Assembly: GCA_038062455.1 (NCBI GenBank) | Contig: JBBTXE010000001.1 | Coordinates: 7,468-56,370, forward strand | Source: Patescibacteria group bacterium | GTDB taxonomy: Bacteria > Patescibacteriota > Microgenomatia > UBA12405 | Direction of reading: 5' to 3' | DNA length: 48,903 nucleotides | Part shown: positions 1 through 48,903 of the stretch, in pieces | How the letters are laid out: every line of letters starts with the position of its first letter | How positions within the stretch are numbered: position 1 is the stretch's first letter | Translations under genes and position numbers: made by a program | Notes under the pieces: generated by a model | What the model was told of the DNA's origin: nothing | Databases searched by the model: none | Seen by the model: the letters and a program-made list of their open reading frames with translations, nothing else

Positions 1-27
1 TATGCCCCCGAAGGGGGAGAGGGGTTT
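1..27 (+). repeat. Partial copy of the DUF559-associated palindromic repeat, in frame in dnaG
   Basis: gcccccgaagggggagaggggttt has the same GGGGAGAGGGGTTT tail as the copies at 17258-17343 and 48151-48205; reads NPSPPSGA in DnaG. Confidence 0.75.
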
Positions 28-1316
28 GTCACCACTTTTATCAATTCGCTTTCCACTGCCGTTGTTTCCGTCCCCAACACTGCCGCCAACTTTTTTAAAT
101 AATCCGACCTAATCACCGCGTTTCTGATTCGGGAAATAAAAGGCAGAACCCTTTTTAGGATCTCCCTTTTTCCTCTTATGGTTTCGACTCCAAAACTGGT
201 TACTGTCGAATTGATGACAAAATCCCAAATCGGTATCGCCTCTTTAATCATTTTTTTAAATTCCTCCGGATTGTCCCGCGCTGCCTCATCGGGGTCTTTA
301 TATTTTTTCAAAAGCTCCACCACTTTTATTTCAAATTCCAACTTTTCGGCCATTTCAATACTACGGATAACCGCGTTGTTACCGGCAAAATCCGAATCCA
401 GTGCCAAAATTAAAATATCAGTGTAGCGACGTAGAAGTTGGAGCTGCTCCTCGGTAAAGGCCGTTCCCTTAATTGCCACAATATTTTCTATCCCTGCCAT
501 AAAAGGAGTTATCATGTCAAATTCCCCCTCCACTACTACTACTGCTTGCTCCCGCCTAATTGCTTCCCGGGCTAAATTCAGGCCGTAAACCGTTTGACTT
601 TTGTGATAAAGTTCCGTTTCCGGCGAATTGATATATTTTGCCTGTTCGGCTTTAGCCCCCGGCAATACTCTTCCTGAAAAGCCGATTATCCGCTCTCGAA
701 AATCAATTAAGGGAAATGTCAACCGGCCATTGAAACGGTCATACAATTTTTTCCCCCCATATTGACTCCAGCCAAAGGTCCCAGTCCAAACCATTTCTTC
801 TTCGCCAAAGCCCTTCTTTTTTAAATAGGCCGTTATCAGTCTTGAATCAGCCGGGGAAAATCCGATTTGAAATTTTTTCACCATCTTCCCATTAATCCCT
901 CTTTTGTCTATATATTCTCTGGCGGCTTTTCCCAAACCGTGACTGGTCAGCATATAGTGATAAAACTTTGCCGTTTCCCTATTAACCGCCAAAATTCTTT
1001 TTTTTCGCCCCTCTCCCTTAGTGTCCTGATATGAATTTACCAGTTTCACTCCGGCCACTTTTGCCATTTCTTCCAATGCTTCCCGAAAATCTATCCGGTT
1101 GAATTCTTGAACAAAAGAAAAAACATCACCGGCTTTACCACAACCAAAACACTTATAAATCTGCAGTTCCGGGCTAACTATAAATGACGGGGTTTTTTCC
1201 TGATGAAAAGGGCAATTGGCTACAAAATGTCGTCCCCGTTTTTTTAACGGCAGCAATCGGTTAATTACCTCGACAATATCCAGCTTTTTTTTAATTTCCT
1301 CAACCTGATTCTCCAC
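3..1316 (-). CDS. dnaG: DNA primase (3' end runs off the window)
   Basis: Manual translation from GTG at 1316: ENQVEEIKKKLDIVEVI...CPFHQEKTPSF...YKCFGCG zinc finger; TOPRIM segment VAIKGTAFTEEQLQLLRRY. Absent from the ORF track because there is no stop in the window. Confidence 0.95.
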   Translation of the reverse strand, partial: MENQVEEIKKKLDIVEVINRLLPLKKRGRHFVANCPFHQEKTPSFIVSPELQIYKCFGCGKAGDVFSFVQEFNRIDFREALEEMAKVAGVKLVNSYQDTKGEGRKKRILAVNRETAKFYHYMLTSHGLGKAAREYIDKRGINGKMVKKFQIGFSPADSRLITAYLKKKGFGEEEMVWTGTFGWSQYGGKKLYDRFNGRLTFPLIDFRERIIGFSGRVLPGAKAEQAKYINSPETELYHKSQTVYGLNLAREAIRREQAVVVVEGEFDMITPFMAGIENIVAIKGTAFTEEQLQLLRRYTDILILALDSDFAGNNAVIRSIEMAEKLEFEIKVVELLKKYKDPDEAARDNPEEFKKMIKEAIPIWDFVINSTVTSFGVETIRGKREILKRVLPFISRIRNAVIRSDYLKKLAAVLGTETTAVESELIKVVTNPSPPSGA

Positions 1317-1331
1317 TGCCCTATTTTAACA

Positions 1332-1586
1332 TCAATACACATTCCCCCTAAAATCTATTTCCGAAATATAAATTATTTTACCGATTTGTTCGTAAATAAT
1401 TCGCAAATTACCTACCCTAATTCGAAAAAATTTTCCCTTCGGCAATCTTAATTTCTTTATATTTATATGTTCTGTTTTATTTAGTTCCAGCAACCCGATA
1501 GCTCTGGCAACTTTTTCTTTTTCCTGACTGGGTAGTTGAGAAAAACGTTTCTTAGCTTTTTGGTCGAACAGTATATTTAATCCCAT
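1332..1586 (-). CDS. RelE/ParE family toxin
   Basis: 84 aa basic protein with FFRIRVGNLRIIY and IDFRGNVY motifs; overlaps the upstream antitoxin. Confidence 0.85.
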   Translation of the reverse strand: MGLNILFDQKAKKRFSQLPSQEKEKVARAIGLLELNKTEHINIKKLRLPKGKFFRIRVGNLRIIYEQIGKIIYISEIDFRGNVY

Positions 1587-1854
1587 TTTCTTTTAATACC
1601 TGTTTAAAACTCACCGCCCCTTGATGTCGTTTAGCATCAGATTCCAGCTCCAGAGCCCGTAGTTCGTCTTGATAATCTTCAATCATTTCCAACATTTCAT
1701 TATATTTTTCCGGATCCAACACAATTGCTTTTGGTACCGACCCCCGAAACAGATACAATGGACCATCCAATTTCTTAACCGTTTCCAAAATTGAATCCGG
1801 ATTTGTCCGAAAGTCGGTAATATTTCTGGTATTGTTTACGGTTGGTACTAACAT
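1552..1854 (-). CDS. Phd/YefM family antitoxin
   Basis: N-terminal NITDFRTNPDSILETVKK...PLYLFRGSVPKAIVL and acidic C-terminus; TTGACA upstream on the minus strand (1884-1889). Confidence 0.75.
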   Translation of the reverse strand: MLVPTVNNTRNITDFRTNPDSILETVKKLDGPLYLFRGSVPKAIVLDPEKYNEMLEMIEDYQDELRALELESDAKRHQGAVSFKQVLKENGIKYTVRPKS

Positions 1855-1916
1855 AAGATAAATCTAACATTTTTCTAACTATTTGTCAATGATATATTGG
1901 TGTTAAAATATTCCAG

Positions 1917-2978
1917 ATGGATGCCAAACAAACTTTAACAAATTTTGTCCCCCTCATTGACGAAAAGCTAAAGGAATTCTGGGATCAGGAAATTAAGGAA
2001 AACTTTGGTTTTAATCAAAAACAAAAAGATTTAGTCAAAAAGATCTTACTTCATTCCCGCGAACACAATTTAGGTTCCGCCAAACGCCTCCGTGCCTCCT
2101 TTGTTTATTATGCTTATTTGCTCGGCTCCAGTTCCGTCGATGAACGAATATGGGCTCCGGCCATTTCTGTCGAGCTGGTTCATACTGCTATTTTAATGCA
2201 CGATGATGTTATGGATCAAGATGACCTTCGTCGCGGTCTTCCCACCACTCATCGTTTTTTCGAAAACAATGACCCTCATTACGGCGAATCAATGGCAATT
2301 AACGTTGGCGACATTCTTCAGGCCTTTGGCTACCAACAGCTGTTAAACTCTCGCTTCCCTCCCAAATTTGTTATTCCCGCCACCAACAAGCTCCTTGATG
2401 GCATCACCCTTACCGGTTACGGTCAGGCTTTTGATGTTTCTCTCCAAAAATTTTCCACTTGGGATGAAGATGATGTTATCAAGGTTCACCAAGCTAAAAC
2501 CGCCATTTATACTTACGAAAATCCACTTCATATCGGTGCCTATCTAGCCGGTCTTGATAAGTCGGTTTTAGACATCTTAACCCAATATTCTCTCGATGGG
2601 GGAGTCGCCTTTCAGCTCCAGGATGATGTTTTGGGCGTTTTTGGGGATCCGGAAAAGACTGGAAAATCAGCCGATTCTGATTTATTGCAGGGTAAATGTA
2701 CTCTATTAATATTTAAAACTTTTCAAGACGGTACTACCGCTCAAATTGCCGCCCTAAAAAAAGTCTGGGGTAAAAGACAAGCCGATAAAATCGACCTCGA
2801 ACTGGCCAAAAAAGCCATTGTCGACAGCGGCTCACTCGATTACTCCCGAAAAATATCCCAAGAATATGCCGCCAAAGCCGTCAAAACTGCCGAAAAATTA
2901 AGAAGTCTAAGTCTAAATTCAGAAGCTATCGACTATATTCAAGGAATTGCCGAATATATGGTCAATCGCGATCCCTAA
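1917..2978 (+). CDS. Trans-polyprenyl diphosphate synthase (IspA/GGPPS family)
   Basis: FARM HDDVMDQDDLRRG, SARM FQLQDDVLG, KTA motif. Confidence 0.93.
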   Translation: MDAKQTLTNFVPLIDEKLKEFWDQEIKENFGFNQKQKDLVKKILLHSREHNLGSAKRLRASFVYYAYLLGSSSVDERIWAPAISVELVHTAILMHDDVMDQDDLRRGLPTTHRFFENNDPHYGESMAINVGDILQAFGYQQLLNSRFPPKFVIPATNKLLDGITLTGYGQAFDVSLQKFSTWDEDDVIKVHQAKTAIYTYENPLHIGAYLAGLDKSVLDILTQYSLDGGVAFQLQDDVLGVFGDPEKTGKSADSDLLQGKCTLLIFKTFQDGTTAQIAALKKVWGKRQADKIDLELAKKAIVDSGSLDYSRKISQEYAAKAVKTAEKLRSLSLNSEAIDYIQGIAEYMVNRDP

Positions 2979-2990
2979 ATTTTGTGTATT

Positions 2991-3054
2991 ACCCTCCTTG
3001 TAAGTCCTTAGATCCTCTTTAGAGGAGGAGGGTGGCCATAGGCCGGGTGGGTTT
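2991..3054 (+). repeat. Palindromic repeat family copy with GTCCTTAGATCCTC core, between convergent genes
   Basis: ccctccttgtaagtccttagatcctctttagaggaggagggtggccataggccgggtgggttt; shares ttgtaagtccttagatcctctttag with the DUF559 direct repeats. Confidence 0.85.
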
Positions 3055-4195
3055 AGACTTGAGCTGATTCAGTATCAGGCTCGCCTGCCGGCGAGGCAGG
3101 GGTGGTTTTTTCTTTCGCTCCCGCCCTCACCAAAATCCGGTCAAAGGTATAAGGTGACAAAATATAAAGAATTTCAAAAGTCGCCACCGACAGCTCAAAG
3201 GCGCAGGGGATGTGGTTGGTAATCAGAAAAGCCCCAATCCCTAAAATCACCGCGTTTCTAAAACTTCGCTCCATCTTTTCCTTAAACACTTTATAGATAA
3301 TGTCATCCGGCACCCCTCTTTTTTTGGCAATTTCAATATCAATTCGGTGTCGGATATAACTGGCATGCATAACAGTCAGAAAGGTCCCGATAGCGGTGAT
3401 GGTATTCATGGTCGTGTTTTGCCTGGTTAAATCAGCTATCAGCCACCATGGAGCAAATTGAGTGGGAATATTTCGGAGGATTATAATCGACAGTACCAAC
3501 AGTGTTCCTCCGAAACCACCAATGGTAAACAACAGTCGGTTATAACCGATTCGAGCCGTCAGTATCTTTTTATTTTTTGCCAAAAATAGCTTGCCCATTC
3601 TCCATAATAGTTTTAGTATCGCCAGAAATACCGTAATCCCGACCCAGATTAAAAAAATCGTTGACCACTTTAGGGCTACGGTATCTGTTATTTTAAAAAA
3701 CGGAAAATTAAAGTTTGTTCCCACCAGTGGATATTCGGGGTAGGGGATGAATTTATAGAGATAGTTAGGATTCAATTTTTGAGTATAAAAATCAATCAAA
3801 AATATTCTTCCAGCCGAGAAAAAAGCAATTGCGTTGACCACAAAACTAAAAACGTAGAAGACTATGGTCGGGTCGCCTCTTTTTACCCTCTCGGTAAACA
3901 AAAAATATTGTCTATCCTCCTTAGTTTTTTCCAGTTCCTCTTCAAAGTCTTTAAACGAATCTGACAATCTCATGCCGATAAACCGCAGTGGTAAAAAAAC
4001 TATATTTTGGACGATTCCGATTAATAGTACCGACACCCAAACCTGCCCGGTGATGCTGTAAAGTCCAAAAAAAGCGCTGGCATACAGCCGAAAACTTCCC
4101 CCCTTAAAAAACCAAATCAATATCCAAATCAAGAAAATAATTAACAAGGAGGTCAGCAACGGCATTACTTTTTTGGTGGTCTTATCGGTCTTCAC
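3053..4195 (-). CDS. Multi-pass membrane protein, weakly YidC/Oxa1-like
   Basis: Several hydrophobic segments; VWVSVLLIGIVQNIVFLPLR followed by a charged helical segment resembles YidC TM1/C1. Confidence 0.55.
   Translation of the reverse strand: MKTDKTTKKVMPLLTSLLIIFLIWILIWFFKGGSFRLYASAFFGLYSITGQVWVSVLLIGIVQNIVFLPLRFIGMRLSDSFKDFEEELEKTKEDRQYFLFTERVKRGDPTIVFYVFSFVVNAIAFFSAGRIFLIDFYTQKLNPNYLYKFIPYPEYPLVGTNFNFPFFKITDTVALKWSTIFLIWVGITVFLAILKLLWRMGKLFLAKNKKILTARIGYNRLLFTIGGFGGTLLVLSIIILRNIPTQFAPWWLIADLTRQNTTMNTITAIGTFLTVMHASYIRHRIDIEIAKKRGVPDDIIYKVFKEKMERSFRNAVILGIGAFLITNHIPCAFELSVATFEILYILSPYTFDRILVRAGAKEKTTPASPAGEPDTESAQV
3082..3100 (-). repeat. CCTGCC..GGCAGG palindromic mini-repeat (PASPAG), in frame
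   Basis: Exact 19-bp reverse complement of 22075-22093. Confidence 0.75.
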
Positions 4196-4235
4196 TCTGT
4201 TGGAATTATAGCAACTTTAGCCTATACTGTTTTTA

Positions 4236-4610
4236 ATGCCCGAAGCCAAGGAAAGAAAGGAAAATCAAGTCGAAACATCTCTTCCCGAGGAAATTGTTAA
4301 ACCACGACTGGTCGATCTTGACACCGGTAAAGAAACTTTGATCCCCCGGGAAATTAAAACCTGGATGGAAAAGGTAGAGGAAGCCGGTAATTTCGGCCCC
4401 CAGGTCAATGACGATACCGGTCAACCTCTATTGAGTTCTTCCCCGTCTCCTTCTCCCAAAATTATCCTGCCTATCACCCGCGCCTCTTTTTTAGCTGGTT
4501 TTCAAAAAACTATTTCTGACGCCGGCCACTGGCTTTCCCGCTTTATTCTCCGTTTTATTAAAATAAAAAAAGGTCAGGTAACCTTTCGAACTCCAAAAAA
4601 TGAACCCTAA
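4236..4610 (+). CDS. Hypothetical protein, overlaps the start of the ATPase gene
   Basis: 124 aa ORF, TATACT 7 nt before ATG, overlaps the next gene by 11 nt. Confidence 0.7.
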   Translation: MPEAKERKENQVETSLPEEIVKPRLVDLDTGKETLIPREIKTWMEKVEEAGNFGPQVNDDTGQPLLSSSPSPSPKIILPITRASFLAGFQKTISDAGHWLSRFILRFIKIKKGQVTFRTPKNEP

Positions 4611-6933
4611 TCCTCTACTTACTACTATTTCCGGTCTGGCGTTTACAGTCTTTACCGGCTTAATTGTTGCCCTTTTACTTCTTTTTTTGTTTTATGCTTT
4701 TATTCTTTGGTACCGCTGGCGTGACCGGGAGAAAAAATCTCTGGAACTCATCACCTTACTTGTCGCTATTCCCCAGGATAATGAGGTCAAAATTGATGCC
4801 ACCGAACAAATTATCGGGTCATTAAGTAGCCTCTATCATTCAACCCGTTTTAAATTCTTGCAGGTGTTTGTCTCCCAGCCGAGCCTGTCTTTAGAAATCA
4901 TCGGCACCCGTCAGGACATCAAGTTTTATATCTGCATCCCCAAGAAGTATCAGGATCTGGTCGAAAAACAAATATATAGTGTTTACGCTGGCGCCGACGT
5001 CAGATCCGTTGAGGAACCTTCTCTCTTTACCGAAAACGGCAAAGTTGAATATGCCTGGCTTGGGCTAAAAAAATTACCTTTCTATCCGCTAAAAACCTAC
5101 AAAGAAATTCCCACCGACCCGCTGGCTTCCATCACCTCTGTTTTATCAAAATTAAATGAAGGCGAAACCACTGCCGTTCAATTAGTGGTTTCCCCCGCCG
5201 ATTCCTCCTGGTCTAAATCCGGCCGCTCCTATATCAGCAATACTAAAAAAAGCGAAAGCAATTCGCAAATCGCTTCCTACAAAGTCGACGCCCGTCAGCT
5301 TGAGGCCATTGAGGCCAAATCCAACAAACCTGGTTTTGAAGTCGCCCTTCGCTTGGTCTCCGTTGCTCCGACGATTGAAATTGCCAAAGTCAATTTAAGC
5401 AACTTAAAAGCCTGTTTTTCCCAATTTGAATCCCCTTGGAATAAATTGAGCAGCCGAAAAATATATTTAAAGAGTTTTTTTGTCGACGATTTTATTTACA
5501 AATACCCCGTCATTTTTTGGTGGAAAGGTAAAACTATTTTTTCTACCGACGAAATTGCCTCCATTTTTCATTTCCCCAACAAAACCATCGAAACCCCCAA
5601 TATCTATTGGCTCAAATCCAAAAAAGCCCCCTCTCCCCCCGATTCTCCCCAAGAAGGCCTCTACGTCGGCGACAATGTTTATCGGGGTGCCAGCAGCAAA
5701 TTTTGTCTGACTCAAACTGACCGCCAGCGTCATTTTTATATTGTCGGCCAAACCGGTGTTGGAAAATCTTGGCTCTTGGCTGACATGGCCCTCCAGGATA
5801 TTAAGGCCGGCAAAGGGGTTTGTTTTATCGATCCTCACGATACCTATGAAAGTATTTTGGAGCGAATTCCCCCCGAGCGGATTGAGGACGTTATCTATTT
5901 TGACCCCTCCCTTACCGAACGCCCTATGGGTTTCAACGTTATGGAATGCGACCGCGAAGACCAAAAAGATTTCGTCACTTCTTCCATTATTAATTTGATG
6001 TATAAACTCTACGACCCTTACAAAACCGGCATTGTCGGCCCCCGTTTTGAACACGCGATCCGCAATATCATGTTAACCGTCATGACCGAACCCGGCGCCA
6101 CCTTTATTGAGGTGGTTCGCTGTCTGACCGACCCTTCCTTTGTTCAATACCTCATGCCCAAGATAAAAGACCCCATGGTCCGGCGCTATTGGACCGATCA
6201 GATTGCCCAAACCAGTGACTTTCACAAATCGGAAGTTCTGGATTATATCGTTTCCAAATTCGGCCGCTTTATTACCAATACCATGATGCGCAACATTATT
6301 GGCCAATCCACCTCCTCCTTTAACTTTCGCCAAGCTATGGATCAGGGCAAGATTTTAATAATTAATCTGGCCAAAGGTTCAATTGGCGAGGAAAATTCAG
6401 CCTTTTTAGGGTTGGTTCTCATCCCCAAAATCCTAATTGCCGCCATGAGCCGTCAGGATACCCCCGAAGCCAATCGGCGCGATTTCTATCTCTATGTTGA
6501 CGAGTTTCAAAATTTTGCCACCCAGGACTTTGCCGTCATTATGTCCGAAGCCCGCAAGTACCATTTAAATCTTTGTGTCGCCAACCAATTTATTTCCCAA
6601 ATGGATGATGAGGTTAAAAATGCTGTTTTTGGCAATGTCGGTTCAATTTGCAGCTTCCGCGTCGGTATTTCCGATGCCGGTTTTCTCATCCGCCAGTTCC
6701 AGCCTACCTTTAGCGAACATGATTTATTAAACCTTGGTACCGGCGAAATTTATCTCAAAACCATGATCAATGGTGTTCCTAAAGATCCTTTCTCTCTTCA
6801 TGTCGCCGCCGTTGAAAAACAAAAACCCGGCAACCCCAAAATGTCGGAAATGATCAAAAAACTGTCCTCTCTCAAATACGGTCGCCCCAAAGCCATTGTC
6901 GAATCCGACATCGCCAAACGCGCCCGACTTTAA
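4600..6933 (+). CDS. VirD4/TraG-TraD-like (HerA/FtsK superfamily) membrane-anchored ATPase
   Basis: N-terminal TM, Walker A GQTGVGKS, Walker B LYVDEFQNF, EARKY and ANQ motifs. Confidence 0.88.
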   Translation: MNPNPLLTTISGLAFTVFTGLIVALLLLFLFYAFILWYRWRDREKKSLELITLLVAIPQDNEVKIDATEQIIGSLSSLYHSTRFKFLQVFVSQPSLSLEIIGTRQDIKFYICIPKKYQDLVEKQIYSVYAGADVRSVEEPSLFTENGKVEYAWLGLKKLPFYPLKTYKEIPTDPLASITSVLSKLNEGETTAVQLVVSPADSSWSKSGRSYISNTKKSESNSQIASYKVDARQLEAIEAKSNKPGFEVALRLVSVAPTIEIAKVNLSNLKACFSQFESPWNKLSSRKIYLKSFFVDDFIYKYPVIFWWKGKTIFSTDEIASIFHFPNKTIETPNIYWLKSKKAPSPPDSPQEGLYVGDNVYRGASSKFCLTQTDRQRHFYIVGQTGVGKSWLLADMALQDIKAGKGVCFIDPHDTYESILERIPPERIEDVIYFDPSLTERPMGFNVMECDREDQKDFVTSSIINLMYKLYDPYKTGIVGPRFEHAIRNIMLTVMTEPGATFIEVVRCLTDPSFVQYLMPKIKDPMVRRYWTDQIAQTSDFHKSEVLDYIVSKFGRFITNTMMRNIIGQSTSSFNFRQAMDQGKILIINLAKGSIGEENSAFLGLVLIPKILIAAMSRQDTPEANRRDFYLYVDEFQNFATQDFAVIMSEARKYHLNLCVANQFISQMDDEVKNAVFGNVGSICSFRVGISDAGFLIRQFQPTFSEHDLLNLGTGEIYLKTMINGVPKDPFSLHVAAVEKQKPGNPKMSEMIKKLSSLKYGRPKAIVESDIAKRARL

Positions 6934-7169
6934 CCGTTTCTAGATGTATCTCGTGCCCTAATTGCTTCAATCGCCAATCCAAGCATAAACACCCTACCAG
7001 GTACTTGAACACAACAGTTTCGTTCGCTCCTACCTATCGGAGCACAACCCTTTCTTGGTAGTGCCATATCACTTAACGTGTACAATTCTTTTTTTTGTAC
7101 ACACACAATGCTTCCGTCGGAGGCGATAGTTAAGAAATCACAAGGAACTTCATTAAATGTTTTTTTCAT
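6930..7169 (-). CDS. Small Cys-containing hypothetical protein
   Basis: 79 aa ORF that exactly fills the gap downstream of the recombinase. Confidence 0.45.
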   Translation of the reverse strand: MKKTFNEVPCDFLTIASDGSIVCVQKKELYTLSDMALPRKGCAPIGRSERNCCVQVPGRVFMLGLAIEAIRARDTSRNG

Positions 7170-7182
7170 TTTTTAATTGTTT

Positions 7183-8052
7183 TTACAATTCTCTTAATTT
7201 AATTCCCCTCGATTCTTCTTTATTATCAATCAATTCCAAATATTTTTCAGTAGTCGAAATCCGCTTGTGCCCCACTACCTGTGACACCACATCAATCGGC
7301 ACTCCCGATTTTAGCTGGTAAACAATAAAAGTATTCCGCAAATCATTAACCTTAATCCCCTTAATATCAGCCTTATTAAAGTAACGATTCAAAAGGCTTC
7401 TAATGTTGCGCGACAGTAGCACTCTTCCGGTCTTGGTAATAAACACATTTTTACCCTTGCTTTCCCCTCGAACATCAGTAATGTAGCGCTTCAAGGCCAC
7501 CTTGGCCGAATTATTGAGAGGCACGATTCGCTCCGGGTGGCTCTCATAACTTTCAATCACTATCTCATTTTCCCTCACCTGTTCCAGCTTCAAATTTTCA
7601 ATTTCCTTAATCCGCAACCCTGCCTGAAGCATCAGCTCTACAATCGCTGTAGCCCGGATATCATTCCGGCAGGCATCCCGCAGAGACCGGTATTCAATCG
7701 GTTTTAAAATCTTTGGCGCCTCATTTTCGTATTTAGGATGCTTAATTTCGCTTGATGGGTCAATAGAAACCAGCCCTTCTCCTTTAAGATACGAAAAAAA
7801 GTTTTTAATCGAATTTAACTTCCGGGAGACTGACTTAGCGGTATAGCCGTTGTCTGAAAGGTCCTTTTTAAAATCCTCGACACTTTTGGCCGTCACCCCA
7901 TCCAAAGTGGTAATACTACACTTTGAGCTCAAAAAGCCAATTAATTGGTTGATGTCGCCTTTATAGGCTACAATGGTATTAACCGATTTGCCACGTGTTG
8001 ACAGCGAGTCGCCGAATTTATTTAAGGCCTCATTAAGGGATAAAACAGTCAT
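7183..8052 (-). CDS. XerC/XerD-like tyrosine recombinase
   Basis: SAM-like N-terminal domain (TIVAYKGDI, SVSRKLNSIKNFF), GLRIKE, NDLRNTF, GHKRISTTEKY. Confidence 0.9.
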   Translation of the reverse strand: MTVLSLNEALNKFGDSLSTRGKSVNTIVAYKGDINQLIGFLSSKCSITTLDGVTAKSVEDFKKDLSDNGYTAKSVSRKLNSIKNFFSYLKGEGLVSIDPSSEIKHPKYENEAPKILKPIEYRSLRDACRNDIRATAIVELMLQAGLRIKEIENLKLEQVRENEIVIESYESHPERIVPLNNSAKVALKRYITDVRGESKGKNVFITKTGRVLLSRNIRSLLNRYFNKADIKGIKVNDLRNTFIVYQLKSGVPIDVVSQVVGHKRISTTEKYLELIDNKEESRGIKLREL

Positions 8053-8106
8053 ATTGCTTTAATTAATATCTTATAGTACCACGTATTAGGCCACATATCA
8101 ACCAAA

Positions 8107-8286
8107 ATGTTAAAAAACCTGACTATCCGCCTAATCCTTATTACCATCATTATTTCCTCTATTTTAGCCATCAGCCGCCAGCTGTCTATCATTATCAGCG
8201 CCCGTCAGTCAATCCGCGATCTCGAAACTAAAATAAGTAATCTCGAAAAACAAAACCAGCAATTGGAGTCAGCTACCAAAGACTAA
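8107..8286 (+). CDS. Short FtsB/DivIC-like protein (TM + coiled coil), 59 aa
   Basis: MLKNLTIRLILITIIISSILAISRQLSIIISARQSIRDLETKISNLEKQNQQLESATKD; below the ORF-track cutoff. Confidence 0.5.
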   Translation: MLKNLTIRLILITIIISSILAISRQLSIIISARQSIRDLETKISNLEKQNQQLESATKD

Positions 8287-8517
8287 AAACTCTCTGATTA
8301 CTCTTCTACCCATACTGGTCTTTAAGTATTTTTCCCTATCTTCAGCGTCTTTTATGACTAAATACGCTTCATAATAAATTAGTTTAAAAGGCTTTCTTGG
8401 GGCGGTAGAAAAATTTTTACCAGAATTATGTTCTATTAATCTTCTTTTGAGATCAGAAGTTGTTCCCGTATAGAAGTTATTATCTTTTAGGGATTGAAGA
8501 ATATAGAGATAGTGCCT
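8269..8517 (-). pseudogene. GIY-YIG nuclease (UPF0213/YazA-like) lacking a start codon
   Basis: Open frame HYLYILQSLKDNNFYTGTTSDLKRRLIEHNSGKNFSTAPRKPFKLIYYEAY...AEDREKYLKT; expected start reads AGG, with an in-frame TAA upstream. Confidence 0.8.
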
Positions 8518-8589
8518 GGGGTTATTATATGTTTTTCGGGGGTATTATGTCTTGCTTTGCAATACACCACCCCCGTGGGGACGGAACAT

Positions 8590-8616
8590 AAAAAGCTCCT
8601 TTTCAGGAGCTTTTTT
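8590..8616. terminator. Bidirectional intrinsic terminator downstream of the minus-strand tRNA-Met
   Basis: AAAAA-GCTCCT-TTTC-AGGAGC-TTTTTT; stem extends via GGGGAC(8577)/GTCCCC(8629). Confidence 0.8.
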
Positions 8617-8631
8617 GTTTAATGTCCCCAG

Positions 8632-8701
8632 TTGCGGGGCCAGGAGTTGAACCTGGCCTGTGAGATTATGAGCCTCACGTGCAGCCGTACACTACCCCGC
8701 A
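8632..8701 (-). tRNA. tRNA-Met(CAT), initiator-like; CCA not encoded
   Basis: TGCGGGG/CCCCGCA acceptor stem, TGAGG-CTCATAA-TCTCA anticodon arm, CCAGG-TTCAACT-CCTGG T arm. Confidence 0.88.
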
Positions 8702-8814
8702 TGTCAAAGAGCCCAAAAGTATAACATTTTTCGGATTTATATTGAAATATTGATATAATTCCCCTAGCTGTGGCAGGCTCGCCTTGCCGCAGCGACACAA
8801 TGCAGAACGAAGGG

Positions 8815-8860
8815 TCGCCTACGCTAAACCTGCCTGCCAGCAGGCAGGGCTTCGGCGGAC
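8815..8860 (+). repeat. Nested palindromic repeats upstream of the tRNA pair
   Basis: gtcgcctacgctaaa[cctgcctgccagcaggcagg]gcttcggcggac: a 20-bp palindrome inside a larger imperfect hairpin. Confidence 0.6.
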
Positions 8861-8862
8861 CA

Positions 8863-8936
8863 GGCAGGGTAGCTCAGTTGGTTAGAGCACGGCATTCATA
8901 ACGCCGTGGTCGCGGGTTCAAGTCCCGCCCCTGCTA
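8863..8936 (+). tRNA. tRNA-Met(CAT), probably elongator
   Basis: GGCAGGG/CCCTGCT acceptor, TAGCTCAGTTGGTTAGAGC D arm, anticodon loop TTCATAA, GGTTCAAGTCC. Confidence 0.9.
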
Positions 8937-8941
8937 CTCAC

Positions 8942-9015
8942 GGGTGCATAGCTCAGTTGGTTAGAGCGCCGATCTTATAAGTCGGAAGTCCTAGGTTCGA
9001 ATCCTAGTGCACCTA
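8942..9015 (+). tRNA. tRNA-Ile(TAT)
   Basis: GGGTGCA/TGCACCT acceptor, CCGAT-CTTATAA-GTCGG anticodon arm, CTAGG-TTCGAAT-CCTAG T arm. Confidence 0.9.
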
Positions 9016-9029
9016 CATTAACAGGTCTT

Positions 9030-9707
9030 TTATTTATACCCCGGACAATCCAACGATTTTTTAAACCCGGCTTTTACTGCCTCCGTCTCGCCGCAAAACC
9101 ATTTATCGCCACCCACTGGGTTAACTACAATCCGGTCGTAGTTATAACAATCGGGTAGACTATAAACCCGGGTACCGCCGGCCTGGCGGTAATTGCCTTT
9201 GATCACACACTTTGAATTTGGCTGACTGCACTTACTTGACCACACCCCTCTTTTGGCCGCTTTGGCCTCCTCGGTTGTTTTTTCCATTTCTTGCAGTACT
9301 AAGTCATCGGCATTTACCTTGGCATCGTAAACCGCCATTCCCTCGGTCAACAATGCCTTGTTAATCAGGAGTTTATCTACATAAACCAGGGCCAAGGTTC
9401 GGTTAAAATTGTCCACTCCCTTATTAACCATTGTCATTTTTTTGTTTAAGACTAGTTCTTCCAGCCGTTTTTTGGCCGCTTCCGACAGACACCCCTCCGG
9501 ATATTCCGGCGCATCAATTCCCCACAGTCTCACCCGCACTCCTGTCGCGGTGTCCAAGGTATCGCCGTCAATTACCCGGGTTACTTCTGCCCCTCTTGTC
9601 AAAGAGGGGTCAGGGGAGATTGTTCTTTTTTGATTAATATACCCATATCCCACCAAACTCGACGTTAGTCCCACTCCCACCGCCACCCTCCCCCAGTGTA
9701 TTTTCAT
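9030..9707 (-). CDS. Thermonuclease (SNase) family protein with Cys-rich C-terminal domain
   Basis: N-terminal TM, VTRVIDGDTL, VRLWGIDAPE, C-terminal CVIKGN...WFCGETEAVKAGF. Confidence 0.9.
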   Translation of the reverse strand: MKIHWGRVAVGVGLTSSLVGYGYINQKRTISPDPSLTRGAEVTRVIDGDTLDTATGVRVRLWGIDAPEYPEGCLSEAAKKRLEELVLNKKMTMVNKGVDNFNRTLALVYVDKLLINKALLTEGMAVYDAKVNADDLVLQEMEKTTEEAKAAKRGVWSSKCSQPNSKCVIKGNYRQAGGTRVYSLPDCYNYDRIVVNPVGGDKWFCGETEAVKAGFKKSLDCPGYK

Positions 9708-9721
9708 AATTTATATTACTG

Positions 9722-10729
9722 TCATCCCTCTATCAACCTATTAATCCCCACTTTTTCTTGCACCCTTTTCAGGGTTTCCTGGACCACTTTCCGGGCCCTT
9801 TTGGTGCCCTCAACCAATATCTCCTTGGCCTCTTTTGGCCGATCCTCGTAATATTTTCTCTTTTCCCGAATTGGTTTGAGGAAAGTATTAAGAGCCACAA
9901 ATAATTTTTCTTTTACCTCTTTATCACCCACTTTCCCCCTTCGGTAGCGGTCCTCCAGATCCTTCACCTCTTCGGCGTTGGGGTTAAAGGCGCGGTGGTA
10001 TTCAAACACCGGGTTTCCCTCTACTTTGCCTGGATCGGTCGCGTGAATTCGGTTGGGATCAGTGTAACAAGCTTGGACTTTTTTCTTCAATGTTTCCTCA
10101 TCGTCGGACAACAAAATCGCATTTCTACCACTTTTACTCATTTTCAATTTGCCGTCAGTGCCAATCAATCGCGGTACCCGACCAATCATTGCTTCGGGAA
10201 TATTAAATGTTTCTCCAAAAGTTTTGTTAAAATCTCTGGCAATTTCTCGGGTTTGTTCAATGACGGGGGATTGATCTTCACCCACCGGTACCAAATTAGC
10301 GTTAAAGCCCAAAATATCAGCCGCCTGAAGAATGGGGTAACAGATAAAGCCCAATGATGGGTCTAAATTTTTGTATTTAATTTCCTCTTTGACCGAAGGA
10401 TTGCGGATAGCCCGTGCATGAGCAACCATAGTTAAAAAATAACTGTAGAGTTCAAGAGTTTCCGGAATACCGGATTCAAGATAGATAGTAGATACCTCAG
10501 GGTCAATACCGACGGCCAAGTTATCCAGATATACTTCGTAAACGTCGCGGTTAATCTTTTCAGCCTGGGTGTAATCGTTGGCGTAGGCATGAACATTAGC
10601 CAGCAGAATATAGGTGTCATATTCGTGTTGAAGTTTGACCCTGTTTTCCAGAGTTCCCACATAATGACCGATGTGCAATTTTCCACTCGGCGTGTCCCCG
10701 GTGAGGATACGTTTTTTGGTTTGATTCAT
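9722..10729 (-). CDS. trpS: Tryptophan--tRNA ligase
   Basis: TGDTPSGKLHIGH, YPILQAADIL, VPVGEDQ, KMSKS. Confidence 0.97.
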   Translation of the reverse strand: MNQTKKRILTGDTPSGKLHIGHYVGTLENRVKLQHEYDTYILLANVHAYANDYTQAEKINRDVYEVYLDNLAVGIDPEVSTIYLESGIPETLELYSYFLTMVAHARAIRNPSVKEEIKYKNLDPSLGFICYPILQAADILGFNANLVPVGEDQSPVIEQTREIARDFNKTFGETFNIPEAMIGRVPRLIGTDGKLKMSKSGRNAILLSDDEETLKKKVQACYTDPNRIHATDPGKVEGNPVFEYHRAFNPNAEEVKDLEDRYRRGKVGDKEVKEKLFVALNTFLKPIREKRKYYEDRPKEAKEILVEGTKRARKVVQETLKRVQEKVGINRLIEG

Positions 10730-10776
10730 AGTTATGATGAAATATTAACATTTAAATTCCTCCTGGCCTCATCCAG

Positions 10777-10853
10777 ATTTCCCCCTTTCTTCAAAGGTCC
10801 ATAGATCCTCGCAGGGGAGAGAAGCCCCGATGAACATCGGGGAGAGGGATTTT
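10777..10853 (+). repeat. Palindromic repeat family copy in the trpS 5' region
   Basis: atttccccctttcttcaaagg-tccatagatcctcgcagg-ggagagaagccccgatgaacatcggggagagggatttt. Confidence 0.85.
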
Positions 10854-10860
10854 AACCCCC

Positions 10861-10892
10861 AAAAAACCCCGCTTTCACGGGGTCGGTTTTTT
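10861..10892 (-). terminator. Attenuator terminator upstream of trpS
   Basis: Minus strand ACCCCGT-GAAA-GCGGGGT followed by TTTTT. Confidence 0.8.
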
Positions 10893-10906
10893 AAATAAAA
10901 AAATCT

Positions 10907-10978
10907 TTATGCCACTAAAACCTCTCCCGCCTCGGACCAGAACTGCCACCAGATTTGAGAGACTGTTTTAGATAACAT
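10907..10978 (-). CDS. Trp-rich leader peptide of trpS (23 aa)
   Basis: ATG TTA TCT AAA ACA GTC TCT CAA ATC TGG TGG CAG TTC TGG ... GCA TAA = MLSKTVSQIWWQFWSEAGEVLVA; TAGAAT 6 nt upstream of ATG. Confidence 0.8.
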   Translation of the reverse strand: MLSKTVSQIWWQFWSEAGEVLVA

Positions 10979-11014
10979 CAGCAAATTCTACCACACAACG
11001 TGATAAAATCAACC

Positions 11015-11218
11015 ATGAAGTTGTTTGATCGTCAAAAATACGATCCGCTTACAGCCTCGGTCTCCGGTGCCGATCCGGTAGCCAGTGCTACCGAAATAAA
11101 GGCAGTTATAACTGACGGGACAGCTTTGGAAAATCAATTACCACCGCTTCCCCCACCTCGGCAAAAAACTTTTCTAAAAGGGGCTGTAACTCTAACTTTC
11201 CCAGCTCCTACTAAATAA
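11015..11218 (+). CDS. Small hypothetical protein (67 aa)
   Basis: TGnTAAAAT 5 nt before ATG 11015; ORF fills the gap before rplY. Confidence 0.45.
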   Translation: MKLFDRQKYDPLTASVSGADPVASATEIKAVITDGTALENQLPPLPPPRQKTFLKGAVTLTFPAPTK

Positions 11219-11270
11219 GTAACGAAGGATGTGTTAAAATCAACCCTAGTTTATTTGGATATTTTCCCAT

Positions 11271-11963
11271 ATGACCAAAAAAATCGCCTCCATTCCCGCC
11301 CAGCTTCGGGAAATTACCGGCCGTAAAGTTAAATCTCTTAGACGCCTTGGATTTACCCCCGCCTCTGTTTATGGTCATGAATTTAAACCGCTCACTGTTC
11401 AGTTTGATACTGTCTCCCTTCAATCAGTTTTCGCCCAAGCCGGTGAATCAACTCTCATCGAAGTGATCATCGGTGAGGACAGATACCCCATTCTTTTCAA
11501 AAACCCCCAATACCACCCCGTCACCTCCGCCCTTCTTCACATCGATTGTCACAAAGTTAACCTTAAAGAAAAAATTGTTGCCACCGTTCCCATCGAGTTT
11601 GTTGGTGAATCGCTGGCCGTTAAAAACGGCAATGTTCTGGTCACCATTCTTGATGAAATCGAGGTCGAGGCTCTGCCCACCGACCTTCCCGAAAAATTCG
11701 TGGTAGATATCTCCACCCTCATCGAAGTTGATCAAATGATCACTGTTGCCAATTTGGAAGTTGACCGCTCTAAAGTTGAACTAAAAACCGACCTTACCCA
11801 AGCCATTATCAAGACCGAAGCTCCCAAAGTTGAAGAAGAACCGGTTGTTCCTGAAGCCGAAGTCGCCCCCGGCGACGTTCCGACTACCGAACAAAAAACT
11901 GACGAAGAAAAAGCCGCCGACGAGGAAGCCAAAAAAGCCGAGGATCAAAAAGAAGAAAAATAA
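11271..11963 (+). CDS. rplY: 50S ribosomal protein L25 / Ctc
   Basis: GRKVKSLRRLGFTPASVYG, QYHPVTSALLHID, EVEALPTDLPE, acidic tail. Confidence 0.95.
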   Translation: MTKKIASIPAQLREITGRKVKSLRRLGFTPASVYGHEFKPLTVQFDTVSLQSVFAQAGESTLIEVIIGEDRYPILFKNPQYHPVTSALLHIDCHKVNLKEKIVATVPIEFVGESLAVKNGNVLVTILDEIEVEALPTDLPEKFVVDISTLIEVDQMITVANLEVDRSKVELKTDLTQAIIKTEAPKVEEEPVVPEAEVAPGDVPTTEQKTDEEKAADEEAKKAEDQKEEK

Positions 11964-12355
11964 ATCTTCTCAATATCACTTCTGATTGGATCCAGTTCAT
12001 GGGCTTTTTTTACCGACACCTTAGTTTCATTTGTTTTTTGTAATCGACTCTGAATACTGGCCATTTCCATCCAGTCATCGGCACTTTTATTGTCCTTAAT
12101 CGATAGCTCATTCAAGCGTTTTTTCAAATCCTCCGCCCTATTCCGGTTTTTATACCATTTAGTGTCTGCTGTATCCAGTCTCTTTTCCAATTTTCCCGCC
12201 GCCGTCCATTTTCCCTGACTCGCCAGCCAATACCATCGATTGAGTCTCCCCAGATATCTTTCTCCTGCCGAAATTTTCACCACCAAAAATAAATTAATCA
12301 CCGTTATCCAAATCAATACCGGTACTAACCACTCCTTGGCTTTTAGCTTTCGCAT
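11945..12355 (-). CDS. Membrane-anchored hypothetical protein with TPR-like C-terminus
   Basis: N-terminal TM; ADDWMEMASIQ...KKAHELDP. Confidence 0.65.
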   Translation of the reverse strand: MRKLKAKEWLVPVLIWITVINLFLVVKISAGERYLGRLNRWYWLASQGKWTAAGKLEKRLDTADTKWYKNRNRAEDLKKRLNELSIKDNKSADDWMEMASIQSRLQKTNETKVSVKKAHELDPIRSDIEKIYFSSF

Positions 12356-12394
12356 TGGTTCATTTTAGCAAAATGATAAAATTTGTCTGTCTTT

Positions 12395-13459
12395 ATGAAA
12401 ATCATTAAAAGCAATCAAAAAAAATACCTTACTTTAGCCGCCGCGGTTATCAACAGTGGGGGATTGGTAATTTATCCTTCTGACACTGTTTACATTTTGG
12501 CCGTTGATCCCCGAAACCCGACAGCCGTTGCTAAACTCTTATCCTTCAAAAACCGCTGGCCGGGTAAAGCTATTTCTGTTGCAGTATCTGATATCGATAT
12601 GGCCGAAAAATACGTTAAATTGTCTTCAAAAACCCGTCTTCTGTATCAAAATCTTTTACCCGGCCCCTTCACTCTCGTCTCTCCCGGCCGCCATTTGGTA
12701 GCCCCCGGCATCGAGGCCGAAAACGGTACCCTCGGTATCCGTATTCCCGACAGCCCCTATATCTTAGACCTAGTCAAAAAATTATCTTTTCCGATTACCG
12801 CCACTTCCGCCAATCTTTCCGGCCGGACTCCCCATTATTCAGTTTCTTCTTTTTTAAATACTCTTTCTCAAAAAAAACTCGACCTTATTGACCTAATTAT
12901 TGATGCCGGCACTCTCCCCAAAAATAAACCTTCCACCGTCATTGATGTTACCGAGCCGGAACTAAAAATTCTTCGCCGCGGCGATCTGATAGCCGCTTCT
13001 TCTCAAACATTTTTATCAACTTCCGAAAAAAATACCGGCAAAATTGCTCAGTTTTTACTTAACAAAATTCTTCACACTGCCGCCCCCTCAAATATCGTCT
13101 TGGCCCTCTCCGGCGATCTTGGTTGCGGCAAAACTGTTTTTGCCCGAGCCATCGGCCGTTATCTTGGGGTCAAAGGCCCCATCACTTCGCCCACCTTTGT
13201 TATTTACAACCAATATCCGGTCAAATTCCCACCCCTTAATAACTTTCTCCACTTTGACCTTTACCGCCTATCCTCTTCGTCCGAGTTTACTGAAATTAAC
13301 TTTTTATCTCATTTTAAAAAACTCACCCTAAGTTGCCTCGAGTGGCCGGAAAACATGGGTAAAGTAAATCTTACTTGGCTAAAAAAACACACCTCTTACT
13401 TTTCCATCAATTTTGAATATGTTTCAGAAAATACCCGCCGATTAACTTTTTCTTTTTAG
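12395..13459 (+). CDS. tsaC-tsaE: Threonylcarbamoyl-AMP synthase (TsaC/Sua5) fused to ATPase TsaE
   Basis: N-half YPSDTVY, LLPGPFTLV, PITATSANLSG, PSTVID; C-half GDLGCGKT, SPTF, HFDLYRL, EWP. Confidence 0.9.
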   Translation: MKIIKSNQKKYLTLAAAVINSGGLVIYPSDTVYILAVDPRNPTAVAKLLSFKNRWPGKAISVAVSDIDMAEKYVKLSSKTRLLYQNLLPGPFTLVSPGRHLVAPGIEAENGTLGIRIPDSPYILDLVKKLSFPITATSANLSGRTPHYSVSSFLNTLSQKKLDLIDLIIDAGTLPKNKPSTVIDVTEPELKILRRGDLIAASSQTFLSTSEKNTGKIAQFLLNKILHTAAPSNIVLALSGDLGCGKTVFARAIGRYLGVKGPITSPTFVIYNQYPVKFPPLNNFLHFDLYRLSSSSEFTEINFLSHFKKLTLSCLEWPENMGKVNLTWLKKHTSYFSINFEYVSENTRRLTFSF

Positions 13460-13478
13460 AGTAAAATACGACACCACT

Positions 13479-14501
13479 ATGTTTATTTTAGGAATTGAAA
13501 CCAGTTGTGACGACACTTGTGCCGCAGTTTTAAAAGACGACCGGATTCTTTCTGATATTGTTTCTTCTCAAATCAACCTCCACTCTGTCTATGGCGGGGT
13601 CGTTCCCGACATTGCCAAAAGAGCCCACCAAAAGCGTCTCCCGGCTATCGTCGCCCTAGCTCTCAAACAGTCAAGAAAAACTCTTAAGGATATCGATTTA
13701 ATCGCTGCCACCCGCGGCCCGGGGTTGGGGATTGCCCTAAGTATCGGTTACAATTTTGCCAAAGATCTGGCCCGAGAAAACCATATTCCCCTTGCCGCCA
13801 TCAATCATGTCGAAGGTCACCTTCTCTCGGTCTTTCTCAAAAACAAAAACGGACTACCTCATCTCTCTCCCCATTTTCCTATTCTTGGCTTAACCGTTTC
13901 CGGTGGCCACACCAAAATAGTATTAATAAAAAAAATTGGCGATTATCAGATTATTGGCCAAACCCTTGATGATGCCGCCGGCGAGGCTCTGGATAAAGCC
14001 GCCAAACTTTTGGGCCTCGGCTACCCCGGTGGTCCGGTCATCGAAAGAGTGGCTCAAACGGGCCATTCTGATTTTTTAAAACTACCTCAACCGCTTCAAC
14101 CGAAAAGTATTCTTAATTTTTCTTTTTCAGGGTTAAAAACTTCCTTTTATTACCAAATCAAAGACTGGCCTCTAACAAAGATCGCCGCCCATCTGTCCGA
14201 TCTATCAGCCACTTTTCAGTCCGCCGTTTTCGAACATCTGACCCGTAAATTTTCCCTAGCTATTGATAAATATCATCCTGTCTCTCTTCTGGCCTCCGGC
14301 GGAGTTCTGGCCAATTTGACTCTTCGTCGTCAATTACGCCATCTCGCTAAATCAAAAAATCTCCCCATTTTTTTCCCGCCTCAAAAAAAACTCAACACCG
14401 ACAACGCCGCCATGATCGCCCTGGCTGCTTTTTATCGTTATTGCCAGGACAAATCACTAAACGACCTCGATCTGGACATTAACCCCAGGCTGGAATTATA
14501 A
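13479..14501 (+). CDS. tsaD: tRNA threonylcarbamoyltransferase TsaD
   Basis: ILGIETSCDDT, NHVEGH, VSGGHT, DDAAGEALDK, TDNAAMIA. Confidence 0.97.
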   Translation: MFILGIETSCDDTCAAVLKDDRILSDIVSSQINLHSVYGGVVPDIAKRAHQKRLPAIVALALKQSRKTLKDIDLIAATRGPGLGIALSIGYNFAKDLARENHIPLAAINHVEGHLLSVFLKNKNGLPHLSPHFPILGLTVSGGHTKIVLIKKIGDYQIIGQTLDDAAGEALDKAAKLLGLGYPGGPVIERVAQTGHSDFLKLPQPLQPKSILNFSFSGLKTSFYYQIKDWPLTKIAAHLSDLSATFQSAVFEHLTRKFSLAIDKYHPVSLLASGGVLANLTLRRQLRHLAKSKNLPIFFPPQKKLNTDNAAMIALAAFYRYCQDKSLNDLDLDINPRLEL

Positions 14502-14507
14502 TTAGAC

Positions 14508-14750
14508 GTGCGGATTCAACTTTACGATCGCGGTTCACCGGCCGGTAAAAAAATGTTTGCCGATATTGAAGTCATCTGCCAACGTCTCCAAATCGATTAT
14601 GACCCCGAATATATCCAGGATATGCACCGGGTTTATTCCATGGGGATCCAAGGGAAAACGATTTTGTTAATCAATAACGAAGTTGCCCTTATCGACAAAT
14701 ATCCGCCCCTAAAAGAACTCGAACAAATAATTTCAGATTATCTGGAATAA
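14508..14750 (+). CDS. Small thioredoxin-fold-like protein lacking CxxC
   Basis: 80 aa; layout resembles small thioredoxin/glutaredoxin-like proteins, with GSPAG at the CxxC position. Confidence 0.55.
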   Translation: MRIQLYDRGSPAGKKMFADIEVICQRLQIDYDPEYIQDMHRVYSMGIQGKTILLINNEVALIDKYPPLKELEQIISDYLE

Positions 14751-15506
14751 TCTTCTGGCATTTCCGTCAAGAATTTTTTCAGTTTCTTCAAATTCCATCC
14801 CCCAAATTTCTGCTATTTTTTGATATACATATTTAACATTTTCCGGGTAATTTTTTTGTCCCCTAAAAGGCAGGGGAGTTAGCTCGGGCGAGTCGGTTTC
14901 CGCCAACAGTCGGTTATGGGGAATAATTTTGACCACCTCCGCCAATCCCAGCTCATAGGTCACATTTCCGTCTATCCCGAAATACCAGTCTTTACCTAGA
15001 TTAAGCACTTTCTGAACTCTTTTTTTACCCCCTGTATAACAATGAATTACCCCCCGGGTTTCGCTTCCCCTCAATATATCAAACACTTCCTCCACCGCTT
15101 TTCGGGCGTGGACAATTAAGGGCTTGTGGTATCGTTTGGCGAGGGTAATTTGAGCCCGAAAATTTTCAATTTGCAACTCCTTATTATAAGGTTCAATAAA
15201 CTCTAATCCGCATTCTCCCACCGCTACTATTTTTGGATTTTCTTTCAGTAATTTTTCTAAATTTGAAATTTGAAATTTGAAATTTGAAATTATTTCTTGT
15301 GGGTGTATTCCCACCGCTGCCAGCAATTTTGGGTTTATTTTCGCCAGCTTTATATTTGATTTTGATGTTTCTATATTCGATGCTGACAAAACCACATATT
15401 CCAATCCCTCAATTTTAAAATCTTTTAAGTCTCCCTTGTCAAAGGTCCTTAGATCCTCAGAGGGGAGAGATTTAGAGGGATTAACATGCGCATGAGTATC
15501 GATCAT
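14733..15506 (-). CDS. tatD: TatD family hydrolase
   Basis: MIDTHAH, GIHP, VGECGL, IVHAR, HCYTG, ETDSP. Confidence 0.95.
   Translation of the reverse strand: MIDTHAHVNPSKSLPSEDLRTFDKGDLKDFKIEGLEYVVLSASNIETSKSNIKLAKINPKLLAAVGIHPQEIISNFKFQISNLEKLLKENPKIVAVGECGLEFIEPYNKELQIENFRAQITLAKRYHKPLIVHARKAVEEVFDILRGSETRGVIHCYTGGKKRVQKVLNLGKDWYFGIDGNVTYELGLAEVVKIIPHNRLLAETDSPELTPLPFRGQKNYPENVKYVYQKIAEIWGMEFEETEKILDGNARRLFQII
15259..15291 (+). repeat. Heptamer tandem repeat (AAATTTG)x4.7 inside tatD
   Basis: Seen directly; encodes ISNFKFQISNL. Confidence 0.85.
15427..15482 (+). repeat. 56-bp repeat copy in frame in tatD
   Basis: Identical to 16036-16091; encodes NPSKSLPSEDLRTFDKGD. Confidence 0.95.
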
Positions 15507-15533
15507 TTTAGTAAAATATTGTATAATACATCT

Positions 15534-15734
15534 ATGTCGGGAAATAAACTTGACACAGTTCTAGACAGAGCTTTTATCGAAAGTCATTTTCCCCCTCCTC
15601 TCCCTGGGGTTACCGCAGTTGACGCACAAATCGCTGAGAGCAATGCTAAAGCGGTTCGACCTGATCCGGTCGCCACCAAGGCAAGGTTAGATGTTAAGAT
15701 AAAAGCCGGAAACGAACAATCCCAGTCCTCCTAA
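15534..15734 (+). CDS. Small hypothetical protein between metG and tatD on the opposite strand
   Basis: TATAAT (15522-15527) 6 nt before ATG 15534; 66 aa. Confidence 0.55.
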   Translation: MSGNKLDTVLDRAFIESHFPPPLPGVTAVDAQIAESNAKAVRPDPVATKARLDVKIKAGNEQSQSS

Positions 15735-15755
15735 TCCGAGTCCAAATTTTTCCTT

Positions 15756-17195
15756 TTAGACTATTCTCGGAAACAACGGCTTCTCCAAAGCCTTTATCTT
15801 TCCGTTTAACACTTTCTCAACTTGTTCACATGTTTCCGGCATAACCGGTTTTAAATAATAGGCTGCTTGTTGTAAATTTTGGACACATTCCGTCAACACC
15901 TCAATTTTTTTCGGATCATTCGCCGGCAACTTCCACGGCGCCACTTCATTTAAACGACTGTTGGATTTATCAATAAACTTTTCAAACACCCAACCAATTG
16001 CTTCATCAAGTTTTAACTCGTCAATTAGTTTTCCAAAGTCTCCCTTGTCAAAGGTCCTTAGATCCTCAGAGGGGAGAGATTTAGAGGGATTTGAAGTTTC
16101 AATTTGTAGTCCACTTGCCAATTTTGTCACCCTGCTCACCAGGTTCCCCAAATTATTCGCTAAATCAGCATTATATTTTTCCTTAAAACGAACAATACCC
16201 ACATCCGAATCATTTTCACCTGGAAACGATCGGGCGATTAAATACCGGCTGCCGTCGACTCCAAACTCATCAATCAATTCCTGCGGGCTAATCACATTCC
16301 CCAGCGATTTGGACATCTTTTGTCCGTCAATCATATAGAAACTATGTGTATAAGTTTTTAGAGGTAACGGGAGACCAGCCGACAACAACATCGCTTGCCA
16401 GATAACCGTATGAAACCATAAAATTTCTTTTCCCAGTAAGTGTAAATTTGCCGGCCAAAAATCCGCCTTTCCTTCAATAAACTGCGTCGCACTATAATAA
16501 TTTAACAGGGCATCAAACCAAACGTAGGCAGTTTGGCTTTTATCCCAAGGCAGAGGAATTCCCCAGGAAACATTTTCTCTGGAAAGCGATATATCGTTAA
16601 CTCCGGCTTTTAGTTTTGCCAAAACTTCAGCCCTCTTCCCTTCAGGGAAAATATAATTAGCTTTGTCGTCTTCGACCAACTCAATTATTTTTGGGACATA
16701 TTTTGATAATTTAAAAAACCAATTCTCTTCACTTTTAAACACCGTTTGCTCCGGCGGATGTAAAGGACAGTATTTATCGACCAGTTCACTTTCAGTCACA
16801 AACTTTTCGCAGCCAACACAATAGTATCCCTCATATTTCCCTTTATAGACATCACCACTATCATAAATTTTTTGCAGCACCTCCGCTACTACTTTTTCAT
16901 GCCGGGGATCAGTAGTTCGAATAAAAAAATCAAAAGAAATATTTAGATTAACCCAAGCCTCTTCAAAACGGGGGGCAACTTTGTCACAATATTCTCTGAC
17001 CCCTAGTTCTTCTTTTTCGGCTGATTCGGCTACTTTTTGACCGTGTTCATCAGTTCCGGTCAAAAAAAATATCTCTTCCTCCAACTGCCGATGCCATCTG
17101 GCCACTATGTCGGCCACTACGGTAGTACAAGTGTGTCCGATATGGGGCACATCATTGATATAATAAATCGGGGTGGTAATAAAAAACTTCTTCAC
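15756..17195 (-). CDS. metG: Methionine--tRNA ligase
   Basis: ITTPIYY, PHIGH, TGTDEHG, YVWFDAL, KMSKSLGN. Confidence 0.97.
   Translation of the reverse strand: MKKFFITTPIYYINDVPHIGHTCTTVVADIVARWHRQLEEEIFFLTGTDEHGQKVAESAEKEELGVREYCDKVAPRFEEAWVNLNISFDFFIRTTDPRHEKVVAEVLQKIYDSGDVYKGKYEGYYCVGCEKFVTESELVDKYCPLHPPEQTVFKSEENWFFKLSKYVPKIIELVEDDKANYIFPEGKRAEVLAKLKAGVNDISLSRENVSWGIPLPWDKSQTAYVWFDALLNYYSATQFIEGKADFWPANLHLLGKEILWFHTVIWQAMLLSAGLPLPLKTYTHSFYMIDGQKMSKSLGNVISPQELIDEFGVDGSRYLIARSFPGENDSDVGIVRFKEKYNADLANNLGNLVSRVTKLASGLQIETSNPSKSLPSEDLRTFDKGDFGKLIDELKLDEAIGWVFEKFIDKSNSRLNEVAPWKLPANDPKKIEVLTECVQNLQQAAYYLKPVMPETCEQVEKVLNGKIKALEKPLFPRIV
16036..16091 (+). repeat. 56-bp repeat copy in frame in metG
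   Basis: Identical to 15427-15482. Confidence 0.95.
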
Positions 17196-17198
17196 GCC

Positions 17199-17570
17199 TT
17201 ATTTTACCTTTTTGGTCGTCTTTTTTTTAGCAGCTACTTTTCTGGTCGCTTTTTGTACTTCTCCCTTGCGTTGCCCGGTCGAAGCCGCAGGCGAAGTCGG
17301 GTCAAGGGGAGATGCCCCGAGCTTGCCGAGGGGAGAGGGGTTTAATCTCTTTGCCATCCTCGACTTTAATCTCGCCACTTTATTGCGATGATATATCCGC
17401 TTTTTCTGGGATTTATCCAAGACCGAAAAAACTTCTTTTAAACCGGCTTCACTCGGTTTAAGCAGATATTTTTTAACTTCCGATTTTACTTTATTCCTAA
17501 AAGAAACATTGACCTTTCTGTTTTTAACCGATTTTCGCCATGATTTTTTGGCTGATCTTGAAATTGGCAT
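17199..17570 (-). CDS. rpsT: 30S ribosomal protein S20 with repeat-derived extension
   Basis: MPISRSAKKSWRKS...LDKSQKKRIYHRNKVARLKSR. Confidence 0.93.
   Translation of the reverse strand: MPISRSAKKSWRKSVKNRKVNVSFRNKVKSEVKKYLLKPSEAGLKEVFSVLDKSQKKRIYHRNKVARLKSRMAKRLNPSPLGKLGASPLDPTSPAASTGQRKGEVQKATRKVAAKKKTTKKVK
17258..17343 (+). repeat. Composite repeat family copy in frame in rpsT
   Basis: ttctccctt...caaggggagatgcccc...ggggagaggggttt; same scaffold as the reverse complement of 48151-48205. Confidence 0.85.
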
Positions 17571-17623
17571 AAGAGGTATTTTAGCCTAATATATAAGTCT
17601 TTACAACAGTTATAATAGAAATA

Positions 17624-19237
17624 ATGTTTTCGCTTTCAAAAGTTAAATCCATTCTTTCCCGTCCCCAAAATTCAATCAGCTCAGCCTCGTTGATTTTGGC
17701 GGTTACTTTCGGTATCTCTGCCATTCTTGGATTTTTAAGGAGTCGTTTTCTCTATGCCCGTTTTTTTCAATGTTGTGTTTTGGACCTCGACGCCTACAAT
17801 GCCGCCTTCCGCCTCCCTGATTTAATTTTCAAACTCTTAGTTACCGGCGCTCTTTCAGCCTCCTTCATTCCCGTATTTTCCAGTTACCTCCATAAAAAAC
17901 CCAAAGAAGCCTATCGTTTGGCCTCCTCGGTTATCAACACTCTCTTTCTAATTTTATTAGTGGCCGCCATTATTATTCTCATCTTCACTCGCCCCCTCTC
18001 TGAACTTATTGCCAGAGGTTTCAATAATTACCAAATTGATCTCATGGTCAACATGACCCGGATTCTTTTAGTTGCCCAAATCTTTTTTCTTTTAAGCAAC
18101 TTCTTAACCGGCATTCTCCATGTCCGGCAGAATTTTTTAATTCCCTCCCTCGCCCCGATTGTCTACAACCTCTTTATTATTTTGAGTATATTTACTCTGG
18201 TTCCGGCCTTTGGCATCTATGGTCCGGTTTACGGCGCTGTTGTCGGTGCTTTTTTCCATTTGGCTATCCAAATTCCCTTAATCCGCCGTTTGGGTTTTAA
18301 CTATCAACTGACAGCCGATCGTCATCATCCGGGAGTCAGGGAAGTCTTCCGGCTGATGCTTCCCCGATCTCTGGCCCTGGGTCTTGGCGAAATTGAAAAC
18401 ACCGTTACTTTGTTTTTTGCCTCTACTCTAGCCGCTGGTTCCATTTCTCTTCTCAATCTCTCTCTCCAGCTTATGTACCTACCGAGCAGAATTTTTGGCA
18501 CTACTGTTGGTCAGGCCTCGCTCCCTATTTTGTCAAAAAATATTGCCCAAAACGAATTAGAGCTCTTTCGAAACACTGTCAAAAAGACTATTCTTCGAAG
18601 CCTTTATTTGGCCCTCCCGATCACTGCCTTAATTTTAGTTAATCGGGTAGGTATAGTCCGCTTAGCCTTTGGTGCCAAACAATTCCCTTGGTCGGCTACT
18701 CTTCTCACTGCCAAAACCCTGGCCTATCTTACCCCCGCCATCGCCAGTCAGGCCATTGTCCAAATTCTAATCCGTTCTTTTTATGCCCTTCACGACACCA
18801 AAACCCCTCTTAAAATTTCCGCCTTTTCCCTCTTTATTAATATCCTCACCAGCTATTTGTTCATCAATTTTACCGATTGGGGAATTTTGGGTTTGGCTGT
18901 CAGTGCCTCTTTAAGCAATCTTGTCCAGTGTTTCGGCCTCTTTTTTATTTTTATCCGTCGGGTTGACGGTACCGGCTGGGCTAACACTTTTTTCCGGCTG
19001 GCTCAGATTGCTCTGCTTTCCGTTGTTTCCGGTGTCGTCAGCTGGTTGTCTATTAAAACCCTCGATCTTTTTATTTTTGATACCGCCCACACTTTTTCCG
19101 TTGCTATTGTATTAGGCTTGGCTACTCTTACCGGTCTTTTTTCCTATATTTTCTTTTCTTGGACCTTTCAAATCAAAGAATTTTCCGAGTTTAGATCACT
19201 TTTCAATCGGATTTCTTCCATTTTCATCAGTCGATAG
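17624..19237 (+). CDS. murJ: Lipid II flippase MurJ (MviN)
   Basis: ILGFLR, DAYNAAFRLPD, GALSASFIPVF, RSFYALHDTKTP. Confidence 0.93.
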   Translation: MFSLSKVKSILSRPQNSISSASLILAVTFGISAILGFLRSRFLYARFFQCCVLDLDAYNAAFRLPDLIFKLLVTGALSASFIPVFSSYLHKKPKEAYRLASSVINTLFLILLVAAIIILIFTRPLSELIARGFNNYQIDLMVNMTRILLVAQIFFLLSNFLTGILHVRQNFLIPSLAPIVYNLFIILSIFTLVPAFGIYGPVYGAVVGAFFHLAIQIPLIRRLGFNYQLTADRHHPGVREVFRLMLPRSLALGLGEIENTVTLFFASTLAAGSISLLNLSLQLMYLPSRIFGTTVGQASLPILSKNIAQNELELFRNTVKKTILRSLYLALPITALILVNRVGIVRLAFGAKQFPWSATLLTAKTLAYLTPAIASQAIVQILIRSFYALHDTKTPLKISAFSLFINILTSYLFINFTDWGILGLAVSASLSNLVQCFGLFFIFIRRVDGTGWANTFFRLAQIALLSVVSGVVSWLSIKTLDLFIFDTAHTFSVAIVLGLATLTGLFSYIFFSWTFQIKEFSEFRSLFNRISSIFISR

Positions 19238-19258
19238 CTTATACTCTTTGTATAAACT

Positions 19259-19849
19259 ATGCCCAGGAGAAAAGAACTGTCCCTACTGCCCAATGAGGCC
19301 AACCAAAATACACCCTTGGCCCGTCTGATTCAATGGTCAACCACGGTTGGTCGTTACATTATTGTTTTTACCGAACTTATCGTCATTAGTGCTTTCCTTT
19401 CCCGTTTTTGGCTCGATCGGAAAAATTCAGATCTATCAGAAGTAGTTCGTCAACAAAAAGCAATTCTTAATAGTACCGCTGATTTCGAAGATGAATTTTC
19501 CCTTCTCCAATCCCGCCTCAAGTTTATTGACGCCTCTTTTAAAAACCAGTCGGATTATCCGAGTCTGATAAAAAGCCTTGTCAACACCGTTCCGAATGAT
19601 GTTTTCTTTCAGAGTTTTAATTTAGGCCAAGACGAGGCCAATCCCTCCAAGCTTACCTCCGTTGTCAGTCTTTATACCTATCAGGAAGATTCAATCGTCT
19701 CTTTCATTACCAATTTAATGCTCAATCCCGACATTGACAGTGTCGACGTCCGTCGGATTGAAAAAAAGGCCAAAGACAACAAATACTATGTTGATATTTC
19801 TTTAACCTTTAAAAAAAATGATATCCGGAAATCTCCAACTAAACTCTAG
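19259..19849 (+). CDS. PilN-like type IV pilus alignment protein
   Basis: LSLLP N-terminus, single TM, coiled coil, LVNTVPNDVFF. Confidence 0.65.
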   Translation: MPRRKELSLLPNEANQNTPLARLIQWSTTVGRYIIVFTELIVISAFLSRFWLDRKNSDLSEVVRQQKAILNSTADFEDEFSLLQSRLKFIDASFKNQSDYPSLIKSLVNTVPNDVFFQSFNLGQDEANPSKLTSVVSLYTYQEDSIVSFITNLMLNPDIDSVDVRRIEKKAKDNKYYVDISLTFKKNDIRKSPTKL

Positions 19850-20429
19850 ACTTACTCCACTTTTTGATTACATCAAAAAGCGGCAGGAAAACCGTAAACT
19901 TAGAAAGACTTTTGAACTGGCTGCCACTTTTATTCTCATTTCCTTTTTTCTCTTCTTTGCCATCAAACCGACGGCCTTAACCATTTCCGCCCTTATCGGG
20001 GATATCAAGTCAAAAGAACTTCTTTCCCGGGAGATGAGAAATAAAATAACTGAAGTTATTTCAGCCCAGGATCTTTTTTCCCAAGTTCAGGAAAGGTATT
20101 CCCTGGTTGATTCCTGTCTTCCCGCCCTTCCCCGTTTTTCTCAAGCCACCGTTCAACTCGATGGTCTTCTAACTCAAAATCAACTTGAAACCAATAAATT
20201 AGACTTTCTTATAAATGACGCCAAATATTTTTCCACCACTGTCAGCACCACCTCCTCTTTTACTTCCGGAATTAATCTGATTACCTCTTTTCTCAAAAAC
20301 CGCCGACTTCTGGAAATTCCCCGCGTCAGCTTTTCCGCCAATAAGGAATCTCTGTCAAATCGCCAGGTAACTTTTAATTTCCCTATTAATGTCTATTACT
20401 GGAAAAATCTAATCAATGAAAAAAAATAA
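19818..20429 (+). CDS. PilO-like protein
   Basis: TM ending FAIKP, coiled coil, LP motif, KNRRLLEI; follows the PilN-like gene. Confidence 0.65.
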   Translation: MISGNLQLNSRLTPLFDYIKKRQENRKLRKTFELAATFILISFFLFFAIKPTALTISALIGDIKSKELLSREMRNKITEVISAQDLFSQVQERYSLVDSCLPALPRFSQATVQLDGLLTQNQLETNKLDFLINDAKYFSTTVSTTSSFTSGINLITSFLKNRRLLEIPRVSFSANKESLSNRQVTFNFPINVYYWKNLINEKK

Positions 20430-20631
20430 ATTCTCCCGCTATTTTTTTATCTTGGCCCTAACCACTTTTTTGGCGATTTTTGTGTTAATTACTCAAAAAA
20501 GTTACGATAATTTAATGAAAGCCACCGCTGAGGCCAAAAAAAGTAACCTTATTCGTCCCATTGATCCCAACCTCGATCTTGAGGTATTAGACCTTATAGA
20601 AAAACGTCAAGAAATTTTACCCACCCCATGA
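20416..20631 (+). CDS. Small single-TM protein of the pil operon
   Basis: Overlaps both neighbours; TM plus IDPNLDLEVL. Confidence 0.6.
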   Translation: MKKNKFSRYFFILALTTFLAIFVLITQKSYDNLMKATAEAKKSNLIRPIDPNLDLEVLDLIEKRQEILPTP

Positions 20632-21899
20632 AAGAAAAACATATCCCCTCCATTGTCGGTCTCATTTTACTTTTAGCCATTCTTTTTCTTGGGGTAATGT
20701 TATCACTTAGACAAACCAATCTTTTTACCAAAGCTTCAGGTGATTGTTCCCCCCAGGGTGTTCAGATTACCAACCTGACTCATCAATCACTCGATCTTTC
20801 TTTCACCACCACCTCTTCCTGTTTGTCCATACTGGAAATAAACAACCGGCGTTTCCCTAATTTTCAGGAATCGTCTCTGACCCACTATTTCCGGGTTGAT
20901 AATTTAAAATCGAAAAGTGAATATCCGTATTCGATTTCTTCCGGTGGCCAAAACTATCAACTTACCGAATATAAGGTTAAAACTGCCACCAAACCAACGA
21001 TTGAAGCTTCGACTTCCAATTTAGCTTGGGGGAAAATCCTCAAAGCCAATCAGGACCCCAGTTCCAACACTATTTTATATCTGACCATCGGCGGCGCCCT
21101 ACCTCTTTCGGCTATTACCGACCAAAGCGGCCAATGGCACATTTCCCTGGCCAATAGCTTTACCGAAACCAAAGACTCTTGGTTTACTCCTTCTGCCAAT
21201 ACACCGGAAGAATTAATTATTTATTCCCCCGACGGTACCCTAACTCAAATCAGTCACACCACCTCCCAAAACGATCCTATCCCTGACATTATCATTGGCC
21301 AAAACTATCTCTCCGCCCCCTCTCCCCCCGGTTCGGGCTCACTGCGGGATAGTTCACCATCTTCTCCTTCAAGTATCAAATTGGAAATCAATAATCCCGC
21401 CGAATCCGAAAATATTTACACTCTTCGACCCGATATTTTTGGTGTCGGTCCGGCTAACTCCCAAATCCAAATCAAACTCGAATCCTCTCCGGTTTACCAA
21501 GATTCGGTTACCACTTCAATCGACGGCTCATGGAATTGGTCGCCCCCCCAAAATCTTACTCCCGGCACTCACACTCTTACGGTCAGTTACCAGGACGCCG
21601 CTGGTTTCATCAAAACACTAAAGCGTAGTTTTGTCGTCAATGCTGCCAGCGGCGGCAACTCACTCTCATTTTCAGCCACTCCTTCGGCTACTATTAAACC
21701 CTTTCCCACCACTCTTCCCACTCTCTCCCCCACTGATACCCCCGTTCCTACTTCTATTCCCACCATCCGTACCAGCAAACCGTCCACTAAATCAGGAGTT
21801 CCCGTCTCCGGTTCCTCTTTTCCGGGATTAATGCTGGTCCTTTCCTCTGTTATGGCTCTAAGCCTTTCCTTATACCTTAAGAAGAAGGATGAAAAATAA
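20628..21899 (+). CDS. Surface protein with Fn3/Ig-like domains and Pro/Ser/Thr-rich stalk
   Basis: N- and C-terminal TMs, VQITNLT, GSWNWSPPQNLTPGTHTLTV, PT repeats. Confidence 0.8.
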   Translation: MKEKHIPSIVGLILLLAILFLGVMLSLRQTNLFTKASGDCSPQGVQITNLTHQSLDLSFTTTSSCLSILEINNRRFPNFQESSLTHYFRVDNLKSKSEYPYSISSGGQNYQLTEYKVKTATKPTIEASTSNLAWGKILKANQDPSSNTILYLTIGGALPLSAITDQSGQWHISLANSFTETKDSWFTPSANTPEELIIYSPDGTLTQISHTTSQNDPIPDIIIGQNYLSAPSPPGSGSLRDSSPSSPSSIKLEINNPAESENIYTLRPDIFGVGPANSQIQIKLESSPVYQDSVTTSIDGSWNWSPPQNLTPGTHTLTVSYQDAAGFIKTLKRSFVVNAASGGNSLSFSATPSATIKPFPTTLPTLSPTDTPVPTSIPTIRTSKPSTKSGVPVSGSSFPGLMLVLSSVMALSLSLYLKKKDEK

Positions 21900-22260
21900 T
21901 CGTTACGCCATTTTTACCCTACTTTTTATATTTCTTTCTCTTGCCGGCGGCATCTATTTAATCAAACAAAATCAAAACAATCGCAATATTACAACTGATA
22001 ATCATATTGCCAGTAAACCAACCTCCACTTCTAAACCGACCAACACCCCGACACCCACTTTACCTGCTGTAGCTCCTGCCTCGCCGGCAGGCGGGTCAGC
22101 GACAACAGGCCCCCGCTCTACTGTTACCCCTTCTCCCATAGACGAAGGTCCCTCACCCACCCGGATTATTCTTCCCCTTGCCGGTCTTAAATTTCCCTCC
22201 CAAGCCCTGATTCTCTTAGGCGGTATCATCACTCTTTTGGGCTTTTTGGTATTATTATAG
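21889..22260 (+). CDS. Small Pro/Thr-rich membrane protein
   Basis: TM at both ends with a PT-rich linker. Confidence 0.7.
   Translation: MKNNRYAIFTLLFIFLSLAGGIYLIKQNQNNRNITTDNHIASKPTSTSKPTNTPTPTLPAVAPASPAGGSATTGPRSTVTPSPIDEGPSPTRIILPLAGLKFPSQALILLGGIITLLGFLVLL
22075..22093 (+). repeat. CCTGCC..GGCAGG mini-repeat (PASPAG), in frame
   Basis: cctgcctcgccggcaggcg, exact match to the minus strand of 3082-3100. Confidence 0.75.
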
Positions 22261-22262
22261 TT

Positions 22263-23168
22263 GTGTTAGTCCTTCTCGAAGCTCTTCGGCCCAGTCAGTG
22301 GATCAAAAACCTTAACTTGTTTGCCGCCGCCATTCTCAGTGGTAAATTTTTTGATCAGGCAATCTTTGTCCAAAGTAGTTTTGCCTTTGTCAGTTTTTGC
22401 CTGCTTTCTTCTTCTTCCTATCTTCTAAATGACCTCATCGATATCAAAAGGGACCGTCTCCATCCCAGTAAAAAAAATCGTCCTCTGGCCCGGGGCGATC
22501 TTTCTCCGACAACAGCTCTTTTGGCTATTTTCGTCTTATTAATTATTGGTTTATCTTTTGCCGCCTTAATTACTCCCGCCTTTTTCCTGATTGCTCTCAT
22601 TTTTATTTTCCTCCAGTATCTTTATTCCTTTGCTATCAAAAAAAAAGCCATTCTCGATATTATGGGCATCGCCTTTTTCTTTATTCTTCGGGCTTTTGCC
22701 GGTGAGGTCGCCACCGGCTACCATCTCCCGGTTTGGATAATGCTCACCGTCATCTTTCTGTCACTTTTCATTGCCAGCGGCAAACGCCGTAGCGAACTTA
22801 TCAATACCGGCAGGAGTACCCGTCAGGCCATGGCCGGCTACAGCAAGGCCCTTCTGAATTTTTATACCACTATGTTTGCCGTCTGTACTCTAATTTGTTA
22901 TGCCATGTTTACTTTTTTAGCCGAACCAGTCATTTTCGAAGGCCCTCTCCACCGCTTTCTATTACAAAATTTCCCCGACGCTTTAGGCAGAAAATGGTAC
23001 ATGGTTACCCTTTTACCGGTAATTTTTGGCGTTATGCGCTATGGCCAAATTATTTTTGAAATGCAGGAAGGGGAAAGACCGGAGCGGGTAATCACCAACG
23101 ACATCCCTCTCTTGTTTTCAGTTGTTGCTTGGGGTTTGATGATAATTGCCATTCTCTATGTCATCTAA
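22263..23168 (+). CDS. UbiA-family polyprenyl-phosphate phosphoribosyltransferase (DPPR synthase-like)
   Basis: LRPSQWIKN, YLLNDLIDIKRDRLHPSKKNRPLARG, GKRRSEL. Confidence 0.88.
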   Translation: MLVLLEALRPSQWIKNLNLFAAAILSGKFFDQAIFVQSSFAFVSFCLLSSSSYLLNDLIDIKRDRLHPSKKNRPLARGDLSPTTALLAIFVLLIIGLSFAALITPAFFLIALIFIFLQYLYSFAIKKKAILDIMGIAFFFILRAFAGEVATGYHLPVWIMLTVIFLSLFIASGKRRSELINTGRSTRQAMAGYSKALLNFYTTMFAVCTLICYAMFTFLAEPVIFEGPLHRFLLQNFPDALGRKWYMVTLLPVIFGVMRYGQIIFEMQEGERPERVITNDIPLLFSVVAWGLMIIAILYVI

Positions 23169-24669
23169 AGGGTGGCTAATTTTCATAATCGCTTTTTCTT
23201 TTCTCTCCCGTTTTGTCGGGTTAAGCTGGGGGCAGGGATATTTTTTTCATCCTGACGAAAACAATATGGCCACTGCCGTTTCCGGTCTTTCAATGGGGGA
23301 TCTAAACCCCCATTTTTTTGCCTATGGTCAATTCCCCTTGTATCTGGCCTTTTTTAGTCTTCTCCCATTTACCGGCGACCACCCTCCGCTTATTGCCTCC
23401 ACTCTAATTCTCCGTTTTTGGTCGGCCGTTTTCTCTCTCTTTTTTCTATTTTTTGCTTATAAAATCGGCAAAACACTTTTTAAAAAAAATAGTTCAACCT
23501 ATGTTTTTTTAATCCTCCTAATTTTTAGCCCTGGATTAATCCAACTGGCTCATTTTGGTACTACCGAAAGTATTCTTTGTTTGGTTTTTATGGCTAATCT
23601 TTATTACTCGCTAAGAATTTTTCATCACCCCCGTCTTGGTGATTTTCTTTTAGCCGCCCTTTTTACCGGTATCGGTTTAAGCAGTAAAATTACCGCTATT
23701 TTTTTTGTTGTCCCTATAATTCTAGCCGCCATCTTTACCAAATATAAAAATAAATTACACTTATTACTATTTACTATTTACTATTTACTATTTACTTTCC
23801 TATTTTTTATAGTTTTTTCACCTTATAATTGGATTGATTTTCCCGCCTTTCTGTCAACCCTAAAATATGAAACTGCTGTCGCTACCGGTGCTATTGAAGT
23901 TTTTTACACCCGTCAATTTCTTTTTACCACCCCCTATTTTTTTCAGTTAACCAAGATATTTCCTTACACTTCGGGAATTTTTGTTTTCCTCCTCTCTTTT
24001 TGCGGTCTCTTTTCCTTTATCAAAAAAATACCTAAAAACCAAAAAAACTGGCTTATTGTTCTTTTTTCTTCACTAATTTATTTCCTTTACTTTGGATCTG
24101 TTTTTGCCAAGTGGACCCGTTTTGCCGCCCCAATATTTTTTGTTTTTCCTTTGCTGTCCACTCTCTTTCTTGACCGTCTAAAATCTCTCCCCAAGGGTTT
24201 ACTTTTGTTTTTTTGTTGCCTTCCGGGTTTTGTCTTTTGGCTAAATTATCTCCGCCCTGATATCCGTCACCTCGCTGCCACCGACATCAATCGTCGCGCC
24301 CCCCCGGGGTCGTCGATTTTATCTGAAAGCGGCAATGTTACCCCTCTACCCTTGTCAGTCGATTTTCAAGTTACCGACTTTAATTTTTATGATCTTGACT
24401 TTAACGAGTCCAATCAAAATCGCCTTGATAACCTAATTTCTACCTCCGATTATATTTTAGTCCCCAGCCATCGGGTTTTCAAAAATCAAACCTCGCCCCT
24501 ATTTCCTCAAAGTGGCCGCTATTACCAAGAGCTCTTCGACGGTAATCTCGGATTTCGTCTTATAAAAAAGTATCAACCTTTTGATTTGTTTTTAAATCCC
24601 GAGTCTGCCGAAGAAACTTGGACAGTTTTCGACCGCCCCACCCTCCGACTTTATAAAAAACAAATCTAA
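23158..24669 (+). CDS. GT-C (PMT_2/ArnT-like) glycosyltransferase
   Basis: FHPDE loop, LNPHFFAYG, IQLAHF, C-terminal AEETWTVFDRP; multi-TM. Confidence 0.8.
   Translation: MSSKGWLIFIIAFSFLSRFVGLSWGQGYFFHPDENNMATAVSGLSMGDLNPHFFAYGQFPLYLAFFSLLPFTGDHPPLIASTLILRFWSAVFSLFFLFFAYKIGKTLFKKNSSTYVFLILLIFSPGLIQLAHFGTTESILCLVFMANLYYSLRIFHHPRLGDFLLAALFTGIGLSSKITAIFFVVPIILAAIFTKYKNKLHLLLFTIYYLLFTFLFFIVFSPYNWIDFPAFLSTLKYETAVATGAIEVFYTRQFLFTTPYFFQLTKIFPYTSGIFVFLLSFCGLFSFIKKIPKNQKNWLIVLFSSLIYFLYFGSVFAKWTRFAAPIFFVFPLLSTLFLDRLKSLPKGLLLFFCCLPGFVFWLNYLRPDIRHLAATDINRRAPPGSSILSESGNVTPLPLSVDFQVTDFNFYDLDFNESNQNRLDNLISTSDYILVPSHRVFKNQTSPLFPQSGRYYQELFDGNLGFRLIKKYQPFDLFLNPESAEETWTVFDRPTLRLYKKQI
23764..23796 (+). repeat. 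Heptamer tandem repeat (TTACTAT)x4.7 inside a GT-C gene
   Basis: Seen directly; encodes LLFTIYYLLFT. Confidence 0.85.
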
Positions 24670-24672
24670 TAA

Positions 24673-25293
24673 ATGAATCGCAAAATTAAAGATATTATTT
24701 ATCACTATCCCTTATTTTTCCCCCGCCTTTATGCTTTTCTTAGATTTCTAATTTTACCCATAGCCAAAATCGAACAATATATCCCAAAAGAGGGGAATAT
24801 TCTGGATATTGGTTGTGGTTACGGACTGACTTCATTCTATCTGGCTCTCAATTCATCAAAACGTTTTGTCTTGGGTCTGGAGTTAAACCAAAACCGGGTT
24901 ATTCTCGCCTCAAAAATAAATCATTTAAAAAATCTTCGTTTTCAAACTGCCAATCTCACCGGCAATATTAAAAAAACTTTTGATGTTATTTTAGCCGTTG
25001 ATCTTCTCCACCATTTATCAAAGTCAGACCAAATGAAGTTTTTTATTGATGCCTCAAAATTAACCAAATCCGGTAAACTCCTAATCATCAAGGATATTAA
25101 CAGGAAATTTGTTTTCGGCTATTTTTGGAATTTCGTTCACGATCTTCTCATCCCCCGCAGTTTTCAATTAAATTATTTAACTTCAGAGACCATAATCGGA
25201 ACGGCCAAAATCACCGGTTTTTCTCTTATGGAAACCCATCACTTAGATAACTTTTTTTATCCCCACATCCTCTATGTCTTTAAAAAACAATAA
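24673..25293 (+). CDS. Class I SAM-dependent methyltransferase
   Basis: ILDIGCGYG, FDVILAVDLLHHL. Confidence 0.9.
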   Translation: MNRKIKDIIYHYPLFFPRLYAFLRFLILPIAKIEQYIPKEGNILDIGCGYGLTSFYLALNSSKRFVLGLELNQNRVILASKINHLKNLRFQTANLTGNIKKTFDVILAVDLLHHLSKSDQMKFFIDASKLTKSGKLLIIKDINRKFVFGYFWNFVHDLLIPRSFQLNYLTSETIIGTAKITGFSLMETHHLDNFFYPHILYVFKKQ

Positions 25294-27052
25294 ATTTTTC
25301 CATCTATTGCCGTTATTTTTTATTTTTATTTTAGCTTTTTCATTAAGAACCTTTGATCTAAATTGGGACAGTGGCTACCATCTTCACCCGGACGAAAGAT
25401 TTTTAACTATGGTTATCTCTGCTATCAAACTTCCCCAAAACATTTTCCAATATTTTGATACCTCTTCTTCTCCCTTAAACCCATACAACTATCCTGATTA
25501 TCAGTTTTTTGTTTACGGGACTTTTCCGATATTTTTAGTTAAATTAATTTCTCATTTATTTATCGCCGATACCTACGAAAGTGTTTATCTCTTTGGTCGT
25601 GTCTTATCAGCCCTTTTTGATTCTGTCAATATTTTTGTTTTATATTTTTTATCAAAATTAATTTTCCCAAACTCTTCCCGCCGCTTTTATTTACCCGGTA
25701 TTATTTATGCCCTGTCAGTATTACCCATTCAGTTATCTCATTTTTTTGCCGTCGACACTTTTCTTTGTACTCTGCTTTTACTCACTTTCCTTTTTCTGTC
25801 ACTTTGGTTATCTAAAAATGAATTTCTTTTTTTAAATCTGGCTGCCCTAACCTATGGTCTGGCCTTTGCCGCCAAAATGTCGGCTATCTTATTTTTCCCG
25901 ATAGTATTTTTGTTTTTTATTTATTACTTTTTTAAAATTAAAAAATCTTTAACACTTCTTTTTTACTCTCTTGTTTTTGCGGTCATAACCTTTACCGTTT
26001 TTCGGATTTTTCAGCCCTATGCTTTTGCTGGCCTTTTTCAAATCAATCCCAAATTTACCGCCAGTTTGACTCAATTAAACGGCATATTAAACAACCGCGA
26101 TCCCTATTACCCTCCGGAAATCCAATATCTTAGCAAAACCCCGATTCTTTATCCTCTGACCACCATCGTTGTTTGGGGTTTTGGCCTTCCCTTTAGTTTA
26201 GTCTTGTTTTACGGTTTAGGACTACTTTTATTTCGACTCCCTAGAAATTTAAAAAAGCTATTATTTCACCTTGACCTTTGCCAATTTCTAATCTTTGCTT
26301 CTGCTTTTTGGGTTATTTTTCTCATCTGTTTTCAGGGTCTGCAATTCACCAATACTGTTAGGTATTTTCTGCCGGTCTATCCGTTTTTGGCCCTATTGGT
26401 TGGATATCTGGTTTCTTCAAAATTTATTTCTAAAAAAATTATTATCTTTGCTTTAATTTTTCATTCTCTTTATACCCTGGCTTTCCTTAATATATATATT
26501 CGGCCCCACTCCAGAGTTGATGCCAGCCGCTGGATTTATAATAATATCCCTTCCGGTTCCCGTCTCGCCAACGAATATTGGGATGACCCTCTGCCTCTAG
26601 GAATTCCTGAATATCAAACTGTCCAATATCAAAACATTATGCTGCCACTTTATGATTCGGACACCCCTGAAAAATGGTTAAGTATTTCTACTACTCTGGC
26701 TCAAACAGACTATATTATCATGTCTTCAAATCGCCTTTGGGGTTCTATTCCTCCAGTTCCTTCCCGCTATCCTTTGACCTCCGTTTTTTATCAAAATCTT
26801 TTCGACGAAAAAATCGGCTTTTCCAAACTCGCCGAATTTTATTCCTACCCCGGATTTAGCCTTCCCTTATTAAAAAAATGCTATTACTTTGGCCCAAGTA
26901 ATTATCCATACAAAGAAAAAAGGAACACCTGGTTTTCGGTTGATAAAGATTGTCTGTATCCGGGTTTTTATTTTCGTGACGATACCGCCGAAGAAGCCTT
27001 TACTGTTTACGACCACCCTCAGGCATTAATCTACCAAAGGACCAATTTATGA
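25274..27052 (+). CDS. GT-C glycosyltransferase
   Basis: LHPDERF, IQLSHFFAVD, NEYWDDPLP, AEEAFTVYDHP; paralogous to 23158-24669. Confidence 0.8.
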   Translation: MSLKNNKFFHLLPLFFIFILAFSLRTFDLNWDSGYHLHPDERFLTMVISAIKLPQNIFQYFDTSSSPLNPYNYPDYQFFVYGTFPIFLVKLISHLFIADTYESVYLFGRVLSALFDSVNIFVLYFLSKLIFPNSSRRFYLPGIIYALSVLPIQLSHFFAVDTFLCTLLLLTFLFLSLWLSKNEFLFLNLAALTYGLAFAAKMSAILFFPIVFLFFIYYFFKIKKSLTLLFYSLVFAVITFTVFRIFQPYAFAGLFQINPKFTASLTQLNGILNNRDPYYPPEIQYLSKTPILYPLTTIVVWGFGLPFSLVLFYGLGLLLFRLPRNLKKLLFHLDLCQFLIFASAFWVIFLICFQGLQFTNTVRYFLPVYPFLALLVGYLVSSKFISKKIIIFALIFHSLYTLAFLNIYIRPHSRVDASRWIYNNIPSGSRLANEYWDDPLPLGIPEYQTVQYQNIMLPLYDSDTPEKWLSISTTLAQTDYIIMSSNRLWGSIPPVPSRYPLTSVFYQNLFDEKIGFSKLAEFYSYPGFSLPLLKKCYYFGPSNYPYKEKRNTWFSVDKDCLYPGFYFRDDTAEEAFTVYDHPQALIYQRTNL

Positions 27053-28725
27053 AAAGCAACATCCGACTAAATATGATCCTCATATTTTGTGGTTTTCTTG
27101 GTCTTGTCTCGACAATTATTGCCTTTTTCGACATCCAGTTTAAGTACCAACATATTATTTTATTTTTACACCTCCTTTCTTTTTTATTGTTTATTTTATC
27201 TCTCTTTATATTTATTCGTACCTCACCGCCCCAAAAACTATTAAAAAAACACAAAATCATTTTTCTGGGAATCATGCTATTGAGTATCATAACCAGATTT
27301 ATATTTTTAAATTTTTACCCCTTTGTTTCTTTTGGTGATGAAGTGCGGGATGGGGGGCACGATGCCTATGAAATTTACCAAAAAAAGACTGCCAATATTT
27401 TTACCTACGGCAGTTATAATTCCCACGGCCTGATTATTCCCACCTTTGCCAGTTTTTTTTACCCACTGTTTGAAAACAGCAACTTACTTTATCGTTTTCC
27501 ATCTGCCTTAATAAGCGTTGTCGATATCGCCTTAATATTTTTTGTGTCTTATTGGAATTTTGGCATTACTCCTGCCGTCATCTCTAGCTTAGCCATAATT
27601 TCCCTTCCTCTCCATTTATTTTATAGTCGGACCCAAATGGTTGTTATATTTAGCAGTTTTTTAACCACCTTTTTTCTCCTGCTTTTCACTTTTTATAAAA
27701 ATCCAAAAAAACCACATCTATTCCTATTAATAGGGTATCTTTGCGGATTTTCTTTTAATTTTCACGCTTCAATTAGGCCAATAAGTTTAATAATTATTTT
27801 ATTTGTTATAGTTTCCGAAATAAAAAACATTCACCGTCTTTTATTGTTTTTATTTTTCATTATTGTCGGATTTGGCCCCCGACTTATTTTTACTCCACTC
27901 AACATTTTCTTTCATACCACTCGTCTGACTGCTTCCGTATCCGGTTCCTTAACCAACAAAATTTGGGAACTAATTGGTCGATATATTACTTCTTTATTGG
28001 TTTTGGTAATTGAACCAACCCAAAGCTTTTTTAAAGACAATCGTCCTATCTTAAATATGTTTTACGCCGCTCTATTTTTTGTCGGAATAATTTTTCTTCT
28101 GAAGCGACTCAAAAAAAGAATATTTCAGATTATATTGATATTGGTATTTGCTATTCCCTTAACCAATAGTGCCATCACCGATGGTTTAAATTTCGACCAT
28201 CGTTTAGCTCCTTTACTTCCTCTGGGGGCCATATTGATTGGTTGTGGTTTTTTCTATCTATACAGTACTATTAAATTCAACATTATTAAGTATATTTTTT
28301 TAGGGAGTTTTATTTCAGTGTTCTTATTGGAAATTATTGTTTTTTTTGTAGATAAAAAAGCCAATCATAATTGGGAAAATCATTACTTTGTTAGGGATTA
28401 TTTGTCAATGCATCTGATATATTTTTTACAAAAAAAACAAGATCTATTAAATAAAAGCATTTGTGTTGCCGTATCACCCAACAACATTGATTATTTCACT
28501 GATCCTATTCAGATTGAAGAAAAATATGGGTTTTTTCTTCCTGACACTCAAATTGAGTTTAAAAGAGACGAATTAACCGGGGACAATGAGGCTATGGTAA
28601 GCAATAGTTGTTACTCACCGTCAAAAGAGAATTATTTATCCTATCAATACTCCTGTCCCGATAATTTTTTTAAATGCCCCGACAAATTTGTTGGCAATAT
28701 TCTCATTTACAGTGAAACACCCTGA
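27049..28725 (+). CDS. GT-C-like multi-pass membrane glycosyltransferase
   Basis: GDE acidic loop after an early TM, RFPSAL, PLHLFYSR; AT-rich. Confidence 0.7.
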   Translation: MKSNIRLNMILIFCGFLGLVSTIIAFFDIQFKYQHIILFLHLLSFLLFILSLFIFIRTSPPQKLLKKHKIIFLGIMLLSIITRFIFLNFYPFVSFGDEVRDGGHDAYEIYQKKTANIFTYGSYNSHGLIIPTFASFFYPLFENSNLLYRFPSALISVVDIALIFFVSYWNFGITPAVISSLAIISLPLHLFYSRTQMVVIFSSFLTTFFLLLFTFYKNPKKPHLFLLIGYLCGFSFNFHASIRPISLIIILFVIVSEIKNIHRLLLFLFFIIVGFGPRLIFTPLNIFFHTTRLTASVSGSLTNKIWELIGRYITSLLVLVIEPTQSFFKDNRPILNMFYAALFFVGIIFLLKRLKKRIFQIILILVFAIPLTNSAITDGLNFDHRLAPLLPLGAILIGCGFFYLYSTIKFNIIKYIFLGSFISVFLLEIIVFFVDKKANHNWENHYFVRDYLSMHLIYFLQKKQDLLNKSICVAVSPNNIDYFTDPIQIEEKYGFFLPDTQIEFKRDELTGDNEAMVSNSCYSPSKENYLSYQYSCPDNFFKCPDKFVGNILIYSETP

Positions 28726-28742
28726 CGGTATTTTTCCCTTGT

Positions 28743-29345
28743 TTGCTAAAATCAACTGATAATATGAAATTTACCAATAGTTTCCAGCCCCCCCTTTTTT
28801 GGCGGCCACAAACTGATTTCTTAAAACTCCTCGAATCCTCTCAATTTGGCAAAATTTTATTGATTATTTTTAACTACGCTATCTGGTTCCTTTTTCTCTA
28901 TCTTTCCATTCTATTAGTCGGATACAACCCAAACATTTTTTGGCAGTTATTAGTCGCCACCGTTCTAGCTGAGATAGTTGAAAAACTTATCAAAAAAAAA
29001 GTCTATTGGCGTCGGCCCATGTTTGTCAGACATGATGCTACTCCGGTGGGACTAGTCGACCGTTGGTACCAAAGCGGCGCCTTTCCCTCCGGTCACACCA
29101 TTAAAGCCACTTTCTTTTTTCTTTTTCTTTTACTCTATCCGGTTTTTAATATTCAACTTTATTTTTTAATCGTCCTCCCCTTACTCTTTTTTCGGGTTCT
29201 GGTTGGTTTTCATTATCCTATCGATGTTTTTGGGGGGATATTAATCGGCATCTTAATGTGGTTATCATCTTTCAGAATCATTGCTCCGTTATTTGCTCAA
29301 AACTTTATTAAAATAGTCTATGACTTTGTTTTTAGCCGACTTTAA
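28743..29345 (+). CDS. PAP2 family phosphatase
   Basis: KKKVYWRRP, FPSGH, RVLVGFHYPID. The start may be ATG 28764. Confidence 0.9.
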   Translation: MLKSTDNMKFTNSFQPPLFWRPQTDFLKLLESSQFGKILLIIFNYAIWFLFLYLSILLVGYNPNIFWQLLVATVLAEIVEKLIKKKVYWRRPMFVRHDATPVGLVDRWYQSGAFPSGHTIKATFFFLFLLLYPVFNIQLYFLIVLPLLFFRVLVGFHYPIDVFGGILIGILMWLSSFRIIAPLFAQNFIKIVYDFVFSRL

Positions 29346-31413
29346 ATTCATTGTTTTTTGGTGGTTGTTTATCCTGGGCTTTTCGGCACTTTTTCTGCCC
29401 TTAACTTTTTCCCTGTTTCATCGTTTTTTTGATAAAGGCTACGTCTTTGCCAAAATTTTATCCCTCACCCTGGTCACCTATATTGTTTTTTGTCTTAGTG
29501 TTATCCGCCTCCTGCCCTTTACTTCATTTTCAATTTTAATAATTTTGTTTTTAGTATTTCTCGCTGACCTATATTACCTCTTTGTTTTAAAAAAATGGCC
29601 GTCATTTAAAAAAACCTTTTTAGCCAATTTCAAATTTATCCTCCTGGAAGAAATCCTGTTTTTAACTGTTCTGTCTCTTTGGTCCTTTGTCCGCGGCCAC
29701 ACCCCCGACATTGAGGGTTTAGAAAAATATATGGACTGGGGCTTTGTTAACTCGGCTCTCCGCACCCGTTTTTTCCCTCCCGCTGACATGTGGTATGCCG
29801 GATCTCCTATTAATTATTACTATTTTGGCCATCTTGTTTTTGCTCTCCTCACCAAAATTTCCGGCCTCTCTTCGGCTATTACCTACAACCTTTCCATCGC
29901 CACTGTTTGCGCCCTCACTTTTGTCTCGACTTTTTCTCTATCCGGAAATCTGGTCTTCCACTTTTTAAATACCAAAAAAATAAAAAATGTTCTCTTGGCC
30001 GGTCTGATTTCAGCGCTTTTGCTCACCTTTGGCGGAAATCTCCATCCCTTATATAAAATTATCAAAATCGACATTCAAAACAACGGTCGTTTGAATCTTA
30101 ATCCGGAGGCCATAAAATTGGCCGCCTCCACCTATTGGTATCCTGACGCCACCCGCTTTATTGGTTTTGATCCGGACGTCGACAACAAAACCATTCACGA
30201 ATTTCCGCTCTATAGCTTTGTAGTTTCTGACCTTCACGGTCACATGAATGATATTCCTCTAATTTTATTCTTTCTGGCTTTTCTCTTTTCTTATTCCTTA
30301 TCGCTAAAAAAATCTAACAGTCAACAGACAAGGCCACCCGACCCCAAATTATTTTTACCCAGCGGTCTCTTTCTCTCTATCGCCTACATGACCAACGCCT
30401 GGGATCTGGCCGTCTATGGCCTTTTCTTTGCCCTCTTTCTTTTTTTGGTCCAAAAAAACTTTTGGCTAACTATAGGCAACGGCCTCTTAACCATTTTTTT
30501 TTGGTATCTTTTTACCCTGCCTTATTCCCTTAATTTCATTCCCATGGCCGAAGGCCTGAATCTTGTCGATGTCCGTTCCCCCTTTTACCAACTTTGTGTT
30601 CTCTATGGTGGTTTCTGGCTCATCGCCATTCCTTTTGTTATTTGGTTCCTCGCATCGTCATTGCGAGCGAAGCGCGGCCATCTTATTTCCAATTCCGACA
30701 TCTTTATTTTTTCTCTGATTATTTTAGCCACCATTCTAATCATCATCCCCGAATTAATTTACGTCAAAGATATCTATATTTTTGAACACCGCCGGGCCAA
30801 CACTATGTTTAAGCTGGTTTATCAGGCTTTTATCATGTATTCCCTATCAAGTGGCTATATTTTAATTCGTCTCCGAAAATTTTTTCTCTACCGTCTTCTC
30901 TTTCTTCTGGTATTGGTTAGCCATCTAATTTACCCTTATTTTGCCATCAAATCTTACCGGGACTCTCGCTCTGAATTTAAATACTGGGGATTGGCTGGCA
31001 CCGACTATTTAAAAGAACAATTTCCTGACAATTTTGCCGTTATTAATTGGCTCAACAGCAATGTTTCCGGCCAGCCAAACATAGTTGAAGCAATCGGGGA
31101 TTCTTACACCAAATTCAATCAGGTTTCCTCGGCTACCGGTCTGCCAACTGTCGTCGGTTGGCTGGTTCACGAATGGCTCTGGCGGGGAGGCTATGACGGA
31201 CCCGGTTCCCGTAGCACTGAAGTCACCACTATCTACGAATCCACCGACCCCATTGAAGTCAAAAACATTCTTCAAAAATACAACGTTAAATATATCTTAG
31301 TCGGTGATCAGGAACGGGAAAAATACCCCAATCTGTCTGAAACCAAATTTTCCACCTTCGCCCATGTCGTCTTCCAATCCGGCAACACCCGGCTTTACGA
31401 AATCGATAAATAA
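29320..31413 (+). CDS. DUF2298 / YYY-domain membrane protein (GT-C-like)
   Basis: EKYMD, PPADMWYAG, INYYYFGH, TIHEFPLYSF, DLHGH, RANTMFK, GWLVHEWLWR. Confidence 0.85.
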   Translation: MTLFLADFKFIVFWWLFILGFSALFLPLTFSLFHRFFDKGYVFAKILSLTLVTYIVFCLSVIRLLPFTSFSILIILFLVFLADLYYLFVLKKWPSFKKTFLANFKFILLEEILFLTVLSLWSFVRGHTPDIEGLEKYMDWGFVNSALRTRFFPPADMWYAGSPINYYYFGHLVFALLTKISGLSSAITYNLSIATVCALTFVSTFSLSGNLVFHFLNTKKIKNVLLAGLISALLLTFGGNLHPLYKIIKIDIQNNGRLNLNPEAIKLAASTYWYPDATRFIGFDPDVDNKTIHEFPLYSFVVSDLHGHMNDIPLILFFLAFLFSYSLSLKKSNSQQTRPPDPKLFLPSGLFLSIAYMTNAWDLAVYGLFFALFLFLVQKNFWLTIGNGLLTIFFWYLFTLPYSLNFIPMAEGLNLVDVRSPFYQLCVLYGGFWLIAIPFVIWFLASSLRAKRGHLISNSDIFIFSLIILATILIIIPELIYVKDIYIFEHRRANTMFKLVYQAFIMYSLSSGYILIRLRKFFLYRLLFLLVLVSHLIYPYFAIKSYRDSRSEFKYWGLAGTDYLKEQFPDNFAVINWLNSNVSGQPNIVEAIGDSYTKFNQVSSATGLPTVVGWLVHEWLWRGGYDGPGSRSTEVTTIYESTDPIEVKNILQKYNVKYILVGDQEREKYPNLSETKFSTFAHVVFQSGNTRLYEIDK
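30656..30683 (+). repeat. CGTCATTGCGAG-type repeat remnant, in frame
   Basis: cgtcattgcgagcgaagcgcggccatct; first 12 bp are the exact reverse complement of 39710-39721. Confidence 0.55.
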
Positions 31414-31437
31414 GAACGCTCGCGTTGATAATTAAGT

Positions 31438-31480
31438 ACTTGACACTTGTAATGTCAAGTGTTGTAATAATTATACAACA
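31438..31480 (+). promoter_or_regulatory. Promoter with two adjacent palindromic operators
   Basis: ACTTGACA-N7-TGTCAAGT (31438-31460) abutting TGTTGTA-N7-TACAACA (31460-31480); contains TTGACA. Confidence 0.7.
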
Positions 31481-31485
31481 TACAT

Positions 31486-31890
31486 ATGAATAATAAACAA
31501 GAACAGACGAGTCAAAACTTTGGTGTTTTTTTTAGGAATCGCAGGGTGTCTTTGGGGTTTACCTTAAGATCATTCTGTGAGAGATTTGGTTACGACCCAG
31601 GAAATATCAGTCGATTGGAAAGAAACATTTTGGCTCCAAGTATCGGTGAAAGCATCCTGAAAGGATACGCCAAGGCGCTTCAAATAAAAGAAGGTACACC
31701 AGAGTGGGTGAATTTCTTTGACCTTGCCCATTTAGCCAAAGGAACAATTCCGATAGATATTAAAAACAGTCAGCAAATAATGTCGATTCTCCCAGCTTTT
31801 TATAGAACTGTTCGCGGCAAGAAATTAAATAAAGAAAAGATAAAAGAATTAGTTTCTTTGTTAAATAACGGAGAAAAAGGAACAACTTGA
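31486..31890 (+). CDS. XRE-family HTH regulator
   Basis: RRVSLGFTLRSFC...YDPGNISRLERN. Confidence 0.88.
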   Translation: MNNKQEQTSQNFGVFFRNRRVSLGFTLRSFCERFGYDPGNISRLERNILAPSIGESILKGYAKALQIKEGTPEWVNFFDLAHLAKGTIPIDIKNSQQIMSILPAFYRTVRGKKLNKEKIKELVSLLNNGEKGTT

Positions 31891-31891
31891 T

Positions 31892-32479
31892 ATGGATGGA
31901 GTTGCTCTTTCGATGGCGCAAGTACGGCATGCGGCCGACGAATTTTTAAACAAATACAATCAAGGCGACCTACTTCCAGTCCCCATTGAGGAAATCGCAG
32001 AACTCAAACTCGGAATTTTTTTGTGCGCCATTCCTGGGATTAAAAATCTAATCGGAATTGACGGTTTTATCACCTCAGATTTTTCTCAGATAACTATAGA
32101 TGAATATTGTTATACCAAATATTCCGAAAGGACAAGATTTACCATCGCTCACGAAATTGGACACAAAATTCTCCATCAAGATTGGTATAAGAAAAACGGC
32201 CCCACAAATTTCAATGATCATCAAGATTTCTTTTCAAAGATTAGTGAGACAGATTATCGGTACATAGAGATTCAAGCCCAAACTTTTGCTGGTTTAGTTT
32301 TAGTTCCTTCAAAGTTATTAAGCAAAGAACTTATAAACAAACTAGGAAAGATGCCGGAAAATGAAGATGCTGAAATATTACAACCAATATTTAATGATCT
32401 ATTAAATATCTTTAAGGTGTCTGGTGAAGTGTTGTATAGAAGAATGGTGAAAGAAGGAATGATTAAAAAATTGTTGTGA
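31892..32479 (+). CDS. ImmA/IrrE family metallopeptidase
   Basis: PVPIEEI, RTRFTIAHEIGHKILH, EIQAQTFAGLVLVP. Confidence 0.9.
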   Translation: MDGVALSMAQVRHAADEFLNKYNQGDLLPVPIEEIAELKLGIFLCAIPGIKNLIGIDGFITSDFSQITIDEYCYTKYSERTRFTIAHEIGHKILHQDWYKKNGPTNFNDHQDFFSKISETDYRYIEIQAQTFAGLVLVPSKLLSKELINKLGKMPENEDAEILQPIFNDLLNIFKVSGEVLYRRMVKEGMIKKLL

Positions 32480-32498
32480 TATAGACTACAATTAAGTC

Positions 32499-32981
32499 AT
32501 GCTTCTCGATAATTATATTTCCTTCCTCGATCTTCTTACTGGTAAAATCCGTAGTTTTGGTATTGATGTTTCTCATTTAAATCTTGATCACTTCGGTTAT
32601 CAAGCCTCATCTGACCAAGATTATGATCGGCTCAAACTGGAGTTTGAAAAAATCGGCAAATTATTATCAGAAGAAATAGTTGGTGGTCGACGTGTCGGTA
32701 TCTTTGAATTTTTTACCTCACTCGATTATCGAGGTTATCCCATTCCCGCCGTTGAACTGGTTGCCCCCAAACCAGGACAAGTTTGTCCGTCAGCACTGGA
32801 ACATGTCGAATATGTGATTGATGAAGATTTTGAATCTTTCATTTCAAAATATCCCAATCTGCCTTGGGATAAAAGTAAAATCAACCAGCCCATGTTTCCC
32901 ATGCTTACTCTTAAATTGGACGACAACATTCAGGTCAAATTTCACTACAAACCAGTTTTAGAGATCATCAAAGACAAATAG
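32499..32981 (+). CDS. VOC family protein (YecM-like)
   Basis: LDHFGY, VGGRRVGIF, VELVAPK, LEHVEYV, VKFH. Confidence 0.8.
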   Translation: MLLDNYISFLDLLTGKIRSFGIDVSHLNLDHFGYQASSDQDYDRLKLEFEKIGKLLSEEIVGGRRVGIFEFFTSLDYRGYPIPAVELVAPKPGQVCPSALEHVEYVIDEDFESFISKYPNLPWDKSKINQPMFPMLTLKLDDNIQVKFHYKPVLEIIKDK

Positions 32982-32992
32982 TAGAAAATTTC

Positions 32993-33165
32993 TCAACCTA
33001 ACTCTACAATCCTTTCAATCTCTCTTTTCAACTTGGGGATTTCGGTTTTGATTACGTCCCAGACCGTCGCATACATAAAAAGTTCCAAGTATTTCCCCCT
33101 TTCTTCAAGGGGGGAGGTCACGAAGTGACAGGGGGGTTTTGACCAACAACTTCAAACTTCGACAT
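32993..33165 (-). pseudogene. HepT/DUF86 HEPN toxin remnant (internal deletion)
   Basis: MSK start overlapping the MNT end (33165) and C-terminal helix TVWDVIKTEIPKLKREIERI* (32993-33076); the middle is absent. Confidence 0.7.
33091..33140 (+). repeat. Palindromic repeat family copy without the core insert
   Basis: atttccccctttcttcaaggggggaggtcacgaagtgacaggggggtttt; first 18 bp identical to 10777-10794. Confidence 0.85.
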
Positions 33166-33457
33166 ATTGAGTTTCTTTTAAAATATAAGGCCCGATGAAG
33201 GGACTAAGCGATTGAAGTGTCACCACCTCCACTTTTCTCCCCAGCGTTTTTTCCATAAAATCAGCAAAACCCATAAAATTTCTAAAAGTCTTTTTTCCCT
33301 TATCAAAATCCACCAGCAAATCAACATCACTATTTTCTCCCTGTTCGTTTCTCACAAAAGAACCAAACAAACCCAATTTATTCACCCCATAATTCCTGAT
33401 TATCTGTTTGTTGTCGAGGATAACCTTCTTTACTTCCCCTATATTAACCACTTTCAT
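33152..33457 (-). CDS. Minimal nucleotidyltransferase (MntA-like antitoxin)
   Basis: LGLFGSFVRNEQGENSDVDLLVDF, LGRKVEVVT. Confidence 0.92.
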   Translation of the reverse strand: MKVVNIGEVKKVILDNKQIIRNYGVNKLGLFGSFVRNEQGENSDVDLLVDFDKGKKTFRNFMGFADFMEKTLGRKVEVVTLQSLSPFIGPYILKETQYVEV

Positions 33458-33488
33458 GACAAAATTATAACAAAATGTTAGTCAACTT

Positions 33489-35372
33489 ATGTCCGATTTA
33501 TTAAAAGGTCTCAATCCCGATCAACAGCGGGCGGTGACTCATCAGGGAACTCCGTTGCTGGTGTTAGCCGGTGCCGGTTCGGGCAAAACCCGGGTTCTCA
33601 CCCATCGGGCCGCCTATCTTATTAGTCAAAAATTGGCCAGAGCATCGGAAGTATTACTGCTCACCTTTACTAACAAAGCCGCCTCTGAAATGAAAAACCG
33701 GATGGCTAAATTACTTGATGTACGCACAGGCCATGGCCTGTGCCTACCCGAAAAAGACATCTTCGCCGGCACTTTTCATTCTTTTTCTTGTCGGTTACTG
33801 CGGATTTATGGTCAAGAAATCGGTCTCTCTTTAGATTTTGTTATTTATGATGCTGACGATCAGGAAAATTTAATCCGTTCTCTTTTAGCCGACACTCACT
33901 ACACCGTCAAAGAATTCAAGCCTTCCTCTCTGATTTACTACATTGAAAACGCCAAAAATAATTTTATTTCACCGACCACAGCCGTTTCCACCGCCCATGG
34001 TTTTTGGGAATCTACCGCCGCCAGAATTTATGCCCTTTATCAAAAAGCCCTCGACCGCAATTCCGCTCTCGATTTTTCTGATCTCATTTATAAAACGGTG
34101 GAAATGCTTTCTCAAAATCCTGCTCTAGCGCAGAAAGTCAACGACAAATACCGCCATATCTTAGTTGACGAATATCAGGATACCAACTTCACCCAATATC
34201 TGTTAACTAAAATTCTCGCCGGCAAAAATCGCCAAATCACCGCTGTCGGCGATGCCTCCCAAAGTATCTACGGTTGGCGCGGCGCCGATTACCAAAACCT
34301 CACTTCACTGACTACCGACTTTCCCGAAACTACAGTTATCAATCTGGAACGCAATTACCGTTCCACCCAAATAATTTTGGATGCTGCCAATGCCGTTATT
34401 TCTCAAAACCGCAGCCATCCGGTCCTAAATCTTTATACCCTGCGCCACTCCACTGACCCTATCTTTCTTTATCAAGCCGGCTCCGAGCTGGACGAGGCCG
34501 AATATATCAGTCAAAAAATTCTGGGCTTAGAATCCCGCGACGTTCCTTTCCGCCAAATTGCCGTTCTCTATCGGATGAATTCTCAATCCCGGGTTATCGA
34601 AGAATCTTTTTTAAAAAATAAAATTCCCTATGTCCTCATTGGCGGTCTTCGTTTTTACGATCGGGCCGAAGTCAAGGATGTTCTGGCCATGCTCCGCTTT
34701 GTTCAAAACCGCCATGATGAATTATCTCTGGGGCGGCTTAATAAAGCCTTAGGCAAACGTCGTACCGATGTCTTTGTCGGCCAGATTGACACCATCAGTA
34801 AAAAAGCCAAATCCCTCGACATTTTAAAAACAGTTATCGATCTCTCCGGCTATCTATCCAAATTTGACCCGACCGACGAGGAAGACAATCGTCGTTTGGA
34901 AAATATTGAAGAGCTCAAATCAGTGGCCACCTCTTTTCCCCACCTTTCCGACTTTTTGGAAAATGTCGCCCTGGTCCAAAACGAATACAGCCTCCAGGAA
35001 AAAAACAAAGACAAAACCAACAAAAACGGTGTCCGCTTAATGACCCTTCATGCCAGTAAAGGTCTGGAATTTGAGGCTGTTTTTATTGCCGGCTTTGAAG
35101 AGGGAATTCTACCCCATTCCCGCTCTTTAATTGAGGCCAATGAACTTGAAGAAGAACGCCGTCTCTGCTATGTTGGCATTACCCGCGCTAAAGATTATTT
35201 ATTTATATCTTTCGCCACCCGCCGCCTTCAATTTGGTCGATCCTCTTTTGGCGAGGTCTCTCGTTTTTTAAAAGACATCCCCGAAACTTTATTAAAAATT
35301 GATCAGCTTTCTTCGGTTAAATTCCATCCCGACTCCGACACCGGTTTCATTTACGACCCAGATATATTTTAA
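33489..35372 (+). CDS. pcrA: UvrD/PcrA DNA helicase
   Basis: AGAGSGKT, TFTNKAA, VDEYQDTN, NYRST, MTLHASKGLEF, EEERRLCYVGITRA. Confidence 0.95.
   Translation: MSDLLKGLNPDQQRAVTHQGTPLLVLAGAGSGKTRVLTHRAAYLISQKLARASEVLLLTFTNKAASEMKNRMAKLLDVRTGHGLCLPEKDIFAGTFHSFSCRLLRIYGQEIGLSLDFVIYDADDQENLIRSLLADTHYTVKEFKPSSLIYYIENAKNNFISPTTAVSTAHGFWESTAARIYALYQKALDRNSALDFSDLIYKTVEMLSQNPALAQKVNDKYRHILVDEYQDTNFTQYLLTKILAGKNRQITAVGDASQSIYGWRGADYQNLTSLTTDFPETTVINLERNYRSTQIILDAANAVISQNRSHPVLNLYTLRHSTDPIFLYQAGSELDEAEYISQKILGLESRDVPFRQIAVLYRMNSQSRVIEESFLKNKIPYVLIGGLRFYDRAEVKDVLAMLRFVQNRHDELSLGRLNKALGKRRTDVFVGQIDTISKKAKSLDILKTVIDLSGYLSKFDPTDEEDNRRLENIEELKSVATSFPHLSDFLENVALVQNEYSLQEKNKDKTNKNGVRLMTLHASKGLEFEAVFIAGFEEGILPHSRSLIEANELEEERRLCYVGITRAKDYLFISFATRRLQFGRSSFGEVSRFLKDIPETLLKIDQLSSVKFHPDSDTGFIYDPDIF
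33720..33747 (-). repeat. GTAG-type REP-like palindrome in frame in pcrA
   Basis: Minus strand GTAGGCACAGGCCATGGCCTGTGCGTAC; perfect 20-bp palindrome at 33724-33743. Confidence 0.75.
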
Positions 35373-35403
35373 AAAAATTTGATTATACTTAAAATACTTA
35401 ACC

Positions 35404-36444
35404 ATGATAACGAGAATTTTATACAACGAAGAAAAAGCCACCTACGACAAAGCCGTCCGCCATCCGGTTCAGACCTGGGCTTGGGGTGATTTTCAGATAA
35501 GTCAAGGGCACCGGATCTATCGCCTGGGTATTTTTGATCAAAAAAAAATGGTCTCGGCTTACTCTCTCTCCTTCCACACTATTCCCAAAACCCCGCTAAA
35601 AATCGGTACCATTCTTCGCGGTCCTAAAATCGATGCCGACATGATCAGTAATGTCCGCAAAATCGCTATCGATGAGTCTGCCATTTTTGTTAAATTTGAA
35701 CCGGATATTATTGCCAAAGTTTATGATTCCACCCTTAATCTTGACAAAGAATACCCCCAAAATCTCGATTTCCCCAGTCTGGTTGTTTCCCCAAAAGTCG
35801 CTTTTTATCCCCACAGTTTTGTTATTGATTTAACTCTCTCTGAAGAGGAGCTGCTTTCCCGTCTTCAAAGCAAAACCCGCTACAACATTCGACTGGCCAA
35901 TCGTCACGGAGTTACCATCTCTCGGGAAACTCACGATCAGGGCTTTGAAATTTATCTAAAACTTTTGATGAGCACCACCCATCGTCAGGGTTTTTATCTC
36001 CATAGTGAAACTTATCACCGTCAACTCTGGCAGCAATTAAAAAACACCAATCAAATTGACATTCTTTTGGCCTCCTATCAGGGTGAAGTCCTGGCCGCCT
36101 TTATGTTGTTTAAAAACAAAGATCGTCTTTTTTACCCTTACGGAGCTTCCCTTGATAAAAAAAGAGAAGTTATGGCCCCTAATTTGCTAATGTGGGAAGC
36201 CATTAAATATGGCCAATCTTTGGGTCTAAAGAGTTTTGACACCTGGGGTTGTCTGGGTCCCGATGCCAAAGAGAGTGAAAACGGTTTCGGCTTTCACCGT
36301 TTCAAACAGGGCTACGGTGGGAAGCTCGTTCAGTTTGTCGGTACTTATGATTTGGTAATAAACTCCCAGCTCTATAAAATCTACAATCTCATCGACAAAT
36401 ATCGTTGGATTTTCCTCCGTCTCAAAGCCTCTCTTTTCCGCTAA
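35404..36444 (+). CDS. FemABX/MurM family lipid II aminoacyltransferase
   Basis: QTWAWG, KTRYNIRLA, YPYGAS, PNLLMWEAI, FHRFKQGYGG. Confidence 0.9.
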   Translation: MITRILYNEEKATYDKAVRHPVQTWAWGDFQISQGHRIYRLGIFDQKKMVSAYSLSFHTIPKTPLKIGTILRGPKIDADMISNVRKIAIDESAIFVKFEPDIIAKVYDSTLNLDKEYPQNLDFPSLVVSPKVAFYPHSFVIDLTLSEEELLSRLQSKTRYNIRLANRHGVTISRETHDQGFEIYLKLLMSTTHRQGFYLHSETYHRQLWQQLKNTNQIDILLASYQGEVLAAFMLFKNKDRLFYPYGASLDKKREVMAPNLLMWEAIKYGQSLGLKSFDTWGCLGPDAKESENGFGFHRFKQGYGGKLVQFVGTYDLVINSQLYKIYNLIDKYRWIFLRLKASLFR

Positions 36445-36452
36445 AATAGACT

Positions 36453-36752
36453 ATGTCCTCAAGCACCATTTCTGTCGATGAAGTCCGGCGGGTGGCTAAA
36501 CTGGCTCGGATTAAACTAAGCCCGACCGAAGAAGAATTATTTACCAAACAACTAGGTCCGGTTGTTGACTATTTTGAAGTTCTGAACAAAATTGACACCA
36601 GTCGGGTGAAACCATCCTTTCAAATTACCGAACTTAAAAATATTTTCCGGGAAGATCAAGTTTTAAAAAGTTTCTCCCAATCAAAGGCCATATCCACCGC
36701 CCCCAAAACTAGCAATGGTTTTATTGTTACCAAAGCCAGCATCGACAAATAA
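36453..36752 (+). CDS. gatC: Asp/Glu-tRNA amidotransferase subunit C
   Basis: EVRRVAKLARI, NIFRED; precedes gatA. Confidence 0.93.
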   Translation: MSSSTISVDEVRRVAKLARIKLSPTEEELFTKQLGPVVDYFEVLNKIDTSRVKPSFQITELKNIFREDQVLKSFSQSKAISTAPKTSNGFIVTKASIDK

Positions 36753-36753
36753 A

Positions 36754-38217
36754 ATGGAGATCAAAGATCTAACTATTAATGACATCAGATTAGGTCTTAA
36801 AAACAAAAAATTTACTGCTGTCGGAATAACCCAAGAGTATTTGGCCAGAATCAAAAAAGTCGATCCCCAAATAAATGCTTTCATCACTGTTGCCGAAGAG
36901 CAGGCTCTGGCCGCCGCCAAAAATCTTGATAATAAAATAAGTAAAGGGGAGGAAATAGGCAAACTCGCTGGTGTTCCTCTAGCTGTCAAAGACCTCTATT
37001 TAACTCAGGATATTCAAACTACCGCCGGTTCCCAAATGTTAAAGGATTACCTTCCCCAATACTCTTCCACTATTTATTCCAAACTGTTGGCCCAAGATGC
37101 TATCCCTGTCGGCAAAACCAACACAGATTGTTATGGTTTTGGAGTCAGTACTGAAAATTCAGGCTATTTTATCACCAAAAATCCTTGGGATTTAACTCGC
37201 GTTCCCGGTGGGTCCTCCGGCGGTTCAGCTGCCGCCATCGCCGCTGATATGGCCGTAATTGCCACCGGAACCGATACCGGCAGTTCTATTCGTCAGCCAT
37301 CTGCTTTTTGTTCAGCTACCGGCTTAAAAGCCACCTATGGCCGAAATTCCCGATATGGAATAACTGCCATGGCCTCCTCTTTTGATTGCCCCGGCCCTTT
37401 CGCCAAAAATGTTTTCGATTTGGCCATTGTTGAATCAGTCATGGCCGGCAAAGATCCCCAAGATGCCACCACTTCTCCTCTTCCGGTTCCGGATTATCTA
37501 AATGAAATAAATAACCTAAACCTAAAAGGTTTAAAAATTGGCCTACCCAAACAATATTTCACCGAAAATACACAAAAAGAAGTAGTTGACGCTGTCAAAC
37601 AAGCCGCTGCCACCTTTGCCAAACTCGGAGCCAACATTATCGAAGTTTCTGTTCCTGACCCGAACATCGCCCTAGCTACTTATTACATTATTATCCCTTC
37701 AGAAATTTCCGCCAATATGGCCCGCTATGACGGAATTCGTTTTGGTCAATCCGTCTCTGGCACCAAGGATCTATTTAATTATTATCTTGAAACCAGGGGC
37801 AAATTTATGGAGCCGGAAATGAAACGCCGAATTATCATCGGCACCTATGTTCTATCGGCCGGATACTATGACGCCTATTATCTTAAAGCCGCCAAGGTCA
37901 GAACTGTGGTCAAAGAAGCCTATCAGCAAGTATTAAAAGGAGTTGATGTTCTTTTTGCTCCGGTGGCTCCAACCACCGCCTGGAAAATAGGCGAGAAAGT
38001 TCAAGATCCCATCCAAATGTATTTAGCCGATATCTATACTATCAGTGTCAATGTCGCTGGCATCCCCTCGTTGGCTGTCCCCTGCGGTTTTGATAATCAG
38101 GGACTACCAATTGGTTTACAAATCATTGGCAATTTCTTTGAAGAATCCAAACTCTTTGCTATCGGCCATAAATTTCAGCAACTCACCGATTATCATTTGC
38201 AAAGACCCAATATATAA
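36754..38217 (+). CDS. gatA: Asp/Glu-tRNA amidotransferase subunit A
   Basis: PGGSSGGSAAA, GTDTGSSIRQP, ARYDG, LADIYT. Confidence 0.96.
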   Translation: MEIKDLTINDIRLGLKNKKFTAVGITQEYLARIKKVDPQINAFITVAEEQALAAAKNLDNKISKGEEIGKLAGVPLAVKDLYLTQDIQTTAGSQMLKDYLPQYSSTIYSKLLAQDAIPVGKTNTDCYGFGVSTENSGYFITKNPWDLTRVPGGSSGGSAAAIAADMAVIATGTDTGSSIRQPSAFCSATGLKATYGRNSRYGITAMASSFDCPGPFAKNVFDLAIVESVMAGKDPQDATTSPLPVPDYLNEINNLNLKGLKIGLPKQYFTENTQKEVVDAVKQAAATFAKLGANIIEVSVPDPNIALATYYIIIPSEISANMARYDGIRFGQSVSGTKDLFNYYLETRGKFMEPEMKRRIIIGTYVLSAGYYDAYYLKAAKVRTVVKEAYQQVLKGVDVLFAPVAPTTAWKIGEKVQDPIQMYLADIYTISVNVAGIPSLAVPCGFDNQGLPIGLQIIGNFFEESKLFAIGHKFQQLTDYHLQRPNI

Positions 38218-38268
38218 AAATTAATTCATTAATATTTATTAGAAATTAGAAATTTGACATTAGAAATT

Positions 38269-39666
38269 ATGCAAATCACTCCCATCATCGGACTTGAAGT
38301 CCACGTCGAACTCAAAACCAAAAGTAAAATGTTTTGCGGCTGCGACGCTTCTCATTTTCACGTCGAGCCCAACACCCACACCTGTCCTGTCTGCCTCGGT
38401 CTCCCCGGCGCCCTGCCGGTCCCGAATATTACTGCTTGTGAGTGGTGCATTAAATTAGGTCTAGCCCTAGGTTGCACTATAAATGAAGAAACTTTTTTTG
38501 AACGCAAAAATTATTTCTATCCCGATCTCCCTAAGGGTTATCAAATCACCCAACTCCAAAAACCTTTTGCCGTCAATGGCAAAATAGCCATTGATGGCCA
38601 TGACATCCGCATCAACCGGGCTCATCTGGAAGAAGACACCGGCAAGTCTCAACATGTCGGCGACACAACTCTTTTGGACTTCAACCGTTCCGGTGTGCCA
38701 CTGGTGGAAATTGTCTCCGAGCCGAATATAGTTAGTCCCGAAGAAGCCAAAAAATATTTAGGGAAAATCCAGCAAATTGTTCGCTATCTTGGTATTTCCG
38801 ATGCCGATATTGAAAAAGGTAGCATGCGTTGCGAACCAACTGTCAATTTACAAATTGGCGATTCGTTTACTCCGTTGGTTGAAATTAAAAACATTGCCTC
38901 ACTCACTGGAGTTCTTGACGCCATTCAATACGAGGTCGATCGCCAAAGTAAACAGTTTGAAACCGATCATATTGAAAAAAATGCTACCAATAAAACTACT
39001 CGTGGCTGGGATGCAGATAAATCGGTAACCTTTTTACAACGCGAAAAAGAAGGAAGTGCCGACTACCGCTATTTCCCCGAGCCGGATATCCCCCCGATTG
39101 TTTTTTCCCCAGACCAAATTGACGCCATCCGTGCCACTCTTCCCGAAATGCCCGAAGCCAAAATCGCCAAATATAAAGCCTTAAATTTATCCGATTATGA
39201 TGCTAACTTATTAGCCGAAGACTTAACTTTTTCGTCTATTTTTGAAAAAATATTAAGCAATTCAACCAATTCGGAATTTGCTAAATTTATTGCCAACCTG
39301 CTTCTCGGTCCCTTAAAAACCATTGGAATCGACATCGGGAAAATTAATCCCCTTTATTTCAAGAACCTTTATGACAAAAAAGCCGATTTATCTTCCTCGG
39401 CTATCAAACAACTGGTTTTGGAGTCCTACCAAACCGGTGCTAATCCGCTGCTTTTGGCCCAGAAACAAAATCTTTTCCAAGTTTCCGATACTGGTGCTAT
39501 CGAGACAATGGCCAAAAAGGTCTTAGCTGATAATCCTAAGGCTGTTGCCGACTATAAAAAAAATCCCCAAAGCATCGGCTTTTTAATCGGCCAGTTGATG
39601 AAAGCCTCCGGCGGCTCCGCCAACCCAAAACTGGCTAAAGAAATTTTGGAAAAATTATTAAAATAA
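38269..39666 (+). CDS. gatB: Asp/Glu-tRNA amidotransferase subunit B
   Basis: IGLEVHVEL, CPVCLGLPG, RKNYFYPDLPKGYQITQ, DYRYFPEPD. Confidence 0.96.
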   Translation: MQITPIIGLEVHVELKTKSKMFCGCDASHFHVEPNTHTCPVCLGLPGALPVPNITACEWCIKLGLALGCTINEETFFERKNYFYPDLPKGYQITQLQKPFAVNGKIAIDGHDIRINRAHLEEDTGKSQHVGDTTLLDFNRSGVPLVEIVSEPNIVSPEEAKKYLGKIQQIVRYLGISDADIEKGSMRCEPTVNLQIGDSFTPLVEIKNIASLTGVLDAIQYEVDRQSKQFETDHIEKNATNKTTRGWDADKSVTFLQREKEGSADYRYFPEPDIPPIVFSPDQIDAIRATLPEMPEAKIAKYKALNLSDYDANLLAEDLTFSSIFEKILSNSTNSEFAKFIANLLLGPLKTIGIDIGKINPLYFKNLYDKKADLSSSAIKQLVLESYQTGANPLLLAQKQNLFQVSDTGAIETMAKKVLADNPKAVADYKKNPQSIGFLIGQLMKASGGSANPKLAKEILEKLLK

Positions 39667-39679
39667 ATCGATCATAAGT

Positions 39680-39721
39680 ATTTCCCTCTTTCCTCAAAGG
39701 GGGATGTACCTCGCAATGACG
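39680..39721 (+). repeat. Truncated repeat scaffold joined to a CTCGCAATGACG half-element
   Basis: atttccctctttcctcaaagggggatgtacctcgcaatgacg. Confidence 0.6.
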
Positions 39722-39744
39722 TGCCGATAAGCTAAAATAGGGGA

Positions 39745-42700
39745 ATGCCGGATTTTAATCGCGAATACCAAAAACTTAATCCCGAACAAAAACAGGCCGT
39801 CGATACCATTGAAGGACCCATCCTGGTTGTCGCTGGCGCCGGCACCGGTAAAACTCAAACAATCGCCCTAAGAATCGGCAATATTCTTGACAAAACTCAA
39901 GTCAATCCCGGCAACATTCTCTGTCTCACCTTTACCGATTCTGCCGCCCTCAACATGCGCGCCCGACTCTTATCCCTTATTGGTCCATCGGCCAATTCCG
40001 TCCGAATCTCTACCTTTCACGCCTTTTGCCAATCAGTCATCCGCAGTCACCCCGAATATTTTTTCCAATTTAATCTTGATTCTGAACCTCTTGATAAAAT
40101 CGAAGCTATCCAGATTATTCGTCATCTGATTGATGCCCTTTCTCTCGACTCACCTCTCAAAACCCCCAATGATCCCTATTATTATCAGAGCGCTCTTATT
40201 TCGGCTATCGAGTCTCTTAAAAAAGAAAATATTGATCCTTCGCTTTATCGGGATTTAGTTGATCAGGAAAAAGTATTTTTGAATTCTGTTCTCCCTTTTT
40301 ATCAACAACTAAAATCTATTACTGCCTACCCCAAAAACCTTGACCTTATTGCCTCCATTATTGACAAAATTATTCACCTAAAAGATTTAAATCAAACTTA
40401 TCAAACTAAAATCTCCTCACTACTAAAAGACCTATCCTTAGCCAAAGATTTAAAATCTACTCTCACTGGCTTTTACGAAAATATTGCCGCCCAATACCCC
40501 CGCCATCTCGCCCTCTCTGAAATTTTTCCGGGTTATCAAAAAGAGTTAACAACCCGCCATCGTTTCGACTTTGACGATATGATTCTCTCGGTCATCGACG
40601 CCTTTAAGAATAATCCCGCGCTGCTATCTTCATATCAGGAAAAATTTCAATATATTTTAGTTGACGAGTTTCAGGACACTTCGGCTTCCCAAAATGAAAT
40701 CATTACTCTTCTCTGTTCAGGTTTCGATTCCCCCAATATCTTTGTCGTTGGTGACGATGATCAGTCGATCTTCCGTTTTCAGGGCGCCTCAGTCGAAAAT
40801 GTTTATTCTTTTTATCAAACTTATAAAACTCCCCCCATTGTTTTGCGCCACAATTACCGCTCTCATCGCCTTATTTTAGATTCCACTACTTCTCTTATTT
40901 CCCGCAACCTTAATCGAATCGCCAAACAAATCAAGGGCATTGATAAGAGCTTAATCGCCACCCGTGATTATGACCCCGACCCGATTAATCTCTATCGGGC
41001 CGAATCTCAGGTTGAGGAAAATTACTGGATAGTTAATAAAATCAAAAAGCTTATTGACTCCGACATTATTCCTCAAAGCATCGCCGTTCTTTTCCGTAAC
41101 AACGCCGATATTCTCGATCTCTTGCCTGTTCTTTCGGCCCTCAAAATCAAATATATCAAAGATTTTGGCACCAACATTTTGACGGAATCCTTAATTCTTC
41201 AGTTGCTCGATTTGTTAAAGCTATTAAGTAACCCCGATGACCAAATTTTAAAAAGTAAAGTTTTAAATTTTTCTTTTCTAAATCTTTCTTCTCTTGGTCT
41301 TTACCTTTATCTTCGTGATCCCCAATCGGTAAAAATATCTTCCAAATTTAAAAAACGTCTAAAAATATTTGAAAAGCGTCTGGCCCGCTTTCAAAAACTC
41401 AAAGCCAACGTTTCTCCCGACAAACTATTTAATCTGGCTATTCGCCGTTTTAAGTTTTTGAGGTATATTTTAAAACATAAAAATATTGAAGCCCTCAAGC
41501 AATTAAATCGCCTCTATTCCGAATTTAAAATTCAGCGATCCATCGCTCCGCTTTCTTTTGACGACATTGTCGCCCGGCTTCAGGTCTATGTTGACAACAA
41601 TCTGTCTTTAGTTTCCCCGCCACTTCTTTCCGACAATCCTCTCTCTATTCGACTGTTAACCGTCCACGAGGCCAAAGGTTTGGAATTCGAACATGTTTTT
41701 CTCATTAAAAATTTGGCTGCCCGTTGGGAATTAGCCCGAGGCCAAAACAAAATTACCCCACCTTTGGGAGTTTTGCGTTCCGAACCCCTCACCGCCAACA
41801 TTGATCTCGAGCTCGAAGAAAATCGTCGCCTCTTTTATGTGGCTCTCACCCGGGCTCAAAATCAGATCTATCTCTCCTACACCAAGATAAATCCGGAGGG
41901 CCGGGAACAGCCTCCCACCCGCTTCCTCTCCGAAATTGATCCTCAATTTATCGAAATTCAGGGTCCCGATTCCAAAATCGAAACCAAAGCTCTCATTTCC
42001 CAATTTTCTCCCAAGGAACCCAAAATCCTCTCCGCCGATTTACACGATTTTTTGAAATATTTTTTTGCCCACCACTATCGCCTTAATATCAGTCATATCA
42101 ATTCCTACAGGAAATGCCCTTTCTGCTTTTTTATCAATACTATCCTCAGGTTACCCAAATCCAAAAGCAACTCCCTCTCTTTTGGTACCAGTGTTCATGG
42201 CGCTCTGGCCTATCTCCACTCCACCCCCAAAACTCCATCTCTTGATGAGTTACTCGTTATTTTTGACAAGAATTTGGCGCGAGAATTACTCACCCCCGCC
42301 GACTTAATCACTTTATCAAAGAGGGGACACGAGGCCCTATCGACATACTACGAACATTATAAAAATGAATTTGGTGGCAAATGTCTAGTTGAACACGATT
42401 TTAAACCCTATTTAGCGAATATCGATTCTATCCCCATTACCGGCAAAATTGACAAGATAGAAATTTTAAGCGGTCATAATGTTAATGTAGTCGATTTCAA
42501 AACCGGAAATCCTGACAACAAATATAAAGAGCTAAAACCGGATGGTGATTATTTCCGTCAGCTGGTTTTCTACAAAATTTTAGCCGACCACAGCCCGGGC
42601 TTTGCTTATTCTGTTGTCTCCGGCACTATCGACTTTGTCGAAACCAAAGTCAATGGCACCTTTGCCCGCCACTCTTTTAAGATTACTCCGGAGGCAATTA

Positions 42701-42825
42701 CTAACATGGAAAAAGTTATCAAAGACGTCTATTCCAAAATCACCTCTTTTAAATTCTCGCCCTCCGCCGATTGCTCCGATCCCGACCACCTTCACCATTT
42801 GTTTGGTAAATATTTCAAATCCTAA
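39745..42825 (+). CDS. UvrD-like helicase with C-terminal PD-(D/E)xK nuclease (AdnB/AddA-like)
   Basis: AGAGTGKT, VDEFQD, EENRRLFYVALTRA; C-terminal CP, FGTSVH, GKIDKI, VVDFKTG, QLVFY. Confidence 0.92.
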   Translation: MPDFNREYQKLNPEQKQAVDTIEGPILVVAGAGTGKTQTIALRIGNILDKTQVNPGNILCLTFTDSAALNMRARLLSLIGPSANSVRISTFHAFCQSVIRSHPEYFFQFNLDSEPLDKIEAIQIIRHLIDALSLDSPLKTPNDPYYYQSALISAIESLKKENIDPSLYRDLVDQEKVFLNSVLPFYQQLKSITAYPKNLDLIASIIDKIIHLKDLNQTYQTKISSLLKDLSLAKDLKSTLTGFYENIAAQYPRHLALSEIFPGYQKELTTRHRFDFDDMILSVIDAFKNNPALLSSYQEKFQYILVDEFQDTSASQNEIITLLCSGFDSPNIFVVGDDDQSIFRFQGASVENVYSFYQTYKTPPIVLRHNYRSHRLILDSTTSLISRNLNRIAKQIKGIDKSLIATRDYDPDPINLYRAESQVEENYWIVNKIKKLIDSDIIPQSIAVLFRNNADILDLLPVLSALKIKYIKDFGTNILTESLILQLLDLLKLLSNPDDQILKSKVLNFSFLNLSSLGLYLYLRDPQSVKISSKFKKRLKIFEKRLARFQKLKANVSPDKLFNLAIRRFKFLRYILKHKNIEALKQLNRLYSEFKIQRSIAPLSFDDIVARLQVYVDNNLSLVSPPLLSDNPLSIRLLTVHEAKGLEFEHVFLIKNLAARWELARGQNKITPPLGVLRSEPLTANIDLELEENRRLFYVALTRAQNQIYLSYTKINPEGREQPPTRFLSEIDPQFIEIQGPDSKIETKALISQFSPKEPKILSADLHDFLKYFFAHHYRLNISHINSYRKCPFCFFINTILRLPKSKSNSLSFGTSVHGALAYLHSTPKTPSLDELLVIFDKNLARELLTPADLITLSKRGHEALSTYYEHYKNEFGGKCLVEHDFKPYLANIDSIPITGKIDKIEILSGHNVNVVDFKTGNPDNKYKELKPDGDYFRQLVFYKILADHSPGFAYSVVSGTIDFVETKVNGTFARHSFKITPEAITNMEKVIKDVYSKITSFKFSPSADCSDPDHLHHLFGKYFKS

Positions 42826-42853
42826 ACCTGTTTTTCTTTTTTAGTTCTCTTAA

Positions 42854-42899
42854 ACAAAAATAAGACGGAGATTACGAACATCACCGTCTTACGTTTTGT
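42854..42899. terminator. Long hairpin between the helicase-nuclease gene and rmuC
   Basis: acaaaa-taagacgg...ccgtctta-ttttgt inverted repeat. Confidence 0.5.
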
Positions 42900-42920
42900 A
42901 CATAGATTATACTAAACCAT

Positions 42921-43964
42921 ATGACCTTTGTCTACATTCTCTTAGTCCTCATCCTTCTCACCCTTCTTTATTTCATTTTTCTTCAAAAACGCTCTCGGCC
43001 AGCCGATATTGACATTCAAAAAACCATTGACACTCTCATTACCGTTGCCAACCAAAAACTTGGTACCGAAAAACAAATCATCCAGACCGATCTTGCCGGC
43101 AAAAAAGATGCCATTGAATCGCTTTTAAAGCGGTTAACCGCCGATCTTGATAAAAACCAAAAGAAGCTTGAATCTGCCGAAGCCCAGAGAATTGGCAATT
43201 TTGAAAGTCTCAAGGAATCTTTGGAAAGTTACAAAAAAATCACCACCGAATTATCCGCCTCCACCGAAGGTCTCAAAAAAGTCCTAAGTAATAACCAACT
43301 CCGCGGCGCCTTTGGCGAAAAGGTCGCCGAAGATTTACTCAAACAATCCGGTTTTGTCATTGGTACTGACTATAGCAAACAGGAATCCGACGGTGCTTCC
43401 CGCCCCGATTTTACTCTATATCTGCCCGACAAAACCAAGGTCAATATCGACTCCAAGTTTCCCTACAGCAACATTATCAAGATGAGCGAAACTACCGATT
43501 CAGCCCAAAAAACTCAATACCTGAAATTATTTGAACAGGATATCAAAAAGAAAATTGCCGAAGTGTCCACCCGAGACTACATTGATCCCGAGGCCAATAC
43601 AGTCGATTTTGTAGTCGTCTTTATCCCCAACGAAATGATCTTTAGCTTTATTTATGAGAAATTTCCCGATATTTTAGAAGAAGCCTTTAACAAAAAAGTT
43701 ATCTTTGCCGGACCCTTTTCCTTTACCGCCATTTTACGGATGATCCGCCAAGCCTACGAAAATTTTCGTTACCAAAAAAACGTTCAGGCCATTATTACTC
43801 AAATTAAATTATTTGAAAAAGAATTCACTCGCTACAACGAGGAATTCTCCAAAATCGGCGACAAAATTGATTCGCTAGCCAAGCAATACGACTCCGTCAA
43901 CACCACCCGCACCCGGGCCTTATTGAGGGTTACGGATAAAATCAGTCTCGGCGATGGTAAATAA
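42921..43964 (+). CDS. rmuC: DNA recombination protein RmuC
   Basis: N-terminal TM, coiled coil, RGAFGE, RPD, IDSKFP, VFIPNE. Confidence 0.92.
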   Translation: MTFVYILLVLILLTLLYFIFLQKRSRPADIDIQKTIDTLITVANQKLGTEKQIIQTDLAGKKDAIESLLKRLTADLDKNQKKLESAEAQRIGNFESLKESLESYKKITTELSASTEGLKKVLSNNQLRGAFGEKVAEDLLKQSGFVIGTDYSKQESDGASRPDFTLYLPDKTKVNIDSKFPYSNIIKMSETTDSAQKTQYLKLFEQDIKKKIAEVSTRDYIDPEANTVDFVVVFIPNEMIFSFIYEKFPDILEEAFNKKVIFAGPFSFTAILRMIRQAYENFRYQKNVQAIITQIKLFEKEFTRYNEEFSKIGDKIDSLAKQYDSVNTTRTRALLRVTDKISLGDGK

Positions 43965-43974
43965 TTTTCCCCTC

Positions 43975-44011
43975 TTGACACTTTTTAGCACTCGGGCTAT
44001 TATAGTGCTAA
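43975..44011 (+). promoter_or_regulatory. Sigma70-type promoter with CIRCE operator
   Basis: TTGACA(43975)-17 nt-TATTAT(43998); TTAGCACTC-N9-TAGTGCTAA at 43985-44011. Confidence 0.92.
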
Positions 44012-44012
44012 T

Positions 44013-44756
44013 ATGGCTGACTTAACTCAACGCCAAATCAAGATTCTTAAATGTATCGCCGAAGAGTTTATTGACACCGCCTCACCGGTTGGTTCCGAAA
44101 ACCTGGAGCGCAAATACAATCTTGGTATTTCCTCGGCCACTATTCGAAACGAGATGGCGGCTTTAACTCAACTTGGCTATCTTAAAAAAAGTCATCTTTC
44201 CGCCGGCCGCTGTCCTACCTCTATGGGTCTAAAATACTATGTCCGGCACTTAATGACCCCAAAAAATATGTCTGTTTCCGAAGAAATTGGGGTTAAAGAG
44301 AAAGTTTGGGACTATCGCAACGAATTTGAAAAACTACTAAAGGAAGTCACCCGGGAATTAGCCCAAAAAACCCGCTCTCTGGCCATTTCCACCACCGATC
44401 ATGGAGCCATTTACAGTTACGGCGCCTCAAATTTACTCGAAGAACCGGAGTTCTACAACATTGATGTTACCAAGACTGTTTTATCCCTTCTTGATAATCC
44501 CGCCTTTTGGTTTGAAATTATCAGCAAAGCCGGCGTTGATCCCTCTCTGCCATCCTCCGCCGAAATAATTCATCTCTTGGTCGGTGAAGACTTAGGCATG
44601 GAACATCTCGAACCCTGTGGTTTTATTTATCAGACTTATCAATCCGGTCCTCATCGGGGCATTGTTGGTATCATTGGCCCGGCCCGTATCCACTACCAAA
44701 CTATTGTTCCCACTGTCGACTATTTTGCCCAATTAATATCTACTATTAGTGGTTAA
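44013..44756 (+). CDS. hrcA: Heat-inducible transcription repressor HrcA
   Basis: PVGS, SSATIRNEM, HLSAGRCPT, GIIGPARI; CIRCE upstream. Confidence 0.95.
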   Translation: MADLTQRQIKILKCIAEEFIDTASPVGSENLERKYNLGISSATIRNEMAALTQLGYLKKSHLSAGRCPTSMGLKYYVRHLMTPKNMSVSEEIGVKEKVWDYRNEFEKLLKEVTRELAQKTRSLAISTTDHGAIYSYGASNLLEEPEFYNIDVTKTVLSLLDNPAFWFEIISKAGVDPSLPSSAEIIHLLVGEDLGMEHLEPCGFIYQTYQSGPHRGIVGIIGPARIHYQTIVPTVDYFAQLISTISG

Positions 44757-44763
44757 TATCTCA

Positions 44764-45219
44764 ATGAAAAAAACACCCACCCCTCCTAAAACTAACAATA
44801 CCGTTAAAATCGCCGAGCTGGAAGATAAACTGAAACGGTCACTGGCTGACTACATTAATCTTCAAAACCGGATTGAACGGGAAAAGGAAGCCTTTGTTAG
44901 TCTGATTACCGTCTCAATTATCGCTAAACTTCTCGAGGCCCTTGATGATTTTAAACTAGCTTCAGCCCATCTTCAGGATAAGGGTCTGGAAATAGCCATC
45001 ACTAAATTCAAAACCACCCTTGCCTCCTTTGGATTAAGCTCCGTTGACGCCCTTGGAAAAGACTTTGACCCGGCCACCATGGAATGTCTGGAAACCGCCG
45101 AAGGCGAAAAAAACAAGGTTATTTCTGTCCAAAAAATTGGTTATTTATTAAATGGCCAATGTCTTCGTCCCGCCGGTGTCATCGTTGGTAAAGAAGACAC
45201 AAACAAAAATGAAAATTGA
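44764..45219 (+). CDS. grpE: Nucleotide exchange factor GrpE
   Basis: RSLADYINLQNR, FDPATMEC, GYLLNGQCLRPA. Confidence 0.92.
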   Translation: MKKTPTPPKTNNTVKIAELEDKLKRSLADYINLQNRIEREKEAFVSLITVSIIAKLLEALDDFKLASAHLQDKGLEIAITKFKTTLASFGLSSVDALGKDFDPATMECLETAEGEKNKVISVQKIGYLLNGQCLRPAGVIVGKEDTNKNEN

Positions 45220-45259
45220 AAATTGTAAATTGAAAATTATTTTTTTATAAAAAATTATT

Positions 45260-47170
45260 ATGTCCAACAAAATCATCGGTATCGATTTAGGCACCACCAA
45301 CTCCTGTGTGGCTGTGATGGAGGGAGGTTCCCCCAAAGTTATTTTAAGTTCAGAGGGTCGCAACATTATTCCCTCGGTGGTTGAGGTTGTCAAAAACCTG
45401 GTTGGTGATCTGGCCAAACGCCAGATGGTGTTAAATCCCGAAAATACGATAAGCAGTATCAAACGTCTCATGGGTCGCCGATTTACCGATGCTGAAGTCA
45501 CCAAAACCAAAAAAATTGTTTCCTATAAAATCGTTGCCGGTAAAGACGGTATGGCCGCTGTCGAAATCAAGGGTAAAGTTTATACCCCCCAGGAAATTTC
45601 GGCCAAAATTTTACAAAAAGCTAAAGCCGATGCCGAAAAATATTTAGGTGAAAAAATCGACAAAGCCGTTATCACTGTCCCGGCTTATTTCGATGACTCC
45701 CAGCGTCAGGCCACCAAACAAGCCGGCGAAATTGCCGGCCTCAAAGTTGAGCGGATTGTTAACGAACCAACCGCTTCGGCTCTGGCCTATGGTTTGGACA
45801 AAAAGAAAAAAGGTATTGTGGCTGTTTACGACCTTGGCGGCGGCACCTTTGACATTTCCATTTTGGAAATCGGTGATGGTGTTTTCGAAGTCAAGGCTAC
45901 CAACGGTGACACCTTTTTAGGTGGTGACGATTTTGATCACCGAATCACCGATTGGTTAGTCGATAATTTTAAAAAGCAAACCGGTGTCGATTTGTCTAAA
46001 GATCCCCAGGCCCTCCAGCGTCTTCGTGAAGCCGCCGAAAAAGCCAAAATCGAGCTATCCAGTTCCGTGGAAACTGACATTAACCTGCCCTTTATTACTC
46101 AACAGGACGGTCAACCCCTGCACTTAACTGTCAAATTTACCCGAACCGAGATGGAAAAGCTGGTTGACGATCTCGTCGCCAAAACTATTCCCCCGGTGGA
46201 AAAATGTCTCAAAGACGCTGGCATCAAAAAGGCCGATATTACCGACATTGTCATGGTTGGTGGAATGACCCGAATGCCCAAAGTCTTGGAAGTTGTCAAA
46301 GATTTCTTCGGCAAAGATCCTAACACTACCGTCAATCCCGACGAAGTTGTGGCTATCGGTGCTGCTGTCCAGGGAGCAGTCCTAACCGGTGAGGTCAAAG
46401 ACATTGTTCTACTTGATGTCACCCCGCTAACCCTGGGTATTGAAACCGCCGGCAACGTCCGGACCCCTTTAATTGACCGGAACACTACTGTCCCGACTAA
46501 AAAATCCCAAGTCTTTACCACCTATTCTGACAATCAGCCTCAGGTGGAAATCAATGTCCTGCAGGGCGAACGCCCCATGGCGGTTGACAATAAGTCCCTC
46601 GGCCGCTTTATTCTTGACGGTATTGCTCCGGCTCCCCGGGGAACCCCTCAAATCGAGGTCACTTTTGATATCGACAGTAATGGTATTCTCTCTGTTTCCG
46701 CCAAAGATAAAGGCACCGGCAAGGAGCAAAAGATTACTATTCAAAACGCCACCAATCTCTCCGAAGAAGAAGTGGCCAGGATGACCAAGGATGCCGAGGC
46801 TCACGCCCGAGAGGATGAGGAAAAGAAAGGTCTGGCTGAATCCCGAAACCGTCTTGACGCCGCCATCTTTAATGGTGAAAAGAGTCTCAAGGATTTTGCC
46901 GACAAGGTCAAAGCCGACGATAAGGCTAAAATTGAAGAAAAAATTAAAGAGGGCAAAGAACTCTTGGTCAAAACCGACGCCAAAAAGGACGAGTTTGATA
47001 AGTTTAGCGAAGAACTAGGCCAAATTCTTCAAACCATCGGTCAGGCGGTTTATAGCCAACAGCAGGCTCAACCTGAACCTTCAGCTGAAGAACCCAAGGC
47101 TGATGAAAAAAAGCCGGGTAACGGCAAAGACGACAAGAAAGAGGCCGAAGAAGGGGAAATTGTTAAATAA
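45260..47170 (+). CDS. dnaK: Chaperone DnaK
   Basis: [33 protein letters not shown]. Confidence 0.98.
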
Positions 47171-48052
47171 ATGAAACGCGATTTTTACGAAACACTGGGG
47201 ATTTCCAAAGGAGCCTCACCGGCCGATATCAAATCGGCTTACCGAAAACTGGCTTTGCAGTGGCATCCTGATCGCAACAAAACCCCCGATGCCGAAGAAA
47301 AGTTCAAAGAAATCAACGAAGCCTATGAAGTCCTTAGCAACGATCAAAAGAAATCGGCCTACGACCAATTTGGTCACGCCGCCTTTGACCCCTCCGCCGG
47401 CGGTGGTTTTGGTGGTCGTACCTACACTGACCAAAGCGGCCCCTTTACCTACACTTGGAGTGGCGGCCAAAACCCTTTTGGCGGTAATATCGATTTTGAT
47501 TTTGGTGGATTCAGTAACCCTTTTGACATTTTCGAACAATTTTTTTCCGCCGGAGGCAAATCCGCCTTTGGCGAAGGCGGGGGTAGTGGCCGTCGAGCCC
47601 GCCAGATACCGACTTATAAGATCCAATTGACATTTTTAGAAGCCGCCCGCGGCTGTGACAAAGAGGTCAGTCTTGATGGATCCCGCAAAAAAATTAAAAT
47701 CCCCGCCGGAGTTGACGACGGTCAACGGATCAAATTCTCTGATTTTATTTTATATATTGATGTTTTACCCGACAAAATTTTTAAACGCGAAGGCAACGAT
47801 ATCTTTGTTAATCAGGATATTTCCTATGTTCAGGCAGTTTTAGGTGACGAAATCGAAGTACCCTCTCTTGATCGGCCCATCAAAATCCGTATCAAAGCCG
47901 GTACCCAGCCAGGCACTCTCATTCGTCTTCGGGGGCATGGTGTTCGTGACGTCGGCGGCTATGGAATCGGGGATCTCTACATCCGTCTCAATTTGATTGT
48001 TCCATCCCGCCTGTCTTCCAGACAAAAAGACTTGATAAGAAAGCTAGATTAA
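47171..48052 (+). CDS. dnaJ: DnaJ-family co-chaperone without zinc finger (class B)
   Basis: J domain with HPD, G/F region, C-terminal domain; no CxxCxGxG. Confidence 0.9.
47546..47580 (+). repeat. Degenerate TCCGCC..GGCGGA-type tandem palindrome in frame in dnaJ
   Basis: tccgccggaggcaaatccgcctttggcgaaggcgg encodes [11 protein letters not shown]. Confidence 0.45.
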
Positions 48053-48058
48053 ATTTCA

Positions 48059-48117
48059 TAGTATTTTCTCCCTTTGTAAGTCCTTAGATCCTCTTTAGGG
48101 GAGGAGAATGCCGAAGC
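48059..48117 (+). repeat. Left 59-bp direct repeat flanking the DUF559 gene
   Basis: Identical to 48623-48681. Confidence 0.95.
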
Positions 48118-48150
48118 AAAGCTGAGGAAGAGGGTTTTGATGATTGGACT

Positions 48151-48205
48151 AAACCCCTCTCCCCGATATTCATCGGGGTATCTCCCCTTGAAAAGGGGAG
48201 AAATA
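48151..48205 (-). repeat. Inverted copy of the repeat scaffold
   Basis: aaacccctct-ccccgatattcatcgggg-tatctccccttgaaaaggggagaaata. Confidence 0.9.
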
Positions 48206-48222
48206 CCAAGAATAATCATCAT

Positions 48223-48651
48223 GTGAAATATCTTGCCCCGTCTGAAGTCAGAACTCAAAGGTCGAATCTGAAATATTTGGATGAATTAAGAGAATTAGGT
48301 CGAAAAAATCGTCAAAATCCCACCGAGGCTGAATATAAAATATGGAAAATGATTTTACGAAATCATAAAATAAAAGAAAAATTTCTTAGACAAAAACCAA
48401 TCGGTAGATATATTTTAGATTTTTATTGTTCAAAATTATTACTTGCTATTGAAATTGACGGAGATTCGCATGATAAGAAAGCTTATTTGGACAAAAGTCG
48501 AGATTGGTATTTGGATATCCGAGGTATAAAGACAATTAGATATACCAATGGCCAAGTATTAAATAATATCAATGGTGTTTTTTCTGATTTACTTGACAAT
48601 ATTAAACAACGAGAGAAAGAGTTAGTATTTTCTCCCTTTGTAAGTCCTTAG
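48223..48651 (+). CDS. DUF559 (Vsr-like/YcjD) endonuclease
   Basis: RQNPTEAEYKIW, KFLRQKPIGRYILDFYC, LAIEIDGDSH, RDWYLDIRGIKTIRYTN. Confidence 0.92.
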   Translation: MKYLAPSEVRTQRSNLKYLDELRELGRKNRQNPTEAEYKIWKMILRNHKIKEKFLRQKPIGRYILDFYCSKLLLAIEIDGDSHDKKAYLDKSRDWYLDIRGIKTIRYTNGQVLNNINGVFSDLLDNIKQREKELVFSPFVSP

Positions 48652-48681
48652 ATCCTCTTTAGGGGAGGAGAATGCCGAAGC
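48623..48681 (+). repeat. Right 59-bp direct repeat; supplies the DUF559 stop codon
   Basis: Identical to 48059-48117; TAG at 48649-48651 lies inside it. Confidence 0.95.
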
Positions 48682-48744
48682 GAAGTGAGGGAAATGGGTT
48701 TTTCATGCTATAATACCCATAGTTAAATCTGTGATAAATGGAAT

Positions 48745-48767
48745 GGGGACGCGACGTCCCCTTTTTT
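48745..48767 (+). terminator. Terminator-like hairpin in the nusA leader
   Basis: GGGGACG-CGA-CGTCCCC-TTTTTT downstream of TGCTATAAT (about 48706-48714). Confidence 0.7.
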
Positions 48768-48841
48768 ATTTATAAATTAATAATTTAATTTTTATTCAAA
48801 TTGAATTGATAATTGATCATTGATAATTGAAAATTAATACC

Positions 48842-48903
48842 ATGGATATCAAAAGACTGCCAAAAACCGAATTTGCCGCCGCCGTCGCTCAAATCGCCGG
48901 TGA
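48842..48903 (+). CDS. nusA: Probable NusA, 5' fragment only
   Basis: MDIKRLPKTEFAAAVAQIAG resembles the NusA N-terminal helix; only 20 codons are visible. Confidence 0.6.
   Translation, partial: MDIKRLPKTEFAAAVAQIAG

Follow-up and report, generated by a model that had tools for sequence, protein, structure and literature searches.

A probable ribosome-mediated tryptophan attenuator on a predicted leaderless transcript, conserved among Candidatus Shapirobacteria

The trpL leader of E. coli and Salmonella (RF00513) combines a short open reading frame (ORF) bearing Trp codons with the helices 1:2, 2:3 and 3:4, and it uses the position of the ribosome as its sensor. The same elements are found upstream of trpS in the window, as we call the whole stretch of 48,903 nucleotides that was analysed, which belongs to a tiny-genome groundwater bacterium from the candidate phyla radiation (CPR). 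Bacteria of this radiation are mostly uncultured and their gene regulation is almost unexplored. A trpL-type logic had been proposed for this locus in a preliminary description, and on sequence grounds it is well supported, since none of the structural elements is missing, 38 copies show them conserved and covarying, and the leader codon tracks the genes that follow.

Several differences nevertheless separate the window's leader from trpL. Its mRNA is predicted to be leaderless and to lack a Shine-Dalgarno (SD) sequence, the Trp codons sit in the loop of helix 1:2 instead of in segment 1, with the stop codon behind segment 2. In addition, the place of trpEDCBA as apparent target is taken by trpS, tRNA-Trp and a lone trpB, and the lineage is the CPR. 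The Rfam model Trp_leader (RF00513) gave a match of 15.9 bits (E = 2.5) at 10859-10957, below its gathering threshold of 41.

In Streptomyces, attenuators of the classical type have been predicted upstream of trpS (trpS2) and leuS (Seliverstov et al. 2005, PMC1262725). The Streptomyces precedent invoked in the preliminary description is thus in print as a prediction, going by the portion of that article drawn on here. The trpS2 attenuator resembles that of the window in being a case of leader-peptide attenuation of a tryptophanyl-tRNA synthetase gene, but it belongs to an unrelated lineage and to an auxiliary second trpS (PMC1262725), whereas the trpS of the window is the only one found in its genome. 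Unlike the Streptomyces case as far as this source presents it, the CPR element forms a large homologous family that is also found before tRNA-Trp and trpB.

In mycobacteria, leaderless short ORFs encoding polycysteine are reported to act as Cys-responsive attenuators (bioRxiv 10.1101/834739). There, as is predicted for the window, the leaderless transcript opens with the sensing ORF. The two systems differ in the amino acid, the lineage and the target genes. Finally, the T-box of Firmicutes does the same job, since it increases transcription of aminoacyl-tRNA synthetase and amino-acid genes when the cognate tRNA is uncharged, and its specificity is likewise switched through one codon-sized element. 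It differs in that it binds the tRNA directly and does not need translation (established knowledge, together with the part of PMC1262725 that treats the subject). No T-box match was obtained in the window at the Rfam gathering threshold, nor in 10600-11300 at E <= 10. At gathering, Rfam recognized three tRNAs only in the whole window, none of them in the leader region, where the matches at E <= 10 were all sub-threshold and included, besides Trp_leader, a tRNA match of 19.6 bits.

The preliminary description knew of no such attenuator in CPR bacteria, and none was found in the literature on attenuation or leader peptides in Patescibacteria or the candidate phyla radiation; supplementary lists of predicted attenuators lay outside this search. 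In the same way, no publication was found on a tRNA gene placed behind a leader-peptide attenuator, supplementary files being again outside the search. As far as these searches reach, novelty lies in the leaderless start, in the occurrence within the CPR, in the targets tRNA-Trp, trpB and trpS of relatives and in the sister elements with swapped codons. Since the mechanism itself is textbook knowledge, the surprise lies in the place of occurrence and in the targets, not in the principle. An experimental study of S. coelicolor trpRS1 is also said to exist.

Anatomy of the leader upstream of trpS

The leader and trpS lie on the minus strand, and their features are collected in Table 1. The sequence TAGAAT, a gap of 6 nt, an ATG and a 23-codon ORF with three Trp codons had been reported before, and this reading proved accurate to the base. 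The extended -10 box TGGTAGAAT is separated by a spacer of 16 nt from the -35-like hexamer, which overlaps the -10 of a divergent promoter on the plus strand. As the box lies 6 nt 5' of the leader ATG at 10978, with TTGCTG in between, a leaderless transcript is predicted. In the ORF list the same frame is given from an upstream TTG at 10984.

Table 1. Features of the putative attenuator and of the trpS region, in window coordinates
Feature	Position	Strand	Basis
-35-like hexamer TTGATT, putative leader promoter	11007..11012	-	promoter-like site in scan
Extended -10 box TGGTAGAAT	10985..10993	-	promoter scan; TG present before the second hexamer
Leader ORF MLSKTVSQIWWQFWSEAGEVLVA + TAA, 23 codons	10907..10978	-	direct reading and ORF list
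Segment 1, 5' strand of hairpin 1:2 (anti-antiterminator)	10957..10972	-	RNAfold; covariation in helix 1 of the family alignment
Putative regulatory Trp codons	10937..10951	-	UGG UGG at 10951-10946 (codons 10, 11); UGG at 10939-10937 (codon 14)
Segment 2 GCGGGAGAGGUUUUAGU, alternative partner of segment 1 or segment 3	10914..10930	-	folding, inverted repeat, pair tables
Segment 3 AAAACCGACCCCGU, terminator 5' strand and antiterminator partner of segment 2	10877..10890	-	folding, inverted repeat
Predicted intrinsic terminator 3:4, 8-bp stem, GAAA loop, U-tract	10861..10884	-	RNAfold; energies against shuffles
Dispersed short-repeat copy between terminator and trpS	10777..10848	-	stretches of 90-100% identity elsewhere in the genome
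Conserved promoter-like motif TGTTAATAT	10742..10750	-	12 nt 5' of the trpS ATG; comparison of relatives
trpS, tryptophan--tRNA ligase, proposed regulated gene	9722..10729	-	TIGR00233, 277.9 bits (cut-off 176.75)

In the RNAfold structures of the window, the 1:2 hairpin encloses the Trp codons and the terminator reads GACCCCGU-GAAA-GCGGGGUU followed by U's (U6). The alternative pairing 2:3 was recovered blindly as inverted repeat I1, with arms at 10878-10890 and 10917-10929. When the helix energies of the window were compared with those of 500 mononucleotide shuffles, the terminator 3:4 (-13.7 kcal/mol) was equalled by none of them, helix 1:2 (-22.9 kcal/mol) by five and helix 2:3 (-14.0 kcal/mol) by 21. 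RNAfold, the inverted repeat and the shuffle energies therefore agree with the three pairings that had been claimed for segments 1 to 4. The fold stability of the entire 259-nt leader was unremarkable (z = -0.82). A consensus terminator scan reported the 3:4 hairpin for the plus strand only and not for the minus strand, where it was missed by the T-count rule of the scan because the extended stem absorbs two of the six T's.

Most likely, the element attenuates transcription by a ribosome-mediated leader-peptide mechanism, responds to the supply of Trp-tRNA(Trp) and belongs to a hitherto undescribed family conserved in Candidatus Shapirobacteria. Because dozens of relatives have the same device upstream of genes for the Trp tRNA, for salvage and for charging, it is very probably a classic ribosome-based Trp sensor, and we infer that the copy of the window functions as an attenuator as well. 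In the mechanism that we infer, from the start of transcription through stalling and kinetic competition to the efficiency of termination and the share of a second promoter, transcription would begin at or next to the AUG of the 23-codon leader ORF and yield a leaderless mRNA. When charged tRNA-Trp is plentiful, the ribosome would reach the stop codon and cover segment 2, or, if it has already gone, helix 1:2 would re-form with the terminator still folding; segments 3:4 would fold and transcription would end about 115 nt from its start. When charged tRNA-Trp is scarce, the ribosome would stall at codons 10/11 (or 14), covering segment 1 and leaving segment 2 free. Segment 2 would then pair with segment 3 ahead of the synthesis of segment 4, no terminator would form, and the polymerase would read through into trpS or, in relatives, into tRNA-Trp, trpB, the racemase gene and trpS. 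In the genome of the window a basal trpS promoter is probably present, and the attenuator would add inducible transcription on top of it.

Conservation and covariation in relatives

The TrpRS loci of 40 relatives provided the first two homologous units of leader and terminator, in genomes G004 and G026. A covariance model was built from these two copies and that of the window and was run on 151 related genomes, where it gave 42 matches (E<1e-3) in 39 genomes, all of which were inspected individually. Trp-type elements account for 35 of these matches, in 35 genomes; 34 fall within the 91 searched genomes of Candidatus Shapirobacteria, the CPR family to which the window belongs, and one in a neighbouring family. 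Together with three copies from Candidatus Shapirobacteria records, 38 distinct Trp-type copies are available. The model search found no second Trp-type copy in the window's own genome, and a weak match there, at C1:457079, is a His-type relative.

A leaderless short ORF is predicted in all 38 copies. Every leader has Trp at codons 8-11, and in every copy a G+C-rich terminator hairpin, with T's behind it, lies 92-105 nt downstream of the ATG. The length of the leader is exactly 23 codons in 29 of the 38. Tandem Trp codons (WW) are present in 19 leaders and a single one in 17, and three Trp codons, the most of all, were observed in the copy of the window alone. Trp makes up 7.3% of the residues of the leaders vs 1.3% in the long-ORF proteome of the window's genome. 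The alignment of upstream regions in relatives, which the preliminary description had advised, thus reveals Trp codons conserved in 38/38 and stems that covary. It is this conservation among relatives, not the single sequence of the window, that excludes chance.

Three copies have an early stop, which shortens the ORF to 12-14 codons and ends it 2-4 codons after the Trp codons and 9-11 codons early, and all three retain segment 2 and the terminator. Since the RNA segments are kept in these copies, the semi-conserved C-terminal AQSGDVLxA is the footprint of RNA segment 2 rather than a conserved protein sequence.

The proposed leaderless start is consistent with the spacing between the -10 box and the leader ATG, mostly 6-10 nt in the 38 copies, and with the SD-like tetramer, which was found in 0/38 leaders. 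A TTGA was observed in the corresponding -35 zone of 17/38 relatives. The genome of the window contains 370 TGnTAnnAT sites, of which 118 have an ORF of at least 60 codons within 22 nt, and among these 118 the spacing between the -10 and the ORF peaks sharply at 6 nt (41 cases), so that the leader ORF has the modal spacing of its genome. Moreover, an extended -10 that stops 4-9 nt short of the ATG was found for 56 of 529 long ORFs vs 2 in the control zone, and an SD-like tetramer for 50 of 529 vs 44 in the control zone. These counts indicate that SD sequences are not used by the window's organism and that many of its mRNAs are leaderless. The leaderless transcript suggested by the preliminary description is therefore supported, at the level of sequence statistics, by the 6-nt spacing, by the 0/38 SD-like tetramers and by the genome-wide distribution of -10 boxes.

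Covariation in helices 1:2 and 3:4 was measured on an alignment of 30 sequences and compared with 500 shuffles. The paired cells amount to 78.8% vs 69.4% in the shuffles, none of which reached the observed value. Both sides had changed in 19 of the 29 pairs and the covariation score was 0.279 vs at most 0.086 when the partners were slid by 1-3 columns, all these counts being inflated by the fitting of the alignment to the covariance model and by the relatedness of the 30 sequences. For helix 2:3, the segment-2 zone was paired with the 5' strand of the terminator from the same sequence. This antiterminator duplex was present in 37/37 scored copies, with energies from -6.7 to -17.6 kcal/mol and a mean of -11.6 kcal/mol, vs per-sequence means mostly between -4 and -9 for shuffled segment-2 zones; when partners were swapped between sequences, 8 of 10,000 swaps equalled the mean of the own duplexes. 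In the register table of 2:3, the GGG:CCC core is invariant and is flanked by several compensatory pair types, for example G-C, U-A and C-G at position -2 and A-U, U-A and G-C at position +5. In two genomes, a change in segment 2 from CGGGAG to UGGGAG/UGGGGG is accompanied by a change in the terminator partner strand from CCCGG to CCCAG. Compensatory changes were thus found in all three helices, 1:2, 2:3 and 3:4.

The effect of ribosome position was modelled by folding the 30 sequences with 30 nt masked as the ribosome footprint, the nascent RNA being taken before segment 4 exists. When the A site held a Trp codon, 28/30 nascent RNAs formed 2:3, and at least five paired bases were counted in 30/30; with the ribosome at the stop codon, it formed in 3/30. 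In nascent RNA at equilibrium with no ribosome, 2:3 beat 1:2 in 19/30. Footprint-constrained folding, which had been suggested as a check, is compatible with the switch in nascent RNA (28/30 vs 3/30), but in full-length RNA at equilibrium the stall mask displaced the terminator in only 14/30 sequences and not in the window, where the terminator stays the minimum-energy structure. In the window, the strength of 2:3 (-14.0) does not surpass that of 3:4 (-13.7). Since the terminator is kept by the full RNA at equilibrium and 2:3 has no advantage in energy, the switch must be kinetic, and the order of RNA synthesis would matter as in the enterobacterial model.

Genes behind the terminator and competing explanations

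The genes behind the terminator were surveyed in the 30 best loci. The first gene called was trpS in 11 of them, while an amino-acid racemase gene (TIGR00035) followed by trpS was observed in five and trpB (TIGR00263, 587 bits) came first in six, with trpS behind it where the contig allows. Three loci have a gene for an uncharacterised 320-aa protein together with a TrpRS-like paralogue, three have genes for other uncharacterised proteins, and in the remaining two the contig is too short. No Pfam families were found for the operon proteins of 431, 319, 464 and 198 aa; the uncharacterised genes of these Trp-attenuated operons are candidates for a role in Trp salvage. In addition, a tRNA-Trp(CCA) begins about 0-70 nt after the terminator in 14 of the 30 loci and in two further copies, that is in 16/38. 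The terminator and the tRNA-Trp generally leave no space for another promoter, and this tRNA-Trp was the sole copy detected by BLAST in four of five genomes checked. These arrangements suggest that in relatives the attenuator commonly also controls the single tRNA-Trp and the lone trpB.

In the window's genome, tRNA-Trp is located on a different contig and is preceded by promoter-like boxes of its own. Neither trpB nor trpA was found in this genome, which is 86% complete, and tblastn searches of it with the trpB, racemase and uncharacterised operon proteins of relatives returned nothing. The suggestion of the preliminary description that scavenged Trp is sensed is in keeping with this negative result for trpB and trpA, but trpB is kept by relatives. 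If the attenuator acts as proposed, it would provide active Trp-tRNA homeostasis in an organism apparently unable to make tryptophan.

The stretch between the terminator and trpS holds an inserted repeat of about 70 nt. The repeat copy mentioned in the preliminary description is real, as stretches of 10848-10777 recur at 90-100% identity, and further copies are present in the window at 15439-15470, 16048-16079, 33091-33108 and 48155-48178. Closer to trpS, the motif TGTTAAAAT/TGTTAAACT with conserved flanks was observed 12-20 nt before the gene in 10/10 loci where trpS follows directly, and it is also kept in most other relatives regardless of the upstream gene. The form present in the window, TGTTAATAT, resembles an extended -10 and is a candidate for a second (basal) trpS promoter or an operator; the latter is conceivable because the TGTTAAAAT motif is partly palindromic in one genus. 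Since this promoter-like motif comes after the terminator, the attenuator probably modulates trpS as an add-on to a basal promoter rather than gating it. The motif could even leave trpS largely independent of the attenuator, and the possible separate trpS promoter is the main uncertainty for the copy of the window.

Taken to its end, this line of thought makes the leader ORF and the terminator a self-contained unit, be it a micropeptide, a small RNA gene or the relic of a tRNA-Trp operon, that would not really affect trpS here, with trpS transcribed from its own promoter TGTTAATAT (10750-10742). The promoter-like motif before trpS in 10/10 direct-trpS loci and in most other relatives speaks for it, as do the tRNA-Trp that is found elsewhere in the window's genome with its own promoter-like boxes and the repeat inserted between terminator and trpS. 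We nevertheless consider this improbable. The element is intact beside trpS in many genomes, several of which have only 48-61 nt between terminator and gene, and the copy of the window is the richest in Trp codons of all 38; the early-stop copies show that the peptide lacks protein-level conservation, and neither RNAfold nor the terminator scan detected a terminator-like hairpin between attenuator and trpS on the minus strand.

It is very unlikely that the leader encodes a TnaC-like arrest peptide, which would sense free tryptophan in the ribosome tunnel, stall the ribosome at the stop codon and thereby regulate the downstream genes. The hallmarks of TnaC are a Trp, an Asp and a final Pro. A similar peptide length, an invariant Trp near the middle and a partly conserved C-terminus recall TnaC, but a C-terminal Pro was found in 0/38 leaders, three copies stop 9-11 codons early with their RNA segments kept, and the C-terminal codons that are conserved are those of segment 2, whose bases covary with the terminator. 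Moreover, the downstream trpS, trpB and tRNA-Trp supply Trp, so that their induction by high Trp would be senseless. Least credible of all is a degenerate tRNA gene or tRNA-like element at 10835-10931, where ARAGORN calls a 97-nt tRNA-Asn(att) and the Infernal tRNA model gives 19.6 bits (701-nt search, E = 0.26): the score does not reach the Rfam gathering threshold of 29, there are mismatches in the acceptor and D arms, the anticodon stem consists solely of A/U, ATT is not a usual anticodon, the variable arm is the terminator, the T arm is a hairpin of the inserted repeat and the call is confined to 1/30 homologous loci, which makes it an ARAGORN false positive.

Sister elements with other codons

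Seven of the 42 matches of the covariance model are not of the Trp type, and those with Thr or His codons are weaker hits. In two of the seven, which lie upstream of thrS (TIGR00418, 685.7 and 717.9 bits), five or six Thr codons stand in a row, and a Thr run is present in one further match. Two matches have His codons, one of them being located between tRNA-His and hisS (TIGR00442, 382 bits), and one match has three Asn codons. The match in G146 (L153) has no visible leader ORF and was left out of the count. The codon of the leader therefore matches the downstream gene, with Trp before tRNA-Trp, trpB or trpS, Thr before thrS and His before hisS, and a codon that tracks the downstream amino acid is the classical signature of leader-peptide attenuation.

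On balance it seems plausible that in Shapirobacteria, and perhaps in much of the CPR, the supply of tRNAs and aminoacyl-tRNA synthetases is placed under one homologous family of leaderless attenuators, in which a codon swap (Trp, His, Thr, possibly Asn and Cys) resets the specificity. If this is true, leader-peptide attenuation would do for the Shapirobacteria lineage what T-boxes do for Firmicutes, as a functional counterpart based on translation, and where, as in many genomes, a single tRNA-Trp or tRNA-His directly follows the attenuator, the abundance of the tRNA would be set by the success of decoding with that same tRNA. It would also give the CPR a regulatory device that is conserved and recognizable from the sequence itself. 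Such a device would imply coupled transcription and translation, with leaderless initiation at a speed sufficient to lead the polymerase, and would be evidence of tight coupling on leaderless mRNAs in minimal cells.

In parallel, the genome of the window was scanned without the model for a -10 box, 4-10 nt, an ATG, an ORF of 8-32 codons and a terminator. This arrangement was found in only seven candidates, including the Trp leader. Another is a leader that ends in ...HHHAK upstream of tRNA-His and hisS; a second His-codon leader lies directly after the tRNA-His, so that two His leaders flank this tRNA upstream of hisS. The same scan also returned one Cys-rich leader candidate.

Probable attenuators with other regulatory codons

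Homologues of the Trp attenuator whose leader ORFs carry regulatory codons other than Trp were found in related genomes, at loci L147 (G011), L148 (G020), L149 (G007), L154 (G065), L155 (G081) and L156 (G043). Among them, two loci have runs of five to six Thr codons (Thr5-6) in the leader with thrS downstream, and one has a His-rich leader that precedes hisS. Another His-rich leader precedes a gene for a deacylase of the ArgE/DapE family, and an MFS transporter lies downstream of a leader with three Asn codons (Asn3).

Outside the window, in the window's own genome (G000), tandem His-codon leader attenuators were observed at C1:456729-457999, on either side of a tRNA-His gene and followed by a HisRS gene (Table).

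Table. Coordinates of the features described in this part
Feature	Position	Details
Motif before trpS	window 10742-10750	same place in L005, L008-L015, L017, L018, L020 and others
44-codon ORF	window 10617-10763 region (-)	ATG 10751; out of frame, overlaps trpS start
67-codon ORF	window 11001-11218 (+)	ATG at 11015; divergent, own leaderless arrangement
Repeat copy	window 10777-10848	trpS leader
Repeat copy	window 15439-15470	inside ORF 14733..15506
Repeat copy	window 16048-16079	inside ORF 15756..17195
Repeat copy	window 33091-33108	
Repeat copy	window 48155-48178	
First His leader	G000 C1, before tRNA-His	leaderless ORF MIKLSSKNIHHHAK + terminator
tRNA-His	G000 C1:456999-457075	between the two His leaders
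Second His leader	G000 C1, after tRNA-His	MNLQFKFNHHPHTVVTIPRGDGVT + terminator; ATG begins at tRNA 3' end
HisRS gene	G000 C1:457587	after second His leader; 66.9% identity to TIGR00442-confirmed hisS
tRNA, anticodon CTA ('Pyl')	G000 C1:386510-386585	ARAGORN; outside window
tRNA, anticodon TTA ('Stop')	L077 3552-3627	ARAGORN; related Shapirobacteria contig

Genes of probably Trp-attenuated operons and TrpRS fusions

Trp-attenuated operons of relatives also contain genes without an assigned role, at L049, L051 and L056 (G023, G063, G021), L052 (G003), L055 and L151 (G055, G082), and L042 and L152 (G012, G070). The operon genes include those for a 320-aa protein together with a TrpRS-like paralogue that scores slightly below the cut-off for PF00579 (20.5 bits), for an aspartoacylase-like protein and its small partner, and for proteins of 431 aa and about 460 aa that matched no Pfam family. 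All of these are candidates for a role in Trp salvage. At L002, L004, L006, L016 and L019 (G019, G007, G020, G003, G023), TrpRS itself carries a fused N-terminal domain that spans about 160-320 aa, in open frames of 494-655 aa. The TrpRS of the window is unfused.

Sequences flanking trpS and its leader

Immediately 5' of trpS lies a strongly conserved motif, AA-TGTTAAAAT-TT(A/C)A(C)TATAAAT, which is present irrespective of the upstream gene and overlaps even the 3' end of trpB. Promoter and operator are both possible readings of this motif. In the same region of the window, the ATG of a 44-codon ORF is preceded at 7 nt by GGAGG (10763-10759, minus strand), which is odd since the genome elsewhere shows no Shine-Dalgarno usage; the frame of this ORF is not conserved in relatives. 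At L017, in a family relative (G024), the region about 250-330 nt upstream of trpS contains a GGTGGCACCGCC motif and, after it, a terminator. This motif resembles the T-box conserved sequence.

On the other side of the leader, a divergent 67-codon ORF has its ATG 5 nt after TGATAAAAT, so placed that its -10 box overlaps the -35 box of the Trp leader promoter. No Pfam family was found for it.

Dispersed repeat and tRNAs with stop-codon anticodons

The dispersed repeat of the trpS leader is inserted in frame in two proteins of the window, a TatD-like hydrolase and a MetRS-like protein, to which it contributes the identical peptide NPSKSLPSEDLRTFDKGD. Such insertions are reminiscent of the Rickettsia palindromic elements. 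Finally, the tRNAs with the anticodons CTA and TTA, one in the window's own genome and the other at L077, are possibly suppressor tRNAs.

What the first reader, a model, noticed from the sequence alone, without database searches (positions are those of the whole stretch)
48059..48702. DUF559 endonuclease cassette bounded by perfect 59-bp direct repeats: candidate driver of a REP/RAYT-like repeat system
Seen: DR-left (48059-48117), an inverted scaffold copy (48151-48205) forming a doublet with it, the DUF559 gene, and DR-right (48623-48681), which supplies the last codons and the stop. The cassette lies between dnaJ and the probable nusA. At least eight further family copies occur in the window (1, 2991, 10777, 15427, 16036, 17258, 33091, 39680). 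Established: DUF559 is a Vsr-like PD-(D/E)xK-type nuclease of unknown role; RAYT genes are similarly flanked by the REPs they spread. Inference: a nuclease-plus-hairpin selfish or domesticated system in which a non-transposase nuclease propagates its repeats. Recombination between the DRs would excise a 564-bp circle and leave a solo copy like the one at 2991.
Basis: partly seen in the sequence, partly recalled or inferred. Interest (0 to 1): 0.82.

Follow-up and report, generated by a model that had tools for sequence, protein, structure and literature searches.

The report
Nuclease gene bracketed by hairpin repeats
A small DNA-cutting enzyme gene of unknown role sits between two mirror-image copies of a short hairpin-forming repeat that is scattered through the genome, and the same arrangement recurs across many bacterial groups, which suggests that this enzyme family works on these repeats.

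Summary
There are two perfect 59-nt direct repeats, an inverted copy, an intact DUF559 gene whose last codons lie in the right repeat, and at least 9 further copies in the window.

The direct repeats are not the conserved feature. In all 25 intact DUF559 loci from related genomes, the gene is bracketed by inverted copies of a ~55-nt element (head, hairpin 1, variable hairpin 2, G-rich tail). In 43 of 75 testable loci from many other phyla the two flanks are likewise inverted matches.

- **Matching arms:** arms match within a locus and differ between loci.
- **Co-occurrence:** all 23 relatives with a full DUF559 gene carry 5-83 elements. Other families of the order carry almost none.
- **Polarity:** solo elements point one way relative to GC skew (26 of 27 here, 36 of 41 in a second genome).
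- **In-gene copies:** elements sit in frame inside TatD, MetRS and S20, and are present or absent between close relatives.
- **Site history:** the dnaJ-nusA site is empty in 12 genus members. One relative holds the cassette inverted.

The left direct repeat is a lineage-specific third copy, probably made identical to the right arm by gene conversion.

My best reading is a REP/RAYT-like partnership with a Vsr-fold nuclease. The association is shown; cleavage and mobilisation are inferred. My literature searches found no prior description.

The parts
47171..48052 (+). dnaJ, the upstream neighbour; its stop codon is 6 nt before the left repeat
   Evidence: Pfam DnaJ E 5.6e-28 and DnaJ_C E 3.8e-32
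48059..48138 (+). Left direct repeat: an extra, third element copy in plus orientation. It is lineage-specific and absent from G019, which has the cassette at this dnaJ junction; in G003 the upstream neighbour is not dnaJ.
   Evidence: (23.7 bits)
48076..48102 (+). Stretch holding the 22-nt 'core' module nested in the loop of hairpin 1. A public contig of a related strain lacks these 22 nt.
   Evidence: X10 record 3: 22 letters left out within 48076-48102; the core motif occurs 6 times exactly and once with 1 mismatch on C1, all on the plus strand
48149..48204 (-). Left arm: a compact element copy, inverted, with its tail pointing away from the gene. It forms two stable hairpins.
   Evidence: 55.6 bits, E 2.7e-14; DNA fold -16.5 kcal/mol, z -4.6; orthologous arm present in G003, G019 and G002
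48223..48651 (+). DUF559 gene (142 aa), Vsr-fold PD-(D/E)xK nuclease. It is the only copy in the 665-kb genome.
   Evidence: 21 invariant columns in 25 homologues; PDB 3HRL E 2.4e-23; model pLDDT 83.9, nearest folds 3HRL and 3R3P
48623..48702 (+). Right arm, which is the right direct repeat. It is an element copy in plus orientation with the core module, and it supplies the last 9 codons and the stop.
   Evidence: 17.0 bits; the orthologous arm without the core is present in G003 and G019
48705..48775 (+). Native dnaJ-nusA spacer: a TATAAT box and a terminator-like hairpin leader conserved across the genus. It marks the right edge of the insertion.
   Evidence: 12 empty sites of 99-118 nt carry it
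1..29 (+). 3' part of an element copy, cut by the window start
   Evidence: E 0.023; full copy at G000:C1:7438-7496
2989..3057 (+). Solo element with the core module, intergenic
   Evidence: E 0.0011
9586..9623 (+). Short element copy inside the minus-strand ORF 9030-9707 (SNase-like).
   Evidence: (23.7 bits)
10778..10854 (+). Solo element with a core variant, intergenic
   Evidence: 32.5 bits
15426..15484 (+). Element with core, in frame inside the 5' end of TatD (gene on the minus strand). It has a perfect 56-nt twin at 16036.
16035..16094 (+). Element with core, in frame inside MetRS (gene on the minus strand)
17256..17345 (+). Element with a 33-nt insert in the hairpin 1 loop. It encodes part of the C-terminal extension of ribosomal protein S20.
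   Evidence: S20p domain covers residues 5-77 of 123; 36.9 bits
33092..33141 (+). Solo compact element between convergent genes
   Evidence: 47.5 bits; DNA fold z -2.3
39681..39758 (+). Degenerate solo copy between gatB and a UvrD-type helicase gene
   Evidence: E 0.7, weak; head and hairpin 1 recognised by nhmmer

Best explanation
**What is there (shown).** A single-copy DUF559 (Vsr-fold PD-(D/E)xK) nuclease gene has been inserted between dnaJ and the nusA promoter. It is bracketed by two inverted copies ('arms', tails outward) of a ~55-nt dispersed element. The element has four parts:
- a conserved 5' head (GTATTT-like);
- a near-palindromic hairpin 1 with a C-rich 5' side and a G-rich 3' side;
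- a second hairpin whose sequence varies freely while its pairing is kept;
- a G-rich tail (GGGGTTT-like).

The arm-gene-arm unit is the conserved entity. It occurs in relatives and, with other variants of the palindrome, in many phyla. The left direct repeat is a third copy. Its perfect 59-nt identity to the right arm is best explained by recent gene conversion between neighbouring copies, after a 22-nt module entered hairpin 1.

**How it works (inferred).** The nuclease recognises hairpin 1 of its own element variant and nicks in or beside its centre. Repair then copies from another element copy. This would explain three things:
1. The two arms, and neighbouring copies, stay alike.
2. Whatever sits in the centre of hairpin 1 (the 22-nt module, a 33-nt insert, the nuclease gene itself) moves from copy to copy.
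3. New solo copies are seeded in one orientation relative to replication, through single-stranded DNA at the fork.

It is thus a REP/RAYT-like (REPtron-like) partnership, built on a hydrolytic nuclease instead of an HUH tyrosine transposase.
For: **Flanking**
- In the 26 relatives' loci, the reverse complement of the upstream 150 nt aligns to the downstream flank with a mean score of 45. Between-locus pairs average 23.6 and the shuffled 95th percentile is 20.
- 24 of 26 loci exceed that percentile.
- All 25 intact loci align on both sides over hairpin 1 and the tail. L022 (pseudogene) and L024 (fragment) were dropped before the alignment.
- Arms differ between paralogues in one genome (G016, G020, G025).

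**Wider phyla**
- Of the best 80 of 590 relatives, 75 were testable. 43 beat all 30 shuffles and 28 scored 35 or more. They include Cyanobacteria, Cloacimonadota, Poribacteria, Desulfobacterota, Nitrospirota and Bacteroidota.
- In 4 cyanobacterial genomes the arm palindrome occurs 43-400 times, against 0-2 for a control pattern. Its loop letter matches that genome's DUF559 arms where I compared them (Tychonema, Floridaenema). There are only 1-3 DUF559 genes per genome.

**Co-occurrence**
- All 23 of 23 genomes with a full-length DUF559 carry 5-83 model matches.
- In family f1 the Spearman rho is 0.78, or 0.70 after removing two arms per gene (the genomes are related, so they are not independent).
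- Of 24 genomes from other families of the order, 20 have 0 matches and 4 have 1-3 weak ones.

**Structure is selected**
- 13 of 13 pairs show compensatory changes. 84.0% of cells are paired, against 69.8% in shuffles (0 of 500 shuffles reach it) and at most 68.3% when partners are slid.
- The compact arm folds with z -4.6.
- 14 of 50 scored second hairpins have GNA triloops.

**Polarity**
- 26 of 27 matches in this genome lie on the strand with negative GC skew. The exception is the left arm.
- In G033, 36 of 41 follow the same rule, and 3 of the 5 exceptions are DUF559 arms.

**Turnover**
- At the TatD site, the element is absent in G003, present without the core in G006 and G019, and present with the core here.
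- The dnaJ-nusA spacer is empty in 12 of 23 genus genomes. It is occupied in 4, one of them in inverted orientation. In G022 it holds a gene-less doublet.

**The centre of hairpin 1 is a hot spot**
- It holds the core module, a 33-nt insert, a replacement breakpoint in L022 and the G022 doublet.

**The nuclease looks intact**
- 21 columns are invariant across 25 homologues whose mean column identity is 54%.
- The nearest folds are 3HRL and the catalytic domain of homing endonuclease I-Bth0305I.
Against: - No biochemical link is shown. Everything above is association.
- Six family-f1 genomes have 5-14 well-formed elements but no DUF559 (G007, 100% complete; G015, 98%; G012; G018; G030; G034). 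Elements therefore persist without the gene.
- Solo copies in this genome are heterogeneous. Their hairpin 1 includes variants whose cognate DUF559 is seen only in other genomes, and every second hairpin differs. One gene does not match one uniform family.
- The only identical copies are two local pairs, 564 and 609 nt apart. There is no sign of recent long-range copying here.
- A hydrolytic PD-(D/E)xK nuclease cannot rejoin DNA by itself.
- No target-site duplication was recognised at the dnaJ-nusA junctions.
- Gene, arms and solos are all inherited together, so co-occurrence and co-variation partly reflect shared descent.
- The covariance model was built partly from the arms themselves.
- 32 of 75 loci from other phyla showed no significant inverted flanks.
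Confidence: 0.55

Rival explanations
1. The gene is a parasite of the repeats, not their driver. DUF559 would be a free-standing homing-endonuclease-like selfish gene that cuts the hairpin 1 palindrome and is copied by repair into element doublets. The elements are then its landing pads, and something else spreads them.
For: - The nearest solved folds include the catalytic domain of homing endonuclease I-Bth0305I.
- A gene-less doublet (tail-hairpin 2-hairpin 1-hairpin 2-tail) sits at the same dnaJ-nusA site in G022. It is what an empty target or a gene-deleted allele would look like.
- Elements exist without the gene in 6 genomes, but the gene never exists without elements (0 of 23).
- The gene is present or absent at conserved sites, with 1-8 copies per genome.
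Against: - 12 empty dnaJ-nusA sites hold no element at all. At least once, therefore, the arms and gene arrived at a naive site together, or an element arrived first.
- Cyanobacteria have 43-400 elements but only 1-3 genes. This is a RAYT-like ratio, not a gene spreading through its targets.
- Both arms keep a complete hairpin 1, so the gene does not destroy the supposed target.
Confidence: 0.22
2. The association is passive. The elements are host-useful, strand-polarised DNA or RNA hairpins (for example replication- or transcription-related signals). DUF559 is a Vsr-type repair nuclease that merely tends to be bracketed by them, for instance as insulators or terminators of a horizontally moving gene.
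For: - Pairing is kept through compensatory change at old, diverged copies, and orientation is strongly polar relative to GC skew. Both fit a selected host function.
- The passages I read of the 2012 PD-(D/E)XK survey (PMC3424549) group DUF559 with Vsr repair nucleases.
- Elements persist in genomes without the gene.
Against: - It does not explain why both flanks of nearly every gene copy carry matched inverted copies that differ between paralogues of one genome.
- It does not explain why the arm variant equals the genome's dominant repeat in the two cyanobacteria where I compared them.
- Elements lie antisense inside coding regions, so they are not terminators of those genes.
Confidence: 0.13
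3. One reading: a cassette bounded by direct repeats that excises as a 564-bp circle by recombination between the two 59-nt repeats, leaving a solo copy. This would be the way the system moves.
For: - The two repeats are perfect and direct.
- One other locus (L012, G033) has an 83-nt direct repeat at a spacing of 580.
- The assembly graph (node order A-R-B-R-C) would look the same with a circle R-B beside A-R-C.
Against: - Only 2 of 26 loci have direct repeats.
- G019 has the cassette at the same site without the left copy.
- In L012 the upstream copy carries a remnant of a DUF559 3' end, so it is a relic of a second cassette.
- No joint across the cassette was seen in contigs of 4 runs (contigs drop rare forms).
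- A related strain has the left copy without the 22-nt core. The perfect identity is therefore recent homogenisation, not a boundary made at insertion.
Confidence: 0.07
4. Assembly artefact: the duplicated 59-mer is a mis-join.
For: Short-read contigs break at the repeat.
Against: - The same pieces occur in runs of 3 studies, with about double depth at the 59-mer.
- A contig in X8 runs from 48059 to 48652.
- A variant contig in X10 spans dnaJ end, left copy, left arm and gene start.
- Synteny with G003 and G019 fits.
Confidence: 0.03

Closest known systems
REP / RAYT units (REPtrons; REPINs)
   Same: - A low-copy nuclease gene is bracketed by two inverted copies of a short hairpin repeat that is dispersed in tens to hundreds of copies.
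- Gene and repeat family co-occur.
- The repeat has a conserved unpaired 5' head next to the hairpin.
- Copies also lie inside ORFs. I saw this, and the REPtron description, in passages of Di Nocera et al. 2013 (PMC3733652).
   Different: - The enzyme is a ~130-aa Vsr-fold PD-(D/E)xK hydrolase (PF04480), not an IS200/IS605-type HUH tyrosine transposase.
- The head is GTATTT-like, not GTAG or CGTC.
- The element has two hairpins and a G-rich tail.
- The second hairpin differs in every copy.
- Solo copies are strongly strand-polar.
Free-standing homing endonuclease genes; I-Bth0305I (Vsr-like 'EDxHD' homing endonuclease, PDB 3R3P)
   Same: - The catalytic fold is related (Foldseek E 4.8e-4, TM 0.80 on the target).
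- It is a small selfish-looking gene, present or absent at a conserved intergenic site, in either orientation.
   Different: - It is not inside an intron or intein.
- It lacks a separate DNA-binding domain.
- It is flanked by repeats that occur many times in the genome, and the putative target is kept intact on both sides.
Rickettsia palindromic elements and other REPs inserted in frame in genes
   Same: Short palindromic elements are tolerated in frame inside housekeeping genes (here TatD, MetRS, S20), and are polymorphic between relatives. REP inserts in ORFs are described in PMC3733652 (passages). What I say of the Rickettsia elements themselves is recalled from memory.
   Different: The sequence family and the host phylum differ. 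Here a candidate partner enzyme is identified.
IS/MITE pairs (autonomous element with terminal inverted repeats plus non-autonomous derivatives)
   Same: There are inverted terminal arms around one gene, plus gene-less derivatives (the doublet in G022).
   Different: - There is no DDE, serine or tyrosine transposase.
- No target-site duplication was recognised.
- Most dispersed copies are single arms, not arm pairs.
Vsr very-short-patch repair endonuclease
   Same: The superfamily and fold are shared (1VSR at rank 24, E 0.31, prob 0.84; grouped together in PMC3424549).
   Different: No cytosine methyltransferase partner was looked for or seen next to the gene. The repeat-flanked context is not a Vsr feature.

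Membership tests
DUF559 (PF04480), Vsr-like PD-(D/E)xK nucleases | Match to the Pfam model above its curated cut-off | tested here: met
   91.2 bits against a cut-off of 20.6, profile positions 3-108 of 109
DUF559 (PF04480), Vsr-like PD-(D/E)xK nucleases | Vsr-like restriction-endonuclease fold | tested here: met
   AlphaFold model with pLDDT 83.9. Best PDB folds are 3HRL (E 9.7e-7) and 3R3P (E 4.8e-4); Vsr 1VSR is at rank 24. Sequence profile to 3HRL gives E 2.4e-23.
DUF559 (PF04480), Vsr-like PD-(D/E)xK nucleases | Conserved acidic and histidine active-site residues | tested here: inconclusive
   D66, E77, D79, H83, D90, R93 and D94 are invariant in 25 homologues. I did not map them onto a solved active site.
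REP/RAYT (REPtron) | The enzyme is an IS200/IS605-like HUH tyrosine transposase | tested here: not met
   The only Pfam family is DUF559
REP/RAYT (REPtron) | The gene is flanked by inverted copies of the dispersed repeat | tested here: met
   25 of 25 intact loci of relatives; 43 of 75 testable loci from other phyla have significant inverted flank similarity; this window
REP/RAYT (REPtron) | The repeat is dispersed in many copies, mostly extragenic | tested here: met
   27 matches in 665 kb here; 5-83 in relatives that have the gene; 43-400 in cyanobacteria. Several copies are intragenic.
REP/RAYT (REPtron) | Conserved GTAG (or CGTC) tag at the 5' end of the palindrome | tested here: not met
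   The head is GTATTT- or GTACTT-like
REP/RAYT (REPtron) | Each enzyme variant is paired with its own repeat variant in the genome | tested here: inconclusive
   Arms are paralogue-specific, and the loop letter matches in the two cyanobacteria compared. However, this genome has solo variants without a cognate gene.
Homing endonuclease gene | Presence or absence at an otherwise conserved site | tested here: met
   12 empty and 4 occupied dnaJ-nusA spacers among 23 genus genomes
Homing endonuclease gene | The enzyme cleaves the empty allele, and the gene disrupts its own target | not testable with these tools
   This needs a cleavage assay. Both arms keep a complete hairpin 1.
IS element / MITE | Terminal inverted repeats with a target-site duplication | tested here: inconclusive
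   Inverted arms are present. No duplication was evident when occupied junctions were compared with empty ones.
Integron gene cassette (attC) | Recombination sites in direct orientation, one per cassette, with an integrase | tested here: not met
   The arms are inverted. I did not search for an integrase.

The most novel reading that the evidence does not exclude
DUF559 nucleases are the missing partner enzymes of 'orphan' palindromic repeat families across many bacterial phyla (CPR bacteria, cyanobacteria, Cloacimonadota, Poribacteria and others). On this reading they form a new class of mobile or self-maintaining element: a small hydrolytic Vsr-fold nuclease, rather than a transposase, nicks strand-specific DNA hairpins. 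Through replication-coupled repair it spreads them, homogenises them and nests sequences within them, including in frame within essential genes.
Probability: 0.35. Interest if true: 0.9.

Novelty: new variant of a known kind. Interest (0 to 1): 0.8.

Why it matters
- **A function for a large unknown family.** DUF559 is a very large protein family with a solved structure (3HRL) and no known role.
- **A partner for orphan repeats.** Several families of short palindromic repeats have no known mobilising enzyme. Di Nocera et al. 2013 say this of CGTC-tagged REPs and list untagged families in cyanobacteria and other groups (passages). If this nuclease family acts on its flanking repeats, both gaps close at once.
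- **A second route to a REP-like system.** It would show that such systems can be built on a hydrolytic nuclease as well as on a tyrosine transposase.
- **Explains odd genome features.** It would account for in-frame peptide insertions in housekeeping proteins of tiny CPR genomes, and for a strongly replication-polar repeat.
- **Testable now.** The protein is small and the target sequence is predicted.

Tried and rejected
- **Homodimer prediction** (two copies, residues 14-135, with alignment). The verdict was 'no answer', so I do not use it either way.
- **Expression.** No RNA holder was listed among 16 runs, so there is no evidence on expression.
- **Read laying**. Only Logan contigs were available, not raw reads. 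No joints, circle or deletion forms were seen, but contigs drop rare variants, so this neither supports nor excludes excision.
- **Rfam.** No family covers the element, either at gathering score over the whole window or at E up to 1 over 47900-48903. Only chance-level sRNA hits appeared downstream.
- **Plain BLAST of copies against the genome**. It found few hits because the copies are too diverged. A covariance model was needed.
- **RNAalifold on the MAFFT alignment**. It gave only 6 pairs because the hairpins were out of register. I supplied the structure by hand and realigned.
- **Integron attC, Xer/dif modules and terminators.** I considered these from the anatomy and set them aside, because of the inverted orientation, the absence of matching core sites, and copies lying antisense inside genes.
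- **Leading versus lagging strand.** I considered assigning the polarity to one of them and left it open. I only show the relation to GC skew.
- **Literature.** Six searches answered, using DUF559, COG2852, PF04480, YcjD, RAYT, REPIN, Vsr, CPR and palindromic terms. None found a paper linking DUF559 to flanking or dispersed repeats. Elhai et al. 2008 on cyanobacterial small dispersed repeats is not held and may bear on the cyanobacterial elements. Supplements were not consulted.
Full report
**1. The observation**

The window is G000:C1:7468-56370 of a 664,830-bp, 8-contig, 41% GC genome estimated 86% complete. Its relatives are named Candidatus Shapirobacteria and Patescibacteria in public records.

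The 59-nt repeat at 48059-48117 and 48623-48681 is perfect, with 2 matches against 0 in 100 shuffles. It extends to 80 nt at 91% identity, 564 nt apart.

Between the two copies lie an inverted compact copy and an ORF:
- The inverted copy is at 48149-48204 on the minus strand.
- The ORF is at 48223-48651 (GTG start, 142 aa). It matches PF04480 over nearly the whole profile, at E 4.7e-26.
- Its last 9 codons and its stop lie in the right repeat.

It is the only DUF559 gene in the genome. The neighbours are dnaJ and nusA.

**2. The repeat family**

The copies are too diverged for BLAST. By eye and by nhmmer they share a fixed plan:
- a GTATTT-like head;
- hairpin 1, with a C-rich side and a G-rich side, often around a TTGTCAA-like centre;
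- a second hairpin whose sequence is different in every copy;
- a GGGGTTT-like tail.

I aligned 36 clean copies (A1) and built a covariance model with a hand-set structure (R1).

In the whole genome it finds 27 matches at E up to 0.05.

On the model-fitted alignment of 95 matches:
- All 13 pairs show changes on both sides that keep the pair.
- 84.0% of cells pair, against 69.8% (sd 0.8) in shuffles (0 of 500 reach it).
- At most 68.3% pair when partners are slid.

The alignment leans towards the model, so the slid control is the fairer one.

The compact arm folds as DNA at -16.5 kcal/mol, z -4.6. No Rfam family matches.

**3. What is conserved around the gene**

PF04480 occurs in 27 of 61 related genomes. 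I count 23 as full-length. G004 has a 46-residue remnant, and G011, G032 and G053 have weak hits inside larger frames. The gene is in 25 of 36 genomes of family f1 and 1 of 24 genomes of other families, at 1-8 copies and in varied contexts.

I read the flanks of every locus. The result was the same in each:
- An element copy in inverted orientation ends 10-30 nt before the start codon.
- A copy in direct orientation overlaps the last codons or the stop.

Quantitatively:
- The reverse complement of the upstream 150 nt against the downstream flank scores 45 on average within loci.
- Between loci it scores 23.6, and the shuffled 95th percentile is 20.
- 24 of 26 loci exceed that percentile.
- The own partner ranks 1-5 of 26 in 24 loci.

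The two exceptions are explained. In the window, the 22-nt insertion breaks the alignment. L022 is a pseudogene with a displaced arm.

A MAFFT alignment of both arms of the 25 intact loci lines up hairpin 1 and the tail in all 50 sequences. L022 and L024 were left out.

Arms differ between loci, and between paralogues within one genome (G016, G020, G025). Hairpin 1 is a palindrome and would match in either orientation. Orientation therefore rests on the head, the second hairpin and the tail, which align in most loci.

By contrast, a flanking direct repeat exists only here and in L012, that is in 2 of 26 loci. In L012 the upstream copy carries about 40 nt of a DUF559 3' end, so it is a relic of a second cassette.

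**4. Beyond the relatives**

A profile of 25 proteins (A3) found 590 relatives in one-genome-per-species contigs. The best 80 come from many phyla.

Of these, 75 had enough flank to test:
- 43 had inverted flank similarity above the best of 30 shuffles.
- 28 scored 35 or more.
- The arms are again a C-run / loop / G-run palindrome with a C- or G-rich extension.
- 32 showed nothing significant, mostly proteobacterial.

Some contigs labelled Proteobacteria carry CPR-type arms and may be mis-binned.

In 4 cyanobacteria the arm palindrome occurs about 400, 360, 43 and 120 times, against 0-2 for the reversed-pattern control. The dominant loop letter matches the arms of that genome's own DUF559 in the two I compared: AAG in Tychonema and AAT in Floridaenema. 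These genomes hold only 3, 3, 1 and 1 DUF559 genes. In Floridaenema the gene sits inside tandem runs of the palindrome.

**5. Co-occurrence**

Model matches per genome against DUF559:
- All 23 genomes with a full gene have 5-83 matches. After subtracting two arms per gene this is 3-67, median 24.
- The 14 f1 genomes without the gene have 0-14, median 1.5.
- Of 24 genomes from other families, 20 have none and 4 have 1-3 weak matches.
- Spearman rho in f1 is 0.78, or 0.70 after the subtraction.

Kin are not independent, and the model was trained partly on arms, so these figures describe rather than test.

Against a strict dependence, six f1 genomes have 5-14 good elements and no gene. Two of them are 98-100% complete.

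**6. History of this site**

nusA was found in all 23 genomes of the genus. The state of the dnaJ-nusA spacer varies:
- **Empty (12 genomes).** The spacer is 99-118 nt with no element. It holds only a TATAAT box and a conserved hairpin leader.
- **Same orientation (G000, G019, G003).** G019's gene carries an in-frame TGA. In G003, dnaJ is not the upstream neighbour.
- **Inverted (G002).** The cassette, arms included, is inverted between the same two boundaries.
- **Gene-less doublet (G022).** The site holds a doublet whose two halves are homologous to the two arms of G002 and share one hairpin 1.
- **Minimal element (G006).** The site holds a minimal element and unrelated ORFs.
- **Other inserts (3 genomes).**
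- **No dnaJ in the locus (2 genomes).**

G019 shows the ancestral right arm, without the core and with two tail repeats. The window's left copy keeps the first tail and the right copy keeps the second.

A public contig from a related strain (X10) spans the dnaJ end, the left copy, the left arm and the gene start, but lacks 22 nt within 48076-48102. It lies beside a with-core contig.

The perfect 59 nt therefore look like recent conversion between two neighbouring copies. The same explanation fits the second perfect pair, 15427 and 16036. These are 56 nt long and 609 nt apart, in TatD and MetRS, and their counterparts in G006 differ from each other.

The with-core copies do not fold better than shuffles, with z -0.5, +0.1 and +0.1.

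**7. Mobility and nesting**

TatD gives a clean series:
- G003 has no element.
- G006 and G019 have the element without the 7-residue core.
- G000 has the element with the core.
- G006 and G019 also have a second in-frame element about 95 residues further on, which G000 and G003 lack.

MetRS and the C-terminal extension of S20 also carry in-frame copies.

The centre of hairpin 1 recurs as the place where things are inserted:
- the core module;
- a 33-nt insert in the S20 copy;
- the breakpoint of a cassette replacement in L022;
- by implication of the G022 doublet, the nuclease gene itself.

**8. Polarity**

In this genome, 26 of 27 matches are on the plus strand of contigs C1, C3, C6 and C8. 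All four have negative GC skew (-0.19 to -0.36). The single exception is the left arm. Contigs C2 and C4 (positive skew, 102 kb) hold none.

In G033 the pattern is the same:
- 15 of 15 matches on C1 (negative skew) are plus.
- 9 of 9 on C3 (positive skew) are minus.
- 12 of 17 on C2 (positive skew) are minus.
- Of the 5 exceptions, 3 are DUF559 arms and 1 is a doublet partner.

So 62 of 68 matches place the head-to-G-tail strand on the C-rich genome strand. This runs opposite to what base composition alone would favour.

Two further points fit a role for one strand as single-stranded DNA (or RNA), though neither proves it:
- T·G pairs are common in hairpin 1 on that strand, and they would be C·A mismatches on the other strand.
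- GNA triloops occur in 14 of 50 scored second hairpins.

**9. The protein**

21 columns are invariant in 25 homologues of 41-81% identity to the window's protein. They include D66, E77, D79 and H83.

The only solved sequence relative is 3HRL. The model has pLDDT 83.9. Its nearest folds are 3HRL, the catalytic domain of homing endonuclease I-Bth0305I (3R3P) and the nuclease domains of PvuRts1I and AbaSI. Vsr is further down the list.

**10. Reading**

The association of gene and element is as well supported as comparison can make it. What the enzyme does to the element is inference.

I favour a REPtron-like partnership in which the nuclease nicks hairpin 1 and repair does the rest (0.55). The main rival is that the gene is a homing-type parasite of pre-existing repeats (0.22). 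Next is a passive association (0.13). The circle model based on the direct repeats (0.07) and an assembly artefact (0.03) follow.

**11. Novelty**

Six literature searches found no paper linking DUF559 to flanking or dispersed repeats. From passages of Di Nocera et al. 2013 I take three points:
- REPtrons are built on tyrosine transposases.
- CGTC-tagged REPs lack a known enzyme.
- Untagged palindromic families exist in cyanobacteria and elsewhere.

The library lacks most subscription journals, and Elhai et al. 2008 is not held. Prior description therefore cannot be excluded.

Noticed in passing
window 15426-15484, 16035-16094, 17256-17345, 9586-9623: Element copies lie in frame inside housekeeping genes on the opposite strand: TatD, MetRS, ribosomal protein S20 and an SNase-like ORF. 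TatD and MetRS share the peptide NPSKSLPSEDLRTFDKGD. The copies are present or absent between relatives with about 90% NusA identity.
   Followed up: partly
whole genome G000 and G033: GC skew is very strong on every contig (|0.19-0.36| over whole contigs), whatever the coding strand. The repeat family is almost completely polar relative to it. A paper title seen only in a search listing (PMC7143001) reports an unusual strand composition disparity in a Microgenomates genome.
   Followed up: partly
window 48705-48775: A TATAAT box is followed by a ~45-nt leader ending in a GC hairpin and a T run. It is conserved upstream of nusA across the genus and could be a leader, an attenuator or a small RNA. 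Its only Rfam hits are at chance level.
   Followed up: no
window 15253-15292, 45200-45253, 48797-48836: Runs of an AT-rich heptad (TTGAAAT-like) lie just upstream of dnaK and nusA, with one more inside the TatD region. They may be promoter-upstream elements.
   Followed up: no
G000:C1:2.7-56 kb, C6, C8: Element copies are clustered. 14 of the 19 C1 matches lie in the first 56 kb of the 461-kb contig, close to the single DUF559 gene. The small contigs C6 and C8 hold 4 each.
   Followed up: no
L122 (G006), dnaJ-nusA spacer: In the closest relative the same site holds a minimal element and about 800 nt with two other small ORFs instead of DUF559. I did not annotate them. The site seems to be a general landing place.
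   Followed up: no
L021, L029, L030 (three genomes): Three diverged DUF559 cassettes (45-56% identical to the window's protein) all lie between the same pair of genes. From the translated flanks these look like the end of secY and the start of adk, but I did not confirm that by a family search. L002, L007, L008 and L022 share another site, where one cassette type has replaced another.
   Followed up: partly
L123 (G019): The orthologous DUF559 gene carries an in-frame TGA at the conserved tryptophan. The second hairpin of its left arm has mismatches. This may be a decaying copy.
   Followed up: no
window 8632-9015: Three tRNA genes (Rfam RF00005).
   Followed up: no
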